A stretch of 64,000 bases of DNA from a virus (Duplodnaviria > Heunggongvirae > Uroviricota > Caudoviricetes), in the IMG/VR virus record IMGVR_UViG_3300031413_000001; one strand, given 5' to 3'. Both the position numbers and the translations under genes were made by a program. The notes under the pieces were generated by a model. The model saw nothing but the letters and a program-made list of their open reading frames with translations, made no database searches and was not told where the DNA came from. Each line of letters starts with the position of its first letter. Position 1 is the stretch's first letter. Below are positions 1-64,000 of the stretch, piece after piece.

Positions 1-140
1 TGTCGGGGCTTCCAACGCATATTTTTGGGAACACCATCGGACCACCAGATAAACAGCACGAACACAATGGCCGTGAGTCCAGTCAGTAGAACACCGGTGA
101 TGCCGTGGACGAGGTTCATCAAAGTGATTGTAATGCTCAT
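1..140 (-). CDS. Partial membrane protein (runs off window edge), probably near-leaderless
   Basis: ATG at 140 directly after the promoter element at 141-180; hydrophobic MSITITLMNLVHGITGVLLTGLTAIVFVLFIWW. Confidence 0.6.
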   Translation of the reverse strand, partial: MSITITLMNLVHGITGVLLTGLTAIVFVLFIWWSDGVPKNMRWKPR

Positions 141-178
141 ATGTTCTGAGTAACACCAGTTCGCAGCATGTCAACCAA

Positions 179-460
179 TCAACGGAAGACTGGCTTTTGA
201 GTCCGATCAAACCAAGTCAGCTTGAACAGCATGGCATCACTGGCGTCCTGTATGTAAAAGGGCCGGACACTGCCTCCCTGGTTTGCACCCCATGTCCAGT
301 TGCCCTGGAGCGTATCGTCGCACCACTCCAAGATGTCATGCTTCTCGTCCGAGACTCTGACAACCCGACCATCCCGCTTTCGTCTGTATTGTGTGGGGAT
401 CGGTACGTGGAAGACATGCCACTCCAAGCACTTTAGACTAAATGGACTTGGCTGACTCAT
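179..460 (-). CDS. Small protein of the FKLTW-motif family (dispersed copy)
   Basis: ILEWC...W...FYIQDASDAMLFKLTW, same motif as the 56.8-63.9 kb array. Confidence 0.8.
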   Translation of the reverse strand: MSQPSPFSLKCLEWHVFHVPIPTQYRRKRDGRVVRVSDEKHDILEWCDDTLQGNWTWGANQGGSVRPFYIQDASDAMLFKLTWFDRTQKPVFR

Positions 461-734
461 CTTTTTCCACAACATGCTCTAGGAACGCCATCCTGAATAG
501 CATGGCTTGCTCACGATCCTCAATAAAGAACCCAACATGCCAGGCCGTATAGAACGTCCACTCGCAGGTCAAGACGTCGGTTGCCCAACGTCCTGCCTTT
601 CCACCAGCCGTGTGGTGAATGACGACCCGATGCCAGCCCATCTTTTGAGCTGGGTTGTTCTCCGGCTTTCCTCCCAGGAGCTCGTGAAGGGGACCAAAGT
701 TTTTGGGCTGGCTCAAATCGCTCCATGCTCCCAT
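438..734 (-). CDS. Small protein, divergent FKLTW-family member
   Basis: GFFIEDREQAMLFRMAF. Confidence 0.7.
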   Translation of the reverse strand: MGAWSDLSQPKNFGPLHELLGGKPENNPAQKMGWHRVVIHHTAGGKAGRWATDVLTCEWTFYTAWHVGFFIEDREQAMLFRMAFLEHVVEKDESAKSI

Positions 735-1129
735 GCGTCAATGACGGGCGCCGGGCTAAAGCGGCGCTTGAACTCCGCCTTGACGGCCTCGGCCTCGCTC
801 TCGGCCTCCATCTTGGCCATGAAGCGGTTGTACGCCGCCTGCTCGTTGAAGCGCTCGGCGATCGTCAGGGTGTCAAAGACCTGACCATGCTTCTGGTTCA
901 AGTAAGCGAGGCGATTGGCGCGGGCTGCTGCCTCTTCCTTCTCGGACTGCGCGAACTGCTCCTCGTAGGTGTCGAAGAAGTGGAGCATGGACTCCACACT
1001 GTGGCCGCGGGGGCGGAAGCCGTTGATCCCCTTGTAGAGATCGCTGTAGGCCTCCTGAAAGGTCATCGTGGCCATGTCGGCCAGGGTGAGGGTGCGGGTG
1101 ACGCCGTTGTCGTTGAACTGAAGACCCAT
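713..1129 (-). CDS. Hypothetical phage protein
   Basis: ORF downstream of promoter element with GGAG RBS; YSDLYKGINGFRPR. Confidence 0.7.
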   Translation of the reverse strand: MGLQFNDNGVTRTLTLADMATMTFQEAYSDLYKGINGFRPRGHSVESMLHFFDTYEEQFAQSEKEEAAARANRLAYLNQKHGQVFDTLTIAERFNEQAAYNRFMAKMEAESEAEAVKAEFKRRFSPAPVIDAWEHGAI

Positions 1130-1203
1130 TTGATTCACTCCTCTGCCCGGCAACAGCGCCGATGTTCTGGATTTAACACCAGGAACCCAGTTGTCAACCA
1201 GGT

Positions 1204-1716
1204 TTAATCGTCCCAGTCTAAATCAGGAGCCACGGCCTTGTAGGCATCCCGGAACGTCTTGACCTGCATGATGGGATGCTTCAGGATCACTTCACGGACC
1301 GGCTTGGGCTCCTCTTTGAAGCCCGCTATGCTGCCGAGGAACGTGTTGACGCCCTGGCCCTCCACGACCCAGCGAGTCCGCGTAACAACGATGTAGTCGC
1401 CGCGCTTTCGCACCAGATAGTAGGCCTGATCGCGGTCACGATTGCGCTCGTGCCAGAAATACTTGCCACGCGCACCGAAGTCGCTGAGCAGCTTTCCGCC
1501 GTTGGCGCCGGCCACGTTGTCGAGCAGATAAAAGAAGGCCGACGTGGGATTCCGGACCAGATCGGGCCGACCCCAGAGACTGGCCGTGCGACGAGGACGC
1601 TTGTCACGATAGCTGGACGAGGTCATGCCCGACTTCCGAAGCGACCGCTGCCACTGCTTCTCGCGGTGCTTTTCGTACTGTGCCAGGGTCATCTGCCAGA
1701 GGCGTTGCTTACCCAT
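1204..1716 (-). CDS. Hypothetical protein
   Basis: ORF with GAGGAG RBS. Confidence 0.65.
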   Translation of the reverse strand: MGKQRLWQMTLAQYEKHREKQWQRSLRKSGMTSSSYRDKRPRRTASLWGRPDLVRNPTSAFFYLLDNVAGANGGKLLSDFGARGKYFWHERNRDRDQAYYLVRKRGDYIVVTRTRWVVEGQGVNTFLGSIAGFKEEPKPVREVILKHPIMQVKTFRDAYKAVAPDLDWDD

Positions 1717-1836
1717 CGATCTGCTCCTCGTAATTGGGATTGACGATCAGAACAACGGCGCCCCACCGCTTGGTTGCTCGTGCCAGGGCCAGTTCCAGGC
1801 CGCTCATTTGGTTGAAGAGGAAGAAAGCCGTTCTCC

Positions 1837-2403
1837 TTAGTTAAAGTTGGGTTTGGCAAAAATGGTCTTGACATCGTTGACGACCCGATCCCGGTGCTCG
1901 TCATAGCGACGCTTAAACTCGCCCATGTCCTCGCGGTGGATTCGAACTGCATGATAGTCCGATGCGTCCAGGGGACGAGTCTTGCCCCAGGGCTTTCCAT
2001 TGTTGAAGCGGAGTCCCTCACCGAGTGCAGGATAGCCCTCAAGGCGTCCGTCGATGTAGCGCGAGCCATACTGGCACTGTTGGCCGAGAACGCTGCGCGA
2101 GAAGTCGCCGAATGGGCTGTAGCCGTCATCGTGGAACTCGTCGTGGACGATGTCGCAAAGCACGACACCCTGCATCATCGTGGGATCATCGGCCGTCTGC
2201 ATGGGCTCCCGCATCCGGACGATTCCTCGAACGGAAAACTGCGCGAGGCATCGACGATCGAGCCAGCACTGGTTGAAGCTGACCTTTTCGTGGCGGCCGC
2301 AAAGCCAATCAACCACCTCGCCATCCGAGTCCGTAACATAGAACATGCCACCGTTCTCATTGTAGTGGAGATCGAGGTCTTGACCATTGTAACGAATCTT
2401 CAC
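1837..2403 (-). CDS. Hypothetical protein (GTG start)
   Basis: AGGAGATCGA RBS and promoter element upstream. Confidence 0.7.
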   Translation of the reverse strand: MKIRYNGQDLDLHYNENGGMFYVTDSDGEVVDWLCGRHEKVSFNQCWLDRRCLAQFSVRGIVRMREPMQTADDPTMMQGVVLCDIVHDEFHDDGYSPFGDFSRSVLGQQCQYGSRYIDGRLEGYPALGEGLRFNNGKPWGKTRPLDASDYHAVRIHREDMGEFKRRYDEHRDRVVNDVKTIFAKPNFN

Positions 2404-2452
2404 ACTCGATCTCCTTTTGTTCCGATAAACCAGGACTAGCAGGCTTTTCCTG

Positions 2453-2794
2453 TTAGTCAACCATGCTTTGCAGGAAAGCGTTGATGCCAGCGTCCTTCAG
2501 GACCTTGGCGTAAGCGCGGCTTGCTGCCTCGCGAACCTCGATCGACTGCCAGGCCACGCAACCCGCTGGGTACGTTACCTCGGGGCGAACCTCGTAGCCA
2601 CCGTTGTAGCTCTTATCGCCCAGGTTGTTGTCCTTCAGGAACTTGACGAACGGACCGCGCGCCGGGCGAATCTTCACCCATGCAAACCCACAGCATCCGA
2701 ACATATTGCTGGACTCGCCATACTTGGCGATCAGGTCGTCGACTGCCTTCTGGGCTGCCGTGGTTGCTTCCGTGTGGAGTGCCTGTGCGTCCAT
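2453..2794 (-). CDS. Conserved-type hypothetical phage protein (CGFAWV motif)
   Basis: CCGFAWVKIRPARG...EAASRAYAKVL; promoter element upstream. Confidence 0.75.
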   Translation of the reverse strand: MDAQALHTEATTAAQKAVDDLIAKYGESSNMFGCCGFAWVKIRPARGPFVKFLKDNNLGDKSYNGGYEVRPEVTYPAGCVAWQSIEVREAASRAYAKVLKDAGINAFLQSMVD

Positions 2795-2851
2795 GTTCAA
2801 TCTCCGATCTGCGTTTCCGATGTACCAGAGTTAGCACCAGTATCCCGTGCG

Positions 2852-3163
2852 TCAACCAGACTTTTCAGTTATCTCGTCAAAGGCTTCCTTGATATGAACC
2901 TCGATGCGAAGGCGCCAATCAAGAGAGTTGGCGAGGTGCTTGGGGAAACTGTTCGCCGCCTCAATCAGCCGGTACTGTTCGCCATCGTGACGGAACAGAA
3001 GCTCATGCTGGGGCTTCTTGCTTTTCAGAAAACGCTGAATGCGGACGCGGTACTCCGGCGCATCCTTGGTGTCCGTTGGGGATAGGTTTGCAACCCAGAC
3101 CAGCCCTGCTCCTGCAAGACTGGTCCAGATTGCGTAGGGAAGCTGGAGCGGCGGAGGCGTCAT
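2852..3163 (-). CDS. Hypothetical protein
   Basis: ATGA overlap with upstream gene. Confidence 0.6.
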   Translation of the reverse strand: MTPPPLQLPYAIWTSLAGAGLVWVANLSPTDTKDAPEYRVRIQRFLKSKKPQHELLFRHDGEQYRLIEAANSFPKHLANSLDWRLRIEVHIKEAFDEITEKSG

Positions 3164-3555
3164 GCCAGCGCCATTTCCACGTAGCTCATATCAACGATGG
3201 GCTCGGGCGGCTTCGTCGTGATCGTGATGAAAATGTCGGCCGGCGAACCATCCTTCCGTACAGTGTGATCGACCAGGAAGCCGGGGCTGCAACCGCACGA
3301 GCAGCCGGCCTTCTGCGACCACCGGATCTTGCCTTCGAGCTCCGGATGCTGCTCGAGGACGATGGCCTTGTAACGTGCGCTGGGACGCTGGCGGCGCTCC
3401 ATCAGATTCTCGATGATCGTCTCGCCGTCTTCGAAAACGTACACCTTGCTGTTGCTGTAATAGCGACGCATTGCATACGAACCGCGACCTCCGCGCTCGC
3501 TACGTGGGTAGCTGCGAGCCTGCGTTTTGTCTTCCTTGATCCGAACCAGCGCCAT
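3160..3555 (-). CDS. Hypothetical phage protein (WSQKAGCSCGCSPGF motif)
   Basis: Promoter element and RBS upstream. Confidence 0.7.
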   Translation of the reverse strand: MALVRIKEDKTQARSYPRSERGGRGSYAMRRYYSNSKVYVFEDGETIIENLMERRQRPSARYKAIVLEQHPELEGKIRWSQKAGCSCGCSPGFLVDHTVRKDGSPADIFITITTKPPEPIVDMSYVEMALA

Positions 3556-3839
3556 GTGACCAACTCCTGTGTGCGTTTCCTATGTACCAGAATTAGCACC
3601 AAACAGGAACACGTCAACCAGGTTTTTACCTTATTTTCCACCAAATATTCTGGGCAGTCCCATTACGCTCTCAAGCGCGATGTCGGTGTATTTGCCGGCA
3701 TCCCGTAAACCAACGCTTGTCAGCAATTCAGGAAAGGTCACATCATACGCGCGGAGACGCAGGGCATCGCCGGTCAAGCCCTTGAATGTCCCCGCATCTC
3801 GATGAAGTTCCAAGATGGCATCAGCGGTGTTTTGAGCGT

Positions 3840-5555
3840 TCATACCACATCCAACAAAGCGTCGACGTGCCAGCGGCAAAAGTCCTCCATGGCGCCATCC
3901 TTGCCCCAGCCAATGCTGTTGGCCAGTTCCTGCAGGTCCAGTGAGCCATCCCTGATCAGGATCCCACTGTCGGTGAAGAAGCGGACGTTGGCCTGCCAGA
4001 TCACACGACTAAGTTCCATTTCGGCCGAGGGCGGAATCTTTGCCCGACTGCGAAGGCTCACATAGGGAAGCGCATATGGTGCGCGGCCTCGTTGACCACC
4101 ATTGAGCACAACGGAAAGCCCACCCATGTGACTTCCAACGATAAAGTCCCTCAGGTCCACCACATCATAGTAGGCGTCGTCCTTGTAGTCTGCAAAGTCC
4201 GAGAGAAGGATCACATCCGTGATGTTGATGCGATCGCCCAGTCTCATCCGTGCGCTGTTGATGGTCTCACCAGTCACGCTGTCATCTTCGACCAGCACGT
4301 AATCGCCGTCCGGGATGCTGTCCGCCTGTTCCTGCAAGCTGTCGAAGCCAAAGCGCGTATCGCGGAACAATGCCGAGAACTGTGAGCTGCTCTGACTGAA
4401 GTAGCGAGTGCTGTCCAGGTGGTGTACGCCCTGGTAATGGAAGAATGGATCTAAGCTGATCACCTTCCGATCACCGATCAGCCAAGTGGCCTTTTCCTTC
4501 TGCTCACTTACCGGCAGGAGATGGACTTTGTGATTTCCGCCTGCACCTTTGAACAAGTGTGCGATTGCAAGCCGAATTGCGCTCTGAAGCTGAACCCGAC
4601 GCTTTGTGAGCTCCTCACGACCGCCCGGCATCCTATTTGCCCAGCCGACGATTGCCTCGTCTTCCTCGTTGCGGATCAAGTAGGGAAGATTTCCTGTGTC
4701 CTGGTTCTTGTATTCCTGGAAATACTTGGCAACCCGGGGGTTCAAGTGATGATGCTCACCCTCGCGTACCAGCTTGCTCGACACTTCACTCCGCGTTACC
4801 TGTACGCTTGGAATACCAGTTTCCTGGAAGCCACTGTTGTCGGAGCCGTAGACGTAAAAGACATCAAAGATCTGTCCCAAGTTCTGGGACAAGTATGCTT
4901 CCATCCGGCGAGCAACCGCCGTGAAGTTTACCTCGCCCGGCATGTAGCGGGCAGCCCAGGGATCGACCTCAAGCCAGTCGCTGTCCTGCGTTGCGAGCTC
5001 CACCATTGCGATACGATGGACTGCCGAAATACCAGCCGTTCCGTTGTACTTTTGGCTAACGTAGCTGTCATGTCCTGGGGCGAAGAAGCCGCCCATTACT
5101 TGAAAGCCCTGGCCCTCAACGATCTCACGAGCGCGCTCCATCATTGCGATGTGCCCGTTGTGGATGGGAGCCATTCCGCCAGTTGTGATCAGGACTGCCC
5201 TGCGACCACCATTGTTTCCGCCGATCAGCTTGAGCAGGTTGTTGCGAACCTTCTGAAGCGACGTGGTCTGAAACGTTGGATTGTAGGTTCTATATTGCTC
5301 AACCAACTTGGGGAGCCCGTCGTCGAAGAATCCTGCGTTGAACAGGTCCTTGGTGTCGTGACGGAAGTCATAGACCTCACGGTACGTGGGATCGCTGAGT
5401 GCTTTCCAAGCGTACCGCTGATCGTCCGTTAGCACCTTGCCCGAACCAGCTTCTTCGATCTCTTCCCGCGTTGCTACGCGATGAAGGCCCAGCAGATTAT
5501 AAAGATCCGCTTCCGGTCGGTGGGCTGTTATGCCGCATGAATAAGTGTCCGTCAT
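3840..5555 (-). CDS. J-domain-like / nicotinamide(nicotinate)-mononucleotide adenylyltransferase (NMNAT/NadD-like) / phosphoribosyltransferase-like fusion
   Basis: N-term DLYNLLGL...ATREEIEEA...ALSDPTYREVYD; TGGMAPIHNGH (HxGH); HRIAMVELATQDSDWLEVDPW; YGSD; C-term PRPP-loop-like VLVEDDSVTGETI. Confidence 0.75.
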   Translation of the reverse strand: MTDTYSCGITAHRPEADLYNLLGLHRVATREEIEEAGSGKVLTDDQRYAWKALSDPTYREVYDFRHDTKDLFNAGFFDDGLPKLVEQYRTYNPTFQTTSLQKVRNNLLKLIGGNNGGRRAVLITTGGMAPIHNGHIAMMERAREIVEGQGFQVMGGFFAPGHDSYVSQKYNGTAGISAVHRIAMVELATQDSDWLEVDPWAARYMPGEVNFTAVARRMEAYLSQNLGQIFDVFYVYGSDNSGFQETGIPSVQVTRSEVSSKLVREGEHHHLNPRVAKYFQEYKNQDTGNLPYLIRNEEDEAIVGWANRMPGGREELTKRRVQLQSAIRLAIAHLFKGAGGNHKVHLLPVSEQKEKATWLIGDRKVISLDPFFHYQGVHHLDSTRYFSQSSSQFSALFRDTRFGFDSLQEQADSIPDGDYVLVEDDSVTGETINSARMRLGDRINITDVILLSDFADYKDDAYYDVVDLRDFIVGSHMGGLSVVLNGGQRGRAPYALPYVSLRSRAKIPPSAEMELSRVIWQANVRFFTDSGILIRDGSLDLQELANSIGWGKDGAMEDFCRWHVDALLDVV

Positions 5556-5596
5556 GCCACCCACTTTGCACCAGTCTGGAGACCAGTCAACCAGCT

Positions 5597-6013
5597 TTAT
5601 AGGTTTTGGAAGAGCTCATCACCATGCTCACACTGGATATTGCTATCCGTGATCTTCTGGCCAGCAGCCTTGAGAGCCTCGTTGCGGCGACTGACTTCCT
5701 CGGCAGTGTTGAACAGTCGGAGCGATTCCTTGCCCAGGTCGTGGACTTCCCGGATCGTGAGCTTTTTGTCGCCCAGCGCCTTGGCCGTCATCAGGCTCAG
5801 GTCGGGGCAAGCGCCGGTGTAGGTCTGGGTATAGGACTCGCCGTCACCATACTCCTTGGTTTCCGTTTCGTTGAAGACCCGCTTGGCGTCATAGTAATAA
5901 CGCATGGGCGCTTCGCGGTCGGGAAACAGAACGTACTCGGGGGTAATGATATAACCCCAAGCGGCCACGCAGCCGACCATTATGCCGATGCCGATCGACT
6001 TTCCAATGCTCAT
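5597..6013 (-). CDS. Membrane-anchored hypothetical protein
   Basis: N-terminal hydrophobic segment, ATGA overlap. Confidence 0.6.
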   Translation of the reverse strand: MSIGKSIGIGIMVGCVAAWGYIITPEYVLFPDREAPMRYYYDAKRVFNETETKEYGDGESYTQTYTGACPDLSLMTAKALGDKKLTIREVHDLGKESLRLFNTAEEVSRRNEALKAAGQKITDSNIQCEHGDELFQNL

Positions 6014-6249
6014 CCCAGTGCCTTCATCAGGAGTTGATAGACGCGAGCCTGCGGGCTGTCGGGGTAGGCGTGGTCGATTGCCATACCGCAGCGACCAGTC
6101 CGATGACACATCGCCGCCCACAGTGCTTCATCGAGGCGCTGGTTGCTTTCGATCTTGGCTTCCGGGGTGGGGTTCCACTCCTTTCCGCCTGCCTTCATCT
6201 GCGCGTACAGGTTTGTGAATTCCTCGCGCTCGTCAGGGGTCAAGGCCAT
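6010..6249 (-). CDS. Hypothetical protein
   Basis: Tightly packed ORF in operon. Confidence 0.6.
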   Translation of the reverse strand: MALTPDEREEFTNLYAQMKAGGKEWNPTPEAKIESNQRLDEALWAAMCHRTGRCGMAIDHAYPDSPQARVYQLLMKALG

Positions 6250-6447
6250 TTACTTTCCCTTCTCGTCTTTGGATCCCGAAAAATACAGGAGGATCAGGAA
6301 GATGATGATCGACACCGGGAGGGTAGCGACCGTGTTGCGGGTTCCCTCGTCCCAGTGACCGATGTTCCAATCACCGGCGTTGATCATTCCCAGTGCGATA
6401 GCGATGCCCTGCATGATCGCAAAGAGGAGAAGAATGGCCTTGCCCAT
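6250..6447 (-). CDS. Small two-TM membrane protein
   Basis: Two hydrophobic segments. Confidence 0.6.
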   Translation of the reverse strand: MGKAILLLFAIMQGIAIALGMINAGDWNIGHWDEGTRNTVATLPVSIIIFLILLYFSGSKDEKGK

Positions 6448-6647
6448 CAGAAAATACCAGTCCAGTTTTCCGTGGGGCCGAGCACCTTACGAAGACAGGA
6501 GCGACTTTCATCGTCCAGCTTGATGGAGCTCACTTCCCGCGTGGTCATGTCCTCGACCTGGAGGTACATATAGCCATCGTGGTTGCTGGTACCCACCGTG
6601 AACCGATGGGTCTCGCTGATTGCCGAGTTTGCGATCTTTAACGTCAT
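6447..6647 (-). CDS. Hypothetical protein
   Basis: AGGAGATCGA RBS and promoter element. Confidence 0.65.
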   Translation of the reverse strand: MTLKIANSAISETHRFTVGTSNHDGYMYLQVEDMTTREVSSIKLDDESRSCLRKVLGPTENWTGIF

Positions 6648-7221
6648 GCTCGATCTCCTAACAGGAACTGGCCCAGTGTCAACCGTGTTCTTCGGTCCAC
6701 CGCTTCAAGTAGTCGTCGAGGTCGGTCCGACTGGTCACCGGCTTGCTGGCGAACGGATCGGGACGCCACTGGGGATCGTTGGAGAGAACGAGGATGCAGT
6801 TGTCGATCGCACCCTCAGGGCTCAGAAAGCAGTCATCGCTGAGCTGATCGCCGTTGGGCAGCTTGGCTGACCACGACCAGCCCGAGATACCGCTGACGAA
6901 CATGATGTCAACGCCCAGATGCTTGTCGCGAACGTCCTGGAACCGTGGATCATTCTGCTCGCACGGATTGTAGGTCTGAATCACTTCTTTGCCTCCTTGC
7001 TCCGGAGTTCGGCCTGACGCCAACCCCTCTGAAAATCCTTGGCCGCTGCACTGTCACCATATGGGTGGAAGTCAACGTCCTCGCCAGCTTCGAACGCTTC
7101 GCGCCCCTCGACCTCGTTGACATTAAAGCCAATCGGTAGCAGCCATATTGGGGTACGCTTCATGTTCAATCTCCAACCAGTATCACTTCTAAATAGCGAA
7201 CACTGGTGAGAGTTCAACCTT

Positions 7222-7587
7222 TTATTTGAAACGCCGATCAATGATTGCGCTGGCTAGATCATTGTAATAGCCGTTGTGGCCATCCAGATCGTAGAGGTAC
7301 CAGCCCGTTCGGTTGAGCCAACGATCCAGATCAGGATTGCCCACGTGCTCAATGAACAGTGGAAGACGGGGCTTCCAGTCCTCACAAAAGCGCGTGAATA
7401 TTCCCTGCCGCTGAAGATGCTGGGGGAGGGTGATGTTTGCCAGTGTGATCACACCCTTCCAGCGGATCGACCGCCGAACGTAGATCTCCAACCCGCTTGC
7501 CTCTGATGTCCACTCACAGTGTAGGCGGGCCATGCCCTCTGCGGGCTCCAGGGCGTATTCCTCGAAGCGTCTGAGTCCGTAGGTCAT
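7222..7587 (-). CDS. GNAT-like acetyltransferase
   Basis: ITLANITLPQHLQRQGIFTRF (motif A Q/RxxGx), N...GW at C-term. Confidence 0.55.
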   Translation of the reverse strand: MTYGLRRFEEYALEPAEGMARLHCEWTSEASGLEIYVRRSIRWKGVITLANITLPQHLQRQGIFTRFCEDWKPRLPLFIEHVGNPDLDRWLNRTGWYLYDLDGHNGYYNDLASAIIDRRFK

Positions 7588-7991
7588 CCGATTGTCACCG
7601 ATACGTCGAAGCGAGTACGCTCACCCATGTCGCCCTTGAACGTGATGCTATCCCACCAGTCCTCGGTGTCGCTGAAGCTGTACTTTCGGCTTGCCCTGAG
7701 GTTGGTGTGAAAGATCTCGGGCTTTCGCAGCTTGTCCTCCACGACTTCAACCAAGAGGTGCCGAATGTAGCTGTAGGAAAACTCATCGACCTTATGCAGG
7801 AGTTCCGTGTCGATCAGGAGGTGAAAGTCCCGCATGACCATGGGCTCATCGTATTCGAAACCATCGCCATCATCGTACATGGTCCAGTTCTCGTGCCACT
7901 CCAGGACTGGATAGTGACCGAATGCCACGAGGAACATCTGCCGGAGAACCTCGGGTTCAACTTCCAAAGCCTGATTGTAAGTTAGCGCCAC
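7584..7991 (-). CDS. Hypothetical protein (GTG start)
   Basis: Downstream of promoter element at ~8005-8050. Confidence 0.6.
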   Translation of the reverse strand: MALTYNQALEVEPEVLRQMFLVAFGHYPVLEWHENWTMYDDGDGFEYDEPMVMRDFHLLIDTELLHKVDEFSYSYIRHLLVEVVEDKLRKPEIFHTNLRASRKYSFSDTEDWWDSITFKGDMGERTRFDVSVTIG

Positions 7992-8049
7992 GATGTTCTC
8001 CCTAGCCGTTGTCCCAGCCCTAACACCAGAGCTGGGACAGTCAACCAGT

Positions 8050-8811
8050 TTATACCAGGAGATTGACGTACATCTTCTGGATGCGGGGCCAAGCCACCGA
8101 CTTGCTGGGGTTAAAGCGCATCTTGTCCACGACCAGGATACGTCGCGCATAGCCGAGCACTACGTCAGTGGGAGCCTCGTCGAGCAGCTTGGTCAGGAAA
8201 CCGTCGATCTCTTCGTCGGTAGCCGTTCCGGCCTTGCTGGAATTGGCCAGTTCCAGATAGCGCGCTTCCGTTTCGCCGTTGTGCCAGTTTCCCAGGAGCT
8301 CATACGTTGCATTGGCCTGCGCGACACGATCGGCCTCTTCCTGACGAGCGGTCTCCTTGATGTCGCGACGGATGCTCTCGATCCGCTCCTTGGTGTGCTC
8401 CATCAGGGCGCTCTGGAATGCCTCGTAGGTGTCGACGGCCGATCCCTCGTCCTGGATCGCGAAGCCCTGGTCCTCGTCCTGCCATGCTTCCCAGAGGGTG
8501 ACGAGATTGTCGGGGATGAACGTAACGTAGCGGGTGGAACCCATATGGCAGCCGCGCGCATACTCATCATAGGAGAACGTTACGCGGAAGCCACGATCAA
8601 GTGCCTCGCGCTGGAGCCGAATGTCCTCGATGGTTCCCTGATGCTCGCCCCACCGACGACCATCGCTCTCGAAGCTCTTGTTGAAGTGCGTCTTGACCGC
8701 CTCTTCCACGGGATAGTTGCGCTCTGCGCCGGCGATCAGAACAGCGATCGTTTCCAGAACCGTCTGGGGATCACGCTCGCGCTCCACAATCTTAAACAGC
8801 TGACTCGTCAT
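8050..8811 (-). CDS. Hypothetical protein
   Basis: AGGAGATCGAAT-ATG. Confidence 0.7.
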   Translation of the reverse strand: MTSQLFKIVERERDPQTVLETIAVLIAGAERNYPVEEAVKTHFNKSFESDGRRWGEHQGTIEDIRLQREALDRGFRVTFSYDEYARGCHMGSTRYVTFIPDNLVTLWEAWQDEDQGFAIQDEGSAVDTYEAFQSALMEHTKERIESIRRDIKETARQEEADRVAQANATYELLGNWHNGETEARYLELANSSKAGTATDEEIDGFLTKLLDEAPTDVVLGYARRILVVDKMRFNPSKSVAWPRIQKMYVNLLV

Positions 8812-8821
8812 ATTCGATCTC

Positions 8822-9010
8822 CTATGCAGCGTTGACCTGGAAGCCGTAGCCCTTGCCAGATTCAACAAACAGCCGACCCGCGACCTCGGCGGATTCTGCA
8901 GTGGGAAAGGAGGCCGCTTTGCTAAAGTAGCGGTTCTTCTTGCCCTGGTTGTCGAGATAGAACTCTTCGTTTTTCTTGGAGAACTTCCCCATTACTTCAA
9001 CGACGAACAT
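8822..9010 (-). CDS. Hypothetical protein
   Basis: Promoter element and RBS. Confidence 0.6.
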   Translation of the reverse strand: MFVVEVMGKFSKKNEEFYLDNQGKKNRYFSKAASFPTAESAEVAGRLFVESGKGYGFQVNAA

Positions 9011-9064
9011 TCCACTCTCCTCTGCATTTCCGATGTTCTGGATGTAACACCACCCACCCTGCTG

Positions 9065-9394
9065 TCAACCAGGTAGATAGGCTGGCAGCTTTTCCTTGAG
9101 GAGGCGGACCAACTCAGGGTCCATGCGCTCATACTCATCAGGAACATTGAGGACAACCTGTCGCTTGCCATGGAGCGCCCGTTTGAGCGCCTTGCGTCCA
9201 GTTGCTGTCTTCCGATGGTGTTGCTCCATGAAGACCACCACGTCGGCCCATTCCACCATCTCAGGATTCAGGACCACCACTGCATCAAGGTCGGTGCCTG
9301 CGCTGCGGGTCTCCACAGTGGACGAAGCAAACACTTCCTCACCAGTCTTGCTGCGAAGCTTGTTCTGGCTACATACAAAAAGAAGCTTGGTCAC
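9065..9394 (-). CDS. Low-molecular-weight protein-tyrosine phosphatase-like protein
   Basis: LFVCSQNKLRS P-loop (Cx5R), SAGT, EWADVVVFME, VPDEYERMDPELV. Confidence 0.9.
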   Translation of the reverse strand: MTKLLFVCSQNKLRSKTGEEVFASSTVETRSAGTDLDAVVVLNPEMVEWADVVVFMEQHHRKTATGRKALKRALHGKRQVVLNVPDEYERMDPELVRLLKEKLPAYLPG

Positions 9395-9455
9395 CGGGTG
9401 TCTCCTGTTCCACTATGCTTTCCTTTTAGCAGAACAGGACACAGTGTCAACCAGG

Positions 9456-9740
9456 TTATCGCTTCTGCGAGGCCTTCTCGGCCTTTTTGATCTCCGCCAC
9501 CCATTCGTTCTCACGATTGCTCAGCCAGGTGCAAAAGCCCACGGAGAAGAACAGGACCACGTAGCCGAAGAAGCCAGTCAGGCCTTCGGGATTCTGAGGC
9601 GTGACCCAAAAGCTGTTGATGCTGTGGTTGGTCGTTACGGCAACGAAGCCGTAAAAGAGAGCGTTGATCCAGACGTTCATCGTCAGGGGACGGCTCATCC
9701 ACTGGTGGATCAAAGCTCGTTTTCCTTGTACCAGCCCCAC
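9456..9740 (-). CDS. Membrane protein
   Basis: Two hydrophobic segments. Confidence 0.55.
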   Translation of the reverse strand: MGLVQGKRALIHQWMSRPLTMNVWINALFYGFVAVTTNHSINSFWVTPQNPEGLTGFFGYVVLFFSVGFCTWLSNRENEWVAEIKKAEKASQKR

Positions 9741-9973
9741 TCGGCGTTGCTCAGGGTCTTCATGACCTCGATGAACTTCTTCACGGCCTGTTTGGCCTCC
9801 ACGGCGGGGATTACCCCGTTATCGTTGGCCGAGAGTGCTGCGGCGTAGGTTCGCGCATACACGTCTGCGACCATCTTGTCCTTGGCAATGATTGCCTCAC
9901 GACCGTCCATTGGGACCTCCTTTTGTTTCCGATAAAACTGTCCTAACACCAGGACAGGTGGATGCAACCGCTT

Positions 9974-10237
9974 TTACGCGGTGTAAATCTCGGCCAGGAT
10001 ATCGTCGACCATCCGGTTGGGCTCACTGTCGCAGGCACCCAAGTGGATGAACTCGTTCATCGCGGTGTTCATTGCGCGCCACACGCTGCTGGGACTGGAG
10101 CCCTCCATGTTGACAGCCGCTTCCAGGGCCTGGTTCAGATGCTTGGCCGCCGTGTCGCGACCCTTGTTTCCGTACAGGTCCCAATCGTCGGCCGTGAACG
10201 TTGCCTTGATGGTCGTCTTCTTCGTCAGTCCGCGCAT
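9974..10237 (-). CDS. Hypothetical protein
   Basis: GGAGATCGG RBS, promoter element. Confidence 0.65.
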   Translation of the reverse strand: MRGLTKKTTIKATFTADDWDLYGNKGRDTAAKHLNQALEAAVNMEGSSPSSVWRAMNTAMNEFIHLGACDSEPNRMVDDILAEIYTA

Positions 10238-10304
10238 TGCCGATCTCCACGTTGTCTGCCTATGTTCTGGTTGTAACACCAGAACACCCAGGGTCAACCA
10301 GTTT

Positions 10305-10577
10305 TCAGAAGAAAGTCACATTCTCCGGACCAAAGTGGAGGACGATTTCACCGACCTGTGCATCAGTGAATGGCTTGCCAGCGTTGGGGTCCACGCCATC
10401 GCAAACGTAGTAGATGCCCTCGTGGAGAACTGCGATATCGCCCTTCAGGGGACCGCCCCACATATCTTCGCAGAATTCCTTGGCGTCTTCGATCGTCTTG
10501 CCACCAGTGCCCAGCGTGAACTCAACGGCCTCGCCGGTGAATTCCATGCCATCGCGATCCGTCGTTACCTGTGCCAT
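10305..10577 (-). CDS. Hypothetical protein
   Basis: AGGAGATCGAAAC-ATG, promoter element. Confidence 0.7.
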   Translation of the reverse strand: MAQVTTDRDGMEFTGEAVEFTLGTGGKTIEDAKEFCEDMWGGPLKGDIAVLHEGIYYVCDGVDPNAGKPFTDAQVGEIVLHFGPENVTFF

Positions 10578-10655
10578 GTTTCGATCTCCTGCTGCGCGCT
10601 TGCGCTGTTTGCCTATGTTCTGGTTTTACAACCTGGACGCTGCGCGTCAACCGCT

Positions 10656-10919
10656 TTATGCAGCGGTGAGCAGCTTTTCATCCATGTAGCCTAGACCATC
10701 TGCAGGCCGACCACGAACCATGTAGAAAGTGCCGTCCGGCTGAACGATGGGAGCGTGGACCTTGTAGCCCCATGCCATCACGGCAGTGTTCACAGCCGCT
10801 GTCTGATGCTTGGTGTGACAATGTCCACCAACCTGGCACCACGTCCGACGACCATCAATGCGGCCTTCGACTTCCACGCCATGCTTGGTGAACTTGACTT
10901 TTTGACCGTTCTCGAACAT
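10656..10919 (-). CDS. Hypothetical protein
   Basis: Promoter element and RBS. Confidence 0.65.
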   Translation of the reverse strand: MFENGQKVKFTKHGVEVEGRIDGRRTWCQVGGHCHTKHQTAAVNTAVMAWGYKVHAPIVQPDGTFYMVRGRPADGLGYMDEKLLTAA

Positions 10920-11189
10920 TGCTTGCTCCTGCTTGCCTATGTTCTGGTTTTAGCAGAACTGGACAGCAGGGCAACCAGTTTTAGTCCTCTTTGGGCAGAA
11001 AACTCACGATCTCGCGAGCAGCCTGGATCTCGCCCTGATCCTCGCCACGCGAATAGGCGTCGTCGATGTTGCCGCCCACGTAGCTATTCAGGTCGAAGTC
11101 ATCGTCCTCATAGTCCATTGCCTTGGCGGCCAGCTTCTTCATACGAGCAACGAACTCGTCCGGGACTTCGATCATCATGGTCTTCTCTC

Positions 11190-11384
11190 CTAGCGATTTG
11201 CGCGACGACTTGCGCGACGGATGCGATTCCTTGCCCGTTCCGGCTTGGCACGACGCTGCCACAAGAGGAACTTAGCACGGCGTGCTCGCTCCAGGGCTAT
11301 AGCGGAATTGACCTCCGACTTGAAATCACGGATCATCTCGTCGCTCATGCTACCCGAGGTGTCGAGGTAGAATGGAATGTTCAT
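11190..11384 (-). CDS. Short vWA-like fragment (DxSxS MIDAS)
   Basis: FYLDTSGSMSDEMIRDFKSEV; only 64 aa. Confidence 0.5.
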   Translation of the reverse strand: MNIPFYLDTSGSMSDEMIRDFKSEVNSAIALERARRAKFLLWQRRAKPERARNRIRRASRRANR

Positions 11385-11641
11385 CAGCCGATGACCTTTG
11401 CGCCATCGACACCGTACGTCCAGTGGCCCTTCAGGCTCTCGCGCATCACGAGGTAGCGATCGGCCTCGTCCTCGCTCATGCCGCGGCTCATCAGGTCACC
11501 GGCGTCCTCACCGTCCGTGAGGTCCATGAATGCGTTGAGGAGTTCCTGAACGGAAACGCCCGTGCCAACCTTGAGCACGCCGTCGAACATGATCTCTGCG
11601 GTGGGGAGAACTTCGCCTACCAGCTGAACTGTCGTCTTCAT
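11384..11641 (-). CDS. Hypothetical protein
   Basis: AGGAGATCGAAG-ATG. Confidence 0.65.
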   Translation of the reverse strand: MKTTVQLVGEVLPTAEIMFDGVLKVGTGVSVQELLNAFMDLTDGEDAGDLMSRGMSEDEADRYLVMRESLKGHWTYGVDGAKVIG

Positions 11642-11933
11642 CTTCGATCTCCTGTCTTCGTTTCCTATAACTCTGGTGTAGCGGATTCCACACCAGAGTC
11701 AACCGCCTTATTCGCCGATGATCAGCGCGCCATCCTGCGTGAGCGTTGCATCTTCGGCCTGGGTGAGACGATCGTCTTCACCTGCGATGGTGATCGCCAT
11801 GTCCAGCTGGATCTCATCCATGTTGTCGATGATTGCCTTCAGCATCCGCGGGGTCAGTACGCTCATCTTCGATCTCCTAGTTGTTTGCCTACAACCCAGA
11901 GTTAGCACATTCTAACTCTGGGTCAACCGCTTT

Positions 11934-12266
11934 TTAGTGCCGCGTGTTGATCGCACCACGTGCCATTGCGCTGTAATACTGCGAGGGCATGTCGGCCTTC
12001 AGACGGGGCGTCAGCATCGCCATGTAGTTGCCGCCCATCGTCTCGTAGCCCTTTGCCAGCTTGCTACGCAGGAGATCGGCGGGGACGCCGTTGATCTCGG
12101 TCTTGAACTTCAGCGCGCCGTTGCGACGACCCCAGAAGCGAACCAGCGTGTTGCCGATCTTCGCCAGACCCCAGACCTTGTCGTTCTGCGCTGCGCCGCC
12201 GCGAATGCCGCGCTTGCCCTCGTTGTAAAAGTGCGCTGCTGCGATGATTTCGATCTGTGCGGCCAT
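11934..12266 (-). CDS. WGR-domain-like protein
   Basis: DKVW...VRFWGRRNG...SKLAKGY. Confidence 0.6.
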   Translation of the reverse strand: MAAQIEIIAAAHFYNEGKRGIRGGAAQNDKVWGLAKIGNTLVRFWGRRNGALKFKTEINGVPADLLRSKLAKGYETMGGNYMAMLTPRLKADMPSQYYSAMARGAINTRH

Positions 12267-12356
12267 TTTCTGCTCCTGCTGTGTGCGTTTCCGATAAACA
12301 GACAATAGCACCAGAGTTTGGCCGCGCAACCGCTTTTTAACCAGAGTTTGAACTTT

Positions 12357-13283
12357 TTATCGACGATGCGTTGCTGCTACCCTCATTGGAACTGCCTGAC
12401 TGGTCCGCGTCTTGTAGCGGATGCTGATCGTCATGGTCACCTGCCGGGTGTTGGCACGACGGGCAATCTTCCGAGCCTTCTTCAGCCGGCGGTTCGCTGC
12501 ATCATCACGCGCCTTCAGCTTTCGCTCACGTGTGGTCATCTCGCGGTAAAAGATGTGGTCACCGATCTGCCCCACGACCGTCATATCATAGCGCCATTTG
12601 GGCTTGACTGCCGGTGTGTGATAGTAGGTTGCCCCACCGGTGTTGTCCGTGTTGTCGCCGTTCCACACCAGCTTTGCATCCTTTTGAATGCTGCGCCAGA
12701 GGATCTTCTCGGGATGATCTTCGGGAAGCTGGAGCATGTTGAAGAACGCAACCCGCTGACTGTCGTCGTTCCGGTTCCATGCGCTGTACTGCCAGGGCTT
12801 GTGACACACTCCCCGGAGACCGATGCCAAACATCCGCTTGTTGGCCAGGACACGATTCTTGATAACGTGCATGACTGCGAGGCGACCGGGACGCTTTTGA
12901 TTCCGCGCTTCCATCCAGGTCGTGACCGCCAGTGGCGTCTCGTTGATGGGGCCGCTGTAGGTGTCGCGAGGAATACGGTGACGGCGGATACGAATCTTGG
13001 TCCGCTTCCGGTGAACCTTGGCCTTGGCGTGCGAGGTGTGGGCTTTGCTGTGAATGGACGGACGATGCTGCGCCGCCGGTGCACTGGCAATCAAGCCAGC
13101 GGCCAGGATACCAGCGATCATGGGCTTGGTGCCACGGCTGACGATCTCTTCTGCGAGAACCTCGCTGGGCTGTGGGCGATGGAAGGTGTGCCGCATTGTC
13201 TCACGCGCACCGGGGATTTGGGTTGACCATTCGTCTTCCGACATCAGGTCGGACGTGAAGGCAATGGTCTGATTAACTGACAT
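12357..13283 (-). CDS. Cell wall hydrolase, SleB/Hydrolase_2 family
   Basis: LAVTTWMEARNQ...AVMHVIKNRV...QYSAWN...TGGATYYH...IGDHIFYR. Confidence 0.9.
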   Translation of the reverse strand: MSVNQTIAFTSDLMSEDEWSTQIPGARETMRHTFHRPQPSEVLAEEIVSRGTKPMIAGILAAGLIASAPAAQHRPSIHSKAHTSHAKAKVHRKRTKIRIRRHRIPRDTYSGPINETPLAVTTWMEARNQKRPGRLAVMHVIKNRVLANKRMFGIGLRGVCHKPWQYSAWNRNDDSQRVAFFNMLQLPEDHPEKILWRSIQKDAKLVWNGDNTDNTGGATYYHTPAVKPKWRYDMTVVGQIGDHIFYREMTTRERKLKARDDAANRRLKKARKIARRANTRQVTMTISIRYKTRTSQAVPMRVAATHRR

Positions 13284-13360
13284 TCTATTCGATCTCCAAG
13301 AACATTGTTCTACGTCTATGCAACAATATCCTTAAAGAAGCGTTTGCGAGTTGTCAAATC

Positions 13361-13705
13361 CTAGACAGTCTCGCGCCAGTTGTCACCAAAGCCGCGACGA
13401 CCGCCACTCTTTATGGCGTAGCTGGCAACCTCCCGGGCATACCTGCAACCCTCACTGCCAGCGGAAAAGCTCACGCAGACAGCAGGTCGCTTCCGGTATA
13501 TCGTGCAGCCCACACAAGCGCCAATGGTTCCCTCGAGTGCTTGGCAGCGTCCACCGAGGTGCCGTTTGAGAAAGCCACCAGTGACCATACGCTTGGGAGT
13601 GGAGTCCTCGGGCGTCACAGAAACTTTGCCGGCCACGACGCAACATGCGCCGCAAGCCTGGCAATCATATGGACCCTCTGGGGGAAGTGCGTCAGACTTC
13701 TGCAT
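13361..13705 (-). CDS. YkgJ-family cysteine cluster (CxxCxxCC) protein
   Basis: DCQACGACC...RCQAL...CTIYRKRPAVC. Confidence 0.85.
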   Translation of the reverse strand: MQKSDALPPEGPYDCQACGACCVVAGKVSVTPEDSTPKRMVTGGFLKRHLGGRCQALEGTIGACVGCTIYRKRPAVCVSFSAGSEGCRYAREVASYAIKSGGRRGFGDNWRETV

Positions 13706-13934
13706 AAAGACGCACCGTTACGTTACCGCCAGGCGAAAAATAATCGTATGCCTGACCGTCGAGATTTTCGGCCGTCTCGATGTTGGGGAGAAAAAGCTTC
13801 ATGCGACCCGTCAGCGCGCTCTTGATGTAAAAGCCCGAGAGGGGAAAGCCGTGAATCTTAAGATCGTCCAGAAAGCTAACGCCCTCATTGGACTTCCACT
13901 TAAAGTCCTGGCTCTTAAAAGTCCGCATCGTCAT
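13692..13934 (-). CDS. Hypothetical protein
   Basis: Promoter element upstream. Confidence 0.6.
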   Translation of the reverse strand: MTMRTFKSQDFKWKSNEGVSFLDDLKIHGFPLSGFYIKSALTGRMKLFLPNIETAENLDGQAYDYFSPGGNVTVRLYAEV

Positions 13935-13999
13935 CGCCTGTTCTCCGCTGCCTATACACCAGAGTTAGCAGAAACTGGAACACTGTCAACCAGTTTTAT

Positions 14000-14172
14000 T
14001 CAGTCACAGGCAGAAACGGGAGGGACAAGCCCTCCCGATGACCGCAGTTGATCTCAGGATTATCTCCCGGAAGCCATATCCGGGGCCTGAGGACCGCTAA
14101 CAAAACCACGCTGCCCTTTTTCTGGAATCGGGCTCTTTATGCCGGGCTGTAAACAATACCGAGCGTCTTGTT
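14000..14172 (-). ncRNA. Candidate structured small RNA
   Basis: Own promoter (14181-14206), no RBS or sizeable ORF, nested stems 14053-14091, hairpin 14017-14037 followed by UUUC. Confidence 0.45.
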
Positions 14173-14339
14173 ACCAGTTGTTTAGCACTCTGGTTGGGCA
14201 CGTCAACCAGAGATTTAGGGTTGTTGATTTATCCAAGCTTCACGCGCTCCACGTGTGGCAAAACGACGGCTCAGATTTCCTTGCCGGGCAAAGTAGTGGT
14301 TTCCCTCGGTGGTCAGGGTCCAGCCCTTGTAGACAACCA

Positions 14340-14693
14340 TCAGTCGTCCACCCCTGCGCCCCAGTATTGGTCATGGATGCTGTCATTCTTATCGTGACAG
14401 AACAAGCGGGTCTTCTTGACCATGGCGGACCAATCATCCCAGACCAAGTCTAGCTCAACCGTGTCATCGCCATCTTTGGGCGGAACGCTCTCGAGAAGGA
14501 TACTGAGCTCCTCGACTTCCTTGATCTTCCACTTGCTGTCCTTGGGCGAGAAGCCCGCCTCCAGCCATACCTGGCCAGTTGCGGGTTCTGTTTCCTCAGC
14601 CTTGCGCCAAAGGTACAAGCGATAAGGAATGCGCCAATATTTCCATGCTGCCCACCCGGCGGTGGTCAATGTTCCAAATGTAATCAGCGCCAT
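14340..14693 (-). CDS. Hypothetical membrane-anchored protein
   Basis: GGAGG RBS, N-terminal hydrophobic segment. Confidence 0.55.
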   Translation of the reverse strand: MALITFGTLTTAGWAAWKYWRIPYRLYLWRKAEETEPATGQVWLEAGFSPKDSKWKIKEVEELSILLESVPPKDGDDTVELDLVWDDWSAMVKKTRLFCHDKNDSIHDQYWGAGVDD

Positions 14694-14741
14694 TCTGCCC
14701 TCCAAACCAACCCATTACTTATGGATTGGCCGGGGGCAGTT

Positions 14742-15404
14742 TTAGCGGTTGGCTGAGGGGATTGTTGGGCTCACTGCGCCCTGGCGAGGGTTGGGGATCG
14801 CTGGATCCAGCGGAGTAAGGGCCGGATCTTTGAACTCCGGGGTGTTGCGAATCTTCATCGCATTGCCCAGCATGGCATAGGGAGCCAGCGTACCATCGGC
14901 CAGCTTGTACCGGCCCTTGGTGTTGCTGCCCGGACATGCGAAGCCAGTTGCGCTGTAGAAGGCGTCAGCGTTCATTGGGTTGCGGCTGTCTCGATCTTGG
15001 CAGAGGCGTGTGACTGCGACGCCCGAGAGTCCAAGCGCAAACCACGCTGCTGCGTCGCTTCTCCGCGTACAGTCCTGGTCATTCTTGCCGATGTTGATGT
15101 TGAAGCCGATGGGGCCACCTGCGCCCCCCACACCAGTACCAACCAAGCATGGGTTAGCACCAGCAAAGTAACTGCCACTAACACTCGGAGTCGTGTAGGT
15201 GTGGCCGCTATAGTTGACATCCTGCTTTTGCGGGACATTGGTCTGGGGACCTGTGATTGCTTGAACGTTCACTACGTTCGTTGCTTGGCTGGTACCAGTT
15301 GTGCTGTTGGTACCCGGTGTGGAACCATTGGCGTTTCCGTCTGTGGTCTGTGCCAGAGCCGGACCGCTGAGCAACATGCTCAACAATAGAATGAGTTTAC
15401 GCAT
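14742..15404 (-). CDS. Secreted protein, Cys-containing domain
   Basis: Signal peptide MRKLILLLSMLLSGPALA; NPC...DCTRR...LCQD. Confidence 0.75.
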   Translation of the reverse strand: MRKLILLLSMLLSGPALAQTTDGNANGSTPGTNSTTGTSQATNVVNVQAITGPQTNVPQKQDVNYSGHTYTTPSVSGSYFAGANPCLVGTGVGGAGGPIGFNINIGKNDQDCTRRSDAAAWFALGLSGVAVTRLCQDRDSRNPMNADAFYSATGFACPGSNTKGRYKLADGTLAPYAMLGNAMKIRNTPEFKDPALTPLDPAIPNPRQGAVSPTIPSANR

Positions 15405-15429
15405 CTCTCTCCCCTTAGTTTCACGGATT

Positions 15430-15460
15430 AAAAGTTGGGAGGGGTTTTAGGCCCCTCCCA
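15430..15460 (-). terminator. Intrinsic terminator
   Basis: TGGGAGGGG/CCCCTCCCA stem with U-tract on minus strand. Confidence 0.7.
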
Positions 15461-15470
15461 GGGAGTTGGC

Positions 15471-16121
15471 TCAGTTGGTCGACTCGTCGCTATGCGAGTT
15501 GCTGGCGCTGTTGGAGTTGCTGTTGCTGGCCGAGAAGTCCTGGAAGGACGACTGGGCGGCCTGGTAGTTGGAGTAGTTGGAGGCCTGGTTGGCATAGCCA
15601 GTCTCGTTCTGGTAAGCCGTGTAGCCACCGTCGACGCGAACCGAGAAGGCCGAACCGCCATTGCTCTGACCGAACGTCTGGACCGAAGCCTGGAACGCGC
15701 CGCCATTGTCAACGGTGCCCGTTGCGAAGCCCGAGTGGTTGCTGGTCGTTGTGGTCTCGAACGGTGTCACGCTGGTCTGGCTGTATGCCGTGCCATTGCT
15801 CTCGAAGCGCGCGAACGCATCATTGGCCGAACCGCCCAACGTGGTGTTGAAACCCGATGCGGACGAACCGATCGTGTTGCCGTTGCCGTTGAACGTGCCG
15901 TTGATGTTGGCCGACTGGCCGGCGTTGTTGGTGCCGCCCTGATTGGAGAAGCCCATCGTGCTGAAGGCGTTCTGACCATTGTTGATGGTCGTCGTCGAGG
16001 CCTGTGAACCGCTCTGCGATGCGCTGTTGCTGTTCGACTGTGTGTTGGACTGTGCCGAAGCTGCGCCCGAAACCGTCAGTGCCAGCGCCGCAACGGCGCC
16101 CATAAAGATGTGCTTCATCAT
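15471..16121 (-). CDS. Secreted Asn/Ser/Gly/Gln-rich low-complexity protein
   Basis: Signal peptide ending ASA-Q; N/S/G-rich mature region. Confidence 0.75.
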   Translation of the reverse strand: MMKHIFMGAVAALALTVSGAASAQSNTQSNSNSASQSGSQASTTTINNGQNAFSTMGFSNQGGTNNAGQSANINGTFNGNGNTIGSSASGFNTTLGGSANDAFARFESNGTAYSQTSVTPFETTTTSNHSGFATGTVDNGGAFQASVQTFGQSNGGSAFSVRVDGGYTAYQNETGYANQASNYSNYQAAQSSFQDFSASNSNSNSASNSHSDESTN

Positions 16122-16439
16122 CGATCTCCTATGGCCTAACAAAGCGTTAAGCTGCTATTAAGCTGCGACAGTTCTGCAGGGCTGTCAAACAAAAATCGCA
16201 ACTATCTTTGAAGTAAAGTGTTGCTCGACTTTTGCGGTTGCAACATAGGAGAGTAGGTTACTTACAAGCTACGCCTGCATCAATCCCAAAAGTCGATGCC
16301 GTTCATGAGCAGAACGATCACCACTGCGATGAGAAGCGGAATCCAACAGGCGAGCCAACCAAAGGCCGTGATGGCGAAAAGCGCCTTGATTGCTGTTACG
16401 ACGATGCTGGCAATGACGCCGAGGAAGATGAGAAACATC

Positions 16440-17207
16440 TCAGGCAAGGGGAACCCTTTCAAACAAAATGTCGGTGCGGATGATGATCTTCTCAGGATCA
16501 CCGGCTACCAGTGGCTCGCTGTCGTGGAGCATACGATGCGGGAACAATAGCGCGGAACCTTCCTGTGGTGCCACGCGAAGGGCTACCTCATCCTCTCGAG
16601 CACTGCGATCCCAGTCCGAGAAGTTGTATTCCCACATGGGCTTTCCCACTTGCTCGTCGTGGATGAATCGTGTCGCGCCATGCTCGTTAGTGGTCAAGTA
16701 GATGACCAGCGTTTCCAGGGTCCTGATCTCACGGCTTTGACGAAACGTCTCGTCATAGTGGGCAACCAGCTTTCCGCCTTCCGCATAACGAATGTAACGG
16801 AATAGCGGAGATACCCCAATGGGGCGCCATACGGGGTAGCCGTCGTGATCGGTGGGCGAGGTAGCATCGCAAAGCATCCGGTCGCCATAGAAGGGCCGCA
16901 AGCGTTCCCAGATGCGTTCCGCCAGCGCGGGGTTCCAGTTGGAAAGCCTGTAGTTTCCGATCTCATTGTAGGTGTGGTCGGCTTTGCCATCCAATCCCAC
17001 TGCCAGCCACTTGTTCTTGTCCAGCTGTTCCCGGAGCGTCGCGGTGATCTGCCAGCCCAGCAGGTTGTCGACTACTTCGACGGAATAGGAAGTGCCGGGA
17101 ACGTTCTCGAAGGTCCGGCCAGGCAAAACGCCCCAGCTATCGTCGATGGAAGCCTGCGCGGCATCATCGAGTTCGAAGTGGTTTACAAAGTTGGACTTGT
17201 CAACCAT
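16440..17207 (-). CDS. 2-oxoglutarate/Fe(II)-dependent oxygenase (prolyl-4-hydroxylase-like)
   Basis: FRYIRY...HYD (HxD), IYLT, GSALLFPHRMLHDS, KIIIRTD. Confidence 0.85.
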   Translation of the reverse strand: MVDKSNFVNHFELDDAAQASIDDSWGVLPGRTFENVPGTSYSVEVVDNLLGWQITATLREQLDKNKWLAVGLDGKADHTYNEIGNYRLSNWNPALAERIWERLRPFYGDRMLCDATSPTDHDGYPVWRPIGVSPLFRYIRYAEGGKLVAHYDETFRQSREIRTLETLVIYLTTNEHGATRFIHDEQVGKPMWEYNFSDWDRSAREDEVALRVAPQEGSALLFPHRMLHDSEPLVAGDPEKIIIRTDILFERVPLA

Positions 17208-17726
17208 TGTCGTCCTCCAGAACTTCCAGGTCCTCTGCATTGTAAGGACCAAACATCCTGTCATCCTCAGGATCCTGGACGCTCAGGTCAACTCGGAGCC
17301 AACCATCATCGAACAGCACGGCCTCACCAACGAAGCCAGTGCAGCCATCGGTGCACCTGATTATCTTGACCTTTTGGCCATCAAGTTCCTGATTGTCCAA
17401 CTCGTTGCCTCCTTGCAGCCAATATCAGGATCAGCTGGTCGGACAGCTTTTCGGCGTCCTCGTACCTGATCTTACTGGCTATCTGTATAGGGCCTTCCTG
17501 GATTGTCAACAGGATATTTTCCTCGTTGAGATCCGAGGCGTTGACATTGACGGGCCGGGGACGGGGCATCAGTCCTGGAGACGACCGATTGGATCCATCA
17601 TGCCGCAAAGCCGAAGCCATGCGCGATGGCTCTTGGCAGCCGCAGCATCAGCGGCCTTCTGTGCTTCCACCTTTCGTGCTGCTTCGCGCATTTCGATCTC
17701 TGCGATAACCTGTCCGTACTGGCTCA

Positions 17727-18755
17727 TTATGCCCTCCAGGGAGTGTTGTTCCAGCCACCAGTAACACCACAATCCAGGATGTCAAGGTGGACAGCGGGCG
17801 ACCGACCCAGATACTTGTGAGCGTTGTACTTGTGCATACGCTCCAGGTTCTCGCTGTATTCCTCCCACTGTGCCTGGGCTGCTGGGAGATTGTTGCCGAT
17901 GCTCAGGCAGCGCGTGACATCATAGACCACACTGTCGACGCCACCATAGGCAAGCTGTCGAGCACCAGCGCGCTTGAACTCCATGTAGAGCTCCACGAAA
18001 TCATATGGAGCGCCGAACACAACCTCGTCAGTCGTCGCATCATACATATCGCCAGTTGGGGCGCGATTTAGGACTTCCTCGGGAACACCCAGGAAACGAC
18101 CCAGATCGTAGATCTCGCTCTTGTAAGCATCGCTGATCAGCTGAACGTCGACCATGCCATCGCTAGCCTTGCCGAAATAGCCGAGGTAGCCGCCCTCCGA
18201 AAGGTTGGTCGTGCCGATCATCAGGCCAGGCTGACCCTGTGCTGCCAGGATGCTGGTAACATAATAGTAAGCCGGCGTCCGCGCGTAGCTGGTTGCCTGA
18301 CCAGCGCACCACAGTTCCTTTTCATCGCTGGGATACCCGACTGCGCTCTCGACCTCTGCGATCAATGGACCGGTGATTCGGCTCATATTGATCACTGCGG
18401 CCTTGACCCCAAAAGCCTCGCAGACTTCCTGTGCGAGCCGCGTGGCCTGCCTCTGGCCCGTAACCCCTGGGTTGACGTTGTCGGGCATTGTGATTGCCAC
18501 GATACGTTCGATGGGGCTGTCATCGGCCCGAGCGGCCATTTCCACGAGGCCGAGAACGACCGCGCTGTCGATGCCGCCCGACACTGCGACGACGGCGGAC
18601 TTGAGCCCTGCCTGACGATAGTAGTCGTTGAGGAGAATGGTCTTTCGTTCGATGTAGTCCTCGACCACGAAGTTCCGTGCCTCGCGGACAATTTCCAGTG
18701 CCCTCTTGAGCGCGGGCTCCATGACCATGTTGGTCTTTTCGTTACGAATTTCCAA
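17727..18755 (-). CDS. nadE: NH3-dependent NAD+ synthetase
   Basis: VAVSGGIDSAVV, GTTNLSE, GYFGKASDG, KSEIYDLGRFLGVP, APTGDM, TDE. Confidence 0.9.
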   Translation of the reverse strand: MEIRNEKTNMVMEPALKRALEIVREARNFVVEDYIERKTILLNDYYRQAGLKSAVVAVSGGIDSAVVLGLVEMAARADDSPIERIVAITMPDNVNPGVTGQRQATRLAQEVCEAFGVKAAVINMSRITGPLIAEVESAVGYPSDEKELWCAGQATSYARTPAYYYVTSILAAQGQPGLMIGTTNLSEGGYLGYFGKASDGMVDVQLISDAYKSEIYDLGRFLGVPEEVLNRAPTGDMYDATTDEVVFGAPYDFVELYMEFKRAGARQLAYGGVDSVVYDVTRCLSIGNNLPAAQAQWEEYSENLERMHKYNAHKYLGRSPAVHLDILDCGVTGGWNNTPWRA

Positions 18756-18820
18756 TTTCGATCTCCTGTTGTTCCATTCAACATAGTGCCAGACTGGAAC
18801 GCGTCAACCAGTTTAGTCAC

Positions 18821-18856
18821 AAAAAAGCGCGCTAGTTTCCCAGCGCGCTCTCTTTT
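18821..18856. terminator. Probable bidirectional intrinsic terminator
   Basis: AAAAA-AGCGCGCT-loop-AGCGCGCT-CTCTTTT. Confidence 0.65.
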
Positions 18857-18858
18857 GC

Positions 18859-19206
18859 TTAACGCGTCTTAAGCCACTTTGTGCGCTGCTTAATTGCTTT
18901 TTTGTAAGCTGCAATAACTTTGCTGTTGTTGCCCTTAAGTTCCATCGCTTCATAAACAAAAGCGCGCCCAGTCAACTCCAGTTCATCGTTAGTCATGTTG
19001 TACACTGTTTCAGGATCATGTCCCAGTGCTTTCATGTCTGCTTCAAACGTGTCGTCAAGCTCATCGTTTGTTACGTCAACGCTTGCGTACTCATTGTTGT
19101 TGTGCAGCGTCAAGTCTGATGCCCAGTTGTGCAGCGTGTCGTCATTGAAAGTGTTTGCAGTCTGGATTGCAGCGCGCACAACAAGCGTGTTTTCGATCTT
19201 GCTCAT
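18859..19206 (-). CDS. Hypothetical protein (AT-richer than neighbours)
   Basis: Own promoter element and terminator. Confidence 0.7.
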   Translation of the reverse strand: MSKIENTLVVRAAIQTANTFNDDTLHNWASDLTLHNNNEYASVDVTNDELDDTFEADMKALGHDPETVYNMTNDELELTGRAFVYEAMELKGNNSKVIAAYKKAIKQRTKWLKTR

Positions 19207-19229
19207 TTTGTAGTCCTTTGTTTGTTTGC

Positions 19230-19385
19230 TTCCGATAAACAGACATTAGCATAAAACTGGAAACGCGCAAGCAAAAAAGTACTCAGTTTCAAAAATAATT
19301 GAGCTAAAAATGCGCGCAAAATTGCCCTTTTTGAGTAAAACTGGTTGCAGTAACTCTGGTTTATGCTAATGTCTTTTTATCGGAA
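19230..19385. promoter_or_regulatory. Back-to-back promoter pair forming a 26-bp inverted repeat around an A-tract spacer
   Basis: TTCCGATAAACAGACATTAGCATAAA (19230-19255) vs TTTATGCTAATGTCTTTTTATCGGAA (19360-19385), 1 mismatch. Confidence 0.75.
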
Positions 19386-19407
19386 ACGCACAAAGCGGAG
19401 TAACAAA

Positions 19408-19791
19408 ATGCACTTAGAGATCGACGCAAAAGCAAAGAAGGCTATTAACAAGACTTTGAAGGCTTTTGGTCTGCGGATCACTTTGGGGCAGGGTTCGACG
19501 ACGCGCTACATGATACAGCGAAAGCGCATGATCACGAACAGCTATGGTGCGAAACCGGGTAGCTGGTACGCTGTTGGTCTTGCATACGGCGAGCAGCTGG
19601 TAAACGTGCTAAAAGATGGCACGATGGCAATTAAGAAGACTGGCGACAATGGCTGGTATTTGGATCGGAAGGACTTTGGGGACGTTTGGGGCCCGGTCGA
19701 GATCGAGGAACGCGCGATGCTGGTCATCGAGCTAACGCTGCTGGTAATGCAGTATGGGCAGCTCGAGGGGCAGGAGGAACTGACCTACTAA
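19408..19791 (+). CDS. Hypothetical protein
   Basis: Plus-strand promoter element, GGAG RBS. Confidence 0.7.
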   Translation: MHLEIDAKAKKAINKTLKAFGLRITLGQGSTTRYMIQRKRMITNSYGAKPGSWYAVGLAYGEQLVNVLKDGTMAIKKTGDNGWYLDRKDFGDVWGPVEIEERAMLVIELTLLVMQYGQLEGQEELTY

Positions 19792-20338
19792 GGAATAAAG
19801 ATCGCGGTGATGATTTTGGTGTCGGGGTCAATGGCAACAAAGGCCCCGATATTTGTACCTGGTTCACGATTGAGCAGGCTGTCGGGGGCCACATCGCCCA
19901 CGCGAAGTGGAATGCTCCGCGACCTCCTGAATAGGCCCTTGATCCAGCCGATCATGCGTTCAGCTTCTGAGCCAGTTCCTCGGCCGTGGTGCCATCCTCA
20001 TACGAGGTGCCCAGAGCTTCCAGACCATAGGCGTGCATGGTCTGAACCGCTGCATCGTTGCCCTGCTGGTTGAGCTGACCCAGACGTTCCATTACGAGAA
20101 CGCGCCACTTGGTGAAAGCGGTTGTGCTCTTGTTCTTGTCGTAGCCCGGCTCTTCTTCATGGTGCCACAGATTGATCGCCATCATCGATCTCCTTTAAGT
20201 CTGTTCGTATTGCCAGATATGCCGAGAGGGCAAGGGCTCTGAAATTGATGTGACGGAAGATGCGATCAGGAAGACCAGTCTCGGCCTCCTCTCGCATCCT
20301 CTCTGCCATCCGATCTATGATGTCGGATTGCCTTGACA

Positions 20339-20656
20339 TCAGCGTCGCTTCCGACCCTTGCCAAAGATCGTGTCAAAGGCACCGCCCTCGCCGAAGATCT
20401 TGCCCATTCCCTCGTCCATCTGCGCGAAGCCCTCGTCCATGTCGCGATCACTGGGACGACGGAGACCAGCGTTGTGGGCTTCCAGCATCTTGTTGTGCTC
20501 AGCGACCTTGGCCTTCAGATGGGCCAGATCAGCTTTGGCTTGCGCGCCCTCGACCAGAAGCTTGTGGATTTCTCCCAGCCACTTTCGCTTGACGGTCAGG
20601 CTTGATTCGGGATCGCCGAACGTGACTGCCTTCAGGGTAGCCATGTCAACGGCCAT
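20339..20656 (-). CDS. Hypothetical protein
   Basis: AGGAGATCGAATA-ATG. Confidence 0.65.
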   Translation of the reverse strand: MAVDMATLKAVTFGDPESSLTVKRKWLGEIHKLLVEGAQAKADLAHLKAKVAEHNKMLEAHNAGLRRPSDRDMDEGFAQMDEGMGKIFGEGGAFDTIFGKGRKRR

Positions 20657-20905
20657 TATTCGATCTCCTGCAAGTATCCATCAGTGGTAACATTCCACTG
20701 CTTGAACACACTGTTGTCTGGATTGAGGATTGTCAACCGCATCTGACCATGATAGTTGTTCATGGTGTCGGCCAGAACACCCAGGGCCTCAATGGGCTCA
20801 TGGTCGATGGCATCCGTATCAACGCCAGTATCGTGGCTGATGATACGAACATCGTTGCTGCTGAGTCCAAGTGCCTGACGGACTGCCCAAAAGGGCGGAA
20901 GCTTC

Positions 20906-21232
20906 TCAGTCAATGGTTCGATCTCCTTCCACACTGTCCTTGTAACGCCGAGCCCACTTCTGGCACTTGGCAAGAAGGATAGCGGTGATTTCCTCGTCGG
21001 TTGTCTCAGGACGGAATACAAAGATTGTGTCCAGCATACAAGCAATCACATCAATTGCTTCGCCGACCACACCATCGGGGCCACCGGGGCGGGCCTCATA
21101 GTAGTGTCCCAGTTCCTCGTCCAGCTCGACCATTTCCCGCTGACCATGCTGATAGATATCAAAGAGGGTCCGGCCGTTGTTGATCTCGCGGGCAAAATGC
21201 CGGACGATGTCAATGGGATTGTTGGTGTCCAT
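20906..21232 (-). CDS. MazG-like nucleotide pyrophosphohydrolase domain protein
   Basis: EMVELDEE...GEAIDVIACMLD...KCQKW. Confidence 0.6.
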   Translation of the reverse strand: MDTNNPIDIVRHFAREINNGRTLFDIYQHGQREMVELDEELGHYYEARPGGPDGVVGEAIDVIACMLDTIFVFRPETTDEEITAILLAKCQKWARRYKDSVEGDRTID

Positions 21233-21482
21233 TAGGCGACCTTTCTGAATCGTTTGGCCTTGAGGGCTGCATCACGCTTGCCCTCGGCATACTTGAGCAT
21301 TTCCCACAACTCTCGGGTCCGGTAATCAGTACACCGCTCAACCCAGTCTTCGTAGGTCATCGTGTCTACAGGGTGCCGGGGTCCAACTGCCATCGTGATC
21401 TCCTCTGATCTCCACACTAGCAGGACTGGGCGCCAGGGCAACCAGTTATTGAAACGTGGCGGAAACCTGCTATAAGGGAGGA

Positions 21483-21824
21483 ATGGCAGAGATGACTCCC
21501 AATGAACGAGCCTTTATCACAATCTCGGATGAACTCCGGCGGCTGGAAAACAGCCTCGTGGTAATGGAAGTCCTGAAAAAGACCGTTGTTCGAATGGATC
21601 AGTGGACCAAGACCAACTTGGCTGATGTCGACCACAACCATGTATTCACAGCGGAAATGGAGGGCTGGCTAAAGGTTATCCCCTACATCTGTGACGACGG
21701 ATCCAAGATCAGGGAAAAGGCCGACACGGCTGCTACTCGGATTGAAGAGCTGAAAAAGCTTCAGGAAGTATTCTTGAAGGGTGGCAACATCGTGGCAGCC
21801 AAGCTGTCCGGAGTCATGGACTAA
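21483..21824 (+). CDS. Hypothetical protein
   Basis: GGAGG RBS; one of few plus-strand genes in the left arm. Confidence 0.6.
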   Translation: MAEMTPNERAFITISDELRRLENSLVVMEVLKKTVVRMDQWTKTNLADVDHNHVFTAEMEGWLKVIPYICDDGSKIREKADTAATRIEELKKLQEVFLKGGNIVAAKLSGVMD

Positions 21825-22223
21825 ACGGCGTTGCCGGTTTCCTGCATGGTCACGACTACTTCAACGTAACGGCGCACCAGGCGTGCAACCTTGGCCTTTT
21901 GCGCTTCCGCGAGCGTTTCAAACGTGTCAGCGGCCTCCATGCGGTCCACCGAGTCCTTGGCAGTCCAGGATCCCCGCTTTACCTTGGAGCCACGGCGATA
22001 CCACAGGTTGTCGTAGTATTCAATGATCCAGCGGTTCACTCACCATACTCAGCACGGATGGCCGAGATCAGGCGGCTCAGCACATCCCTGATATTCTCGG
22101 GGTCAGCGCCACCAGCCAGCATGTCATCGGAGATTTCCAGCAGGATCTCTTGCGTGGCAGAAGTCCACCAGCCGCCCTCGGGTTCCAGCTGGCCGACGAT
22201 GAATGCCGCAGTACTCGTTGCCA

Positions 22224-22685
22224 TTAGTCTCGACCACCCTTTGCACAAACTGGTCCCAACCCGCTAGCGATGGATTCCGGCACAGTCAATGCCTTGCGGC
22301 ACTTTCCACACTTTCCCTGGTGCCAGATCTCAACGCGCTCCAACACCTTCTCGTTCATGATGTTGCTGAACAACCATTCGAGCCCCTGAACGCTGGGAGC
22401 CGTCTGGGAAACTTTGGCCTTGGCCCCGCCGTAACGGTAGCTGGCAAAGTCCGTATCGGCGCCCTTGCCAAACATGATGCCAAAATAGGCGTAGCTGTTG
22501 GTGTTGTCGGGGCCGTTGAGAAGCTGGACGAAATATGGGTTCTTGGCGCCCTCTGCGCGGGGCTTCCGAATGCGATACGTGAAGCGAGTTCCCGTCCGCT
22601 TACTGACCACGGTGAACACGGCGTTGCCCGCCAGAGCAAACTTACGAAAAGCTGCCATGTTGCTGAACGTTCCGCCGTGTGCCAT
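22224..22685 (-). CDS. DUF6011-like zinc-ribbon protein
   Basis: FALAGNAVFT...CGKCRKALTVPESIASGLGPVC. Confidence 0.75.
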   Translation of the reverse strand: MAHGGTFSNMAAFRKFALAGNAVFTVVSKRTGTRFTYRIRKPRAEGAKNPYFVQLLNGPDNTNSYAYFGIMFGKGADTDFASYRYGGAKAKVSQTAPSVQGLEWLFSNIMNEKVLERVEIWHQGKCGKCRKALTVPESIASGLGPVCAKGGRD

Positions 22686-22977
22686 TCTAGATCTCCTCGT
22701 TTCCGATGTTCTGGATCTAACACCAGAGTTTGGTAGGGCAACCGCTTTATGCGGCCACCCACCGAATCTCGTGGCGATCACGATCAATCGACATTAGGAA
22801 CTTTTCCGCCGCATCGCTAGGCTCGCCGTACTTGTTGAACTTGAAGACCTTTTCGTTGTTCCAATGCGCTTCGTTGCTGGAATTGCGCGACCGAGTCTGC
22901 AGCATCTTCTTCACGTTCGATCTCCTCGTTTCCGATGTACCAGTCCTAGCAGAACTGGTGAGGAGATCAACCGCTTT

Positions 22978-23307
22978 TTAGCCTCGCATCAACTGATATC
23001 GGGCCAGTGTGTCGACCATTGCCTCCATGGACCAGTCGGCGCGCTCCATCAGTTCAAAGACCGCTTCCTGATCGGCCATGCGGGCCAGGTAGTTGTCCAG
23101 TGCGCGAGAAAGTTCGATCTGCCGCTCACCGGGCTCCATCAGGAGAACATGATTGGTTGGAAGCAGCTGGAGTTCTTCGCCCATCTGCGCGGCCCTGGTG
23201 TTGTAATAGACGCGATGGAGAACCTCGTGGTTGATGATGAACAGTTTGTCCTTGGAGGGCAGCTTGGCCCACGAGACGCCCTTGATGTTGATGGTGTTCT
23301 TGTCCAT
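22978..23307 (-). CDS. Hypothetical protein
   Basis: AGGAGATCGACC-ATG. Confidence 0.65.
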   Translation of the reverse strand: MDKNTINIKGVSWAKLPSKDKLFIINHEVLHRVYYNTRAAQMGEELQLLPTNHVLLMEPGERQIELSRALDNYLARMADQEAVFELMERADWSMEAMVDTLARYQLMRG

Positions 23308-23397
23308 GGTCGATCTCCTTCCCACACCAGTTAGCACTCTGGACATGGAAATCAACCAAAGAAATGGCGCGAAGTTTTACCCTCGCGCCAGTTTCTC

Positions 23398-23559
23398 TTA
23401 GTGCTTGGCGGTCGTCGTGGTGTTGGTCGTGGCGACCGTGCCGTTGTCCAGAACCTGGGTCGTCGAGGTCGAGTTGTTGGTGACCGCGTCATCGCGACCA
23501 TCGCAAGCTGCGAGTGCGAGAGCCGAAACCAGACCAGCGACGAGAACAATCTTCTTCAT
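23398..23559 (-). CDS. Small lipoprotein (53 aa, absent from ORF track)
   Basis: MKKIVLVAGLVSALALAAC lipobox; AGGAG RBS; Thr/Asn-rich tail. Confidence 0.7.
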   Translation of the reverse strand: MKKIVLVAGLVSALALAACDGRDDAVTNNSTSTTQVLDNGTVATTNTTTTAKH

Positions 23560-23623
23560 ATAAAACTCCTAGACCAACCATTGGTACTGGACACCATAGC
23601 GCCTAGTTCCTGTGCGTCAATAT

Positions 23624-23923
23624 CTACCTGCAGGGAATGTAGCGGATAATCCACTTGGGGTAACCCTCGGGAGTCATCACAATGTCGGGGACCGCCCTGG
23701 CATCGTTGCCCGTCTCGACCCAACCTGCGCCATAGCAGTTGTCGCAGATTGCCCGCTTGCTTCTCATGCTCACGAGGTCGATTTCCGCATTCCATTGACC
23801 GTGGCCATGACACACTGGGCACCTAGCATCCAGGGCACCGTTGCGTGGTACCAGTGATATGTTGAACAGCGCGTATGGGTCCTCGGGACCAGTGCAGAGC
23901 ACAATGTTGCTGGCATGTGCCAT
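23624..23923 (-). CDS. DnaJ-type zinc-finger (CxxCxGxG) protein
   Basis: CPVCHGHG and CDNCYGAG. Confidence 0.6.
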   Translation of the reverse strand: MAHASNIVLCTGPEDPYALFNISLVPRNGALDARCPVCHGHGQWNAEIDLVSMRSKRAICDNCYGAGWVETGNDARAVPDIVMTPEGYPKWIIRYIPCR

Positions 23924-24256
23924 CAAAAACGTTCCTTTGTGCAAGAGAATTGCTCACCAATCACAATGCAGATTTCCGACCCTGTGTGAATGGTCGGAGC
24001 ACCCGCCGAGGTCTCGGCTGCTAAGATGAAAACCAGGCCGGCTAGACAACGAGCAGCGTGAATCAATCGTACTCTCCCTCGTCTTCATTGGACAGCCGGA
24101 TACGCTCGATATCTGCGTCAATGAACTTGGCCGCGTCCTCACTATGGGCAAATCCGCCACACTTGATCAGGATATCACTGTGTGGCTCCAGAACCGCCCA
24201 GGTATCCGACCGCTTTATGTAGCGGATCGCATAGTTGCGATAAATCATGTCCGCGC

Positions 24257-24532
24257 TCATTGTGCTGCAATCCCCAGTTCATAGAGGAGACGATCGATCT
24301 GCTGCGGACCACCAAGCGACCAGCCGCTGTTGCCGGAGCCATGCTCAACCCAAACATTCACCTTGTCGGTGACCAGCTTTTGACTGTAGCCGCCATCACT
24401 TACCATCACCTTGATCCCGCAGTATTCCCACGTATCGGTGCTGCTGAGCACTGGTCGAGAGTGCTGACCAAGCTGTCGAACACGAGAAACAATGGCTTCG
24501 ACTTTGCTATGAAGGTTTGCGTTGATGATCAT
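24257..24532 (-). CDS. Hypothetical protein
   Basis: Promoter element and RBS. Confidence 0.6.
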   Translation of the reverse strand: MIINANLHSKVEAIVSRVRQLGQHSRPVLSSTDTWEYCGIKVMVSDGGYSQKLVTDKVNVWVEHGSGNSGWSLGGPQQIDRLLYELGIAAQ

Positions 24533-24589
24533 CTAGTGTCTCCTGCTGTTACACCAGAGTTAGCACCAACGCCCCCAGTGTCAACCAGT

Positions 24590-25102
24590 TTAGTAGATGC
24601 CTTCGATGTAGGGCTCATCGTCAACCACTTCCACTCGATCACCCTTTTGCGTGGCTGCGAAGAGAAGTGCCGCAAACGCCTTGGGCAAGCGGATACAGCC
24701 GTGGCTTGCAGGATAGCCGGGAAGGTTTCCTGCGTGAAGGGCGATGCCGTCCCAGGTCAGCCGCTGCATGAATGGCATGGGAGCGTTGGCGTATTTGTTG
24801 CTCCGATGCGTGGCCGCCTTCTGCAGGATGTTGAACACCCCGGTGGGCGTTTCCTTGCCCGGTTTTCCCGACGAGATCGTAGACAGTCCGATCAGCATAT
24901 CGCCGCGATAGACTTGAGCCATCTGCGTGGCGAGATTTACCCGAACGTACACGGCACCATCGACCATCGTATCGTCGTTCCAGTAAAACTGACCGGCTCG
25001 AAGAATGGAAACATCGGAGACTTCAGCAGTTCCTGTGATGTCCTGCGCGCTTGCGACCAGGGGTGCCATCGAAAGTGCCATTGCTGCGAGGAAAAGTTTC
25101 AT
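24590..25102 (-). CDS. L,D-transpeptidase (YkuD family), secreted
   Basis: Signal peptide; TPTGVF; APMPFMQRLTWDGIALHAG...SHGCIRL. Confidence 0.92.
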   Translation of the reverse strand: MKLFLAAMALSMAPLVASAQDITGTAEVSDVSILRAGQFYWNDDTMVDGAVYVRVNLATQMAQVYRGDMLIGLSTISSGKPGKETPTGVFNILQKAATHRSNKYANAPMPFMQRLTWDGIALHAGNLPGYPASHGCIRLPKAFAALLFAATQKGDRVEVVDDEPYIEGIY

Positions 25103-25170
25103 CTAGTGTCTCCGTTGCCGTTACACCAGGATTTAGCAGTCCAGTCCTGGCAGTCAACCACTCAGGATGT

Positions 25171-25536
25171 CTAGCCGTACATTTTTAGGATCTTGGCTGC
25201 CACGTCGCGGACCTTTTGCTCATCCTCACTGACATGATGCTCTGTCATTGCCCGCTTGACAAGTCGTACCTCTGGTCGATTGAGGCGCCACTTTCCTGCC
25301 TGATAGATGGCATGGTAGTCCTGTAGACTATCAGTGTTCCACTTGACCGAGATACCAATGTTCAGATTTGCGACCCAGAGCGACACGCCGCTGGGATGAT
25401 ACCAGACGTATTGGGTCTTTTGCCAGTCTTTGTTTATTTCCAGCAGGCGAACAATCAGCATGACGTCCTCCCTCACCGCCCCGAAACTCAGGGTAGTGAA
25501 GAAGTTCTTGCACCGATGACCAAACCTTACGCCCAC
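25171..25536 (-). CDS. Hypothetical protein
   Basis: ORF in operon. Confidence 0.55.
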   Translation of the reverse strand: MGVRFGHRCKNFFTTLSFGAVREDVMLIVRLLEINKDWQKTQYVWYHPSGVSLWVANLNIGISVKWNTDSLQDYHAIYQAGKWRLNRPEVRLVKRAMTEHHVSEDEQKVRDVAAKILKMYG

Positions 25537-25538
25537 TG

Positions 25539-25823
25539 TTACCCTCTGACTTCCTCGATCAGAAAGCGCCCGTCATCCAGCTTGTGGTAGAACGTGCGCG
25601 TACGGAGCCTGGAGAGCAGCCGCTTCATGACCATCTTTGGAGCAATGTAAAGCCCAAAGAAGAAACTCGCAAGTGCGATCACAACAACGATGCCCATCAG
25701 ATAATCTCCCGGTGCAAAACAAAGAAGGGCCGCTGCGAGGGTGATCAACGGACCACCCAGCGCAACGCCTGCGCACCACATCTGGATAGCAGCATCCAGA
25801 ATGTTTGCAACCAGAGTTTTCAC
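25539..25823 (-). CDS. Membrane protein
   Basis: Hydrophobic segments. Confidence 0.55.
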   Translation of the reverse strand: MKTLVANILDAAIQMWCAGVALGGPLITLAAALLCFAPGDYLMGIVVVIALASFFFGLYIAPKMVMKRLLSRLRTRTFYHKLDDGRFLIEEVRG

Positions 25824-26395
25824 ATCCGCTCGTTTATTTTGTCGGCGAAGTCGGGGTCGATCGTGAGGAGTGGATGCCCCAGGGACTCCAGATACGTGTC
25901 GCGGAACTTGGTGCTGTCATCGTTGATGATGTCAGCGCACGTGCCGCAGTAATACTTCCGAGTGCTGTGGTTGAACCAGTACGCACCAGGAGCCTGACAG
26001 GCCGTCCGATTGCAACGCTGGCCCTTTTCGCCCTTGCCCTCGAGTTCGGCCTTGTTGGTCTCCAGGTTGTCGACGTATGCCTGGCTCATGTACTTGGGCA
26101 GCGTGTAGCCGTTGACCTTGTGGCGCTCATTGTCGCGAGCCCTTGCGCGATTCATCGCCTCGACGATCGCGTCGCCGGCCTGATCGCTACGCGAGGGGAG
26201 ATCGTAATAGGAATGCGCTGGGGTGGACTCTGCGACCGCCTTAGCTGCGCGAAGATCCTCAACGCTCTCAAAGCTCTGTCGAAGGCCATCCATCCGACGC
26301 GAGAGCGCACCCATCTGACGACGTGCTTCCTTCCGAGTGTCCGACTGCTCGCGAAGTGCCTTGAAGGACTTGGGTGCTTTTATCTTGTAGCCCAC
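25820..26395 (-). CDS. Hypothetical protein with C-terminal Cys motif
   Basis: CNRTACQ...YYCGTCA; AGGAGATCGA RBS. Confidence 0.7.
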   Translation of the reverse strand: MGYKIKAPKSFKALREQSDTRKEARRQMGALSRRMDGLRQSFESVEDLRAAKAVAESTPAHSYYDLPSRSDQAGDAIVEAMNRARARDNERHKVNGYTLPKYMSQAYVDNLETNKAELEGKGEKGQRCNRTACQAPGAYWFNHSTRKYYCGTCADIINDDSTKFRDTYLESLGHPLLTIDPDFADKINERM

Positions 26396-26690
26396 GCTCG
26401 ATCTCCTTTTTGTTCCGATAAACCAGGAATAGCACCAGTGTAGGGCGCGTCAACCAGTTTAATTGAGCGAGGAAAGTTTATCGCCGTTGTAGCGATCCTC
26501 ACCAACGATATCGCCGTTCATGTTGGTGTAGTAGGCTTCGATCACGACCTGGTCGCTGTCAACCTCAACCACATAGACGTCGAGATCTTCCTCCCACGCG
26601 ATCTCGTTGGCGCGCTTTGCTGCATCGCCTAAGACCTCGTAGGGGCCAGTCAGATCACCTGGTGTGGGAGCATAGATCCAGAACATCGCC

Positions 26691-27218
26691 TTACTCCAGG
26701 AAAAGGTAGCCGTTGTTGACTTCAGCGATCATATCATCGTGGTCGGGTGCATCTTCTGCATTGCCGTCATCCATGGCCTGATCGTACTCGTCTTCCTGGA
26801 TGACGCGAAAGCCCGCAAGAGTGGATGCTTCGTCGTGGTCCTGTGGGAAAAAGGTCACGTCCCAGTTACCGTTGAAGTGGCCGTTGGTGTAGATGTCGAG
26901 TGCGATCTGGGTGCGAAATGCCGAATAGTCACCGTGGTTTGCGGCGGCCATTGCCTCGATGATGCTGTCCGCACCTCTGAGCTCTTGTTCGTCGGGCTGT
27001 GCTGGCATGTTATCTTCCTCGCTTTCGTCAAAGCCGATCAGTGGGACCGGAGGTTCTGGGATGGGTTCACGCGCAATCGCTTCGTCCCAAATTGCTTGGA
27101 CGGCTGCGCGCGTTTCGTCGCTGATCGTTTTTGGATCAAAGGGAGGGGCGGGCTCGACCTTGATCGTGCCATCGAGGATGCCTTGGATTCTTGCGATAGT
27201 TTCCGGCTTCAGCGCCAT
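26691..27218 (-). CDS. Acidic hypothetical protein
   Basis: Promoter element and RBS. Confidence 0.65.
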   Translation of the reverse strand: MALKPETIARIQGILDGTIKVEPAPPFDPKTISDETRAAVQAIWDEAIAREPIPEPPVPLIGFDESEEDNMPAQPDEQELRGADSIIEAMAAANHGDYSAFRTQIALDIYTNGHFNGNWDVTFFPQDHDEASTLAGFRVIQEDEYDQAMDDGNAEDAPDHDDMIAEVNNGYLFLE

Positions 27219-27573
27219 GATCGATCTCCCTAGTTGTTGCTCCTGTTCCTAACACCAGAACAGGAGCCTGCAACCACTTTTTACAGCGAATCGACGTCGT
27301 CACCGTTGAACGTGCTGTCCATGACCAGCGTGTCAATATCGGTCAGGATCCAGGTGTTTTCCACCAGGTCGCGAGCGTTGATTTCGAGAAGATAGATGAT
27401 GCAGCCCGGTTCGTTGACGAACTCATGCTTGCAGACCTTGAGGGCGCCCTCCTTGCTATCGCGCTGCTCGAACATTCCCTCGGTGGTGTAAGCAATATAC
27501 CGCATGCCAAACTCCTGCTAGTTCCTATAAAGAGACACTAGCAGGGTTGTCCAGAGTTGCAACCACAAAGGAG

Positions 27574-27930
27574 TTAATCTTTGGGCTTGAACGTTTCGAT
27601 GACCTTGGAGTTCTGCGCGATGATCGCCCCCTGGGCGCTCTGGCTGACGCAGCCCATATCGTAGTCGGGATATGGCGCACCGTTGCTCATCTTCACACCC
27701 TGAACGGGAATCCACGAGCCACCGGCCTTGACGCACTCCACCTTTTGACCAGCGGTGATCTGAGTGTCGGCTCGCTTCTGATCCGCATCCTTCATCCGAC
27801 TGTCGGCGCAGGAGAATGTGAGACAGCCCAGGACCGTCACAATGCCCACGATCAATGCGCTCATGCCCCAGCGGAACTGGGTCATCTCCACCTTGGAGGC
27901 GATGTTTTCGTCTGTGTATCCGTCTGCCAT
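27574..27930 (-). CDS. Membrane-anchored hypothetical protein
   Basis: Single TM; directly downstream of trpS. Confidence 0.6.
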   Translation of the reverse strand: MADGYTDENIASKVEMTQFRWGMSALIVGIVTVLGCLTFSCADSRMKDADQKRADTQITAGQKVECVKAGGSWIPVQGVKMSNGAPYPDYDMGCVSQSAQGAIIAQNSKVIETFKPKD

Positions 27931-27931
27931 A

Positions 27932-28951
27932 TCAGTCCCACAATCCCATTGCTGCTTTTACATTGTTCATGGTGTCTAGGGCAACCAGTCTAGGTCCACC
28001 AAAGGAACTGGTCGAGAACTCCAAGTGATCCTCGACCTGACGATCGCTCAGCTGCGAGAATGCTTCCTTGATGGGTTCCAGAAGCGAGATCGTCGCGTCA
28101 GTCAGTGCCGACTTGAGTGCGCCGTTGCCCTTTCCGCCCAGGTCCCGCAGGACTTCCTCGACCTTCCGGTCTTGAATGCCCGCGAGAAGCGAAACGAGAT
28201 TGCTTACCGCTACCCGGCCCTCTAAGCCCTCAGGTTCGCTGGGCAGAGCTGTGACACTATCGGCGACCGCTGCTCGATACTTTTTGCTGATCATCACGTC
28301 AGTGTCCAGAAGGTTGATGCGCGAGCTGTCATTGGGCTCGCTCTTGCTCATCTTCTTCATTGGATCCTGAAGACTCATCACCCGCGCGTTGATCGGCGGA
28401 ACCAGTGCCTGTGGCAGCTTGAACGTCTGCCCAAAGTCCGCGTTGAACTTTTCGGCAATGTCCCGGGTCAGTTGCAGGTGCTGGCTCTGATCATCGCCAA
28501 CGGGCACCAGATCAGCACCGTAGAGCAGAATATCGGCCGCTTGGAGCACTGGGTATGCGAACAGCCCGGCGCTCACGCTGGTGCCCGCTCCACCCTTGTC
28601 TTTGAACTGCGTCATCCTGTTGAGCCAGCCCATTCGTGCCGTGCCCATTAGGAGCCACTGAAGTTCGGTGTGCTGGGGAACGGTTGACTGACGGAACAGA
28701 TACGTGGAGCCGTTGGGCCACATCAAGTCATCGTCGGCCAGACCACAGGCCATCAGCAGTCGTGCGATGTTCTTCACACTGGCTGCGAGGTCCGAGGGCT
28801 TTTGATAGACCGTGATGGCGTGGAGGTCGGCCAGCATCAGGTAACTGGTATGACCCTGCCGAGCAAGTTCAACCCAGTTTTTCACTGCACCTAGGTAGTT
28901 TCCCAGATGCAGTGAGCCGGTGGTCTGAACTCCGGAAACGATTGTGCTCAT
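27932..28951 (-). CDS. trpS: Tryptophan--tRNA ligase
   Basis: SGVQTTGSLHLGNYLGA (HIGH), ADLHAIT, RMTQFKDK, YPVLQAADIL, VPVGDDQSQH, KMSKS. Confidence 0.95.
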   Translation of the reverse strand: MSTIVSGVQTTGSLHLGNYLGAVKNWVELARQGHTSYLMLADLHAITVYQKPSDLAASVKNIARLLMACGLADDDLMWPNGSTYLFRQSTVPQHTELQWLLMGTARMGWLNRMTQFKDKGGAGTSVSAGLFAYPVLQAADILLYGADLVPVGDDQSQHLQLTRDIAEKFNADFGQTFKLPQALVPPINARVMSLQDPMKKMSKSEPNDSSRINLLDTDVMISKKYRAAVADSVTALPSEPEGLEGRVAVSNLVSLLAGIQDRKVEEVLRDLGGKGNGALKSALTDATISLLEPIKEAFSQLSDRQVEDHLEFSTSSFGGPRLVALDTMNNVKAAMGLWD

Positions 28952-29643
28952 TCGGGAAAGTCCACATCCAGAACGTCGAGTTCATCGTAGTCGATCCACT
29001 TGCCGGCCAGAAGCGGCCAGAACAGCTTGTTCAGCTCACGCTCCGACTTTTCACGAATCAGCTCGTAGACTTCCTCGATGGTCGTCTCGGCGTTGAGTTC
29101 GTTACCGATGCCAGTGAGGAAGACGCCGACCTGCGGCAGAGTTCCCGTCTTGGCGTCGACCATCACGCGATTGATCAGAAGATTGGCGGCCGTGTTCCAG
29201 TGATAAAAGGAAAAGCCCTCCTCGTCCTTTCGATCCTGCCCGGTCTTGTGATGACCACGTGCGATCAGAAAGGCCATCCAGGCGGTCGTGAACTTGAGTT
29301 CCTCGAGCGGACGTTCCGAATACCACTCCGGCGATACGTAGATCTTGTCACCGTCGAAGCTGATTGATCCCGAACCATACGTGGGCACGATGGGATAGGT
29401 GGTCAGCGCCTGCCGATAGATCGAGACTGGATTGCTGAACATGGGGTGATTGGCGAACAAGCTGTCTTGTGCGATGGCAAAACGATCCATCGCATATTCG
29501 GCCTCCTCACCGCCCGCCGGAGTCATCCGATTCTGATGTGCAGCTTCCTCTTCCTCGGGAGTCATCTGCACTGCGATACCCAGGGCGATGTTCTTGACAT
29601 CCTGCCGGATCTTGTTGAGTTCGTCTTCCGATAGTTTTGCCAC
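28948..29643 (-). CDS. DUF2201 N-terminal (metallopeptidase-like) domain protein, HExxH apparently lost
   Basis: DGDKIYVSP...ELKFTTAWMAFLIARGH...WNTAANLLIN...EEVYE. Confidence 0.5.
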   Translation of the reverse strand: MAKLSEDELNKIRQDVKNIALGIAVQMTPEEEEAAHQNRMTPAGGEEAEYAMDRFAIAQDSLFANHPMFSNPVSIYRQALTTYPIVPTYGSGSISFDGDKIYVSPEWYSERPLEELKFTTAWMAFLIARGHHKTGQDRKDEEGFSFYHWNTAANLLINRVMVDAKTGTLPQVGVFLTGIGNELNAETTIEEVYELIREKSERELNKLFWPLLAGKWIDYDELDVLDVDFPE

Positions 29644-30059
29644 GTTCGATCTCCTACCAGCCCCCTGGGGCTTTTCCACTTGGTGTGAATAGCACAATTA
29701 GGACGAGGATCAAGAGAAAACCTCCCAATCCTATTATGACGCCAATCCAGTGATCATGTGTCATACGCGGATATAATCCTTTGGACGGTACTCACGACCG
29801 TTTGGATAGCGGTCGAGACCAAGAAGCTTCCACTCCTCTTCCGTCAAAAGCGTCCTGGCCTTGGCGAAAGCTGCCTCGGTTGGTGGATGAGTGTGAGTTT
29901 TCTTCTGCTCTTCTTCCAGCTTAGCCTGAACATAGTCTTCGCAATACTCAGTGCCAAAACTTGCGTAATTGTTGGCACCACAGTGATCGCAATAGCTCGA
30001 CGGATCGTAACCCATCTGACTGGCACGCCACTTGTGAGGAGTCTTGGGAAACAGGTTGT

Positions 30060-30410
30060 CTACCACTGCCCGTGTGCCTCGCTGGAAAAGGGATGAGTAC
30101 GCGCCTCATGCTCATGTCGCTGGCAATACCATTCGATACCACCGGCCCCGATCGCGCCATTGATCGCGGGCTCGCCACACGTATCGCAGAACTTATACTT
30201 CATGGGCGAACGACCATCGTGGCGGGGATATTTCTTGCTGGGCTTGCTATTGCCGACGTGACCGGGGCCTGATGCGCCGCCGCTCTGAACCTGTTTGATG
30301 GCCTTGCAGGACTTGCTGCAAAACTGTGCCCATCCACGTGCGCGATCTGCCGTCCTAGCCTGGAAAGGCTGCTGACACCGCTTGCACGAATATGTTGCCG
30401 TTGACGCCAC
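30060..30410 (-). CDS. Zinc-finger-type phage protein
   Basis: CKRCQQPFQARTADRARGWAQFCSKSC; CDTC...CQRH. Confidence 0.65.
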   Translation of the reverse strand: MASTATYSCKRCQQPFQARTADRARGWAQFCSKSCKAIKQVQSGGASGPGHVGNSKPSKKYPRHDGRSPMKYKFCDTCGEPAINGAIGAGGIEWYCQRHEHEARTHPFSSEAHGQW

Positions 30411-30651
30411 GCTTGCCTCCTCTTGTGTGTGTCCAACTATGGAGCCAAGAGTGGAAGCTGTCAACCAGTTTAATAGCCGCCCTGTGCTTCCCAGCGGCGA
30501 TGTTCCTCTTCCTCGCGAATGCGGGCAACCCGCTTGATCAGGATCAGGTCGATGATTGCCAGGACGCCCTTGCCTTCCAGCTTTTGGAAGCCAGTTTCCT
30601 TCAGAAATTCCGCTTCCTCGTTGGCACTAAAGTCCAGCTTGGTTGCACGGG

Positions 30652-31077
30652 TCACGATATCAGTTCCTTTCTATGCAGGAGTTCTGCCAGTTTGTCCTGG
30701 GAGACCTGCGCCATCTGTTGATGACCCAGCGAACCAGGGTTGAGCTTTACCTTTTCCTCGGCCTCATGGGCTTCCTTGCGGGCGACCGCGATCTCTTTGT
30801 CGAGTTGGATCTGGGCACCAAAACGAGGAGCGGGAGGCGGACCATTGAACTGCTTCATGGCCAGGCGCTCGGTAAAGGGCGTGTAGGTTGCGAGTGTCAG
30901 GTCGCCACGGACGATGAAAGCGAGGTTGGCACCATAGTGGTACCACCGATTGCCGGCCACGACCTTTTGACGGAACACATCCTTTAGATGCTCGGGCTGT
31001 TTGTCCCAGTCAGGGGTACGTTTGGGCGTACCCTCGCTGAGCTTGTCGAATATTGCCCTGGCCGTTGCCTCGATCAC
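30652..31077 (-). CDS. Hypothetical protein
   Basis: GTGA overlap with upstream gene. Confidence 0.55.
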   Translation of the reverse strand: MIEATARAIFDKLSEGTPKRTPDWDKQPEHLKDVFRQKVVAGNRWYHYGANLAFIVRGDLTLATYTPFTERLAMKQFNGPPPAPRFGAQIQLDKEIAVARKEAHEAEEKVKLNPGSLGHQQMAQVSQDKLAELLHRKELIS

Positions 31078-31676
31078 ACTAGCTCTCCAAAGAGGATATC
31101 GACCTGTGCAGCATCTTGGAAGAGAAAGCAAACGATAAAGCGGTTATCCTTTTCACCATCGGCCTTGTAAAACGTCACGCTCTCCAGACCACCACCGCTG
31201 AAAGTGCTGCGAGGTTCCAGATCGTACTTTGCCTCAATGTCCAGGACAAAGTTCCGCGCATCACGGTGATTGGTCTGCATCGACGTATAGGCGTTGAGCG
31301 ACTTGCGGAAGTTGACCGGCGGGGTTGGCTTGGGCTCACGCTCACCGACCAGCGCGATGCGCGAGAGAAAACGCTCGCCATAGGGCTGACCAGGGTCGAG
31401 CATGATGATGATCTGGTTGCGGAAGCGAAGCTGATCGAAGTGGCGCGTCCACTCCGTTTCATGCTCGGGCCAGAAGTCGACCAGGACGGTGATCTCCTTG
31501 TCGTTGATTGCATCCAGGGCCTTGGCACCCAGCATCCGATACTTGATGTCGGGGCCTATAATCGACTCCACGGTGGACGTCCGATCATCGCCCCAGATGC
31601 CGATCACGATGGGCGAACCACTTGCCGGACGCTTGCACATCTTGCGGACTAGTTCGATCTGTTCCTGGTCAATCAC
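31074..31676 (-). CDS. Hypothetical protein
   Basis: Promoter element and AGGAG RBS. Confidence 0.65.
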   Translation of the reverse strand: MIDQEQIELVRKMCKRPASGSPIVIGIWGDDRTSTVESIIGPDIKYRMLGAKALDAINDKEITVLVDFWPEHETEWTRHFDQLRFRNQIIIMLDPGQPYGERFLSRIALVGEREPKPTPPVNFRKSLNAYTSMQTNHRDARNFVLDIEAKYDLEPRSTFSGGGLESVTFYKADGEKDNRFIVCFLFQDAAQVDILFGELV

Positions 31677-31736
31677 TGCCTGTCTCCTGCATCTGTTGTC
31701 CTGGAATTAGCACCAGGAATCCACAGGGCAACCAGA

Positions 31737-32213
31737 TTATTCAGTGGGTTCCTCGGGCATCAAGTCCTTGACCAGAACATGCTTGATATTCTTCACCGCA
31801 GTTTCGTTGAACTCCTCGAGTACCTCGGGACCAAAGACCAGCTTGCCAGGATAGCCCTCGCGGGGCATCTTTCCACCACGCATCAGCGTAACGTGGGGCC
31901 GTAGGATGTTTGAATGATCCATTGTGGGCAGGAGTGCTGCGAGCTCCTCGTGGCGTTCCTTGACTGCGGGATGGCCGAAGCTGATAGCTTTCGCGATGTA
32001 GCCGAAGATCTGAATGGTCTTGTAGCCTTCGGGGATAACCAGCTGATTGGTCTGAAGGGTGATGCCACTCCAATCAACGGGTTCTCGACAGGTTGCCAGG
32101 GTCAGGTGCAGCTCATGGACTGGCATGATCTTCTTGATCCCAGTCTCATAGGCCCACTGCACCACATCGCTGGTGTTCAATAGGGGTCGGTATAGCCAGA
32201 GTGTCTTCATCAT
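31737..32213 (-). CDS. Acb1-like 2H phosphoesterase (putative anti-CBASS cyclic nucleotide nuclease)
   Basis: Two HxT motifs LHLTL and PHVTL; TLWLYRPLLN...W...PVDW...LVFGPE pattern. Confidence 0.75.
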   Translation of the reverse strand: MMKTLWLYRPLLNTSDVVQWAYETGIKKIMPVHELHLTLATCREPVDWSGITLQTNQLVIPEGYKTIQIFGYIAKAISFGHPAVKERHEELAALLPTMDHSNILRPHVTLMRGGKMPREGYPGKLVFGPEVLEEFNETAVKNIKHVLVKDLMPEEPTE

Positions 32214-32279
32214 CTTTGACCCATATTATAAGCTACTTTGGCTTGCAACTAAATTAGATATGAGATACACGATATTACG

Positions 32280-32610
32280 ACCCAGCCCCTTCCAGCGGGC
32301 TGACCCGGAATAGCATGGATTTCAGAATATCTCAATTAAGAAGCAACACAAAGGCGCGACTTCCTCGCTTTACCATCCGCTAAAGGAGAAGTCTTTCAAT
32401 TGGGTGCCGCGCCGGACGCCGGATACGACAACAGCGCCCCTGAGGGCGCTGTTGGGCTGGAGTCCATTGGATTCCGCGCCAACTTCCATGGCAGCAGCAA
32501 TCCCGATCCTATCTTTTCTCTAAAGCCCCTCGGCGCTATGGGGCGACGCCATGTTCCTTAGCGCATACGTACCTCCTTTCAGTTAGTGTTGATCCGCTGT
32601 TAATCTGTAG
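32280..32610 (-). ncRNA. Candidate structured RNA / leader with Met-Arg-stop minigene
   Basis: ORF-free, several hairpins (e.g. CAACAGCGCCC/GGGCGCTGTTG), promoter element at ~32615-32652; strand uncertain. Confidence 0.4.
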
Positions 32611-32654
32611 CTGCACTCAGGACATTAGTGCCAACATCCTGAGCGTCAACCGTT

Positions 32655-33065
32655 TTATTCGGCGTCGGGATACATTTCCTTCAAACGCTTGAGATCTGCC
32701 AGATCTTGCGCCTTTTGGAGATTGGCGGTTTCCTCAAGGGCACGTACCTGTTCCCGCAGAATCAGGGAACGTCGCTTGCTGTCATCGGCCCATTCGATTG
32801 CCCGCCAGTTATTGTCCAGATAGTCAACCGGGAAAGTAACCAGCCGCGAACCACCGCCGTCCCAGTTCTCGTGGAAGACGACCTCGATCGTGGCTTCGTC
32901 CTCATTCAACTGCCAGCTGTCGAAGCGGACATTCTTGAGGAGTGGGTACTGAACGGGGTTGAGCTCCTCCCTGTACTTTTGGACCGCCTCGGCCATGTCG
33001 CGCATCATGTTACGGATGCGGCGCTTCTCGACCAAGTAGGCCTGGATATTGGAAAGCTCGCTCAC
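32655..33065 (-). CDS. Hypothetical protein
   Basis: GTGA overlap. Confidence 0.6.
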   Translation of the reverse strand: MSELSNIQAYLVEKRRIRNMMRDMAEAVQKYREELNPVQYPLLKNVRFDSWQLNEDEATIEVVFHENWDGGGSRLVTFPVDYLDNNWRAIEWADDSKRRSLILREQVRALEETANLQKAQDLADLKRLKEMYPDAE

Positions 33066-33418
33066 TTTTCCGAAACCGAAGCGTGGGCGGGCTTGGGGCC
33101 TGCACCGTTGACGATCAGCGCCGCTGCGCGTTCGTCGGCCGACATTGCATCCAGGGAGATCCAGCCGTGCTTTCCAGCTACTGCGCGGAACATCGTCGAG
33201 ACCTGCAGTTCCAGGTTCTTGGGAAGCGTAAAGCGGAACGTGTCGACTGCGCCCTTCTTGACTCGGAGATCGACCAGCTGCTCGCCCTTGGGCAAGTTGA
33301 TGGACTTGACCCTGTTGGTCGGCAGGATCTGAACGACATCGTCCTTTACCCGAATCCGGACCTTCGTGTTAGCGCCGACCAGTGCCGATGCCAGCTTGTT
33401 AAGATTCACAGTAGCCAT
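33062..33418 (-). CDS. Hypothetical protein, paralog of 33762-34127
   Basis: VNLNK.ASAL.G...QILPTNRVKSINLPKGE...GKHGW. Confidence 0.8.
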   Translation of the reverse strand: MATVNLNKLASALVGANTKVRIRVKDDVVQILPTNRVKSINLPKGEQLVDLRVKKGAVDTFRFTLPKNLELQVSTMFRAVAGKHGWISLDAMSADERAAALIVNGAGPKPAHASVSEK

Positions 33419-33761
33419 TTTCGATCTCCTCGTTTGCGTTTCCTATGTTCTGGTTTTAGCACCAGAACAGACAGCGTCAACCAGTTTATTCAACCATTTC
33501 CACTTCTTCCACCTCGTAAGTGGAGTCATAGCTGCTGGTCCGCTTGCCATTGTGATCGGCAGCATAGGCATCAGCATCGGCTTCATTCTTGAACGCTTTG
33601 TGGGCGCGGCGACTATCGTACTCACCGTTGAAGTACACATCCATAACAATGTAGATCATGTTGATCTCCTCGTTGTGGGCGACCATCGCCCCGTCCATGT
33701 TCTGGATGTACACTCTGGTGAGAGGGCGTCAACCACTTTCTCACCAGAGTCTCGAACTCTT

Positions 33762-34127
33762 TTACTTTGCGGTGATGCTTGCGCCAGCAGGGGCAGCCTG
33801 ACCGATCGGGGTCTTCAGCAGCTCTGCGGCCTCGGTCACGTTGACCATCGTGAGCCAGCCATGCTTGCCCTGGACGATGTTGAACTTTGCGCCCTCTGCG
33901 CCGTCGAGTTCGTTGAGGCCGGCCACGTCGGGCATCTGGAAGCGAACCGTACCGCGATCTGCGCGAACCTTCAGTTCAGCGAGCATTTCGCCCTTGGGCA
34001 AGTTGATCGACTTGACACGATTCGTGGGGAGAATCTGCAACATGCCGCCGAGGACGCGAACGCGAACCTTAGCCGAAGTGCCGATCAGTGCCGAAGCGTT
34101 CTTGTTGAGATTTACCAGCTTGCCCAT
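33762..34127 (-). CDS. Hypothetical protein, paralog of 33062-33418
   Basis: Same motifs as 33062-33418. Confidence 0.8.
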   Translation of the reverse strand: MGKLVNLNKNASALIGTSAKVRVRVLGGMLQILPTNRVKSINLPKGEMLAELKVRADRGTVRFQMPDVAGLNELDGAEGAKFNIVQGKHGWLTMVNVTEAAELLKTPIGQAAPAGASITAK

Positions 34128-34405
34128 TGTGCGTCTCCTCGTTTGCGTTTCCGATAAACAAGCTCTAACACCAGGAAATGGAACGTCAACCAGTTTTGTT
34201 CTGGTTTTGTTCAGATAATTTGATCAGTCGTCGAGGTCGATCTTTTTGCCCTCGCGACGACGCTTCCGCGCGCTGGTGGCCTTGTAGCTCATGTCCTTTC
34301 GGTGGTCGCCTCCGTCCATGCCACCCTTTTTGTTGCTGCGGTGCAGCTTGGCGAGGATTTCAATGAACCAACCGGTCCGAATTTTACCACCCATAGTTGA
34401 CCTCC

Positions 34406-34654
34406 TTAGCGGACGATGACCGAGACCTTGCCGTAAGCCCCACTGTGGAACCACGTTTTGGCCTCGCGGATTTGGACCTTGCCAATTTGCGCTGGTGTAT
34501 AGCCCTGCGAGTTGACCGTCTGATCCGGCTGGTTGATGTTGCCCATTGCAACAGCGACGTCACGTTCCAGCGTTTCCATTGCCTTTTCCTGGCGCTCCAG
34601 GAGTTCCCCACGGAGGTGGCTGACATCGCTGTAAATGATCGTTACCTGCTTCAT
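34406..34654 (-). CDS. Hypothetical protein
   Basis: Promoter element and RBS. Confidence 0.6.
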   Translation of the reverse strand: MKQVTIIYSDVSHLRGELLERQEKAMETLERDVAVAMGNINQPDQTVNSQGYTPAQIGKVQIREAKTWFHSGAYGKVSVIVR

Positions 34655-34708
34655 CGTGGACTCCTGGTGTTTCCTATAAAAAGAGGAGTAACACCAGGAT
34701 CCTGGTGA

Positions 34709-35284
34709 TCAACCGCTTTTTGCTTTTCCTCGGACATTTTCTGGAAGCTCATAGGGGTCATACGCCGCTGCCTTGTCGGCAGTGACCTTGTTGGCATGCT
34801 CGATGCCCAGTCGCAGACCACGCTCCGATGATGGAAGGGGAGGACGACCAGCGGCTACATCGCGACCGATCACGTCCTGGAGCCAGGCGATGTTTTTGTT
34901 GGCTGCTGCCTCGATATCAGGATACAGTCGGAGGCGAGCGTCGCCATCGAACCGCTCGTTGATTGGACGATGTGGCGTGGTGTCCGTGATGTAGCCCTCA
35001 AGGCCGGCGAGTGGATTCTCATACTCCCGCCAGAAGGTAAACGGAGGCATCATGCCTCCCTTGGTGGACAGAAAGGAACCTTGCTTGGCACCAAGTGCCT
35101 CGGCGCTGTACCAGAGCACAAGGGCAACGTCGCCCTGATATGTCCAGTGGCGAGCAGTTGTGTTGGGACGATGGCGATGCGTGGCATCGAGAAAGCTGTC
35201 CTCGTAGGTCCACGCCGCGCCGCTCGTGACCTCGATCACGCGATCGGTGGGAGGAGCAATGTCCTCGACCTTGTTCCACGGCAT
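34709..35284 (-). CDS. Hypothetical protein
   Basis: ORF in operon. Confidence 0.65.
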   Translation of the reverse strand: MPWNKVEDIAPPTDRVIEVTSGAAWTYEDSFLDATHRHRPNTTARHWTYQGDVALVLWYSAEALGAKQGSFLSTKGGMMPPFTFWREYENPLAGLEGYITDTTPHRPINERFDGDARLRLYPDIEAAANKNIAWLQDVIGRDVAAGRPPLPSSERGLRLGIEHANKVTADKAAAYDPYELPENVRGKAKSG

Positions 35285-35285
35285 A

Positions 35286-35588
35286 TCAGTTCCCCTTTAC
35301 GAGAATGCGCTCTGCAGCGAGAGCAGTTGCGGGCAAATACTTGTAGTCGGTTGCGTTTGCGAGATACTTGAGGGCACCCTCATAGGCTGCGCGGAGCGTT
35401 GGGCGCACACGCATGTTAGTGTCTTCGCGGAAGTAACGCGAGAGCGCCTCGCACATCAGCTGGGCATTTTGCGCTTGCGGATGCTTGAGCTTTGCGGGGA
35501 TATACTTGCCGCCACCCGGCGCGATCAGATCCTCGGTGATGATCCAACCGGTCTTCATGCGCGTATTGTGGGTGTAAATGAGCAGCAT
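35286..35588 (-). CDS. Hypothetical protein
   Basis: Promoter element and RBS. Confidence 0.65.
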   Translation of the reverse strand: MLLIYTHNTRMKTGWIITEDLIAPGGGKYIPAKLKHPQAQNAQLMCEALSRYFREDTNMRVRPTLRAAYEGALKYLANATDYKYLPATALAAERILVKGN

Positions 35589-35648
35589 GTCTATCTCCTG
35601 TGCGTCCGATAAACAGACACTAGCACCAGAGTTTGGCTATGCAACCAG

Positions 35649-35978
35649 TTATTTGCCTCGAAGCCAGGCCCAGAAACCCTTTTTGGCGATGTTTTTGGCA
35701 ATGACCGCGGTGGCCTTGGCCTCAAAGAGTTTTCCCTCAGGGCCACACATTCCTTTCTGGGAGCGAACGTTGGCACACTCTGGCAGCTTGACATCGTAGC
35801 CACCATGAGGAGTGAATGTCTCGAGACGCGCCAGCTCATTGGTGCAGTAGTCGAAATTGGACACACCGCCCAGCCAGCTTTTCCAGTATTTGCACTGGTG
35901 ACAGGGACCGGGCCAGTTGAGTGTGTCCTGCTCAGCCTTCTTCAACGCCGCTTGGGCTCTGGCTAAAAGGTCACTCAC
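35649..35978 (-). CDS. Cys-rich hypothetical phage protein
   Basis: CHQCKY...C...C...CGPEGKLFE. Confidence 0.6.
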   Translation of the reverse strand: MSDLLARAQAALKKAEQDTLNWPGPCHQCKYWKSWLGGVSNFDYCTNELARLETFTPHGGYDVKLPECANVRSQKGMCGPEGKLFEAKATAVIAKNIAKKGFWAWLRGK

Positions 35979-36844
35979 CGCTTCAATTTCTCCATCATCA
36001 GCTTGGTGCTGAGCACCTCGTTTTTGTCAAACTTCATCAGCGCCGGATTGTGCTGACCAGTCTTGGTCGCGTGGCTGCTGACTTCTCCCTGCAGCCGCAC
36101 TTCCTTTTTGTCAAGGATGGTCTCAGCGGTGATGAAACCGCTGGTGTGGGTTCTTTTCAGACGTGCGATCACCAGCTCATCGCGGCGCGAATAGATGAAC
36201 ATGTCACCGATTGCCAGCTCGTTGCCGAACATATCCAGGGGAACGCAGGGCAGGAGATCAACCTTCTTGGCCTTTTCCTCCTCGGTCTTGGGAGGCTTTT
36301 TGGCAAACAGATAGACCGTTGGTCCCACGTGATTGGGAAGGATCTCAAGGCCGGCTTGGTCGCCCCAGTTAGTAGCAACAGGCTTTCGACCATCGAACTC
36401 GTAACGAAGCGTCTTTGAACCGTCCTGCTCAATCCACTCCATCATGTAGATTTCCAGCAGGTTGGGCTCCCTGATACCCATGAAGCCCGACTTGCTTTCG
36501 CGGATGAAGATGTTGGGATCCGTTGGCAATGTTCCTTGGCGGATGATATTGTAAGCGGGGCCCTTGGGAACTGAACTTATGTTGCGGAGTTGAAGACAGT
36601 CGCGCTCGATCTTTGCGATGCTGCCGGCCCTTGCACCACTGTGGATCTTGGCATAGATGGGCCGACCAGCCTTGAAGTCCTCGACCATCTTGGCCATGCC
36701 CTGGATGAGAAGCTGGCGATTGGCGATCACATTCTCGATCGTCTCGTCGGACTGGTCAGCGTACCGTCCCCGGTAGATGTCGCCCTTGAGATTTCCTATC
36801 TCAACCATCGTATCAGGGTTGTTGTGCAAATGGTACCACGACAT
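35975..36844 (-). CDS. Hypothetical protein
   Basis: 289-aa ORF, TGATG coupling. Confidence 0.75.
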   Translation of the reverse strand: MSWYHLHNNPDTMVEIGNLKGDIYRGRYADQSDETIENVIANRQLLIQGMAKMVEDFKAGRPIYAKIHSGARAGSIAKIERDCLQLRNISSVPKGPAYNIIRQGTLPTDPNIFIRESKSGFMGIREPNLLEIYMMEWIEQDGSKTLRYEFDGRKPVATNWGDQAGLEILPNHVGPTVYLFAKKPPKTEEEKAKKVDLLPCVPLDMFGNELAIGDMFIYSRRDELVIARLKRTHTSGFITAETILDKKEVRLQGEVSSHATKTGQHNPALMKFDKNEVLSTKLMMEKLKR

Positions 36845-37524
36845 CAGTTGTCATCCTCTTCCGAATAAGTCCCACCCTCGCTCCAGAGGTACTGCCTGAT
36901 TTCCTTCAAGCATTCCAGAAGCGAACCAGTAATCCGAGCCCTGCCCCAGCTGCGATCGATGTCACGGTGATCAAAGATCGCCCACTCGTCGCCCTGGATC
37001 CACGCCAACTTCCAGTCGTTATAGCGGGAAAGAGTGTGCTCTGCAATGTTAAATCCGCGCATCAGGTCAGTCTTGACCGCTGCGCCCTTGCTGGTCAGCT
37101 TGAGCGTTCCCTCGAACATTCCGGGGCGGATCACGGGCAGGACGCTTTCGATCAGCTGGCTCAGGGTCACCAGCTTGTCGTCATCCCACTTGTGGTTGAC
37201 CGCAACCGTGAGGCAGTTCTGATCCGTCCGGCACCAGTGACCGCCACCATTCCGCAGACCAGATCCCTGCCATGCGCCCTTCCAGGAAAGCTGCGAGAGA
37301 TACGCATCGCCGCGCTTGTTCCAGCCGCTGGCCACATTGGTTTCCAGAGCCTTCTCCAGCGTCATCGCTTCCTTGGCCTCTTCGGCCAGCTGGGCAGTGG
37401 TGAAAGCATTGTGGGCGATGTGGAAGTTGTCCTGGGCCCTCTTGAGAGCATCGCGGGCTCGATCAAGATTTGCCGTCAGTTGTTCGATCGTCTTCGCCAC
37501 CGCGTTTCTCCTCGTTGTCTGCAT
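36844..37524 (-). CDS. Hypothetical protein
   Basis: 226-aa ORF (start may be GTG at 37500). Confidence 0.7.
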   Translation of the reverse strand: MQTTRRNAVAKTIEQLTANLDRARDALKRAQDNFHIAHNAFTTAQLAEEAKEAMTLEKALETNVASGWNKRGDAYLSQLSWKGAWQGSGLRNGGGHWCRTDQNCLTVAVNHKWDDDKLVTLSQLIESVLPVIRPGMFEGTLKLTSKGAAVKTDLMRGFNIAEHTLSRYNDWKLAWIQGDEWAIFDHRDIDRSWGRARITGSLLECLKEIRQYLWSEGGTYSEEDDN

Positions 37525-37551
37525 TCTGGATAGCAGACCTGTCCTGGTTGT

Positions 37552-37998
37552 CTACCAGAATCTCTTGCGCGAGTAAAAAGAAAGCGGATCCATTAGGCGC
37601 ACGTGATCCCTGCTCTTGCCCTTTAAGTCCTCGTAACATTCGCACATGAACTCGGGGCTGGTTCGAGCATCGGGGACAATGGGCTTGCAGATCTTCTTCA
37701 TGCCCGATTCAATGAAGTGGCAGATTTCCGCCTTGTTGGTGCGATCTCGCCAAGTACCATCACGCATCTGATACTTGAGTGCCGCGCATTGAACTCGACC
37801 CTTTTTGTCAAGCCCAACGTTGTTGAAACAGGAAACACATTGACTTGGACGTTGAGGCCCAAAGTAAGCCTTTTCCCATTGACAGGCCCGGCAATAACCA
37901 ATGCAATCGGACACCGTGCCGGAGGCAAATGGCACATCGCACCTCATGCAACGTGGAGCGGTACTAGAAACCGCTGGGGCTTTGGGACGGCTGCTCAT
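37552..37998 (-). CDS. Cys-rich hypothetical protein
   Basis: Multiple CxxC. Confidence 0.55.
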   Translation of the reverse strand: MSSRPKAPAVSSTAPRCMRCDVPFASGTVSDCIGYCRACQWEKAYFGPQRPSQCVSCFNNVGLDKKGRVQCAALKYQMRDGTWRDRTNKAEICHFIESGMKKICKPIVPDARTSPEFMCECYEDLKGKSRDHVRLMDPLSFYSRKRFW

Positions 37999-38300
37999 CA
38001 GTGGACGGTCGCGAGTTCGCGCTCCAAGTCCTCACATTCCAGCAACCAGACCAGCGTGAGCTCCCAGTCGCCGCGATGATCGTTCTGATGCTCCCAGAGG
38101 ACGTCCTCGATGGGATAAAAGCTACCATGCTCGTTGATGTGGTCGCGAACCTGACGTGGGAGACGATCGAACGCATCCATGTCGATCTGCCGACCCTCTT
38201 CCCAGTGAGGAGTGTCCTCGGTCTGGGTGCTCATTTCGGCGATGGCCTGTGCCAGCATGCCAGCAATGCTGGAGCCGCTCAGAAGATCCGCGTAGCCCAT
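37998..38300 (-). CDS. Hypothetical protein
   Basis: GGAGG RBS; MDAFDRLPRQVR. Confidence 0.6.
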   Translation of the reverse strand: MGYADLLSGSSIAGMLAQAIAEMSTQTEDTPHWEEGRQIDMDAFDRLPRQVRDHINEHGSFYPIEDVLWEHQNDHRGDWELTLVWLLECEDLERELATVH

Positions 38301-39031
38301 TTTATGCCTCCACGCTGCGGTCGAGGAGATTGTTCTTTCCGATGCCGCCGCCCCAGCCCTTCCGGATGGTGATGGCCGAGCCAGCGCGGGTGAAGAACTC
38401 AGGGGAGCCGTTGAGAACACGTCGCACCTGACGACGCTGCATGTTGCGAACGCCCCGCTTTCCCGTCGTGTTGCTCATCTTGTTTCTCCCTACGTTGCCT
38501 ATGTTCTGGTATTACTACCAGAGTTCCTGGTGTCAACCAGTATTTGTTAGCTGATCTTCTCCGACTATGAAACCGCTGAGTTCACCTGGCTCTTTGTTGA
38601 GAAGCTTGGTGAGGATCATGTCCTCGCTGCCGATCTTTTCAACCAGCACCCGTCGACCGTTATATTTCTCATGACGAGGGTTAAGTCCTTGGATTGTGTA
38701 CTCACCGCCCTCAACGATCGTTGCATCAGCCATCTTCGATCTCCTAGTTGCCTACACCTCTGTCCTAGCAAACTGGACAGGACTGTCAACCAGTTTTACA
38801 GAAAAGAGTTGGCCCTCTCGATCAACGCCTTGTCCTCACTATCCAGGGAAAGCGAGCAGTGGGCGTTCCGCTCATGAAGTTCCAATGCCTCGACCAGAAG
38901 ACGGATGACCTCACGCATGTCAATCATACGCTCGAGATCTTCCCCAACGCCGTTGGTGCCATGGATGGGGCAGTTGGGGTCCTCTGCTATCCAGGGACCC
39001 CCGATCTGATGGCACTGATGTCCACAGTCCA

Positions 39032-39403
39032 TTACGCGCCCTTCAGCTTGAGCTTGAACGTCCGAGTACCCTGCGAAGTGCCCGCCGTCTCGACCATATC
39101 CTTGGGGATATCGTAGTAGTGGGCAATCCAGCCGCTCTCACGAAGCACCGTCCGCGTCTCTGCGAGCTTGCCCTTGTCCTTGCCGCGAGTGATCAGCTTC
39201 TTGGTGACCTGCACCTTCCGATTGTGCTTCTCGAGGCTGTAAAGGCGGACGATGCCATCGTAACGGCCGTCCCGTCGACCGACCAGACCGTAGCCGTAAT
39301 GGCGCTGGAAACCAGTGCGGAAATCACCTTCGAGCTTGCGGATGATATCCTGCTTGCTCTTTGCCGAAATCTTCGTCGCCTTGATCTTGATCACAACGGC
39401 CAT
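39032..39403 (-). CDS. Basic hypothetical protein
   Basis: Promoter element and RBS. Confidence 0.65.
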   Translation of the reverse strand: MAVVIKIKATKISAKSKQDIIRKLEGDFRTGFQRHYGYGLVGRRDGRYDGIVRLYSLEKHNRKVQVTKKLITRGKDKGKLAETRTVLRESGWIAHYYDIPKDMVETAGTSQGTRTFKLKLKGA

Positions 39404-39461
39404 CTGCTGTCTCCCTGTGTGCGTTTCCTATGTACCAGGAATAGCACCAGAGTTGAGCACG

Positions 39462-39896
39462 TCAACCAGTTATCTTAGCCAGTTCCGCTTTTAGGAGCAT
39501 CTCATAGAACTGGACATTCTCGGCCACGTTCCAGAAACGATTCATCCCACTTGTATGGGGAATGTAGAGGGCACGGAGATCGCCACTGCTAACGGGGTTT
39601 CCTGCTATCAGGGCACCGCCATAGACACGCGCTGCCTCGGCTCCCACAAGGATTGTTAGCCAGGGACCCTCAAGGTCCATTAGTATCTTGCGGAGGCGGG
39701 TTCGCGCTTCATCAAGTTCCAGAAGCTTCTCGCCATCATGACGAGCGTTGATGCGACGGATTGCATGATAGGCATCACTGTCCAGAGCCATCATCTTGGC
39801 AAGCCGCGCAGCCGCGCCAGTGGTCGTGTGGATGAACAATGGATCTTTGGGATCCGTGTTGGGTCCAGGCCGATCGCCTACAATGAGAACATTCAT
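39462..39896 (-). CDS. Uracil-DNA glycosylase superfamily-like protein
   Basis: LIVGDRPG...ILVGAEA...PHTSGMNRFWN. Confidence 0.55.
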   Translation of the reverse strand: MNVLIVGDRPGPNTDPKDPLFIHTTTGAAARLAKMMALDSDAYHAIRRINARHDGEKLLELDEARTRLRKILMDLEGPWLTILVGAEAARVYGGALIAGNPVSSGDLRALYIPHTSGMNRFWNVAENVQFYEMLLKAELAKITG

Positions 39897-40368
39897 AGCG
39901 GAATGCTACGCTAGGGAGCATTGGGCCGCAAGATACTAAAAGTGCTCAATCTCCGCAGGGCTTATAGTGACCGTCTCATCGCCCTCGTAGGGGTGGCTGT
40001 AATCAAAATAGACTGTGATCGTGTCGTCGGCCTCAATATAGAAGGATTCCATATGGGCATGAGTGGTGAAGACCTTGAAGTCCTTTTCAGACTTCTCGGC
40101 CTCCACGTGCTTTCGAGCGATCTCCTCGATGACTCTGCTGAGTCGACTGTGGTTATCGATTACAGCTTCGATGATCGCCAGTTGCATCAGAAGAACAGTG
40201 AGATCAGATAGCCCGCTGCGCCGAAGAAGCTCACGAAGACCACGAACCAGCAGAAGGTCATCTTGACGTTGATGTTCTCATAGTTCTTCAGCGTCAGGAG
40301 ATTGGCGACGAAAAAGATCGTCCAGAGAATGAGCCCGATTGCGATACCGATGAACATGGTTTACTCCC

Positions 40369-40818
40369 TCAGATATAATAGCTGGTCTGGTGATTTTCTT
40401 CGACAGCCTGCTCAAGATTGAAATTGTAGTTGCGCCAGGCGAATCCGTAAAGATCCATCGACTTGGCGCCTGCACCATAACGTGGCTGGACCGTTACGCG
40501 CTTGTCGGTGATGTTGGTGATCACGCCCAAGTAACGAAGATTGTAGCTGTCGTACTCGACAGTTTCGCCGACCTTGAACGTCCGATCCACGGCCTTGTTA
40601 TTGTAAGTGCCGAACAGTCGGATGAACTTGACACCTTCGCGCTTGCCGACAGTTGCCTTGAGGCCGCTGTCCTGACCAGGATAGACCTGACCATAACGCT
40701 TGCGCGTCTTGCCCACCACTGCGACCGTCTTGTCGGCGGCCAGCTCAACGAGTGCGCGACCGTGTGCTGCCACTAGGGGCACTACTGCGTCAAAACGTGC
40801 CTGCTGCTCTGCGTTCAT
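40369..40818 (-). CDS. Hypothetical phage protein
   Basis: AGGAGATCGAAA-ATG; EYDSYNLRYLG. Confidence 0.7.
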   Translation of the reverse strand: MNAEQQARFDAVVPLVAAHGRALVELAADKTVAVVGKTRKRYGQVYPGQDSGLKATVGKREGVKFIRLFGTYNNKAVDRTFKVGETVEYDSYNLRYLGVITNITDKRVTVQPRYGAGAKSMDLYGFAWRNYNFNLEQAVEENHQTSYYI

Positions 40819-41155
40819 TTTCGATCTCCTCGTTGCCGATGTTCTGGATCTAACACCAGAACAGATAGTTGCAACCACTTTTTAGACGTCGCAGAATCTT
40901 TCCACGCCGCGCTTGCAAAGCACCTGCTCATCGTGCTTCATCATGCGATCAAAAGCAAAGAGCACCGCACCAGCGAGCAGGACCCAAAAGAGGATCAGGG
41001 GAAGGCGCCGCATCACGCCGCCTCAACCGGCTTGAGGAGAACGGAATGCAGACGCTCCAGCATATCGTAGATCTCCTCTGGGGTCTCCAGACCAGTGAGC
41101 GCGAGGTCGGCCACGATCTCTCCCTCGAGTGCCTTGGGCATGATTTCCTGTGCCA

Positions 41156-41590
41156 TCAGCGACGACCTCCGAGGAAGTTGCCCAGCTCGCTCATAAACAC
41201 CTTGCTGGCATTCTTGGGATCATTCTGGATTGCGTCCCTGACCCGACGCTCCATGGCGTCTGCCTCGATCTGGATCGTTTCCTGGTGCATCCGCTTTGCA
41301 AAGTCCTTGTCCTCCTGGGACATTGCCTCGCTGGGGACCGGCTTCGCACCTGCTTCAACGTAGCGCGTCCGCTTGCCGTGGGGCACGATCTTGAGAAAGC
41401 CTAGCGCCGCAGTTGCCTCGATCAGCCGGACCGCGTTGGGGTTGCCAGTGCCCGACGTGCCCCAGATCGCCGTCGTGGCCTCGGTCATCGTAAAGCGCGC
41501 CTTGCCCTGGATTTCCAGCTCGTTGAGAACGTGGGCTGCCGTGCTTGCTGCCTTCTGCGCGCCCTTGCTCATCTCGTTCCAGTTTGCCAT
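41156..41590 (-). CDS. Hypothetical protein (possible winged helix)
   Basis: Promoter element and RBS. Confidence 0.6.
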   Translation of the reverse strand: MANWNEMSKGAQKAASTAAHVLNELEIQGKARFTMTEATTAIWGTSGTGNPNAVRLIEATAALGFLKIVPHGKRTRYVEAGAKPVPSEAMSQEDKDFAKRMHQETIQIEADAMERRVRDAIQNDPKNASKVFMSELGNFLGGRR

Positions 41591-41856
41591 CGACCGATCT
41601 CCGTGTTGCTTGCCTATGTTCTGGTTTTAACACCAGAGTCAGGTGCGTCAACCGGGAAAATCACCCAAGGCTGCAATCAGTTCAACCTCCCAGACGCTTT
41701 TGTCCAGACCATACTGGTCGTCGTTGGTATAATGTTCGCGAATCTTGTTTTCCGCATCCTCGTAGTCGGTGCCCCAGACCAGCGTCTGGACCTTTTCCTG
41801 GTAGCTCTTTTCCATGTAGGGGCTGACGTGGAGCGTTACATTGGCCAGATACAGTT

Positions 41857-42456
41857 TCATGCGCTGATCACATCCTCCACCCTGTAAATGTGGAAGCCGC
41901 AGATCATGTCGATGTGGGTGTCATCGTACAGATACTCGCAACGCGGCTTCTGTTTGCCATAGTAGGTTCCGTTCTTGTGGTAGCGGAAACCACCCTGCGG
42001 ACTCTGGTGCTCTCGCTTGATGCCATAAAAGGTTAGAAAGCGGGGGATCTCGTCATCAGCGATGTGCGGAAAGCATTCAAGGAACTGTTCGGGCGAATCG
42101 CAAAGCCCGTATGCACCCAGACCTTCCACGCCGCGGTACGGCCCCTTCTGGTACTTTTCCGAGTACAGTTTGTTCATCTTCCGCTTGTAGGCGCTCCGGG
42201 CCTCGTGATAGCCCTCCCAGTTGTCCTTTCGCATCAGCTCATAATAGGGAGGAACATCCTCGACCACTGTCTGAACGATGTCACGAACGTTGAAGTTGCC
42301 ATTTGCCACGTACATGCCCTTGGCCATGCGTGGCGGATGGCTGAGCTCCAGGGGCAGGAGATCATCAGGATTCTTGTCGTTGTGCTCCTCGGCCAGCGCC
42401 CTGTATCGTGCCTGATGGTCGTCTGCGAAGGGGCGGAACGTGATATCAACGAGCAT
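41857..42456 (-). CDS. Conserved-type hypothetical phage protein
   Basis: YGLCDSPEQF...GGFRYHKNGTYYG...EYLYD. Confidence 0.7.
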   Translation of the reverse strand: MLVDITFRPFADDHQARYRALAEEHNDKNPDDLLPLELSHPPRMAKGMYVANGNFNVRDIVQTVVEDVPPYYELMRKDNWEGYHEARSAYKRKMNKLYSEKYQKGPYRGVEGLGAYGLCDSPEQFLECFPHIADDEIPRFLTFYGIKREHQSPQGGFRYHKNGTYYGKQKPRCEYLYDDTHIDMICGFHIYRVEDVISA

Positions 42457-42952
42457 TGCGCTTGGCCTTCAGCTTGTCGATCAGATCCTGTTTGGCCGAC
42501 GCGCTGCGGTTGCGCCGCTTCTGCCACTCAGGAGCCTTTTTATCCTCGTCGAGCAGCCGATAGTTCTGATAGTCGATGTTGGGAAAATACTCATCGAAAC
42601 CCAGATAGTTGATGGTCAGCTTTCGCTCGACCAGTTGCTCACGCCACATTGGCCCTTCCTCGCGGCTCTCGCGCTCTGCTGCGCTCTCATGCGTGAAGGG
42701 ATTGAAGTGGTAGCTTTTGCCCAGGCCAGGCTCGCCAACGATCGCCAGAACCAGCGGAGCGTCCCGCATATCGTGCTGCAGGGCTGGGAAATCGCTGATG
42801 TGGGGACCTATCAGGAGAGCGACGCCATCCCAGGCCGCCGACGACAGGGTAAGCGGAGCGGAAGGCGGAATGGTCATCCCAGCATCCTTCATCTGCGATT
42901 CGATGATCGCGTCGCAGCAAGCGTTATAGGCTGCCTTCATTTCGTCGTCCAT
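42446..42952 (-). CDS. Hypothetical protein
   Basis: ORF in operon. Confidence 0.6.
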   Translation of the reverse strand: MDDEMKAAYNACCDAIIESQMKDAGMTIPPSAPLTLSSAAWDGVALLIGPHISDFPALQHDMRDAPLVLAIVGEPGLGKSYHFNPFTHESAAERESREEGPMWREQLVERKLTINYLGFDEYFPNIDYQNYRLLDEDKKAPEWQKRRNRSASAKQDLIDKLKAKRNAR

Positions 42953-43171
42953 GTTCAGAAACTCCGCGAGATAAAGCTGGCTGCATCATACAGCCCAAGC
43001 TGGTTGGCGACATCGTAGAGACGGGCCAGCTGGTCGTTCAGAGCGCCCTGGCTTTGCTTGAAGCGCGGAAGATCTTTTACATCCTCTGCCTTAAACGCCC
43101 GTTCGATCTGCATCCACTGTCTCCTCGTTGCCTATGTTCTGGGTTTAATACCAGAACAATCCTTGTCAACC

Positions 43172-43208
43172 AAGAAAATGGGGTGGACTGCGCTAACAAT
43201 CCACCCCA
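43172..43208 (-). terminator. Intrinsic terminator
   Basis: TGGGGTGGA/TCCACCCCA stem plus UUUUCUU. Confidence 0.7.
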
Positions 43209-43388
43209 CGATCTTTGTCTTTCTCCAGCTTCGCGGCACACCCCGTCTTGAGCACCCTTACCCGACCGCGTTTACCTCCCGGGACGACAATGATTTTTGT
43301 CTACAACGAGATCGTCACCTTTGGCAGCTGGAGCCTCCAAGCCCAAGACGTTCGGACTTTTTGAAATCGGGGGCACCAAACTTGTTCA
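43172..43388 (-). ncRNA. Candidate pseudoknotted ncRNA with its own promoter and terminator
   Basis: TTGACA-N16-TAAGTT promoter; crossing helices 43341-50/43244-53 and 43326-33/43223-30; terminator 43172-43208. Confidence 0.55.
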
Positions 43389-43424
43389 ACCAACTTAGCT
43401 TCTAAAACTCTACTGTCAACCGTC

Positions 43425-43856
43425 TTATGGAACAAAACGCTCCAGGGGCTGGCTTGCAATCTGTTCAGCTTTGGCCTTGCGGAACACCGTTTGCTTGGTG
43501 CCACGCTTTGTCTGATTGGCGTTGATCTTGTAAGTGACAATCCGCGCCGTGCGACCATGCTTGAGCATCGTCATCCACATCAGCTTTAGACCATCGCGTG
43601 ACCACCAGGCGAGAAGCTGCTCCATACTGTCAAAGCCGCAAAACCACTCACGCCGGCCATTGAGCTCCCAGTCGCGTTGCTTGGTCCGGCTCATCTTCAG
43701 GCCCAGCCAAAAGACGCGGAGTTCCTCTTCCTCTTCGGGGCTGGGATGACAGAGCCGATCCTCATTTCCCTCCAGGACTGCGCGGGTAAAGCGATGACCA
43801 AAGCCGGCACTATAAATGCCCTTGCCTTCGTCGCTTTCGATCCTGTAAATGAGCAT
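43425..43856 (-). CDS. Conserved-type hypothetical phage protein
   Basis: IYRIE...HPSP...CGFDSMEQLLAWW...KQTVF. Confidence 0.7.
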   Translation of the reverse strand: MLIYRIESDEGKGIYSAGFGHRFTRAVLEGNEDRLCHPSPEEEEELRVFWLGLKMSRTKQRDWELNGRREWFCGFDSMEQLLAWWSRDGLKLMWMTMLKHGRTARIVTYKINANQTKRGTKQTVFRKAKAEQIASQPLERFVP

Positions 43857-43915
43857 CTCGATCTCCCTGCTGTCCAATCCTGAATAGCAGAACTGGACAG
43901 GGGATCAACCGCTTT

Positions 43916-44203
43916 TTAGCCCTCGTGGTGATAAGTTTTCACAAGCTTCAGAGCCTGCGTGAGCGTCTTGACGTCACCAACATTCCAATCGTCAACCGAC
44001 CCGCTCGTCAGGACAATTTCCATATCTTCAGTAAAGTCGAAGCGCACAAGAGGAGCAGTCATATTGTAGACTGCAACGTGGCGAGCAACACCGCCTTTGA
44101 CAAAGTAGGAGCGCAGGATAAAGGTCAGCGCGCTACCAACGGTCTTAAAGCTGCGATCGCTGGCGTTACCATACGGGCTGTTTGGCGTTGCGATGATCTG
44201 CAT
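43916..44203 (-). CDS. Hypothetical protein
   Basis: Promoter element and RBS. Confidence 0.65.
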   Translation of the reverse strand: MQIIATPNSPYGNASDRSFKTVGSALTFILRSYFVKGGVARHVAVYNMTAPLVRFDFTEDMEIVLTSGSVDDWNVGDVKTLTQALKLVKTYHHEG

Positions 44204-44469
44204 TTGCTCACTCCTGTTTGTTCCGATAAACAGACACTAGCAGGACTGGTGAGCCGCGCAACCAGTTTATCGCTTCTCGCGGAAGAAAACCCACAAAAAG
44301 ACAAACCCCCAGCCAACGACCACCAGCATGACGATGATGTATTGGCCGACGAAGTTCTGGAACAGGGTGTACTTGGGATCGTTCTTCGCGCAGGCGTCCA
44401 TGGTATCACAGGCAAGCCAGGTACCCGTGGCAATGTAGGCGAGGGCGATGACTTGAAAGATCAAGTCCA

Positions 44470-44763
44470 CTAGCAGGGGACCTTATCGCAATAGTCGAGC
44501 GGCGAGCAGAACTCTTCGCCTTCCTGGTCTGTGCCATAGACGATACCGTCGATGATTGCTTCGACCTGAACGGTCTCCACCCAGCCACGCGCCACTTCCA
44601 TCAGGACCATGTCCTTGGGCTGAATCTCGCGAGTCATCTCACTGGCCGCCACAATCTCTGCCCAGCTGAATGAACCAACGGTTGACGAACCCGTTGCGAT
44701 CTCGGCCAGTTCCTGGGCCGAGAGGTTGCTTTCTGCTAACCGGGTCTTTGCTTGTTCAATCAT
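44470..44763 (-). CDS. Hypothetical protein
   Basis: AGGAG RBS. Confidence 0.6.
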   Translation of the reverse strand: MIEQAKTRLAESNLSAQELAEIATGSSTVGSFSWAEIVAASEMTREIQPKDMVLMEVARGWVETVQVEAIIDGIVYGTDQEGEEFCSPLDYCDKVPC

Positions 44764-45183
44764 CGTCTGCTCCTTTGTTGCCACGTGTTTAGCACCTCAA
44801 ATCCTGGAGTCAACCAGGATTATCGGCGAAAACCCTCACCAATGTTGTGAATCTTGATGCCGGTGGGCTTGACGAGACGGCGGATTTCGGTTGGCGTCGT
44901 GTTGCGAACCTGGATCCAATTCTGACGCGCTTCAGCGATCTGGATGCCCGCGTCCTCGAGCGCGCCAACGGCTGCTACTCGATCACCTGCGTTCCAGTTT
45001 TTGAGAACTACTTCCAAGCTGCGCTTGCCGGCCATCTTTGATCTCCTTGCTGTTGTTCTCTTTTTACAACCTGGTTACCAGCTTGCAACCAAAGAGTTCA
45101 CAGAAACATCAAAGAAACCATAAGGACGAGAAGGGCCAGCACAAGTGCCAGCCCCAGGTAGGATCCGAATTTGCTTTTGCCCA

Positions 45184-45489
45184 TCACATGCTCCAGTAAA
45201 GTTCGGTCGACGGATCGCAGCAACGAGGAGTATCGGCAGCGATCTGGATGGGCTTGCCGCTCATCATGTTCGTAACGGTCTTCATTTCCGGCTGGGCGGG
45301 CGCTACGGCGACGGGCTTTGCAGCGCGGACGAAAGCGTTTGCTTCCCGGGCGTTTGCACAAAGGGCAACACGTTCGTCGCCAGTCTTGAAGCCCTGCTTG
45401 AGCGTTACTTTGGACTTGCCGAACGCGAACTCAATCTTCTCGACCTTCTTGTTTGCCTGCAGGGTCTCGAACACTTTACCGATCTTCAT
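45184..45489 (-). CDS. Hypothetical phage protein
   Basis: C-term NMMSGKPIQIAADTPRCCDPSTELYWSM; promoter element. Confidence 0.7.
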   Translation of the reverse strand: MKIGKVFETLQANKKVEKIEFAFGKSKVTLKQGFKTGDERVALCANAREANAFVRAAKPVAVAPAQPEMKTVTNMMSGKPIQIAADTPRCCDPSTELYWSM

Positions 45490-45625
45490 TTTGCCAAACT
45501 CCTGTGTGCGTTTCCGATGTACCAGAAGTAGCACCAAGTAAGAGCCAGTCAACCAGAATAAGAGCCACTTTCCAACTCTTTTATTAACCCTAACAGGTAT
45601 AGTTAATGGGTCCAGGGTTCAAGGA

Positions 45626-45655
45626 AATGGGGAGAGTGGATCCACTCTCCCCATT
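45626..45655. terminator. Perfect 30-bp palindrome separating structural and early blocks (probable terminator)
   Basis: AATGGGGAGAGTGGA|TCCACTCTCCCCATT. Confidence 0.65.
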
Positions 45656-45667
45656 CTTAATCCAGAT

Positions 45668-46948
45668 TTAGCTTCCCATTGCAGCCATACCCACAACATA
45701 GTTGAACGGCACCTGCGGTCCAGTAGTGGTATTGATGTTTGGTGTTCCTGGAAGGACCATTGAATCAGTGGTTCCTGCAAAGGTATATCCAAACGGACGC
45801 TGTGAAGATGCGCCCGTTCCGTTGTTACCAAATACCAAATATCCATTCTTATAGAACATATTGGTGTATTGTGAATAAGCTGCTCCATTGCTGCTCATAT
45901 TGGTAAAGCCAGTCTGAGTCCAATTGATACCATCGTTACTGGCTAGGTAGTAGGCAGTAGAGGAGCTCGCGGTGTTGTTGCGGTTCATCGCGGCATACAG
46001 GGTACCATTTGCATAAACGACATCGTGAACGTAATGGCCAAGAATGTGTCCAGCGACTGTATTGCAAGCGGACCAGTTGACTCCATCATTGCTTACCATG
46101 AATGGAATACCAGCGGTATAGACACCGGCAGCAAGCCATAGCCCATTTACCCTGGTTATCATTGGACTCACGTAGTTGCTGACTCCATTGCTTTTTCCAG
46201 TGCTATCCGTTACTGGGATCCAAGTTGCACCAAGATCACTTGAACGCCATCCATAGATATTGACTGAACCACCTTGGGCAGTGTTTCCAAGGTTACCAAT
46301 GAAGATGTCACTTCCACTATCTTGTACCTTGGTAAAGTTTCTCAAATAGTGTCCGTTTGTTGAATCATAAACAAATGAGCCCCTAGCCGGAACGAGAAAT
46401 AGTGTCCACGCCAGACCATCAGCCGACCTTGCAACATACTGGTTTACTGGAGATGTAGAGCCTACATCTCCAAGCAACATCTGCATCCAAAAGTAACCGT
46501 TGGAAAAGCTCAGCTTTCCCATGACCTGATTGGTCGTTGGTGTTGTAGGAAGCACCGTTCCGCTTGGCAAAGTCAAAGTTACCGCACCGCTGTTCTGAGT
46601 AAATGCTGTATAGTTGACGCCATCAAGGCTTTTACGGACCACCAGAGCACTGTTGGGCATTGTGGAGTATGCACCACCGCCCTGAATCATGCCACCACTA
46701 CTGTTGGTGTCTCGGTTGGTGTTATTGTTGGTAAGAATCAACCACTGACCATTACCATAGACGCAATCCCAACCGCCCTGACCATTGCGGGTTGTCCACG
46801 AAACCAAGTCAGGACTGGTATAGGCATGGTTGCCATCAATGACCATGTAACGTTCTACGCGAGTGTTATTGACCGTGATGCCGAAGTTACGATCAGCATA
46901 AGCACCGTCACTGTCGGTTGCCCTAACAGTAAATTGAAAGTTTGCCAT
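45668..46948 (-). CDS. Virion protein with Asp-box/beta-propeller-like repeats (tail/receptor-binding candidate)
   Basis: Repeated S-x-D-G/L-x-x-W; N-term FTVRATD strand. Confidence 0.7.
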   Translation of the reverse strand: MANFQFTVRATDSDGAYADRNFGITVNNTRVERYMVIDGNHAYTSPDLVSWTTRNGQGGWDCVYGNGQWLILTNNNTNRDTNSSGGMIQGGGAYSTMPNSALVVRKSLDGVNYTAFTQNSGAVTLTLPSGTVLPTTPTTNQVMGKLSFSNGYFWMQMLLGDVGSTSPVNQYVARSADGLAWTLFLVPARGSFVYDSTNGHYLRNFTKVQDSGSDIFIGNLGNTAQGGSVNIYGWRSSDLGATWIPVTDSTGKSNGVSNYVSPMITRVNGLWLAAGVYTAGIPFMVSNDGVNWSACNTVAGHILGHYVHDVVYANGTLYAAMNRNNTASSSTAYYLASNDGINWTQTGFTNMSSNGAAYSQYTNMFYKNGYLVFGNNGTGASSQRPFGYTFAGTTDSMVLPGTPNINTTTGPQVPFNYVVGMAAMGS

Positions 46949-46959
46949 GTTTAGTTCCT

Positions 46960-48123
46960 TTACTGAACAGTGATAGTGTAAGCGCGAAGACTATACGCCT
47001 GAATATTGTCTATGACTCTAATGGTAAAATTGTAGAGGCCACTTTGCACATACTTAGTATTGGCAATGGTGCCACTGATCTTACCCGTACTGTCAATGGT
47101 CAAACCAATAGGGAGGCTTCCACTGTTGATATGAAGACGAGCCGTTCTACCCGAATAGGGATTAATGGAAAACTGGCCATTGACCGCGGTGCCCTTAGCA
47201 AACGATCCAATACTTCCACCATCGGTCATCAGCATCAGAGTCTGACCATTTACCACCAAGGAGTTATTGAGAATGGGATCCTTGGTACGATCATAGAAGA
47301 TAGGATCGGTAACCAGTTTGACTTCCGCACAAGTGCCGGAAATTACACCGCTTTTGGGTTCAAGATTCAATCCCCAGGGCAGCACGCCGTTGACCACTCG
47401 GTAGTTGCTAATAGTCTTGCCACTCTGACCAGTTGCTGCCATTGTGATCGTATTACCGTTGGCTCCCGACAACGTATCATTTTCGTTGAATACTTTAATC
47501 GTACCAGGGAGAGTAGTCCAAACCGGCGGAGTTAGGATGCTTGGACTTAGGCCAACATCAAAACCTGGGTTTAGTATTTCCGATGTTGAGCCAGTGATTG
47601 CACCTGTGCGAGGATTGAGCCTTAGACCCCAAGGCATGCCGCCACTAACAACCAAATAGGATTGGATTGTCTTGCTACCCTGAGGAGTTGCCGAAAAGGA
47701 TAGGTTTACTGTTGCGGTTTCACTGAATACGCCCAAGGTACCAAACGTCGTGTTCCACTTCGGTGGATTAACATTGGTGGCATCGGCAATCTGACTTCCC
47801 TTGAACTCACCAACCTTACCACTGATCACGCCGGTTTTGGGATCCAGTCTGAGACCCCAGGGAAGTGGTTTGTTACCAACAACTGCCACACCAGCTATCG
47901 TTTTACCAGCGCGGGGATTAACCACCAATGCAGGCAAACTAATGGTGTCGGTAACGTTTGCTGTTACCAGAATGGTATCCGCGTCTGGACTACTCCAAAT
48001 GGGACCCTGACCAACGTTTTCGGGACTGAGGTTTCCAACCAACTTACCAGTTGTGGATTCCATTGTGACACCTACGGGAAGATCACCTCCCTGAAGGCTA
48101 TATTGTATCTGACCTTTAGCCAT
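46960..48123 (-). CDS. Putative Ig-domain repeat virion protein
   Basis: Repeated LPWGLxLxPxTGxISG. Confidence 0.75.
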   Translation of the reverse strand: MAKGQIQYSLQGGDLPVGVTMESTTGKLVGNLSPENVGQGPIWSSPDADTILVTANVTDTISLPALVVNPRAGKTIAGVAVVGNKPLPWGLRLDPKTGVISGKVGEFKGSQIADATNVNPPKWNTTFGTLGVFSETATVNLSFSATPQGSKTIQSYLVVSGGMPWGLRLNPRTGAITGSTSEILNPGFDVGLSPSILTPPVWTTLPGTIKVFNENDTLSGANGNTITMAATGQSGKTISNYRVVNGVLPWGLNLEPKSGVISGTCAEVKLVTDPIFYDRTKDPILNNSLVVNGQTLMLMTDGGSIGSFAKGTAVNGQFSINPYSGRTARLHINSGSLPIGLTIDSTGKISGTIANTKYVQSGLYNFTIRVIDNIQAYSLRAYTITVQ

Positions 48124-48580
48124 TACTGTTTGCCATTACCCTTCCTGAGTAATCAGCACCGCTGTTACCCTGTCCAACATTACCGCTTGGTGTTACCCAA
48201 TTGACCTGCGTTCCAACATCCTTGACCACCAGATTGAACTCCCGGTCAGTAAAGAGGTTGGTGCGATCCGTAACCCTAGCAGTAAAGGTGTAGGTTGTGT
48301 CTTGACCAACCTGACCAATTGTTCCCAGCAAGTGGCCCGAGATAGCATTAAGTGAAACACCACTAGGCAAAGTTCCACTTTGAACACTATAGCTGGCAAT
48401 ATCACCATTGGGATCACTTGCGATCAGTGCGAAATCAATTGAGTCGCCTTCATTCCAAGCACCAATAAGTCCGGTTGGCGTATCCCATACCGGAGGATTG
48501 GCAACAGTGGGTGGGCGATAGATTCTTTTGAAATGGACTCTACCTCTGGGCCTGTAATGGCCAATCAATTTGATACTCAT
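48116..48580 (-). CDS. Putative Ig-domain virion protein
   Basis: SGTLPSGVSLN...YTFTARVTD...DREF. Confidence 0.75.
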   Translation of the reverse strand: MSIKLIGHYRPRGRVHFKRIYRPPTVANPPVWDTPTGLIGAWNEGDSIDFALIASDPNGDIASYSVQSGTLPSGVSLNAISGHLLGTIGQVGQDTTYTFTARVTDRTNLFTDREFNLVVKDVGTQVNWVTPSGNVGQGNSGADYSGRVMANSNG

Positions 48581-48601
48581 CAATACCTCCACCTAGTGCC
48601 C

Positions 48602-48631
48602 TATTTACCACTTCCGGCCCGTAGGTAAATA
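48602..48631. promoter_or_regulatory. Divergent T4-like late promoter boxes (TAAATA on both strands)
   Basis: TATTTA 48602-48607 and TAAATA 48626-48631 between divergent structural genes. Confidence 0.55.
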
Positions 48632-48652
48632 TAGAAACTAGGGAGTATCGTA

Positions 48653-50659
48653 GTGGCAAACCTTTGGAAGTCTCCAGCAAGTGGAAAGCTCTTGAATGGT
48701 GGACAACCATGGCGACGTGGTGACCAGGTAGATCTTCTCCTCGAATTCAACAACAGTCCACAGAGGATTGACCTGATCGGCGGCGACCTGCCACCAGGTC
48801 TAAACTTCAATGGCGCTACTCGACGCATCTATGGAACCATCTTGGCTCTTCCCAAAGACCAGGACAGCTATCCCGTGGTCTTTCGTGCTGTCAGTGCTTC
48901 CGATCCAACCAAGACCTTTGATCGATCCTACAAGTGGATCGTGGACCCCAGGGATGAGGAACAGAGCTGGGCAATGCCCGCTGGTCTTCAGGACCTTGGT
49001 GCGGTAAACCGTGGCTCAAGTGTCAACATCCAGCTGGACATTATCAACCCCGATATGGACAACCTGACCTACAAGGCAATGGGTGTTCGTACTGGTATCC
49101 CAGGTACCCACGAGGGTCTTCCAAATGGTCTGGCAGTTGAGCAAGCGCAGCCTAATATTGTTCGCATCATTGGATCGCCAACGGTTACTGGCAACCAACC
49201 TGGTGCCTACTATTTTAAGGTGTACGCTCGCGATCCCGATGACGTGGCACGCAATCCCCATGGCGAGGGTGCGCCCCGTACCTCAGAGAAAACCTACAGG
49301 ATCACACTCAATTCAGAGATCGTCCTGGATGCCCGACTCAGTGATACGGTTAGGTGGGAGACTCCTGCGGGAAGCCTAGGATCCACTTATGAGACCTATC
49401 CTAGTCACTTTGCAGTCAAGGCAGTACCACAGTATCAGGTAAACGGAAGCAACAACCTGGAAGTGCAGATCATCCGCTACACCTTGACCGGCAGGAGCAA
49501 TCCACTTCCCGATGGTCTCCTCCTTGATCCTAACACTGGACTGATACTTGGACGTTGCCCCTACGTGGTAACCAATACTTCCTTTGAGTTCAAGGTTGAG
49601 GCCCGAGTGGTCTTTCAAAACCAGATCACTGGTGAGGTTCGCCAGAGCAGCGTGGCAAGCGAGCGCAGCTTTAGCGTGACCATTCGCAGCATCTTTGCCT
49701 CCGATAGCGTGACAACCTTGCAGGTAAATGTTCCCGGCGATGCACGGAGAAAGATCGTCCGGTGGATTTGGGGCAACACCGCAGAGCTCCGCGAACCATC
49801 GGCCAAGGCACCACATGAACTAACTTTGTTGGGACGTGACAACAACTTCCGACCCAGCGACCAATTGTTTGGTAAGAAAAAGGAATACAACATCCTGGTA
49901 GCCGCCGGCTTGAATTATGTTCAAGATGGTAGCTTTTTGGACAAACTCAAGGACTATCACCATCCAACCACTTGGAGGATTGGAAAGCTGGCCAGCAGTC
50001 GCGCCAGGAGTCCAGAGGGTGTCCACCTCTATGATGTACTCTACTTGACGGTTATTGATCCAATGTCGGGTGCCGGTGGATTTGATGCTGGAAACAAAGA
50101 GGTAACTCTATCTCGTTACCAGTCAGGGCAAAAGCAGACGGCAATTCCTGTGATGAACCTATCCAAGGAAGACAGCCATTACTTTCCCAATAGTATCCGT
50201 AACATGCGGTTGGACATGCAGAGCAATCGCAACCGACAGGACTGGACAGAACAGGCTCAGACTGCAGGAACGCGCGGCTATGGACTGGTTGGTCGAGAGG
50301 GTTTGCCACTCTGGATGATGAGTGAGCAGGAAGCTGGAAAGCCAGCAACCATTCCTGGATACCAAACTGTCATTGAGCTGGCGTATGTTAAGGCAGGATC
50401 GGGTCCTGCACTGGTAAGAGCCTTGGAGCAAGCAGGATTCAACGAGGACTTGCAGGGTACGACTATCTCGGTGGATAGATACCTTCTCCTAAGTGATGGC
50501 TTTACCTCGACCACTTTTGATTTCGATCCAGATACTGGTGCGCTGACAACCTTTGATGGTCCCGACAATGCGGAGAACCGTACCACTCAGCTGACTTCCT
50601 TTGATAAGGTACTCCAGTCTGAGAGTAAATACTACAAGTTTCCGCTAGGTGACAAATAG
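48653..50659 (+). CDS. Ig-domain-containing virion/baseplate protein
   Basis: GDLPPGL, LPDGLLLDPNTGLILG, C-term TTFD repeats; 668 aa. Confidence 0.75.
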   Translation: MANLWKSPASGKLLNGGQPWRRGDQVDLLLEFNNSPQRIDLIGGDLPPGLNFNGATRRIYGTILALPKDQDSYPVVFRAVSASDPTKTFDRSYKWIVDPRDEEQSWAMPAGLQDLGAVNRGSSVNIQLDIINPDMDNLTYKAMGVRTGIPGTHEGLPNGLAVEQAQPNIVRIIGSPTVTGNQPGAYYFKVYARDPDDVARNPHGEGAPRTSEKTYRITLNSEIVLDARLSDTVRWETPAGSLGSTYETYPSHFAVKAVPQYQVNGSNNLEVQIIRYTLTGRSNPLPDGLLLDPNTGLILGRCPYVVTNTSFEFKVEARVVFQNQITGEVRQSSVASERSFSVTIRSIFASDSVTTLQVNVPGDARRKIVRWIWGNTAELREPSAKAPHELTLLGRDNNFRPSDQLFGKKKEYNILVAAGLNYVQDGSFLDKLKDYHHPTTWRIGKLASSRARSPEGVHLYDVLYLTVIDPMSGAGGFDAGNKEVTLSRYQSGQKQTAIPVMNLSKEDSHYFPNSIRNMRLDMQSNRNRQDWTEQAQTAGTRGYGLVGREGLPLWMMSEQEAGKPATIPGYQTVIELAYVKAGSGPALVRALEQAGFNEDLQGTTISVDRYLLLSDGFTSTTFDFDPDTGALTTFDGPDNAENRTTQLTSFDKVLQSESKYYKFPLGDK

Positions 50660-50667
50660 GAGAACCG

Positions 50668-53088
50668 ATGAGTGACATTCTCACAAAGGTCAACCAGATT
50701 GGTCTCAACACTGATTTTCCGATTTCGGGTCAAAACAACTCTTCAGTTGGCTTCCGCCAGAACTCAAGGGCAGTCTTGGCCGGCTTTCAGCAAGCAAGTG
50801 ATGAGCTAACGAAGTTTCAGAATACTCGCTTCAGCTTTGTTGGTGACGCGGCAGGTAAGAGTGATCGCATTGGTAACGCGATGGTGTTCAACACCTCTGA
50901 TCCCAATCTTGAAGTAAACTTTACCCTAGCTAATGTATTGCCCGCCGGTGCGGTACTTTCCACCAAAGGCCAGGACTTTGACCTACAGATCGATGCCAAG
51001 GGTCGAGTCGTTCAGGTAACACCAACGACTCACACGATCTCTTGGGCGGTTGGCGGTGAGAACCAAGAGATTGGAACGGATGCTTCCTCGCTGGGTATTG
51101 GTACGGGAACGGTACACTTTCCCACATACCGCTTTAATGGTCTTGGACGCCTGATCGCAACTGGTACACGGTCGGTTAGCTATGGTCTAAACAGCCACAA
51201 GCTGGCAAGCGGTGCCCTGTTGATCGGTGACAGCACGAATAGTTCCAAGGAACTTGCTCCTCCTCCCTCCGGTGCAGCCTATGCTCTGGTGGCCAATGGT
51301 CCCACGGTTTCCTGGCAGCCTGTTGGTGCAGGAACAATCCAGGGTGTCATTGGTGGACTGGGTATCAAGGTAACTCCTGATCCTTCGGCGCCAGTGGTTC
51401 GGCTGGACATTGGAAACACTGAGGCAAAAGACAACATTCGTGACCAGGACTTGATTGTCTGGCACGACCTTCGGGACAACTTGCCAAAGAACACCACTGT
51501 GGCAAACCTCCGGGCACAACTGGCAAAGATTGAGAGCGATACTGCACCAATCCTAGGCGGTGACCTGGATACAAAGAACTATTCAATCCGGAGTTCAACT
51601 GGTAGCTTGGTCCTTAAGAGTGGATCCAGCAACCCAGCGAGCACCATTACGGTAGCGCAGACTGGTATCAGCATTCAGGGCACTGGTAGCACGCCAATTG
51701 TTCTACAAGGCGGTCCTGTGTCAGTTACCGGCACGTCGCTTCTGCTTCAGAGCAGTGGTGACATTGGCCTAACGGGCAAGGCACTAACTGTCCTGTCCAC
51801 GTCCACGAATCTGCAAAGCAGTGGCGCAGTGACGTTGGGTGGCGTTGGTGTAAACATCAACAGTATTGGTTCCCTGGCGCTGAGTGGTAAGAGCGTTGGT
51901 ATCACCAGCGAGGGCGCCCTGACACTAAAGGCAACCGCACTTGACTATCAGGGTGGATCAATTGGTCTAAGGGGCTCGGACATCACAGTCCGGGGCACGG
52001 GTCCAATGAACATCCAATCCGATGATACGGTTCAGATTGGTGGCTCAACACTTCGACTGAACAATACTCTGTGGCCAACCACACGCGGACAGCCCGGTCA
52101 GTTTATGATCATGGGCGTTCAGGGCTTGACTTGGTACACCGAGGAAGAGGTTGAAGCACAGACGCTGGCCCAGACAGTATTCGTTGCCCCTCATGGAACG
52201 GACGGTGATGGAAATGGTGCATTCACTAACCCATATCTGACCATCAACAAGGCACTGACAACTATCCCAACCAACACCAATGCCCACTGGACTATCGTTC
52301 TAATGGGCAACCTCTACAATGAGGATGTGGTTGTTCAAAACTTCCGCAGGATCTCTTTTGAGAGCTTCTTTGACTCCACCAATACTGTGGTAAAGGGTGA
52401 TCTGCAGATTGGTTCCAACGTTGATGAGTTCAATATGAGCAACATCACTTGGGATATCAGCGACCGCGCCAGTGATACCGGACCAGCGATGATCGTGTCC
52501 GGCGGATTGGTACGGGGAACGATCAAGAACTGCGGCTTCTTGAAGGCAAATCGCCAGCAGGTTGCCCTGGGATTGTATGGACCAACAACTGGTCGAGTAC
52601 AGTTCCTGGATTGCGACATTCGGGGCATCATAGTCAATGAGATGATCCTAAGCGATGATGGTGAGGTACTGATCACCAGTCTCCTGAGCAAGCTGGACAA
52701 CAATATCCCAATCGTTTCCGTTGACACCGATAGGATGCTGACCTTGAACGATGTTGGAAAGTACCTGAGAGTCAACGTATCGGTGCCCAATGAGGTAATG
52801 ATCCCTGACAGTGAGCAAGTGGAGTTTAACCTAGGCGCCACCATCAGGATTGCACAGACTGGTATCGGGCCAACGAGCATTACACCAACCGGCAATGTAA
52901 CTGTCAATACCCCCAATGGTTACGCATTGAGGCGACGTTACAGCAGGGCTGAACTTATCTATGTGGGAAACAACATCTGGGATCTCTCGGGAGACTTGGA
53001 TGAGAACATCATCATCGCACCAGTAACTCGCGTTGACAGTGATCAGATTTCCGCAGACGACGACACCATTACCGTTGACAACGGCTAA
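50668..53088 (+). CDS. Large virion structural protein (tail fibre/baseplate, beta-helix-like region)
   Basis: FPISGQNNSSVGFRQN N-term; LGGDLD; G/S/T-rich; VFVAPHG.DG...PYLTI. Confidence 0.7.
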   Translation: MSDILTKVNQIGLNTDFPISGQNNSSVGFRQNSRAVLAGFQQASDELTKFQNTRFSFVGDAAGKSDRIGNAMVFNTSDPNLEVNFTLANVLPAGAVLSTKGQDFDLQIDAKGRVVQVTPTTHTISWAVGGENQEIGTDASSLGIGTGTVHFPTYRFNGLGRLIATGTRSVSYGLNSHKLASGALLIGDSTNSSKELAPPPSGAAYALVANGPTVSWQPVGAGTIQGVIGGLGIKVTPDPSAPVVRLDIGNTEAKDNIRDQDLIVWHDLRDNLPKNTTVANLRAQLAKIESDTAPILGGDLDTKNYSIRSSTGSLVLKSGSSNPASTITVAQTGISIQGTGSTPIVLQGGPVSVTGTSLLLQSSGDIGLTGKALTVLSTSTNLQSSGAVTLGGVGVNINSIGSLALSGKSVGITSEGALTLKATALDYQGGSIGLRGSDITVRGTGPMNIQSDDTVQIGGSTLRLNNTLWPTTRGQPGQFMIMGVQGLTWYTEEEVEAQTLAQTVFVAPHGTDGDGNGAFTNPYLTINKALTTIPTNTNAHWTIVLMGNLYNEDVVVQNFRRISFESFFDSTNTVVKGDLQIGSNVDEFNMSNITWDISDRASDTGPAMIVSGGLVRGTIKNCGFLKANRQQVALGLYGPTTGRVQFLDCDIRGIIVNEMILSDDGEVLITSLLSKLDNNIPIVSVDTDRMLTLNDVGKYLRVNVSVPNEVMIPDSEQVEFNLGATIRIAQTGIGPTSITPTGNVTVNTPNGYALRRRYSRAELIYVGNNIWDLSGDLDENIIIAPVTRVDSDQISADDDTITVDNG

Positions 53089-53099
53089 GGAGAAACAAC

Positions 53100-54260
53100 A
53101 TGGCAAAGCAGACTATCAATGTTGGAACCACGGCCAACGACGGCACTGGTGACAAGCTGAACTTGGCGTTCAGTAAAGCAAACGCCAACTTCACCGAACT
53201 TTACAGTGGCAAAGAACCTTCCATTTCCTTTGCCCAGCCTGCCCAATACTTTAAGGGTGACAAGACTTGGGGCAACCTGCTTGATGACGAGGACCTTCAG
53301 GACACCCTGGCGCTCAAGGTAAACAAGGGTGGCATCACCAGCAGCGGCTTGACAACCAACAGTGGTATTCTGTTGGGACGCAAGAGCGCCAACACGGGTG
53401 CCATTGAGAACTTGGATCCCCTGGAAGCCAAGACGCTATTGCTGCTCGACAACGTCAGCAACACCAGTGATGCCAACAAGCCAATCAGCACAGCAACCAA
53501 GACTGCACTTGATGCCAAGGAACCAACCGTAACCGGTGGTGGCGTTGGACAGTATTACCGTGGTGACAAGACCTTCCAGGACTTGAACAAGACGGCCGTT
53601 GGTCTGGCACTCGTTGATAACACCAGCGATCTCTCCAAGCCCATCAGCACCCTGGCACAAGCGGCACTGGATGGCAAGGAAGACAAGCTGGTTGCACCAA
53701 CGACTGCGCCAACAACCAAGTTCCTCAATGGAAGCAAGGCTTTCGTCGTAGTGGACAAGACAACGGTTGGTCTCTCCAACGTGGACAATACTGCGGATGC
53801 AGACAAGCCCGTGTTCACTAGCACGACCGCTGGTATCGTACCAAAGAGTGGTGGCGGTACAACCAAGTATCTGAGGGCAGATGGAACTTGGGCAGTGCCC
53901 GGCGGCAGTGGTTCCTCTAGTGTTCAGACCTACGCGGTAAAGTTCTACATGAATGCCGTACCAACCATGGCAGCTAATGCCCGCAGCCGCGCCGATGTGG
54001 TAACAGATGACTTCACGATCGTTGTTGGAAACAGCAAGGCCAAGGTCTTGGTTGCACCGGATGCAGACACCGTGTTCAACATCGCCAAGAACGGTACCAA
54101 TATTGGTACGATCACCTTCTTGGCCGGTGAGACAGTTGGAACTATTGCGGTGCCAACGAGCAGCGATCGAGCACTGGTTCTTGCGGACTACCTTGAGATC
54201 GTAAGCCCCGCGGTACAGGACAGCAAGCTGGATAAGCTGGTAGTCGTACTCCACAACTAA
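53100..54260 (+). CDS. Tail fibre protein with T4 gp9/gp10-like N-terminal motif
   Basis: KQTINVGTTANDGTGD.L..AF.K.N.NF.ELY; three NTS/AD..KP repeats. Confidence 0.75.
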   Translation: MAKQTINVGTTANDGTGDKLNLAFSKANANFTELYSGKEPSISFAQPAQYFKGDKTWGNLLDDEDLQDTLALKVNKGGITSSGLTTNSGILLGRKSANTGAIENLDPLEAKTLLLLDNVSNTSDANKPISTATKTALDAKEPTVTGGGVGQYYRGDKTFQDLNKTAVGLALVDNTSDLSKPISTLAQAALDGKEDKLVAPTTAPTTKFLNGSKAFVVVDKTTVGLSNVDNTADADKPVFTSTTAGIVPKSGGGTTKYLRADGTWAVPGGSGSSSVQTYAVKFYMNAVPTMAANARSRADVVTDDFTIVVGNSKAKVLVAPDADTVFNIAKNGTNIGTITFLAGETVGTIAVPTSSDRALVLADYLEIVSPAVQDSKLDKLVVVLHN

Positions 54261-54263
54261 GGA

Positions 54264-54298
54264 GGTAAGCCCGGAGAAGCAATCCTCCGGGCTTTACC
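54264..54298 (+). terminator. Hairpin after tail fibre gene
   Basis: AAGCCCGGAG/CTCCGGGCTT stem. Confidence 0.5.
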
Positions 54299-54709
54299 AT
54301 GACTAATAAGTATCCTGTTAAAGAGGAGCCTGCTATGCGCGACACCAATCAACTTGAGTTGAACTTTAGTGGTGAGGATGCACCACTGTCCATGGCGGAA
54401 CAGGACAAAGAGGTACACCTCAGGTTGGAACGGTGTCAAGTATTGACCTATGTCAACTCAATCCAGCGCGGTCACAAAGCGTGGGCAGATCGCCACCCAC
54501 CCACTAGTCGTGCTATCAGGACTGCGCTCCAGTACTTCAGGGAGAACCCAGAAGCCTATGGAGCACACTATGTACCAGCTCTGGAAGACGTACTCAGGGA
54601 GAGCACCGCTGGACAGAGTGAGGAGATTCGCTTCTACATCGTCACTCACGACCTCTATGCTGAAGAGGTACGACACATGATAATCCCACAATACCAGAAG
54701 GTAACCTAA
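54299..54709 (+). CDS. Hypothetical protein (start may be 54335)
   Basis: GAGGAG before the ATG at 54335. Confidence 0.6.
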   Translation: MTNKYPVKEEPAMRDTNQLELNFSGEDAPLSMAEQDKEVHLRLERCQVLTYVNSIQRGHKAWADRHPPTSRAIRTALQYFRENPEAYGAHYVPALEDVLRESTAGQSEEIRFYIVTHDLYAEEVRHMIIPQYQKVT

Positions 54710-54710
54710 G

Positions 54711-55469
54711 ATGGCAATGAAGTTCACAGGAGCGTTCCGCCCCATTGGAAAGCTGATCAGCCGCGAGGCACCAAGCAAGGTAGTCATCGTACCTCCGCTT
54801 GCCTTTACCTCCACACCAACTATCACTGGCACCAGGATAGGTGATCCATTCAAGGTCAACTGGACTACCAATAGAGTACCCGACACGGTAACTTATGAGT
54901 GGCTGGTTGGTGGAGTAACGGCTAAGTTTGCCCTAAACAAAGACATCTATTACCCCAATGCCACCACCAACCTACAATGCAGAGTAACAGCAACCATTGG
55001 AACCGAGACAGTAAGAGCTATATCGGGTATTAAGAGTGTACTTGTTCAGAGCGGCACCGCTGTCTTCTCTGATGCATTCGAGGGTAATGGTGTGTGGGTG
55101 GTAAACTATGGTGCGGCCAACATTGTTACAAGCCCACTGGCCCTACAGGGATCCAGGATGCTAAGGCTGGATCCGGTAGCATCGGGTAATCCATCGGACA
55201 TAACAACTGGGTACTTCAACGCATTGCCGGGCAGTACCAGCTATAGGGTTAGGGTGTGGGCACGCGCGGAAAGCCAACCCACACAGTTACACCTGCTGGT
55301 CTATACTAACTCGGCCTATGCCGTGAACACCACAATAGATCTCACCACTGAGTGGAAACCTTATGATTTCAATTTTGTTACCGGCAATCAAATGTTTGTT
55401 AGGTTGATCTCTCAGAAGACGAACAGTCCAGCAATGTTTGTTGATCAGGTTTCCGTTAGCCAACTTTGA
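54711..55469 (+). CDS. Virion-associated protein with carbohydrate-binding-like C-terminal domain
   Basis: YRVRVWARA...LTTEWKPY...FVDQVSV. Confidence 0.6.
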   Translation: MAMKFTGAFRPIGKLISREAPSKVVIVPPLAFTSTPTITGTRIGDPFKVNWTTNRVPDTVTYEWLVGGVTAKFALNKDIYYPNATTNLQCRVTATIGTETVRAISGIKSVLVQSGTAVFSDAFEGNGVWVVNYGAANIVTSPLALQGSRMLRLDPVASGNPSDITTGYFNALPGSTSYRVRVWARAESQPTQLHLLVYTNSAYAVNTTIDLTTEWKPYDFNFVTGNQMFVRLISQKTNSPAMFVDQVSVSQL

Positions 55470-56781
55470 TAAACCAAACTGAGTAAATGAAAAGGGTTAA
55501 TGAAAGAATATGATTCTGAAAAACGTGAAGGGCCGAGGGTATAGAATCCCAGAAACTTCATAATCCTCAGATCGCCTTTATCACGCGTATCAAATTTTTG
55601 ACATTCCCTGTAAGGTTTTTTCAAGCAACCTATAGTGCCTCTATAGTGGAGTAATAGTTCTCCCATAGTGCCGCTATAGTGTTGACATGGTGCTTCCATT
55701 GTGGAGGGTCCTGATCCCAGGAGCCCGTGATTTTCCCAAAACTACCCGTGAAATCCGCCGAACAGCCCGTGATTTTGGGCGAGCATGCCTGCGGCTGGGC
55801 GAGCAGTGGAAGGAATTTGCCCGTGAGAGTGGCCCCAAAAGCTGGTCTAGAGTTGAGCAGAGTAGCGCAAAAATTTGAACAGATCGCCCGCAAAACGCCC
55901 GCAGAGTTGGTCTATAGTTGAGTAGAGTTCCCGTATAGTGGAACAAAAGTGCCCGCGAGAACGTGCCCAATAGTGCCTCTATAGTGGAGTAAAGCTGCTC
56001 ATAGAATGCTCACTACCTTAGAAAAACCTCCAACCATGCCCGCGCAAAATGCTAGGCGCGGAGCGCGACTTCAAAGTGGCACTGTACGCTTTTTCATATC
56101 TTTGATCCACCATCAGATAGCCACCCCCATATTACCAATCACAGTAGTGGAAACACCTATAGTAATGCTCTATAGAGAATCCATGAAGTTCCCTATAGCA
56201 TAGACTCTAGTGTAGACTATAGCTGTGACTCATATAGCCAAGACTATAGTAGAAGCCATAGTAGAAGGTACTATAGACAGAGTTCAGACACTATGGATCC
56301 ACTATACACGGACCCTGGACGTCAGGAGTTCACCTAGAGGACGCTCCCAGGAGCGTGGAAAAAGGTGTCAAATCACGTCAAATCTATATGTGCGGCGAAA
56401 GAATTATTATTGATTTAATACCTGTTAACTATGCCAAAACTTGCTCAAAAGTCGCAGATTTGCGTGGCTTTTGACACGCTATAGTGTTCAATAAATGCTC
56501 ATAAAAGCACGGTAATTCAGCTTTATTATGCCATAATAGCCTTTTACTGTGCCTTTCACGTATCGCGCATATCTGTCACCAGAGTTAGCCCAGAGTACAC
56601 CAGAGTGTGCCTCGCTATAGCTATCACTGGAGTTCCTCTATAGTGTGTTCTATAGTGGGAAACCAGAGTTTCCGCTATAGGGAGAGTTTTTCAAAGTCTC
56701 CACTAGGGACAAAATAGTTGAACCCGTGTGTTCTCCTCTATAGGGATAGAGTTGACTCCTCTATAGAGAGTCTCTATAGGG
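55470..56781. repeat. Non-coding repeat-rich region (candidate replication origin / packaging / terminus)
   Basis: Many CTATAG palindromes, 23-bp direct repeat 55632-54/55970-92, CCCGTGA iterons, AT-rich core ~56395-56545, CCAGAGT x3 at 56579-56606. Confidence 0.6.
56752..56780 (+). promoter_or_regulatory. Promoter of first array gene (TTGACT-N17-TATAGG-N7-ATG)
   Basis: Read directly from sequence. Confidence 0.55.
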
Positions 56782-56787
56782 GTGGAT

Positions 56788-57045
56788 ATGACTGCCAGTG
56801 TCTCTATAGAGTATCATGAGGATAGTGAGGATCTGTGTTATCAGACCGTTACCAACCCCTCTAGTGGAAACTTGGTATCGGGTTTTGGTCCTGGGCCCTG
56901 TATGACTCGGTGGTTAGAGGAGCATGGTGGGCGTTATCGCTGCTCCACGGTGTTTGATGCTCAGTATAGTTTCTACCCTGAGGCTCTGGAGATCGAGTTT
57001 CAGGACTCTGCCTGTGCTCTTTTGTTCAAGTTGACTTGGGGTTAA
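56788..57045 (+). CDS. FKLTW-family array gene 1
   Basis: FQDSACALLFKLTWG. Confidence 0.85.
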   Translation: MTASVSIEYHEDSEDLCYQTVTNPSSGNLVSGFGPGPCMTRWLEEHGGRYRCSTVFDAQYSFYPEALEIEFQDSACALLFKLTWG

Positions 57046-57068
57046 CTCTTCCTCTATAGAGAGAAAAC

Positions 57069-57290
57069 ATGGAAGTCCGCATCCCTGTTCAGGCCTACAT
57101 GGTAATCGGCACCTATAGTAGTGAGTTGCTTCCCGACATAGAGGAATGGTTTATCAGAAACCGTTTTCACGAGGGTGTTCACTGGTGGTTTGACTTTGAT
57201 TTCAACAGAATTGGGGTGGATTCCCTTGTCTTTGAGAAGCGGAGGATTGCTCAGCTGTTTCACTTGACGTGGTGTACCTTTCCCCTATAG
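57069..57290 (+). CDS. FKLTW-family array gene 2
   Basis: FEKRRIAQLFHLTW. Confidence 0.85.
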   Translation: MEVRIPVQAYMVIGTYSSELLPDIEEWFIRNRFHEGVHWWFDFDFNRIGVDSLVFEKRRIAQLFHLTWCTFPL

Positions 57291-57299
57291 AGCGGAAAC

Positions 57300-57518
57300 A
57301 TGACTGAGTGGCACAACTTCCCTATAGGGATGGAACTTCACATTGCGGTTCAGAACTGGCTACTGGAGCATGTGGGTGCTCAATCGCTATCCAAGCTGGA
57401 CACCACTGGTGAGTGGTTTTGGCGAGTAAACGTTCGCCCTGAGGAACTGGATGACCGCCTGATAGTCAGCATCCGCGACCCCCAGAAGGCCATGCTGTAC
57501 AAGTTGACTTGGGGCTAA
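57300..57518 (+). CDS. FKLTW-family array gene 3
   Basis: IRDPQKAMLYKLTWG. Confidence 0.85.
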   Translation: MTEWHNFPIGMELHIAVQNWLLEHVGAQSLSKLDTTGEWFWRVNVRPEELDDRLIVSIRDPQKAMLYKLTWG

Positions 57519-57541
57519 CTCTTCCTCTATAGAGAGAAAAG

Positions 57542-57793
57542 ATGACCTATAGTGACACCTTCACAGCCAGCGTTCCTCTTGAGAAGGGGTTCTTCACACC
57601 TGCTCTAAAGGGGTGGTTTGTGGCCAATGGTGTGCCCATTGTTGAAGAGGGTTTTCCCGTCATTGGCGAGGGCCTGGGTTGGGACGCTTGGGTAAGTCAA
57701 CGCCCCGTAGAGGGATTGAATAGCGTTCGCTTTCGCTTCAAAGACAAGGGTATCGCCATGTTGTTCAAGCTCACGTGGCATGATTTCCAGTGA
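57542..57793 (+). CDS. FKLTW-family array gene 4
   Basis: FKDKGIAMLFKLTW. Confidence 0.85.
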   Translation: MTYSDTFTASVPLEKGFFTPALKGWFVANGVPIVEEGFPVIGEGLGWDAWVSQRPVEGLNSVRFRFKDKGIAMLFKLTWHDFQ

Positions 57794-58083
57794 GTGAGAT
57801 AGCGGTGTCCTCGGACTTCTTTGAGATCAGGTCCGATCCCCACTATTATGAACTGGACATGGGTTGTGGTATCCATCGTGGACGCCCCTATGTTCGATTG
57901 TGGGATGACCTCTGCACCATCTATGTTCTGCAGGATCCCATGCATCAGTGGTTGGCGGATCGAGATGTCTTCTATGGAATGGACATTGACATAATCAGCG
58001 GCGATTCCCACGTGGACATTCCTGATCAGCGTGCCGCTATGTTGTTCAAGCTGACTTGGTATGGGGTCATTGATGCGGCGTAG
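57790..58083 (+). CDS. FKLTW-family array gene 5
   Basis: IPDQRAAMLFKLTW. Confidence 0.85.
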   Translation: MSEIAVSSDFFEIRSDPHYYELDMGCGIHRGRPYVRLWDDLCTIYVLQDPMHQWLADRDVFYGMDIDIISGDSHVDIPDQRAAMLFKLTWYGVIDAA

Positions 58084-58312
58084 AAAGTTTAGATACCGTG
58101 TACTGATTCCCTTTGAGTCATACCATGGGGAGAGGAATGGCATCTGGGACTGGCTTGAGGCGACCGTTGGGCGGGTCCTAAGTGAGCAGAATCCCTATGG
58201 TCAGTGGACTGGTGGGTTCTCCAAGGACGAGGTCCTTGGAGTTGAATCCTATGAGTTCACCTTTGAAGATCGGAGAACTGCCATACTGTTCAAGCTACTT
58301 TGGGACCACTGA
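58073..58312 (+). CDS. FKLTW-family array gene 6
   Basis: FEDRRTAILFKLLW. Confidence 0.85.
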   Translation: MRRRKFRYRVLIPFESYHGERNGIWDWLEATVGRVLSEQNPYGQWTGGFSKDEVLGVESYEFTFEDRRTAILFKLLWDH

Positions 58313-58578
58313 TGCACAACGTTCACCTGATAGTCAAAGAAGACCACTACGATCCCTCGGGTCCTGGGGTTGTGTGGTGGAATCTGGCCAGCGACTACAA
58401 TGAGGGCTATCGTGCAACCGATGGCTTTTGGGAGTGGATCAACCAACAAGGCGTTGAGGTCGATGAGTGGGATATCATTCAGGACTACGACGATGGCAAT
58501 GATGTGGTGCCCGGCCAGGTGGTCTTCGCGTTCAAGGATCCCGTGATTGCCCTACTGTTCAAGCTAACTTGGGGATGA
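58312..58578 (+). CDS. FKLTW-family array gene 7
   Basis: FKDPVIALLFKLTWG. Confidence 0.85.
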   Translation: MHNVHLIVKEDHYDPSGPGVVWWNLASDYNEGYRATDGFWEWINQQGVEVDEWDIIQDYDDGNDVVPGQVVFAFKDPVIALLFKLTWG

Positions 58579-58796
58579 GCAGCAGCTATAAGGCTCATCA
58601 TGATCACCACGAGATTTGGATCATGAATGGTGTGAGCAAGATGACGCCAGAGATCCGTGCGTGGCTTGATGAGTTCGCGGGCAAAAAGTGGCTGGGCAGT
58701 ATGGGTGCTGGATCTATGAATGGCAATCGGGTAGGCATGATGCATAACTTTTCCTGCAAGGAAACTGCCATGCTCTTTAAATTGACGTGGGGATAA
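58575..58796 (+). CDS. FKLTW-family array gene 8
   Basis: FSCKETAMLFKLTWG. Confidence 0.85.
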   Translation: MSSSYKAHHDHHEIWIMNGVSKMTPEIRAWLDEFAGKKWLGSMGAGSMNGNRVGMMHNFSCKETAMLFKLTWG

Positions 58797-58817
58797 GTCC
58801 ACTCCTATAGTGAGTCT

Positions 58818-59099
58818 ATGTATGAACTCTCGATCATGCTCCCAGGAGCACTTGGAAATTACAATCGCCGACACACTCCTCTTCCCCGAGGATTGGAGTG
58901 GGGAAAGCCCCGAGGATACCAGATAGTTCCAACTGATGAGCTATGCGAGTGGCTTACTTCTTTTACCCGTAGCCACGCTACCATTGAGTTGCTTCATAGA
59001 AACTCCAGTGTTTGGGAGCCTCACCGAGAAGTCATTGGAGTTTCCTTTGGTTTCCTGGAAGCCTCTGATGCCCTCCTGTTTAAGTTGACCTGGTTATGA
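58818..59099 (+). CDS. FKLTW-family array gene 9
   Basis: FLEASDALLFKLTWL. Confidence 0.85.
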   Translation: MYELSIMLPGALGNYNRRHTPLPRGLEWGKPRGYQIVPTDELCEWLTSFTRSHATIELLHRNSSVWEPHREVIGVSFGFLEASDALLFKLTWL

Positions 59100-59335
59100 T
59101 TGGTGTGGAAGTCAGTAACGATCTGATTAAGATGGCAAAGGATGATCTCCACTACGTTCTAAGGGATGATGTGGTCAATTGGCTGCATGTTCATGCAGGG
59201 ACTGGAGATTGTAGGGGAGGGTGGTCTCCTGATTGCGATTGGCTCTGGACCTACAAGAGCGTGGACTACCGAGGGGCAGCCGTGGTGTTCAGTGATGCCA
59301 AGGCCGCCATGTTGTTCAAGTTGACTTGGGTATAG
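59096..59335 (+). CDS. FKLTW-family array gene 10
   Basis: FSDAKAAMLFKLTWV. Confidence 0.85.
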   Translation: MIGVEVSNDLIKMAKDDLHYVLRDDVVNWLHVHAGTGDCRGGWSPDCDWLWTYKSVDYRGAAVVFSDAKAAMLFKLTWV

Positions 59336-59356
59336 TTCTGCTCTATAGAGGGGAAG

Positions 59357-59617
59357 ATGGCTAGACGGCGTCCTCAAACTTCCTGGCTGGTAAGCATTCC
59401 CAGCAGCATCATGCCAAGTACGTGGGCCAATATGAATGGCGATCTCGATTGGGAGATCGACCTGTGGTTTGAGGAACTGGGTCTTGAGTGGCGACGTGAT
59501 TGGTGGATGGCTATGAACCCCTCCTACCGTCACGACCTGGCATTTCAGGATCGCCGGACTGCCCAACTGATTTTTCTTCTCGTGGAAAGCAGGGCTGATG
59601 AAAATACAAGTTCATGA
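59357..59617 (+). CDS. FKLTW-family array gene 11 (degenerate motif)
   Basis: EIDLWF...FQDRRTAQLIFLL. Confidence 0.7.
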   Translation: MARRRPQTSWLVSIPSSIMPSTWANMNGDLDWEIDLWFEELGLEWRRDWWMAMNPSYRHDLAFQDRRTAQLIFLLVESRADENTSS

Positions 59618-59909
59618 CATTGGTATCCCCTGGTGGCCCTGGAACTACCGCTATCGAGTGACGGCCATTGGAAAGCCCAAGGTGGATGCCCCCGCGTTGG
59701 GCTATGACAACAACCTCTTTGATCTACAGGATAGGCTGGGCTGGGAACCCAACTACGATTATCTTCGTCCAGATATTCGGAACTGGCTCCATGATAGCTT
59801 GAACTACATGGACTGGACCACCGAGCATCCCAATGATGCTGGCGAGGAGTGTGGGATCCTTTTCCGGCGTCGTAAAGACGTGATGATGTTCAAGCTGGCT
59901 TGGGGCTAA
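59598..59909 (+). CDS. FKLTW-family array gene 12
   Basis: FRRRKDVMMFKLAWG. Confidence 0.85.
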   Translation: MKIQVHDIGIPWWPWNYRYRVTAIGKPKVDAPALGYDNNLFDLQDRLGWEPNYDYLRPDIRNWLHDSLNYMDWTTEHPNDAGEECGILFRRRKDVMMFKLAWG

Positions 59910-60187
59910 TGGATATCGTAGCACATCGTCGTGAGTGCGATAGGCTACTAAAAGCCGGTATCAGAGTGGCGATCGCACCCCAGCATATAATCAATGGTTT
60001 CAATCAGATATCTGAAGAACTGATCCAGTGGCTTCTTGAACGTGGTTACACCACTGGTGGCATCACGCCTGATCCATATAGGATCTGGGCAGGAAGCCGA
60101 CCCAATGCTCGAGAGCCCAACGCTGCGGTAATATTTCATCCCAGTCAAGCACAGGATGCACTCTTGTTTAAGTTGACCTGGGGATGA
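59909..60187 (+). CDS. FKLTW-family array gene 13
   Basis: AQDALLFKLTWG. Confidence 0.85.
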   Translation: MDIVAHRRECDRLLKAGIRVAIAPQHIINGFNQISEELIQWLLERGYTTGGITPDPYRIWAGSRPNAREPNAAVIFHPSQAQDALLFKLTWG

Positions 60188-60438
60188 ATAGCGTGGTTCC
60201 TATTCCCGACAGCCTCCTATATAGGGACACTCATCCCTACAGTAGTGGATGGTGGATTCGCCAAGACATCTTTCAGTGGTTGACCACCTTTGTGGGACGT
60301 GGAAATCAAGCTGGTGGTTGGTCCGGGGAGTGTGAGTGGATCTGGGTTTACGCATTCGTTGATGGGCAACCCACCAACAATGCAATATCCTTCCAGGATC
60401 CCAAAGCTGCCATGTTGTTCAAACTCACATGGGCGTAG
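60184..60438 (+). CDS. FKLTW-family array gene 14
   Basis: FQDPKAAMLFKLTWA. Confidence 0.85.
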   Translation: MNSVVPIPDSLLYRDTHPYSSGWWIRQDIFQWLTTFVGRGNQAGGWSGECEWIWVYAFVDGQPTNNAISFQDPKAAMLFKLTWA

Positions 60439-60662
60439 AATACAACATCATACTCAGCGACAAGGTTGCCTATAGGGAACACCACTGTACGGAAAGTCCC
60501 TGGGGAAGTTATCAGATATTCAACCCCGAGATAGCCGAATGGCTAGATGCCCGACTCGCTCCCAACAAGTGGGACCACGACATTGACTTTGACACACAGA
60601 ACTGTATCGTGACCATAGAGGACAAGGATGTGGCACTGTTGTTCAAGTTGACCTGGGTATGA
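60429..60662 (+). CDS. FKLTW-family array gene 15
   Basis: IEDKDVALLFKLTWV. Confidence 0.85.
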   Translation: MGVEYNIILSDKVAYREHHCTESPWGSYQIFNPEIAEWLDARLAPNKWDHDIDFDTQNCIVTIEDKDVALLFKLTWV

Positions 60663-61027
60663 TTGAGTGGACGTTCGTGCAGCTCTATGGCCTCCGGTAT
60701 TTTTCCCGGCAAGGTTTTAGCTCAGCCACTTCACCAGTTCATCGCTGGCGACCTGATGGTCGACCGGCAACCTTTGGCGTCGCCATTGCCGACCATGTGT
60801 TCGAGTGGCTAGATGCCAATTGCAAGGGTAGGTGGTACCACGTAACCAATCGTCAATTCACCACCATTGAACAGATAACTGTTACCCGCGATGATCAGGA
60901 AGAGCTTCGCTTGGCTCGCAAACTCAATCTCGTGACTGATGAGATGCGTGACAAGTTCCGCAGCATCCGCGAGATTGCCTTTGAATTGAAGAGCGACGCG
61001 CTCATGTTCAAGCTGAGTATTGCCTGA
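60659..61027 (+). CDS. FKLTW-family array gene 16
   Basis: FELKSDALMFKLSIA. Confidence 0.8.
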   Translation: MIEWTFVQLYGLRYFSRQGFSSATSPVHRWRPDGRPATFGVAIADHVFEWLDANCKGRWYHVTNRQFTTIEQITVTRDDQEELRLARKLNLVTDEMRDKFRSIREIAFELKSDALMFKLSIA

Positions 61028-61257
61028 TGGGCATTCGTGTTCACTGTGATCTTTCAAAAGCCTGCGAGTGGCTTGAGGCAAGAAATCGACGGGGTGGGTA
61101 TTGGAAAGTTCGCCCCGAAGTTCTTGACTTCATGGATAGTCGAGGGATTCCTTTTCGATCCAATGCCAGCCTCAGTGAGCAGGACTGGTCAGTGGTATTT
61201 CCCGATGAGTTTGCCAGGGATGCCATGTTGTTCAAACTAACGTGGGGTGGAAAGTGA
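61027..61257 (+). CDS. FKLTW-family array gene 17
   Basis: ARDAMLFKLTWGGK. Confidence 0.85.
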   Translation: MGIRVHCDLSKACEWLEARNRRGGYWKVRPEVLDFMDSRGIPFRSNASLSEQDWSVVFPDEFARDAMLFKLTWGGK

Positions 61258-61514
61258 GCGACCTGTGGGGCGACACGCTGAGCAAGAGCATGGAGTGGTA
61301 CAACTCCTGCACGTTTGTCCGCGTTCCAACAACTAGCTTGAATGATGCTCTTTCCTGGTGCGTGGAAAAGAAGGGCCTGAGCGGCCACGATCGACTGTAT
61401 AGTGAGGACAGAGTTGGTTGGGGTTGGACTTCTGGTCCAACCAGCGACGTGTGGGTCTTTTACTTTCAGAACGATCCTGATTTTGCCATGCTGTTCAAAT
61501 TGACTTGGGCGTGA
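61254..61514 (+). CDS. FKLTW-family array gene 18
   Basis: DPDFAMLFKLTWA. Confidence 0.85.
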   Translation: MSDLWGDTLSKSMEWYNSCTFVRVPTTSLNDALSWCVEKKGLSGHDRLYSEDRVGWGWTSGPTSDVWVFYFQNDPDFAMLFKLTWA

Positions 61515-61534
61515 ATACTCTATAGGGAGGATTA

Positions 61535-61834
61535 ATGATCACCTTTCCTCTCACCGACAAACAGATCTACAGCCTGTCTGAGGACACCTCAAATCCTTGG
61601 GTAGCGGTCCTGGATGCGATGAAGACCTGGGCCAAGGAGATGAATCTTCAGTATATCCCCAGTGGATCCACGTTGAAAGAATTGCCTCCTGGGCATTGGT
61701 GTGTGAAAAGCTACAATTACGACCAGAGGCGACGTGAAGGTGGCGGTGGCATCTGGAATCACCGGATGATCTGCTTCAACGATGCGGATGCCAAACACGC
61801 CATGATATTCAAACTTCGTTGGGGCGGGCAGTGA
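61535..61834 (+). CDS. FKLTW-family array gene 19
   Basis: AKHAMIFKLRWGG. Confidence 0.85.
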   Translation: MITFPLTDKQIYSLSEDTSNPWVAVLDAMKTWAKEMNLQYIPSGSTLKELPPGHWCVKSYNYDQRRREGGGGIWNHRMICFNDADAKHAMIFKLRWGGQ

Positions 61835-62115
61835 AGCAGCAAGTCTTTTGGGTTCCCAGCGATATAGACCTCCCAAAGGTAACTGTCGTGACACTCCACG
61901 ATCCCAGTGGTGAGAAGATTGCCGATTCAGTCATGTGGGCAGGAGAGCGCCTGGGACCCAGCAACGGCAACGGTGGGGATATCAGAGGCAAGAACTGGGA
62001 CTTCACCCCTGGATGGCTGGCGCAGTTTGGTAGCAAGGATCTACATTTTTACTTTGGTGACGAAGTGGATCGTGATACCATCGTCTTGTTCAAACTTACA
62101 TTTGGTGGTCGATGA
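61831..62115 (+). CDS. FKLTW-family array gene 20
   Basis: DTIVLFKLTFGG. Confidence 0.8.
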   Translation: MKQQVFWVPSDIDLPKVTVVTLHDPSGEKIADSVMWAGERLGPSNGNGGDIRGKNWDFTPGWLAQFGSKDLHFYFGDEVDRDTIVLFKLTFGGR

Positions 62116-62426
62116 CTAGCGCGACTGTTGAGCTGCCCTGGGAGCGACTGGTTGATTGGGGGATGGGAATCACCCTAAAGCAGGAAGTCCTGGACTGGCT
62201 CCAGGCAAACATTGGCCTGGGTGATAGTCGTTGGTGGAACAGTGTTGTGGAATTGGTCTTTCACCTTGACCACTGCGAGAACGATGGGCCGGGTTGTATC
62301 TCCTCAGGAGAGCAATGCGTGGGTCATGAGGACTGGGGCTGGTCGATCGGTACAAGGAGTGGGAAAGGCTTCTTTGTGTTCCGGGATCCTGCCCACGCGG
62401 TCATGTTCAAGTTGACTTGGGCATGA
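62112..62426 (+). CDS. FKLTW-family array gene 21
   Basis: FRDPAHAVMFKLTWA. Confidence 0.85.
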   Translation: MTSATVELPWERLVDWGMGITLKQEVLDWLQANIGLGDSRWWNSVVELVFHLDHCENDGPGCISSGEQCVGHEDWGWSIGTRSGKGFFVFRDPAHAVMFKLTWA

Positions 62427-62656
62427 GGGAAGTTGAACTATCGCTGGAGCGCCTTCGCGAGATCAACGAAGAGATCAACAAGGTAAAGGCAGTTCAGACC
62501 TATCTGATAGAGTGGTGCGTGGAACATGTCAAGGAACGACCTATCAGCACCATCGTGAGCAAGCCCGCAGTTTATAATAGTGTGGAGTTTAGGGGAATCA
62601 TGTTTGAGTTCCGTGAGCCCCAAAATGCCATGATGTTCAAATTGAGGTGGGCATAA
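62423..62656 (+). CDS. FKLTW-family array gene 22
   Basis: FREPQNAMMFKLRWA. Confidence 0.85.
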   Translation: MREVELSLERLREINEEINKVKAVQTYLIEWCVEHVKERPISTIVSKPAVYNSVEFRGIMFEFREPQNAMMFKLRWA

Positions 62657-62892
62657 TGCCCTTGATGTCAGTGGTCATGCAAACTCATCCCGTAATCGTC
62701 AGTATGCCCATGGATCAGAGCGACGATCACTGGATTGAAATAGATGATTGGATCTCCAGCAAAAACCTTGATGTCATTTGGAGTTCCAACGTGGACACCT
62801 CGGGTATCGCACCATTTCCATTCCTGCGCCACTTCTGTTTTAAGACGGAAGACCGGGAGGCAGCCATGCTGTTCAAACTTACATGGCTATAA
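62656..62892 (+). CDS. FKLTW-family array gene 23
   Basis: EDREAAMLFKLTWL. Confidence 0.85.
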   Translation: MPLMSVVMQTHPVIVSMPMDQSDDHWIEIDDWISSKNLDVIWSSNVDTSGIAPFPFLRHFCFKTEDREAAMLFKLTWL

Positions 62893-63101
62893 CTGTGGAA
62901 ATCTCCGATCGCGGAGATTGGAATACCGTCTATAGGGAAGCATCCAATTGGATGGTGGACCACTTTCCAGATCTTTGCCTTCCAGTCACAGATCCCAAGC
63001 GGGTCTATAATGGTTGGGACGTGTCTTTTGGTCTTGACACCATACAGTTCTATTTTGAAGATCCTCAGGTTGCTATGTTGTTCAAGTTGACTTTTGCCTA
63101 A
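62883..63101 (+). CDS. FKLTW-family array gene 24
   Basis: FEDPQVAMLFKLTFA. Confidence 0.85.
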   Translation: MAITVEISDRGDWNTVYREASNWMVDHFPDLCLPVTDPKRVYNGWDVSFGLDTIQFYFEDPQVAMLFKLTFA

Positions 63102-63121
63102 CCTGGCTTTACGATACAGGT

Positions 63122-63430
63122 ATGGAAACGCACCACTCCTGGAAATCCTTTATCGCCCAGGGGCGAGCATGGCGTGCCGTGGCCGAGTGGTCCAGTGAGT
63201 TCTTTGATCGAATTGAAGACGAGCAATATGACGACTATGATGTCTATCCCCTGAGGGAAGATGTCAGAGCATGGTTGGATAAGTTGCCTCGTGGTCGATG
63301 GTGGGTTGAAAGTCCCGATGGCACTGGTCTCATAGACATCACGGGCCCACGATGGATGCGTCCCATCTACTTTCGTTTTCGTCGAGACCTAATGCTGTTC
63401 AAGTTGAGGTGGGACCATGGTGCGAAATAA
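63122..63430 (+). CDS. FKLTW-family array gene 25
   Basis: FRFRRDLMLFKLRW. Confidence 0.85.
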   Translation: METHHSWKSFIAQGRAWRAVAEWSSEFFDRIEDEQYDDYDVYPLREDVRAWLDKLPRGRWWVESPDGTGLIDITGPRWMRPIYFRFRRDLMLFKLRWDHGAK

Positions 63431-63641
63431 AGACTTTCCCAACAAGGTAACCATCCGGCTTCACCGCTTGGAGTTTCAGGCTCTTCTAGCTTGGCTTCAT
63501 GCAGCTGGGCATGAGTTGCGCGTCACGATGAAGTTTGGTGACAACCAGCACAAGAGCGCGGATCCTGACCACCTTCAGCAGGACATCTTGTTCAAAGATC
63601 GAAAGGACGCCATGTTGTTCAAGCTGGCGTGGTATCGATGA
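63417..63641 (+). CDS. FKLTW-family array gene 26
   Basis: FKDRKDAMLFKLAW. Confidence 0.85.
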   Translation: MVRNKDFPNKVTIRLHRLEFQALLAWLHAAGHELRVTMKFGDNQHKSADPDHLQQDILFKDRKDAMLFKLAWYR

Positions 63642-63901
63642 TTCAGTTCATTATCAAAGATTACCACGTGTGGGGAAACCGCAACGAGGAACTCGCACCA
63701 CCACGTCTCCCCTATGAGGTCCAGGATTGGCTCAACGATAGCGGGATCACGGAGTATGGATTGGAGTGGAAGCACAATGAAAAGGCTTCCCTGGGAAAGC
63801 ACCAAAAGGCACAGGTGTTTGAGACCCACATCCTCTTTTACAAGAACAGCGATGGTATGATTTTCAAGCTTCGATGGTACCACCACATACAAAATGCTTG
63901 A
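63638..63901 (+). CDS. FKLTW-family array gene 27
   Basis: FYKNSDGMIFKLRW. Confidence 0.8.
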   Translation: MIQFIIKDYHVWGNRNEELAPPRLPYEVQDWLNDSGITEYGLEWKHNEKASLGKHQKAQVFETHILFYKNSDGMIFKLRWYHHIQNA

Positions 63902-64000
63902 GCACAATGGGCACAACCTTTACTCTACCACACAAAATTGACAGTATAACCAGGGATGGCTGGCTTTGGTACAGCCATGATCATTTTAATCCGCCGACTG

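Follow-up and report, generated by a model that had tools for sequence, protein, structure and literature searches.

Why should 41 bp of DNA be almost unchanged between two gene junctions when the genes around them are dissimilar? The question is raised by a tandem gene array in a 64,000-nt stretch of viral DNA, the whole of which was analysed and is called the window here. The array (56782..63901, + strand, continuing beyond the window end) comprises 27 small paralogous genes, or units, of 72–122 aa. Nearly all of their proteins end in (A)(M/L)LFKLTW followed by 0–7 residues, and in an alignment they share an N-terminal xxWLxxx helix and a C-terminal helix. A family HMM matches 26 of the 27 units at E ≤ 1e-3, and unit 11 (59357–59617) carries a degenerate motif. 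Pooled pN/pS values are 0.16 for 24 units against G001, the closest relative compared (416,714 bp, 90% complete, ~90% identity to the window), and 0.10 for 12 units against a second relative, L013, indicating that the units are working genes under purifying selection. This LFKLTW family has two further members well away from the main array (179–734, – strand), and in G001 the family is scattered over many clusters on both strands. Inside unit 12 (59700–59748) the window has 47 nt where G001 and contigs of three sequencing runs have 92 nt, an in-frame length change that gives a protein of 118 aa in G001 and the contigs and of 103 aa in the window.

Junction 1 (57027..57067, + strand), extending from the end of unit 1 almost to the ATG of unit 2 at 57069, and junction 3 (57500..57540, + strand), extending from the end of unit 3 almost to the ATG of unit 4 at 57542, are identical at 40 of 41 positions, the sole difference being a Gly codon (GGT vs GGC), and the match widens to 46/49 over 57023–57071 and 57496–57544. 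Each copy reads AAG TTG ACT TGG GGN TAA, CTCTTCCT, CTATAG, AGAGAAAA(C/G) and ATG, i.e., the K-L-T-W-G codons and a stop, an 18-nt spacer, the CTATAG box, and 9 nt to the next start codon; in junction 1, GTTGAC occupies 57030–57035 and CTATAG 57054–57059, followed by a purine run. When all 27 gene ends of the array are compared in the same register (351 pairs), this pair is an outlier (40/41, against a mean of 16.6, a standard deviation of 4.0 and a runner-up of 28), which shows that the similarity is real and far above what the shared protein motif alone gives. A by-product of C-terminal motif conservation, combined with chance in a short spacer, could account for the 13 of 41 bases that are conserved codons and are exactly common to seven pairs. 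It fails in the 28 nt past the Trp codon, where the pair matches at 27 positions and the best of the 350 other pairs at 18, and it leaves aside a junction 3 spacer that is identical in the window, G001 and L013. With the outlier position in the 351-pair comparison, this explanation is already refuted, and we give it next to no credence. Both junctions are also found in G001 and L013, two independently assembled relatives, which excludes an assembly artefact. Outside the repeat, genes 1 and 3 share 18 of 57 aligned residues, and no local alignment was obtained between genes 2 and 4. The 40/41 repeat and the dissimilarity of the genes that carry it, as described in an earlier sequence-only reading of this locus, are both borne out. 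The explanation that we favour, with moderate confidence in all of its parts taken jointly, is that the repeat represents two copies of one composite gene junction, that this junction carries a promoter, that the copying is old, and that the junctions are where the array turns over.

Read as DNA, junctions 1 and 3 have the form GTTGAC-N18-CTATAG, which is near the sigma-70 consensus of Sinorhizobium meliloti, CTTGAC-N17-CTATAT (PMC2873474). The 64-kb window contains seven instances of TTGAC-N15-19-CTATAG where 0.04 would be expected, and none of 100 shuffles reaches seven. All seven sites are on the + strand and precede units 1, 2, 3, 4, 9, 11 and 19, with the box 7–9 nt from the ATG in every case and spacers of 15–18 nt; six of the seven have a –35 score of 5–6 of 6 with a spacer of 16–18 nt. 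Besides junctions 1 and 3, they comprise the site preceding unit 1 (56752..56790, + strand; TTGAC-N17-CTATAG-N8-ATG), junction 2 (57255..57299, + strand; CTTGAC-N16-CTATAG, the TAG being the stop of unit 2 and the ATG of unit 3 following after 9 nt), junction 8 preceding unit 9 (58782..58820, + strand; TTGACG-N18-CTATAG), junction 10 preceding unit 11 (59321..59359, + strand; TTGAC-N17-CTATAG-N8-ATG) and junction 18 preceding unit 19 (61500..61537, + strand; TTGAC-N15-CTATAG-N9-ATG). The TTGAC preceding unit 1 lies in non-coding DNA, so the protein motif alone does not account for the pairing of TTGAC with the box. There are seven intergenic gaps in the array and CTATAG is present in six of them, the exception being junction 24 (63087..63124, + strand), which reads TTGACT-N17-TACGAT, the ATG of unit 25 following after 6 nt; the remaining genes overlap one another, mostly as ATGA or TAATG. 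All six gene ends that bear a box spell Leu-Thr as TTGAC, which only 5 of the 21 others do (Fisher P = 0.0016). In another relative, G002, a gap junction of a distant array reads TTGACA-N17-CTATAG-N8-ATG. Judged by a tail-region protein, whose only matches are in Sinorhizobium phage Phosso and Agrobacterium phage Atu_ph07 (25–29% identity), the nearest cultured relatives infect Sinorhizobium and Agrobacterium.

Taken as a whole, the layout suggests that the junction would act as a near-consensus alphaproteobacterial sigma-70 promoter of host type serving the next gene, with its –35 element written in the Leu-Thr codons of the gene upstream and the mRNA of the next gene predicted to start on its ATG or immediately ahead of it. 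The two copies may then have stayed nearly unchanged under joint selection on protein motif and promoter. The sites preceding the seven array genes resemble rhizobial sigma-70 promoters in their –35-like GTTGAC, CTTGAC or ATTGAC, their 15–18-nt spacer and their –10-like CTATAG (5 of 6 bases); they differ in that the –35 sits inside the last codons of the upstream gene, that the –10 ends in G in place of the final T of the consensus, and that the ATG follows 7–9 nt after the box. Against a promoter also stand spacers that range over 15–18 nt instead of a fixed 17, a gap of 8–9 nt from –10 to ATG that is long for a strictly leaderless start, and the local confinement of the boxes, which is odd for a general host-type –10 element. 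A generic E. coli-type scan of the sequence finds no enrichment of promoters (11 vs 9.7) or terminators (6 vs 7.8). A T7-type promoter was considered for CTATAGGGAGA, which resembles positions –6 to +6 of the T7 promoter, and was dropped in favour of the host-type reading; PF00940 has no match in G001, but its positive control matched nowhere.

The main rival is an operator role for the CTATAG box, which could stand alone or overlap the –10 and could coexist with a promoter. On this account a dimeric phage or host regulator binds TTCCTCTATAGAGAGAA, the junction is conserved for that reason, and TTGAC is incidental. The box with its flanks does form the near-palindrome TTCCTCTATAGAGAGAA, as operators do, and its distribution is narrow, with 32 of 35 boxes of the window within 55241–62930 and 29 of 35 strand-counted YCTATAGNG matches of G001 within 205.8–213.7 kb, i.e., confined to ~8 kb of a genome of >400 kb. 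Upstream of the array, a CTATAG-rich non-coding stretch of ~1.3 kb (55470..56751, no strand assigned) holds 17 boxes in 55600–56740, and these lack a –35-like hexamer (1/17 reach at least 4/6, against a background of 13%), so that the box has, or also has, another role. The stretch has a mean column identity of 94% among the three genomes, with long runs at 99–100%; its possible roles include a binding array, an origin and a non-coding RNA, and it has no Rfam match. An operator, even so, leaves unexplained the 15–18-nt distance to TTGAC and the 7–9-nt distance to ATG in all seven sites, the preference for TTGAC over synonymous spellings at gene ends with a box (P = 0.0016) and the match to the rhizobial consensus (PMC2873474). 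As the principal role of the box we consider it rather unlikely.

Several other features of this region were observed. Some boxes of the non-coding stretch stand in an 11-nt register (55629–55704), and each of units 1–4 has a second CTATAG box 5–44 nt inside its coding region (56804, 57113, 57322 and 57547); both would suit an operator. The stretch is more conserved than its flanking genes, the neighbouring protein being only 67% identical in L013. An apparent lower conservation of the boxes than of the surrounding non-coding DNA was discarded, since the alignment traces it to a replaced stretch just upstream of gene 1. Further upstream lies a 386-aa ORF (53100–54260) with repeated ...NTSD..KPIS... 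motifs, typical of tail-fibre-like proteins, and L013 has a 1.3-kb insertion directly downstream of it.

Turnover of the units was followed by comparing the window with G001, L013 and Logan contigs of four further runs (X3–X6). Unit 1 has a different gene body in L013, and short-flank joints suggest the same in X3–X5. The unit 8 cassette (58548..58765, + strand, 218 nt) is absent from L013, from X3, X4 and X6 (255-nt flanks) and from X5 (short flank), and G001 has ~920 bp in its place. That insert (L009 15457–15936, – strand) encodes a 159-aa ORF without the family C-terminal motif together with a 114-aa family member, and has a copy of one gene-end sequence on either side. The unit 10 cassette (59076..59311, + strand, 236 nt) is absent from G001 and the X4 contig, unit 13 (278 nt) from G001, and the unit 14 cassette (60157..60407, + strand, 251 nt) from L013 and the contigs of X3 and X6. 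In X3, unit 22 is replaced, with 246 nt skipped and 16 nt instead, and 138 nt are skipped in a further change inside unit 24, possibly a variable unit as well. Among the joints listed, those with 236–255-nt flanks include 58547>58766 (X3, X4 and X6), 59075>59312 (X4), 60156>60408 (X3 and X6) and 62389>62636 (X3). Joints with 25–32-nt flanks (56723>57520, 56723>57047, 59327>62087, 59912>60188 and others) were left out of the count of events, since Logan contigs come from mixed populations and short-flank joints are unreliable; the first two reflect an alternative gene 1 cassette behind a junction-3-like module, as in L013.

The breakpoints of these changes fall at the gene ends. The indels of 236 and 278 nt are exactly one motif-to-motif unit, the BLAST alignments flanking unit-length indels overlap by 26–32 nt in the motif, and loose contig ends cluster at motif edges (58578, 59287–59295, 59903–59905, 60398–60433, 62087, 63060 and 63626). 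Chimeric ends are found where units are missing: unit 7 of L013 has the tail of unit 8, its unit 13 has the tail of unit 14, and unit 9 of G001 has the tail and stop of unit 10; in G001, moreover, unit 12 runs directly into unit 14, the joint following the stop. Of the four mapped switches, two are at the 5' edge of the motif, one is inside it (patchy) and one is just 3' of the stop, and every recombinant keeps the downstream box where one existed. Divergence from G001 varies from 1.3% to 24% per unit (chi-square 211, df 20, P = 6e-34), in blocks that are in register with the units, sharpest with motif boundaries and fading when shifted by at least 40 nt. On this comparison of genomes, the junctions are the places where units are gained, lost and replaced, and the proposal that the junction is the shuffling site is upheld in G001, L013 and X3–X6, the breakpoints falling within the conserved gene end or next to it. 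The palindrome itself gains no support as the crossover site, none of the four mapped crossovers being in CTCTATAGAG. None of the joints listed (15 of 18) connects 57027 to 57500.

How old, then, is the near-identity of junctions 1 and 3? The sequence-only reading attributed it to recent recombination or gene conversion, and this stands in one part, in that one junction was evidently copied from the other: the 27/28 identity after the Trp codon includes positions that vary elsewhere. The copying is not recent. The same T/C difference (GGT/GGC) separates the two junctions in the window, in G001 and in L013, so that it predates the split of the three genomes (dS ~0.2), and no homogenisation has occurred since. 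Both copies would have come from one module, copied ectopically before that split. The surroundings of junction 1 have changed: precisely there, divergence from G001 falls abruptly, unit 1 standing at 19.8% and unit 2 at 1.3%, which makes the junction a mosaic boundary, and in L013 the gene 1 body is replaced (no blastn match for 56759–57015) and the junction 1 spacer differs (GTTCTCC for CTCTTCC).

A fuller version of the recent-conversion account holds that junctions 1 and 3 were homogenised while the array grew in a polarised manner from its CTATAG-rich end via a dedicated site, in the way of an integron or a CRISPR array. The 27/28 identity, which covers spacer positions variable in the other box-bearing junctions, would fit it, as would the proximal position of the three most similar junctions (1, 2 and 3) and the fact that gene 1 is the most replaced unit. 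The single difference shared with G001 and L013, older than their split, largely refutes it, and other observations point the same way. The variable units (1, 8, 10, 13, 14, 22 and possibly 24) are spread along the array over positions 1–24, which speaks against polarised growth; the palindrome is present at only 6 of 26 internal junctions; and the units are protein genes under purifying selection. A dedicated recombinase, too, finds no support in the close relative G001, which has neither an integrase nor a resolvase: PF00589 (tyrosine recombinase) has no match there, with its control matched in 14/14 genomes, and neither has PF00239 (serine recombinase), with positive controls matching. We regard recent conversion with polarised growth as very unlikely.

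The unit changes would more likely result from general homology- or microhomology-guided recombination than from a site-specific system, with selection keeping those products that are in frame and preserve the promoter. G001 has one RecA-like match (52 bits). In two of the four crossovers the flanking copies of the window share only 3–4 identical bases at the switch point, although these copies may differ from the true parents, and selection alone could place the surviving breakpoints at domain edges.

The family to which the units belong is very large. Its profile has 2,964 matching representatives of 50%-identity clusters at E ≤ 0.001, and matches number 87 in G001, 74 in G002, 67 in G003 and 48 in the cultured Sinorhizobium phage Phosso, i.e., 48–87 copies per genome in four related phages of ~420–470 kb each, against 0 in Atu_ph07; arrays of 2–18 members are found in 8-kb loci of other viral contigs. 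The source genome is probably a jumbo phage of ~460 kb. The top profile match (P0121, 4,529 aa) covers profile positions 20–55 only and is probably a repeat or compositional match. The median pI of the units is 5.5, with 16 of 27 acidic, so that their charge is uninformative. For unit 14, a model obtained with AlphaFold from 91 aligned sequences reaches a pLDDT of 94 with a beta-beta-beta-alpha-beta-beta-alpha topology. With this model, Foldseek against the PDB gives nothing at E ≤ 0.001, a wide fold search (VIA) gives at best Z 4.6 to RRM- and ACT-like chains, below a meaningful level, a fold search of BFVD gives uncharacterised phage proteins only (E ≥ 0.012), and an Atlas search gives unnamed viral clusters only. 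At the sequence level, ten units searched against Pfam have no match above cut-off, and all 27 searched against PHROGs yield one weak match, to an unnamed family (E = 0.008). At the nucleotide level the array has no match among 50,697 phage records, whether searched in near or in distant mode; tblastn of one unit and Rfam over 55000–64000 (E ≤ 0.1) return no match either. The literature search, which included PMC11242549 (no occurrence of 'paralog'), found no account of the LFKLTW family or array and no mention of Phosso among the papers listed.

A wider reading, which we offer tentatively and as rather unlikely, is that the LFKLTW family forms a recombinase-free cassette system of jumbo phages, in which the conserved gene end serves at once as the last helix of one protein, the –35 element of the next gene and a patch of homology. 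If so, any unit could be dropped in, lost or swapped with the downstream gene still expressed, and the phages would keep 50–90 fast-turnover small proteins, plausibly host-takeover or anti-defence factors. The locus matters in several respects apart from this. It presents a very large small-protein family, unnamed in all libraries searched, and direct comparative evidence of array turnover, in which entire genes are gained and lost at a short conserved gene end that is probably a promoter as well. Should the junction indeed act as a promoter, it would also be a clear example of codons under double constraint, from the protein and from transcription signals. Since a cultured relative, Phosso, exists, the promoter and the function of the family are testable at the bench. 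The junction, as judged from these sequences, is a conserved and probably promoter-bearing element whose near-identical pair is old, and nothing supports a polarised mechanism of integron or CRISPR type.

Set beside known systems, the array has partial counterparts. Like the polyimmunity arrays (SUKH and similar; cf. PMC3113570), which viruses have as well, it consists of tandem small diverged paralogues; unlike them, its units have no sequence or fold match to those families, the sole hint of immunity proteins being a sub-threshold match to Imm6 (E = 0.11, 12.7 bits vs a cut-off of 25). With integron cassettes it shares a row of small single-gene units of variable presence with boundaries at a recurring sequence. 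It differs from them in the lack of an IntI-type recombinase in the relative G001, of polarity in the array and of an attC-like site at most junctions (the palindrome being at 6/26 internal ones), and in units that carry or share putative promoters. Compared with CRISPR arrays, its intervals are 209–365-nt protein genes with pN/pS of 0.10–0.16, and its repeats average 16.6/41 identity instead of being near-identical. Poxvirus 'gene accordions' are tandem arrays of paralogues whose copy number shifts through unequal recombination. The LFKLTW units differ from these in being old and diverged (~25–30% identity) instead of fresh identical copies, in a shared segment of only ~20–45 nt, and in the replacement of units by unrelated cassettes, which also occurs. 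They resemble them in being same-strand tandem paralogues with unit-length gains and losses between close relatives and breakpoints in a shared segment, and the indels of 236, 278, 218 and 251 nt together with the chimeric gene ends are what unequal recombination would produce.
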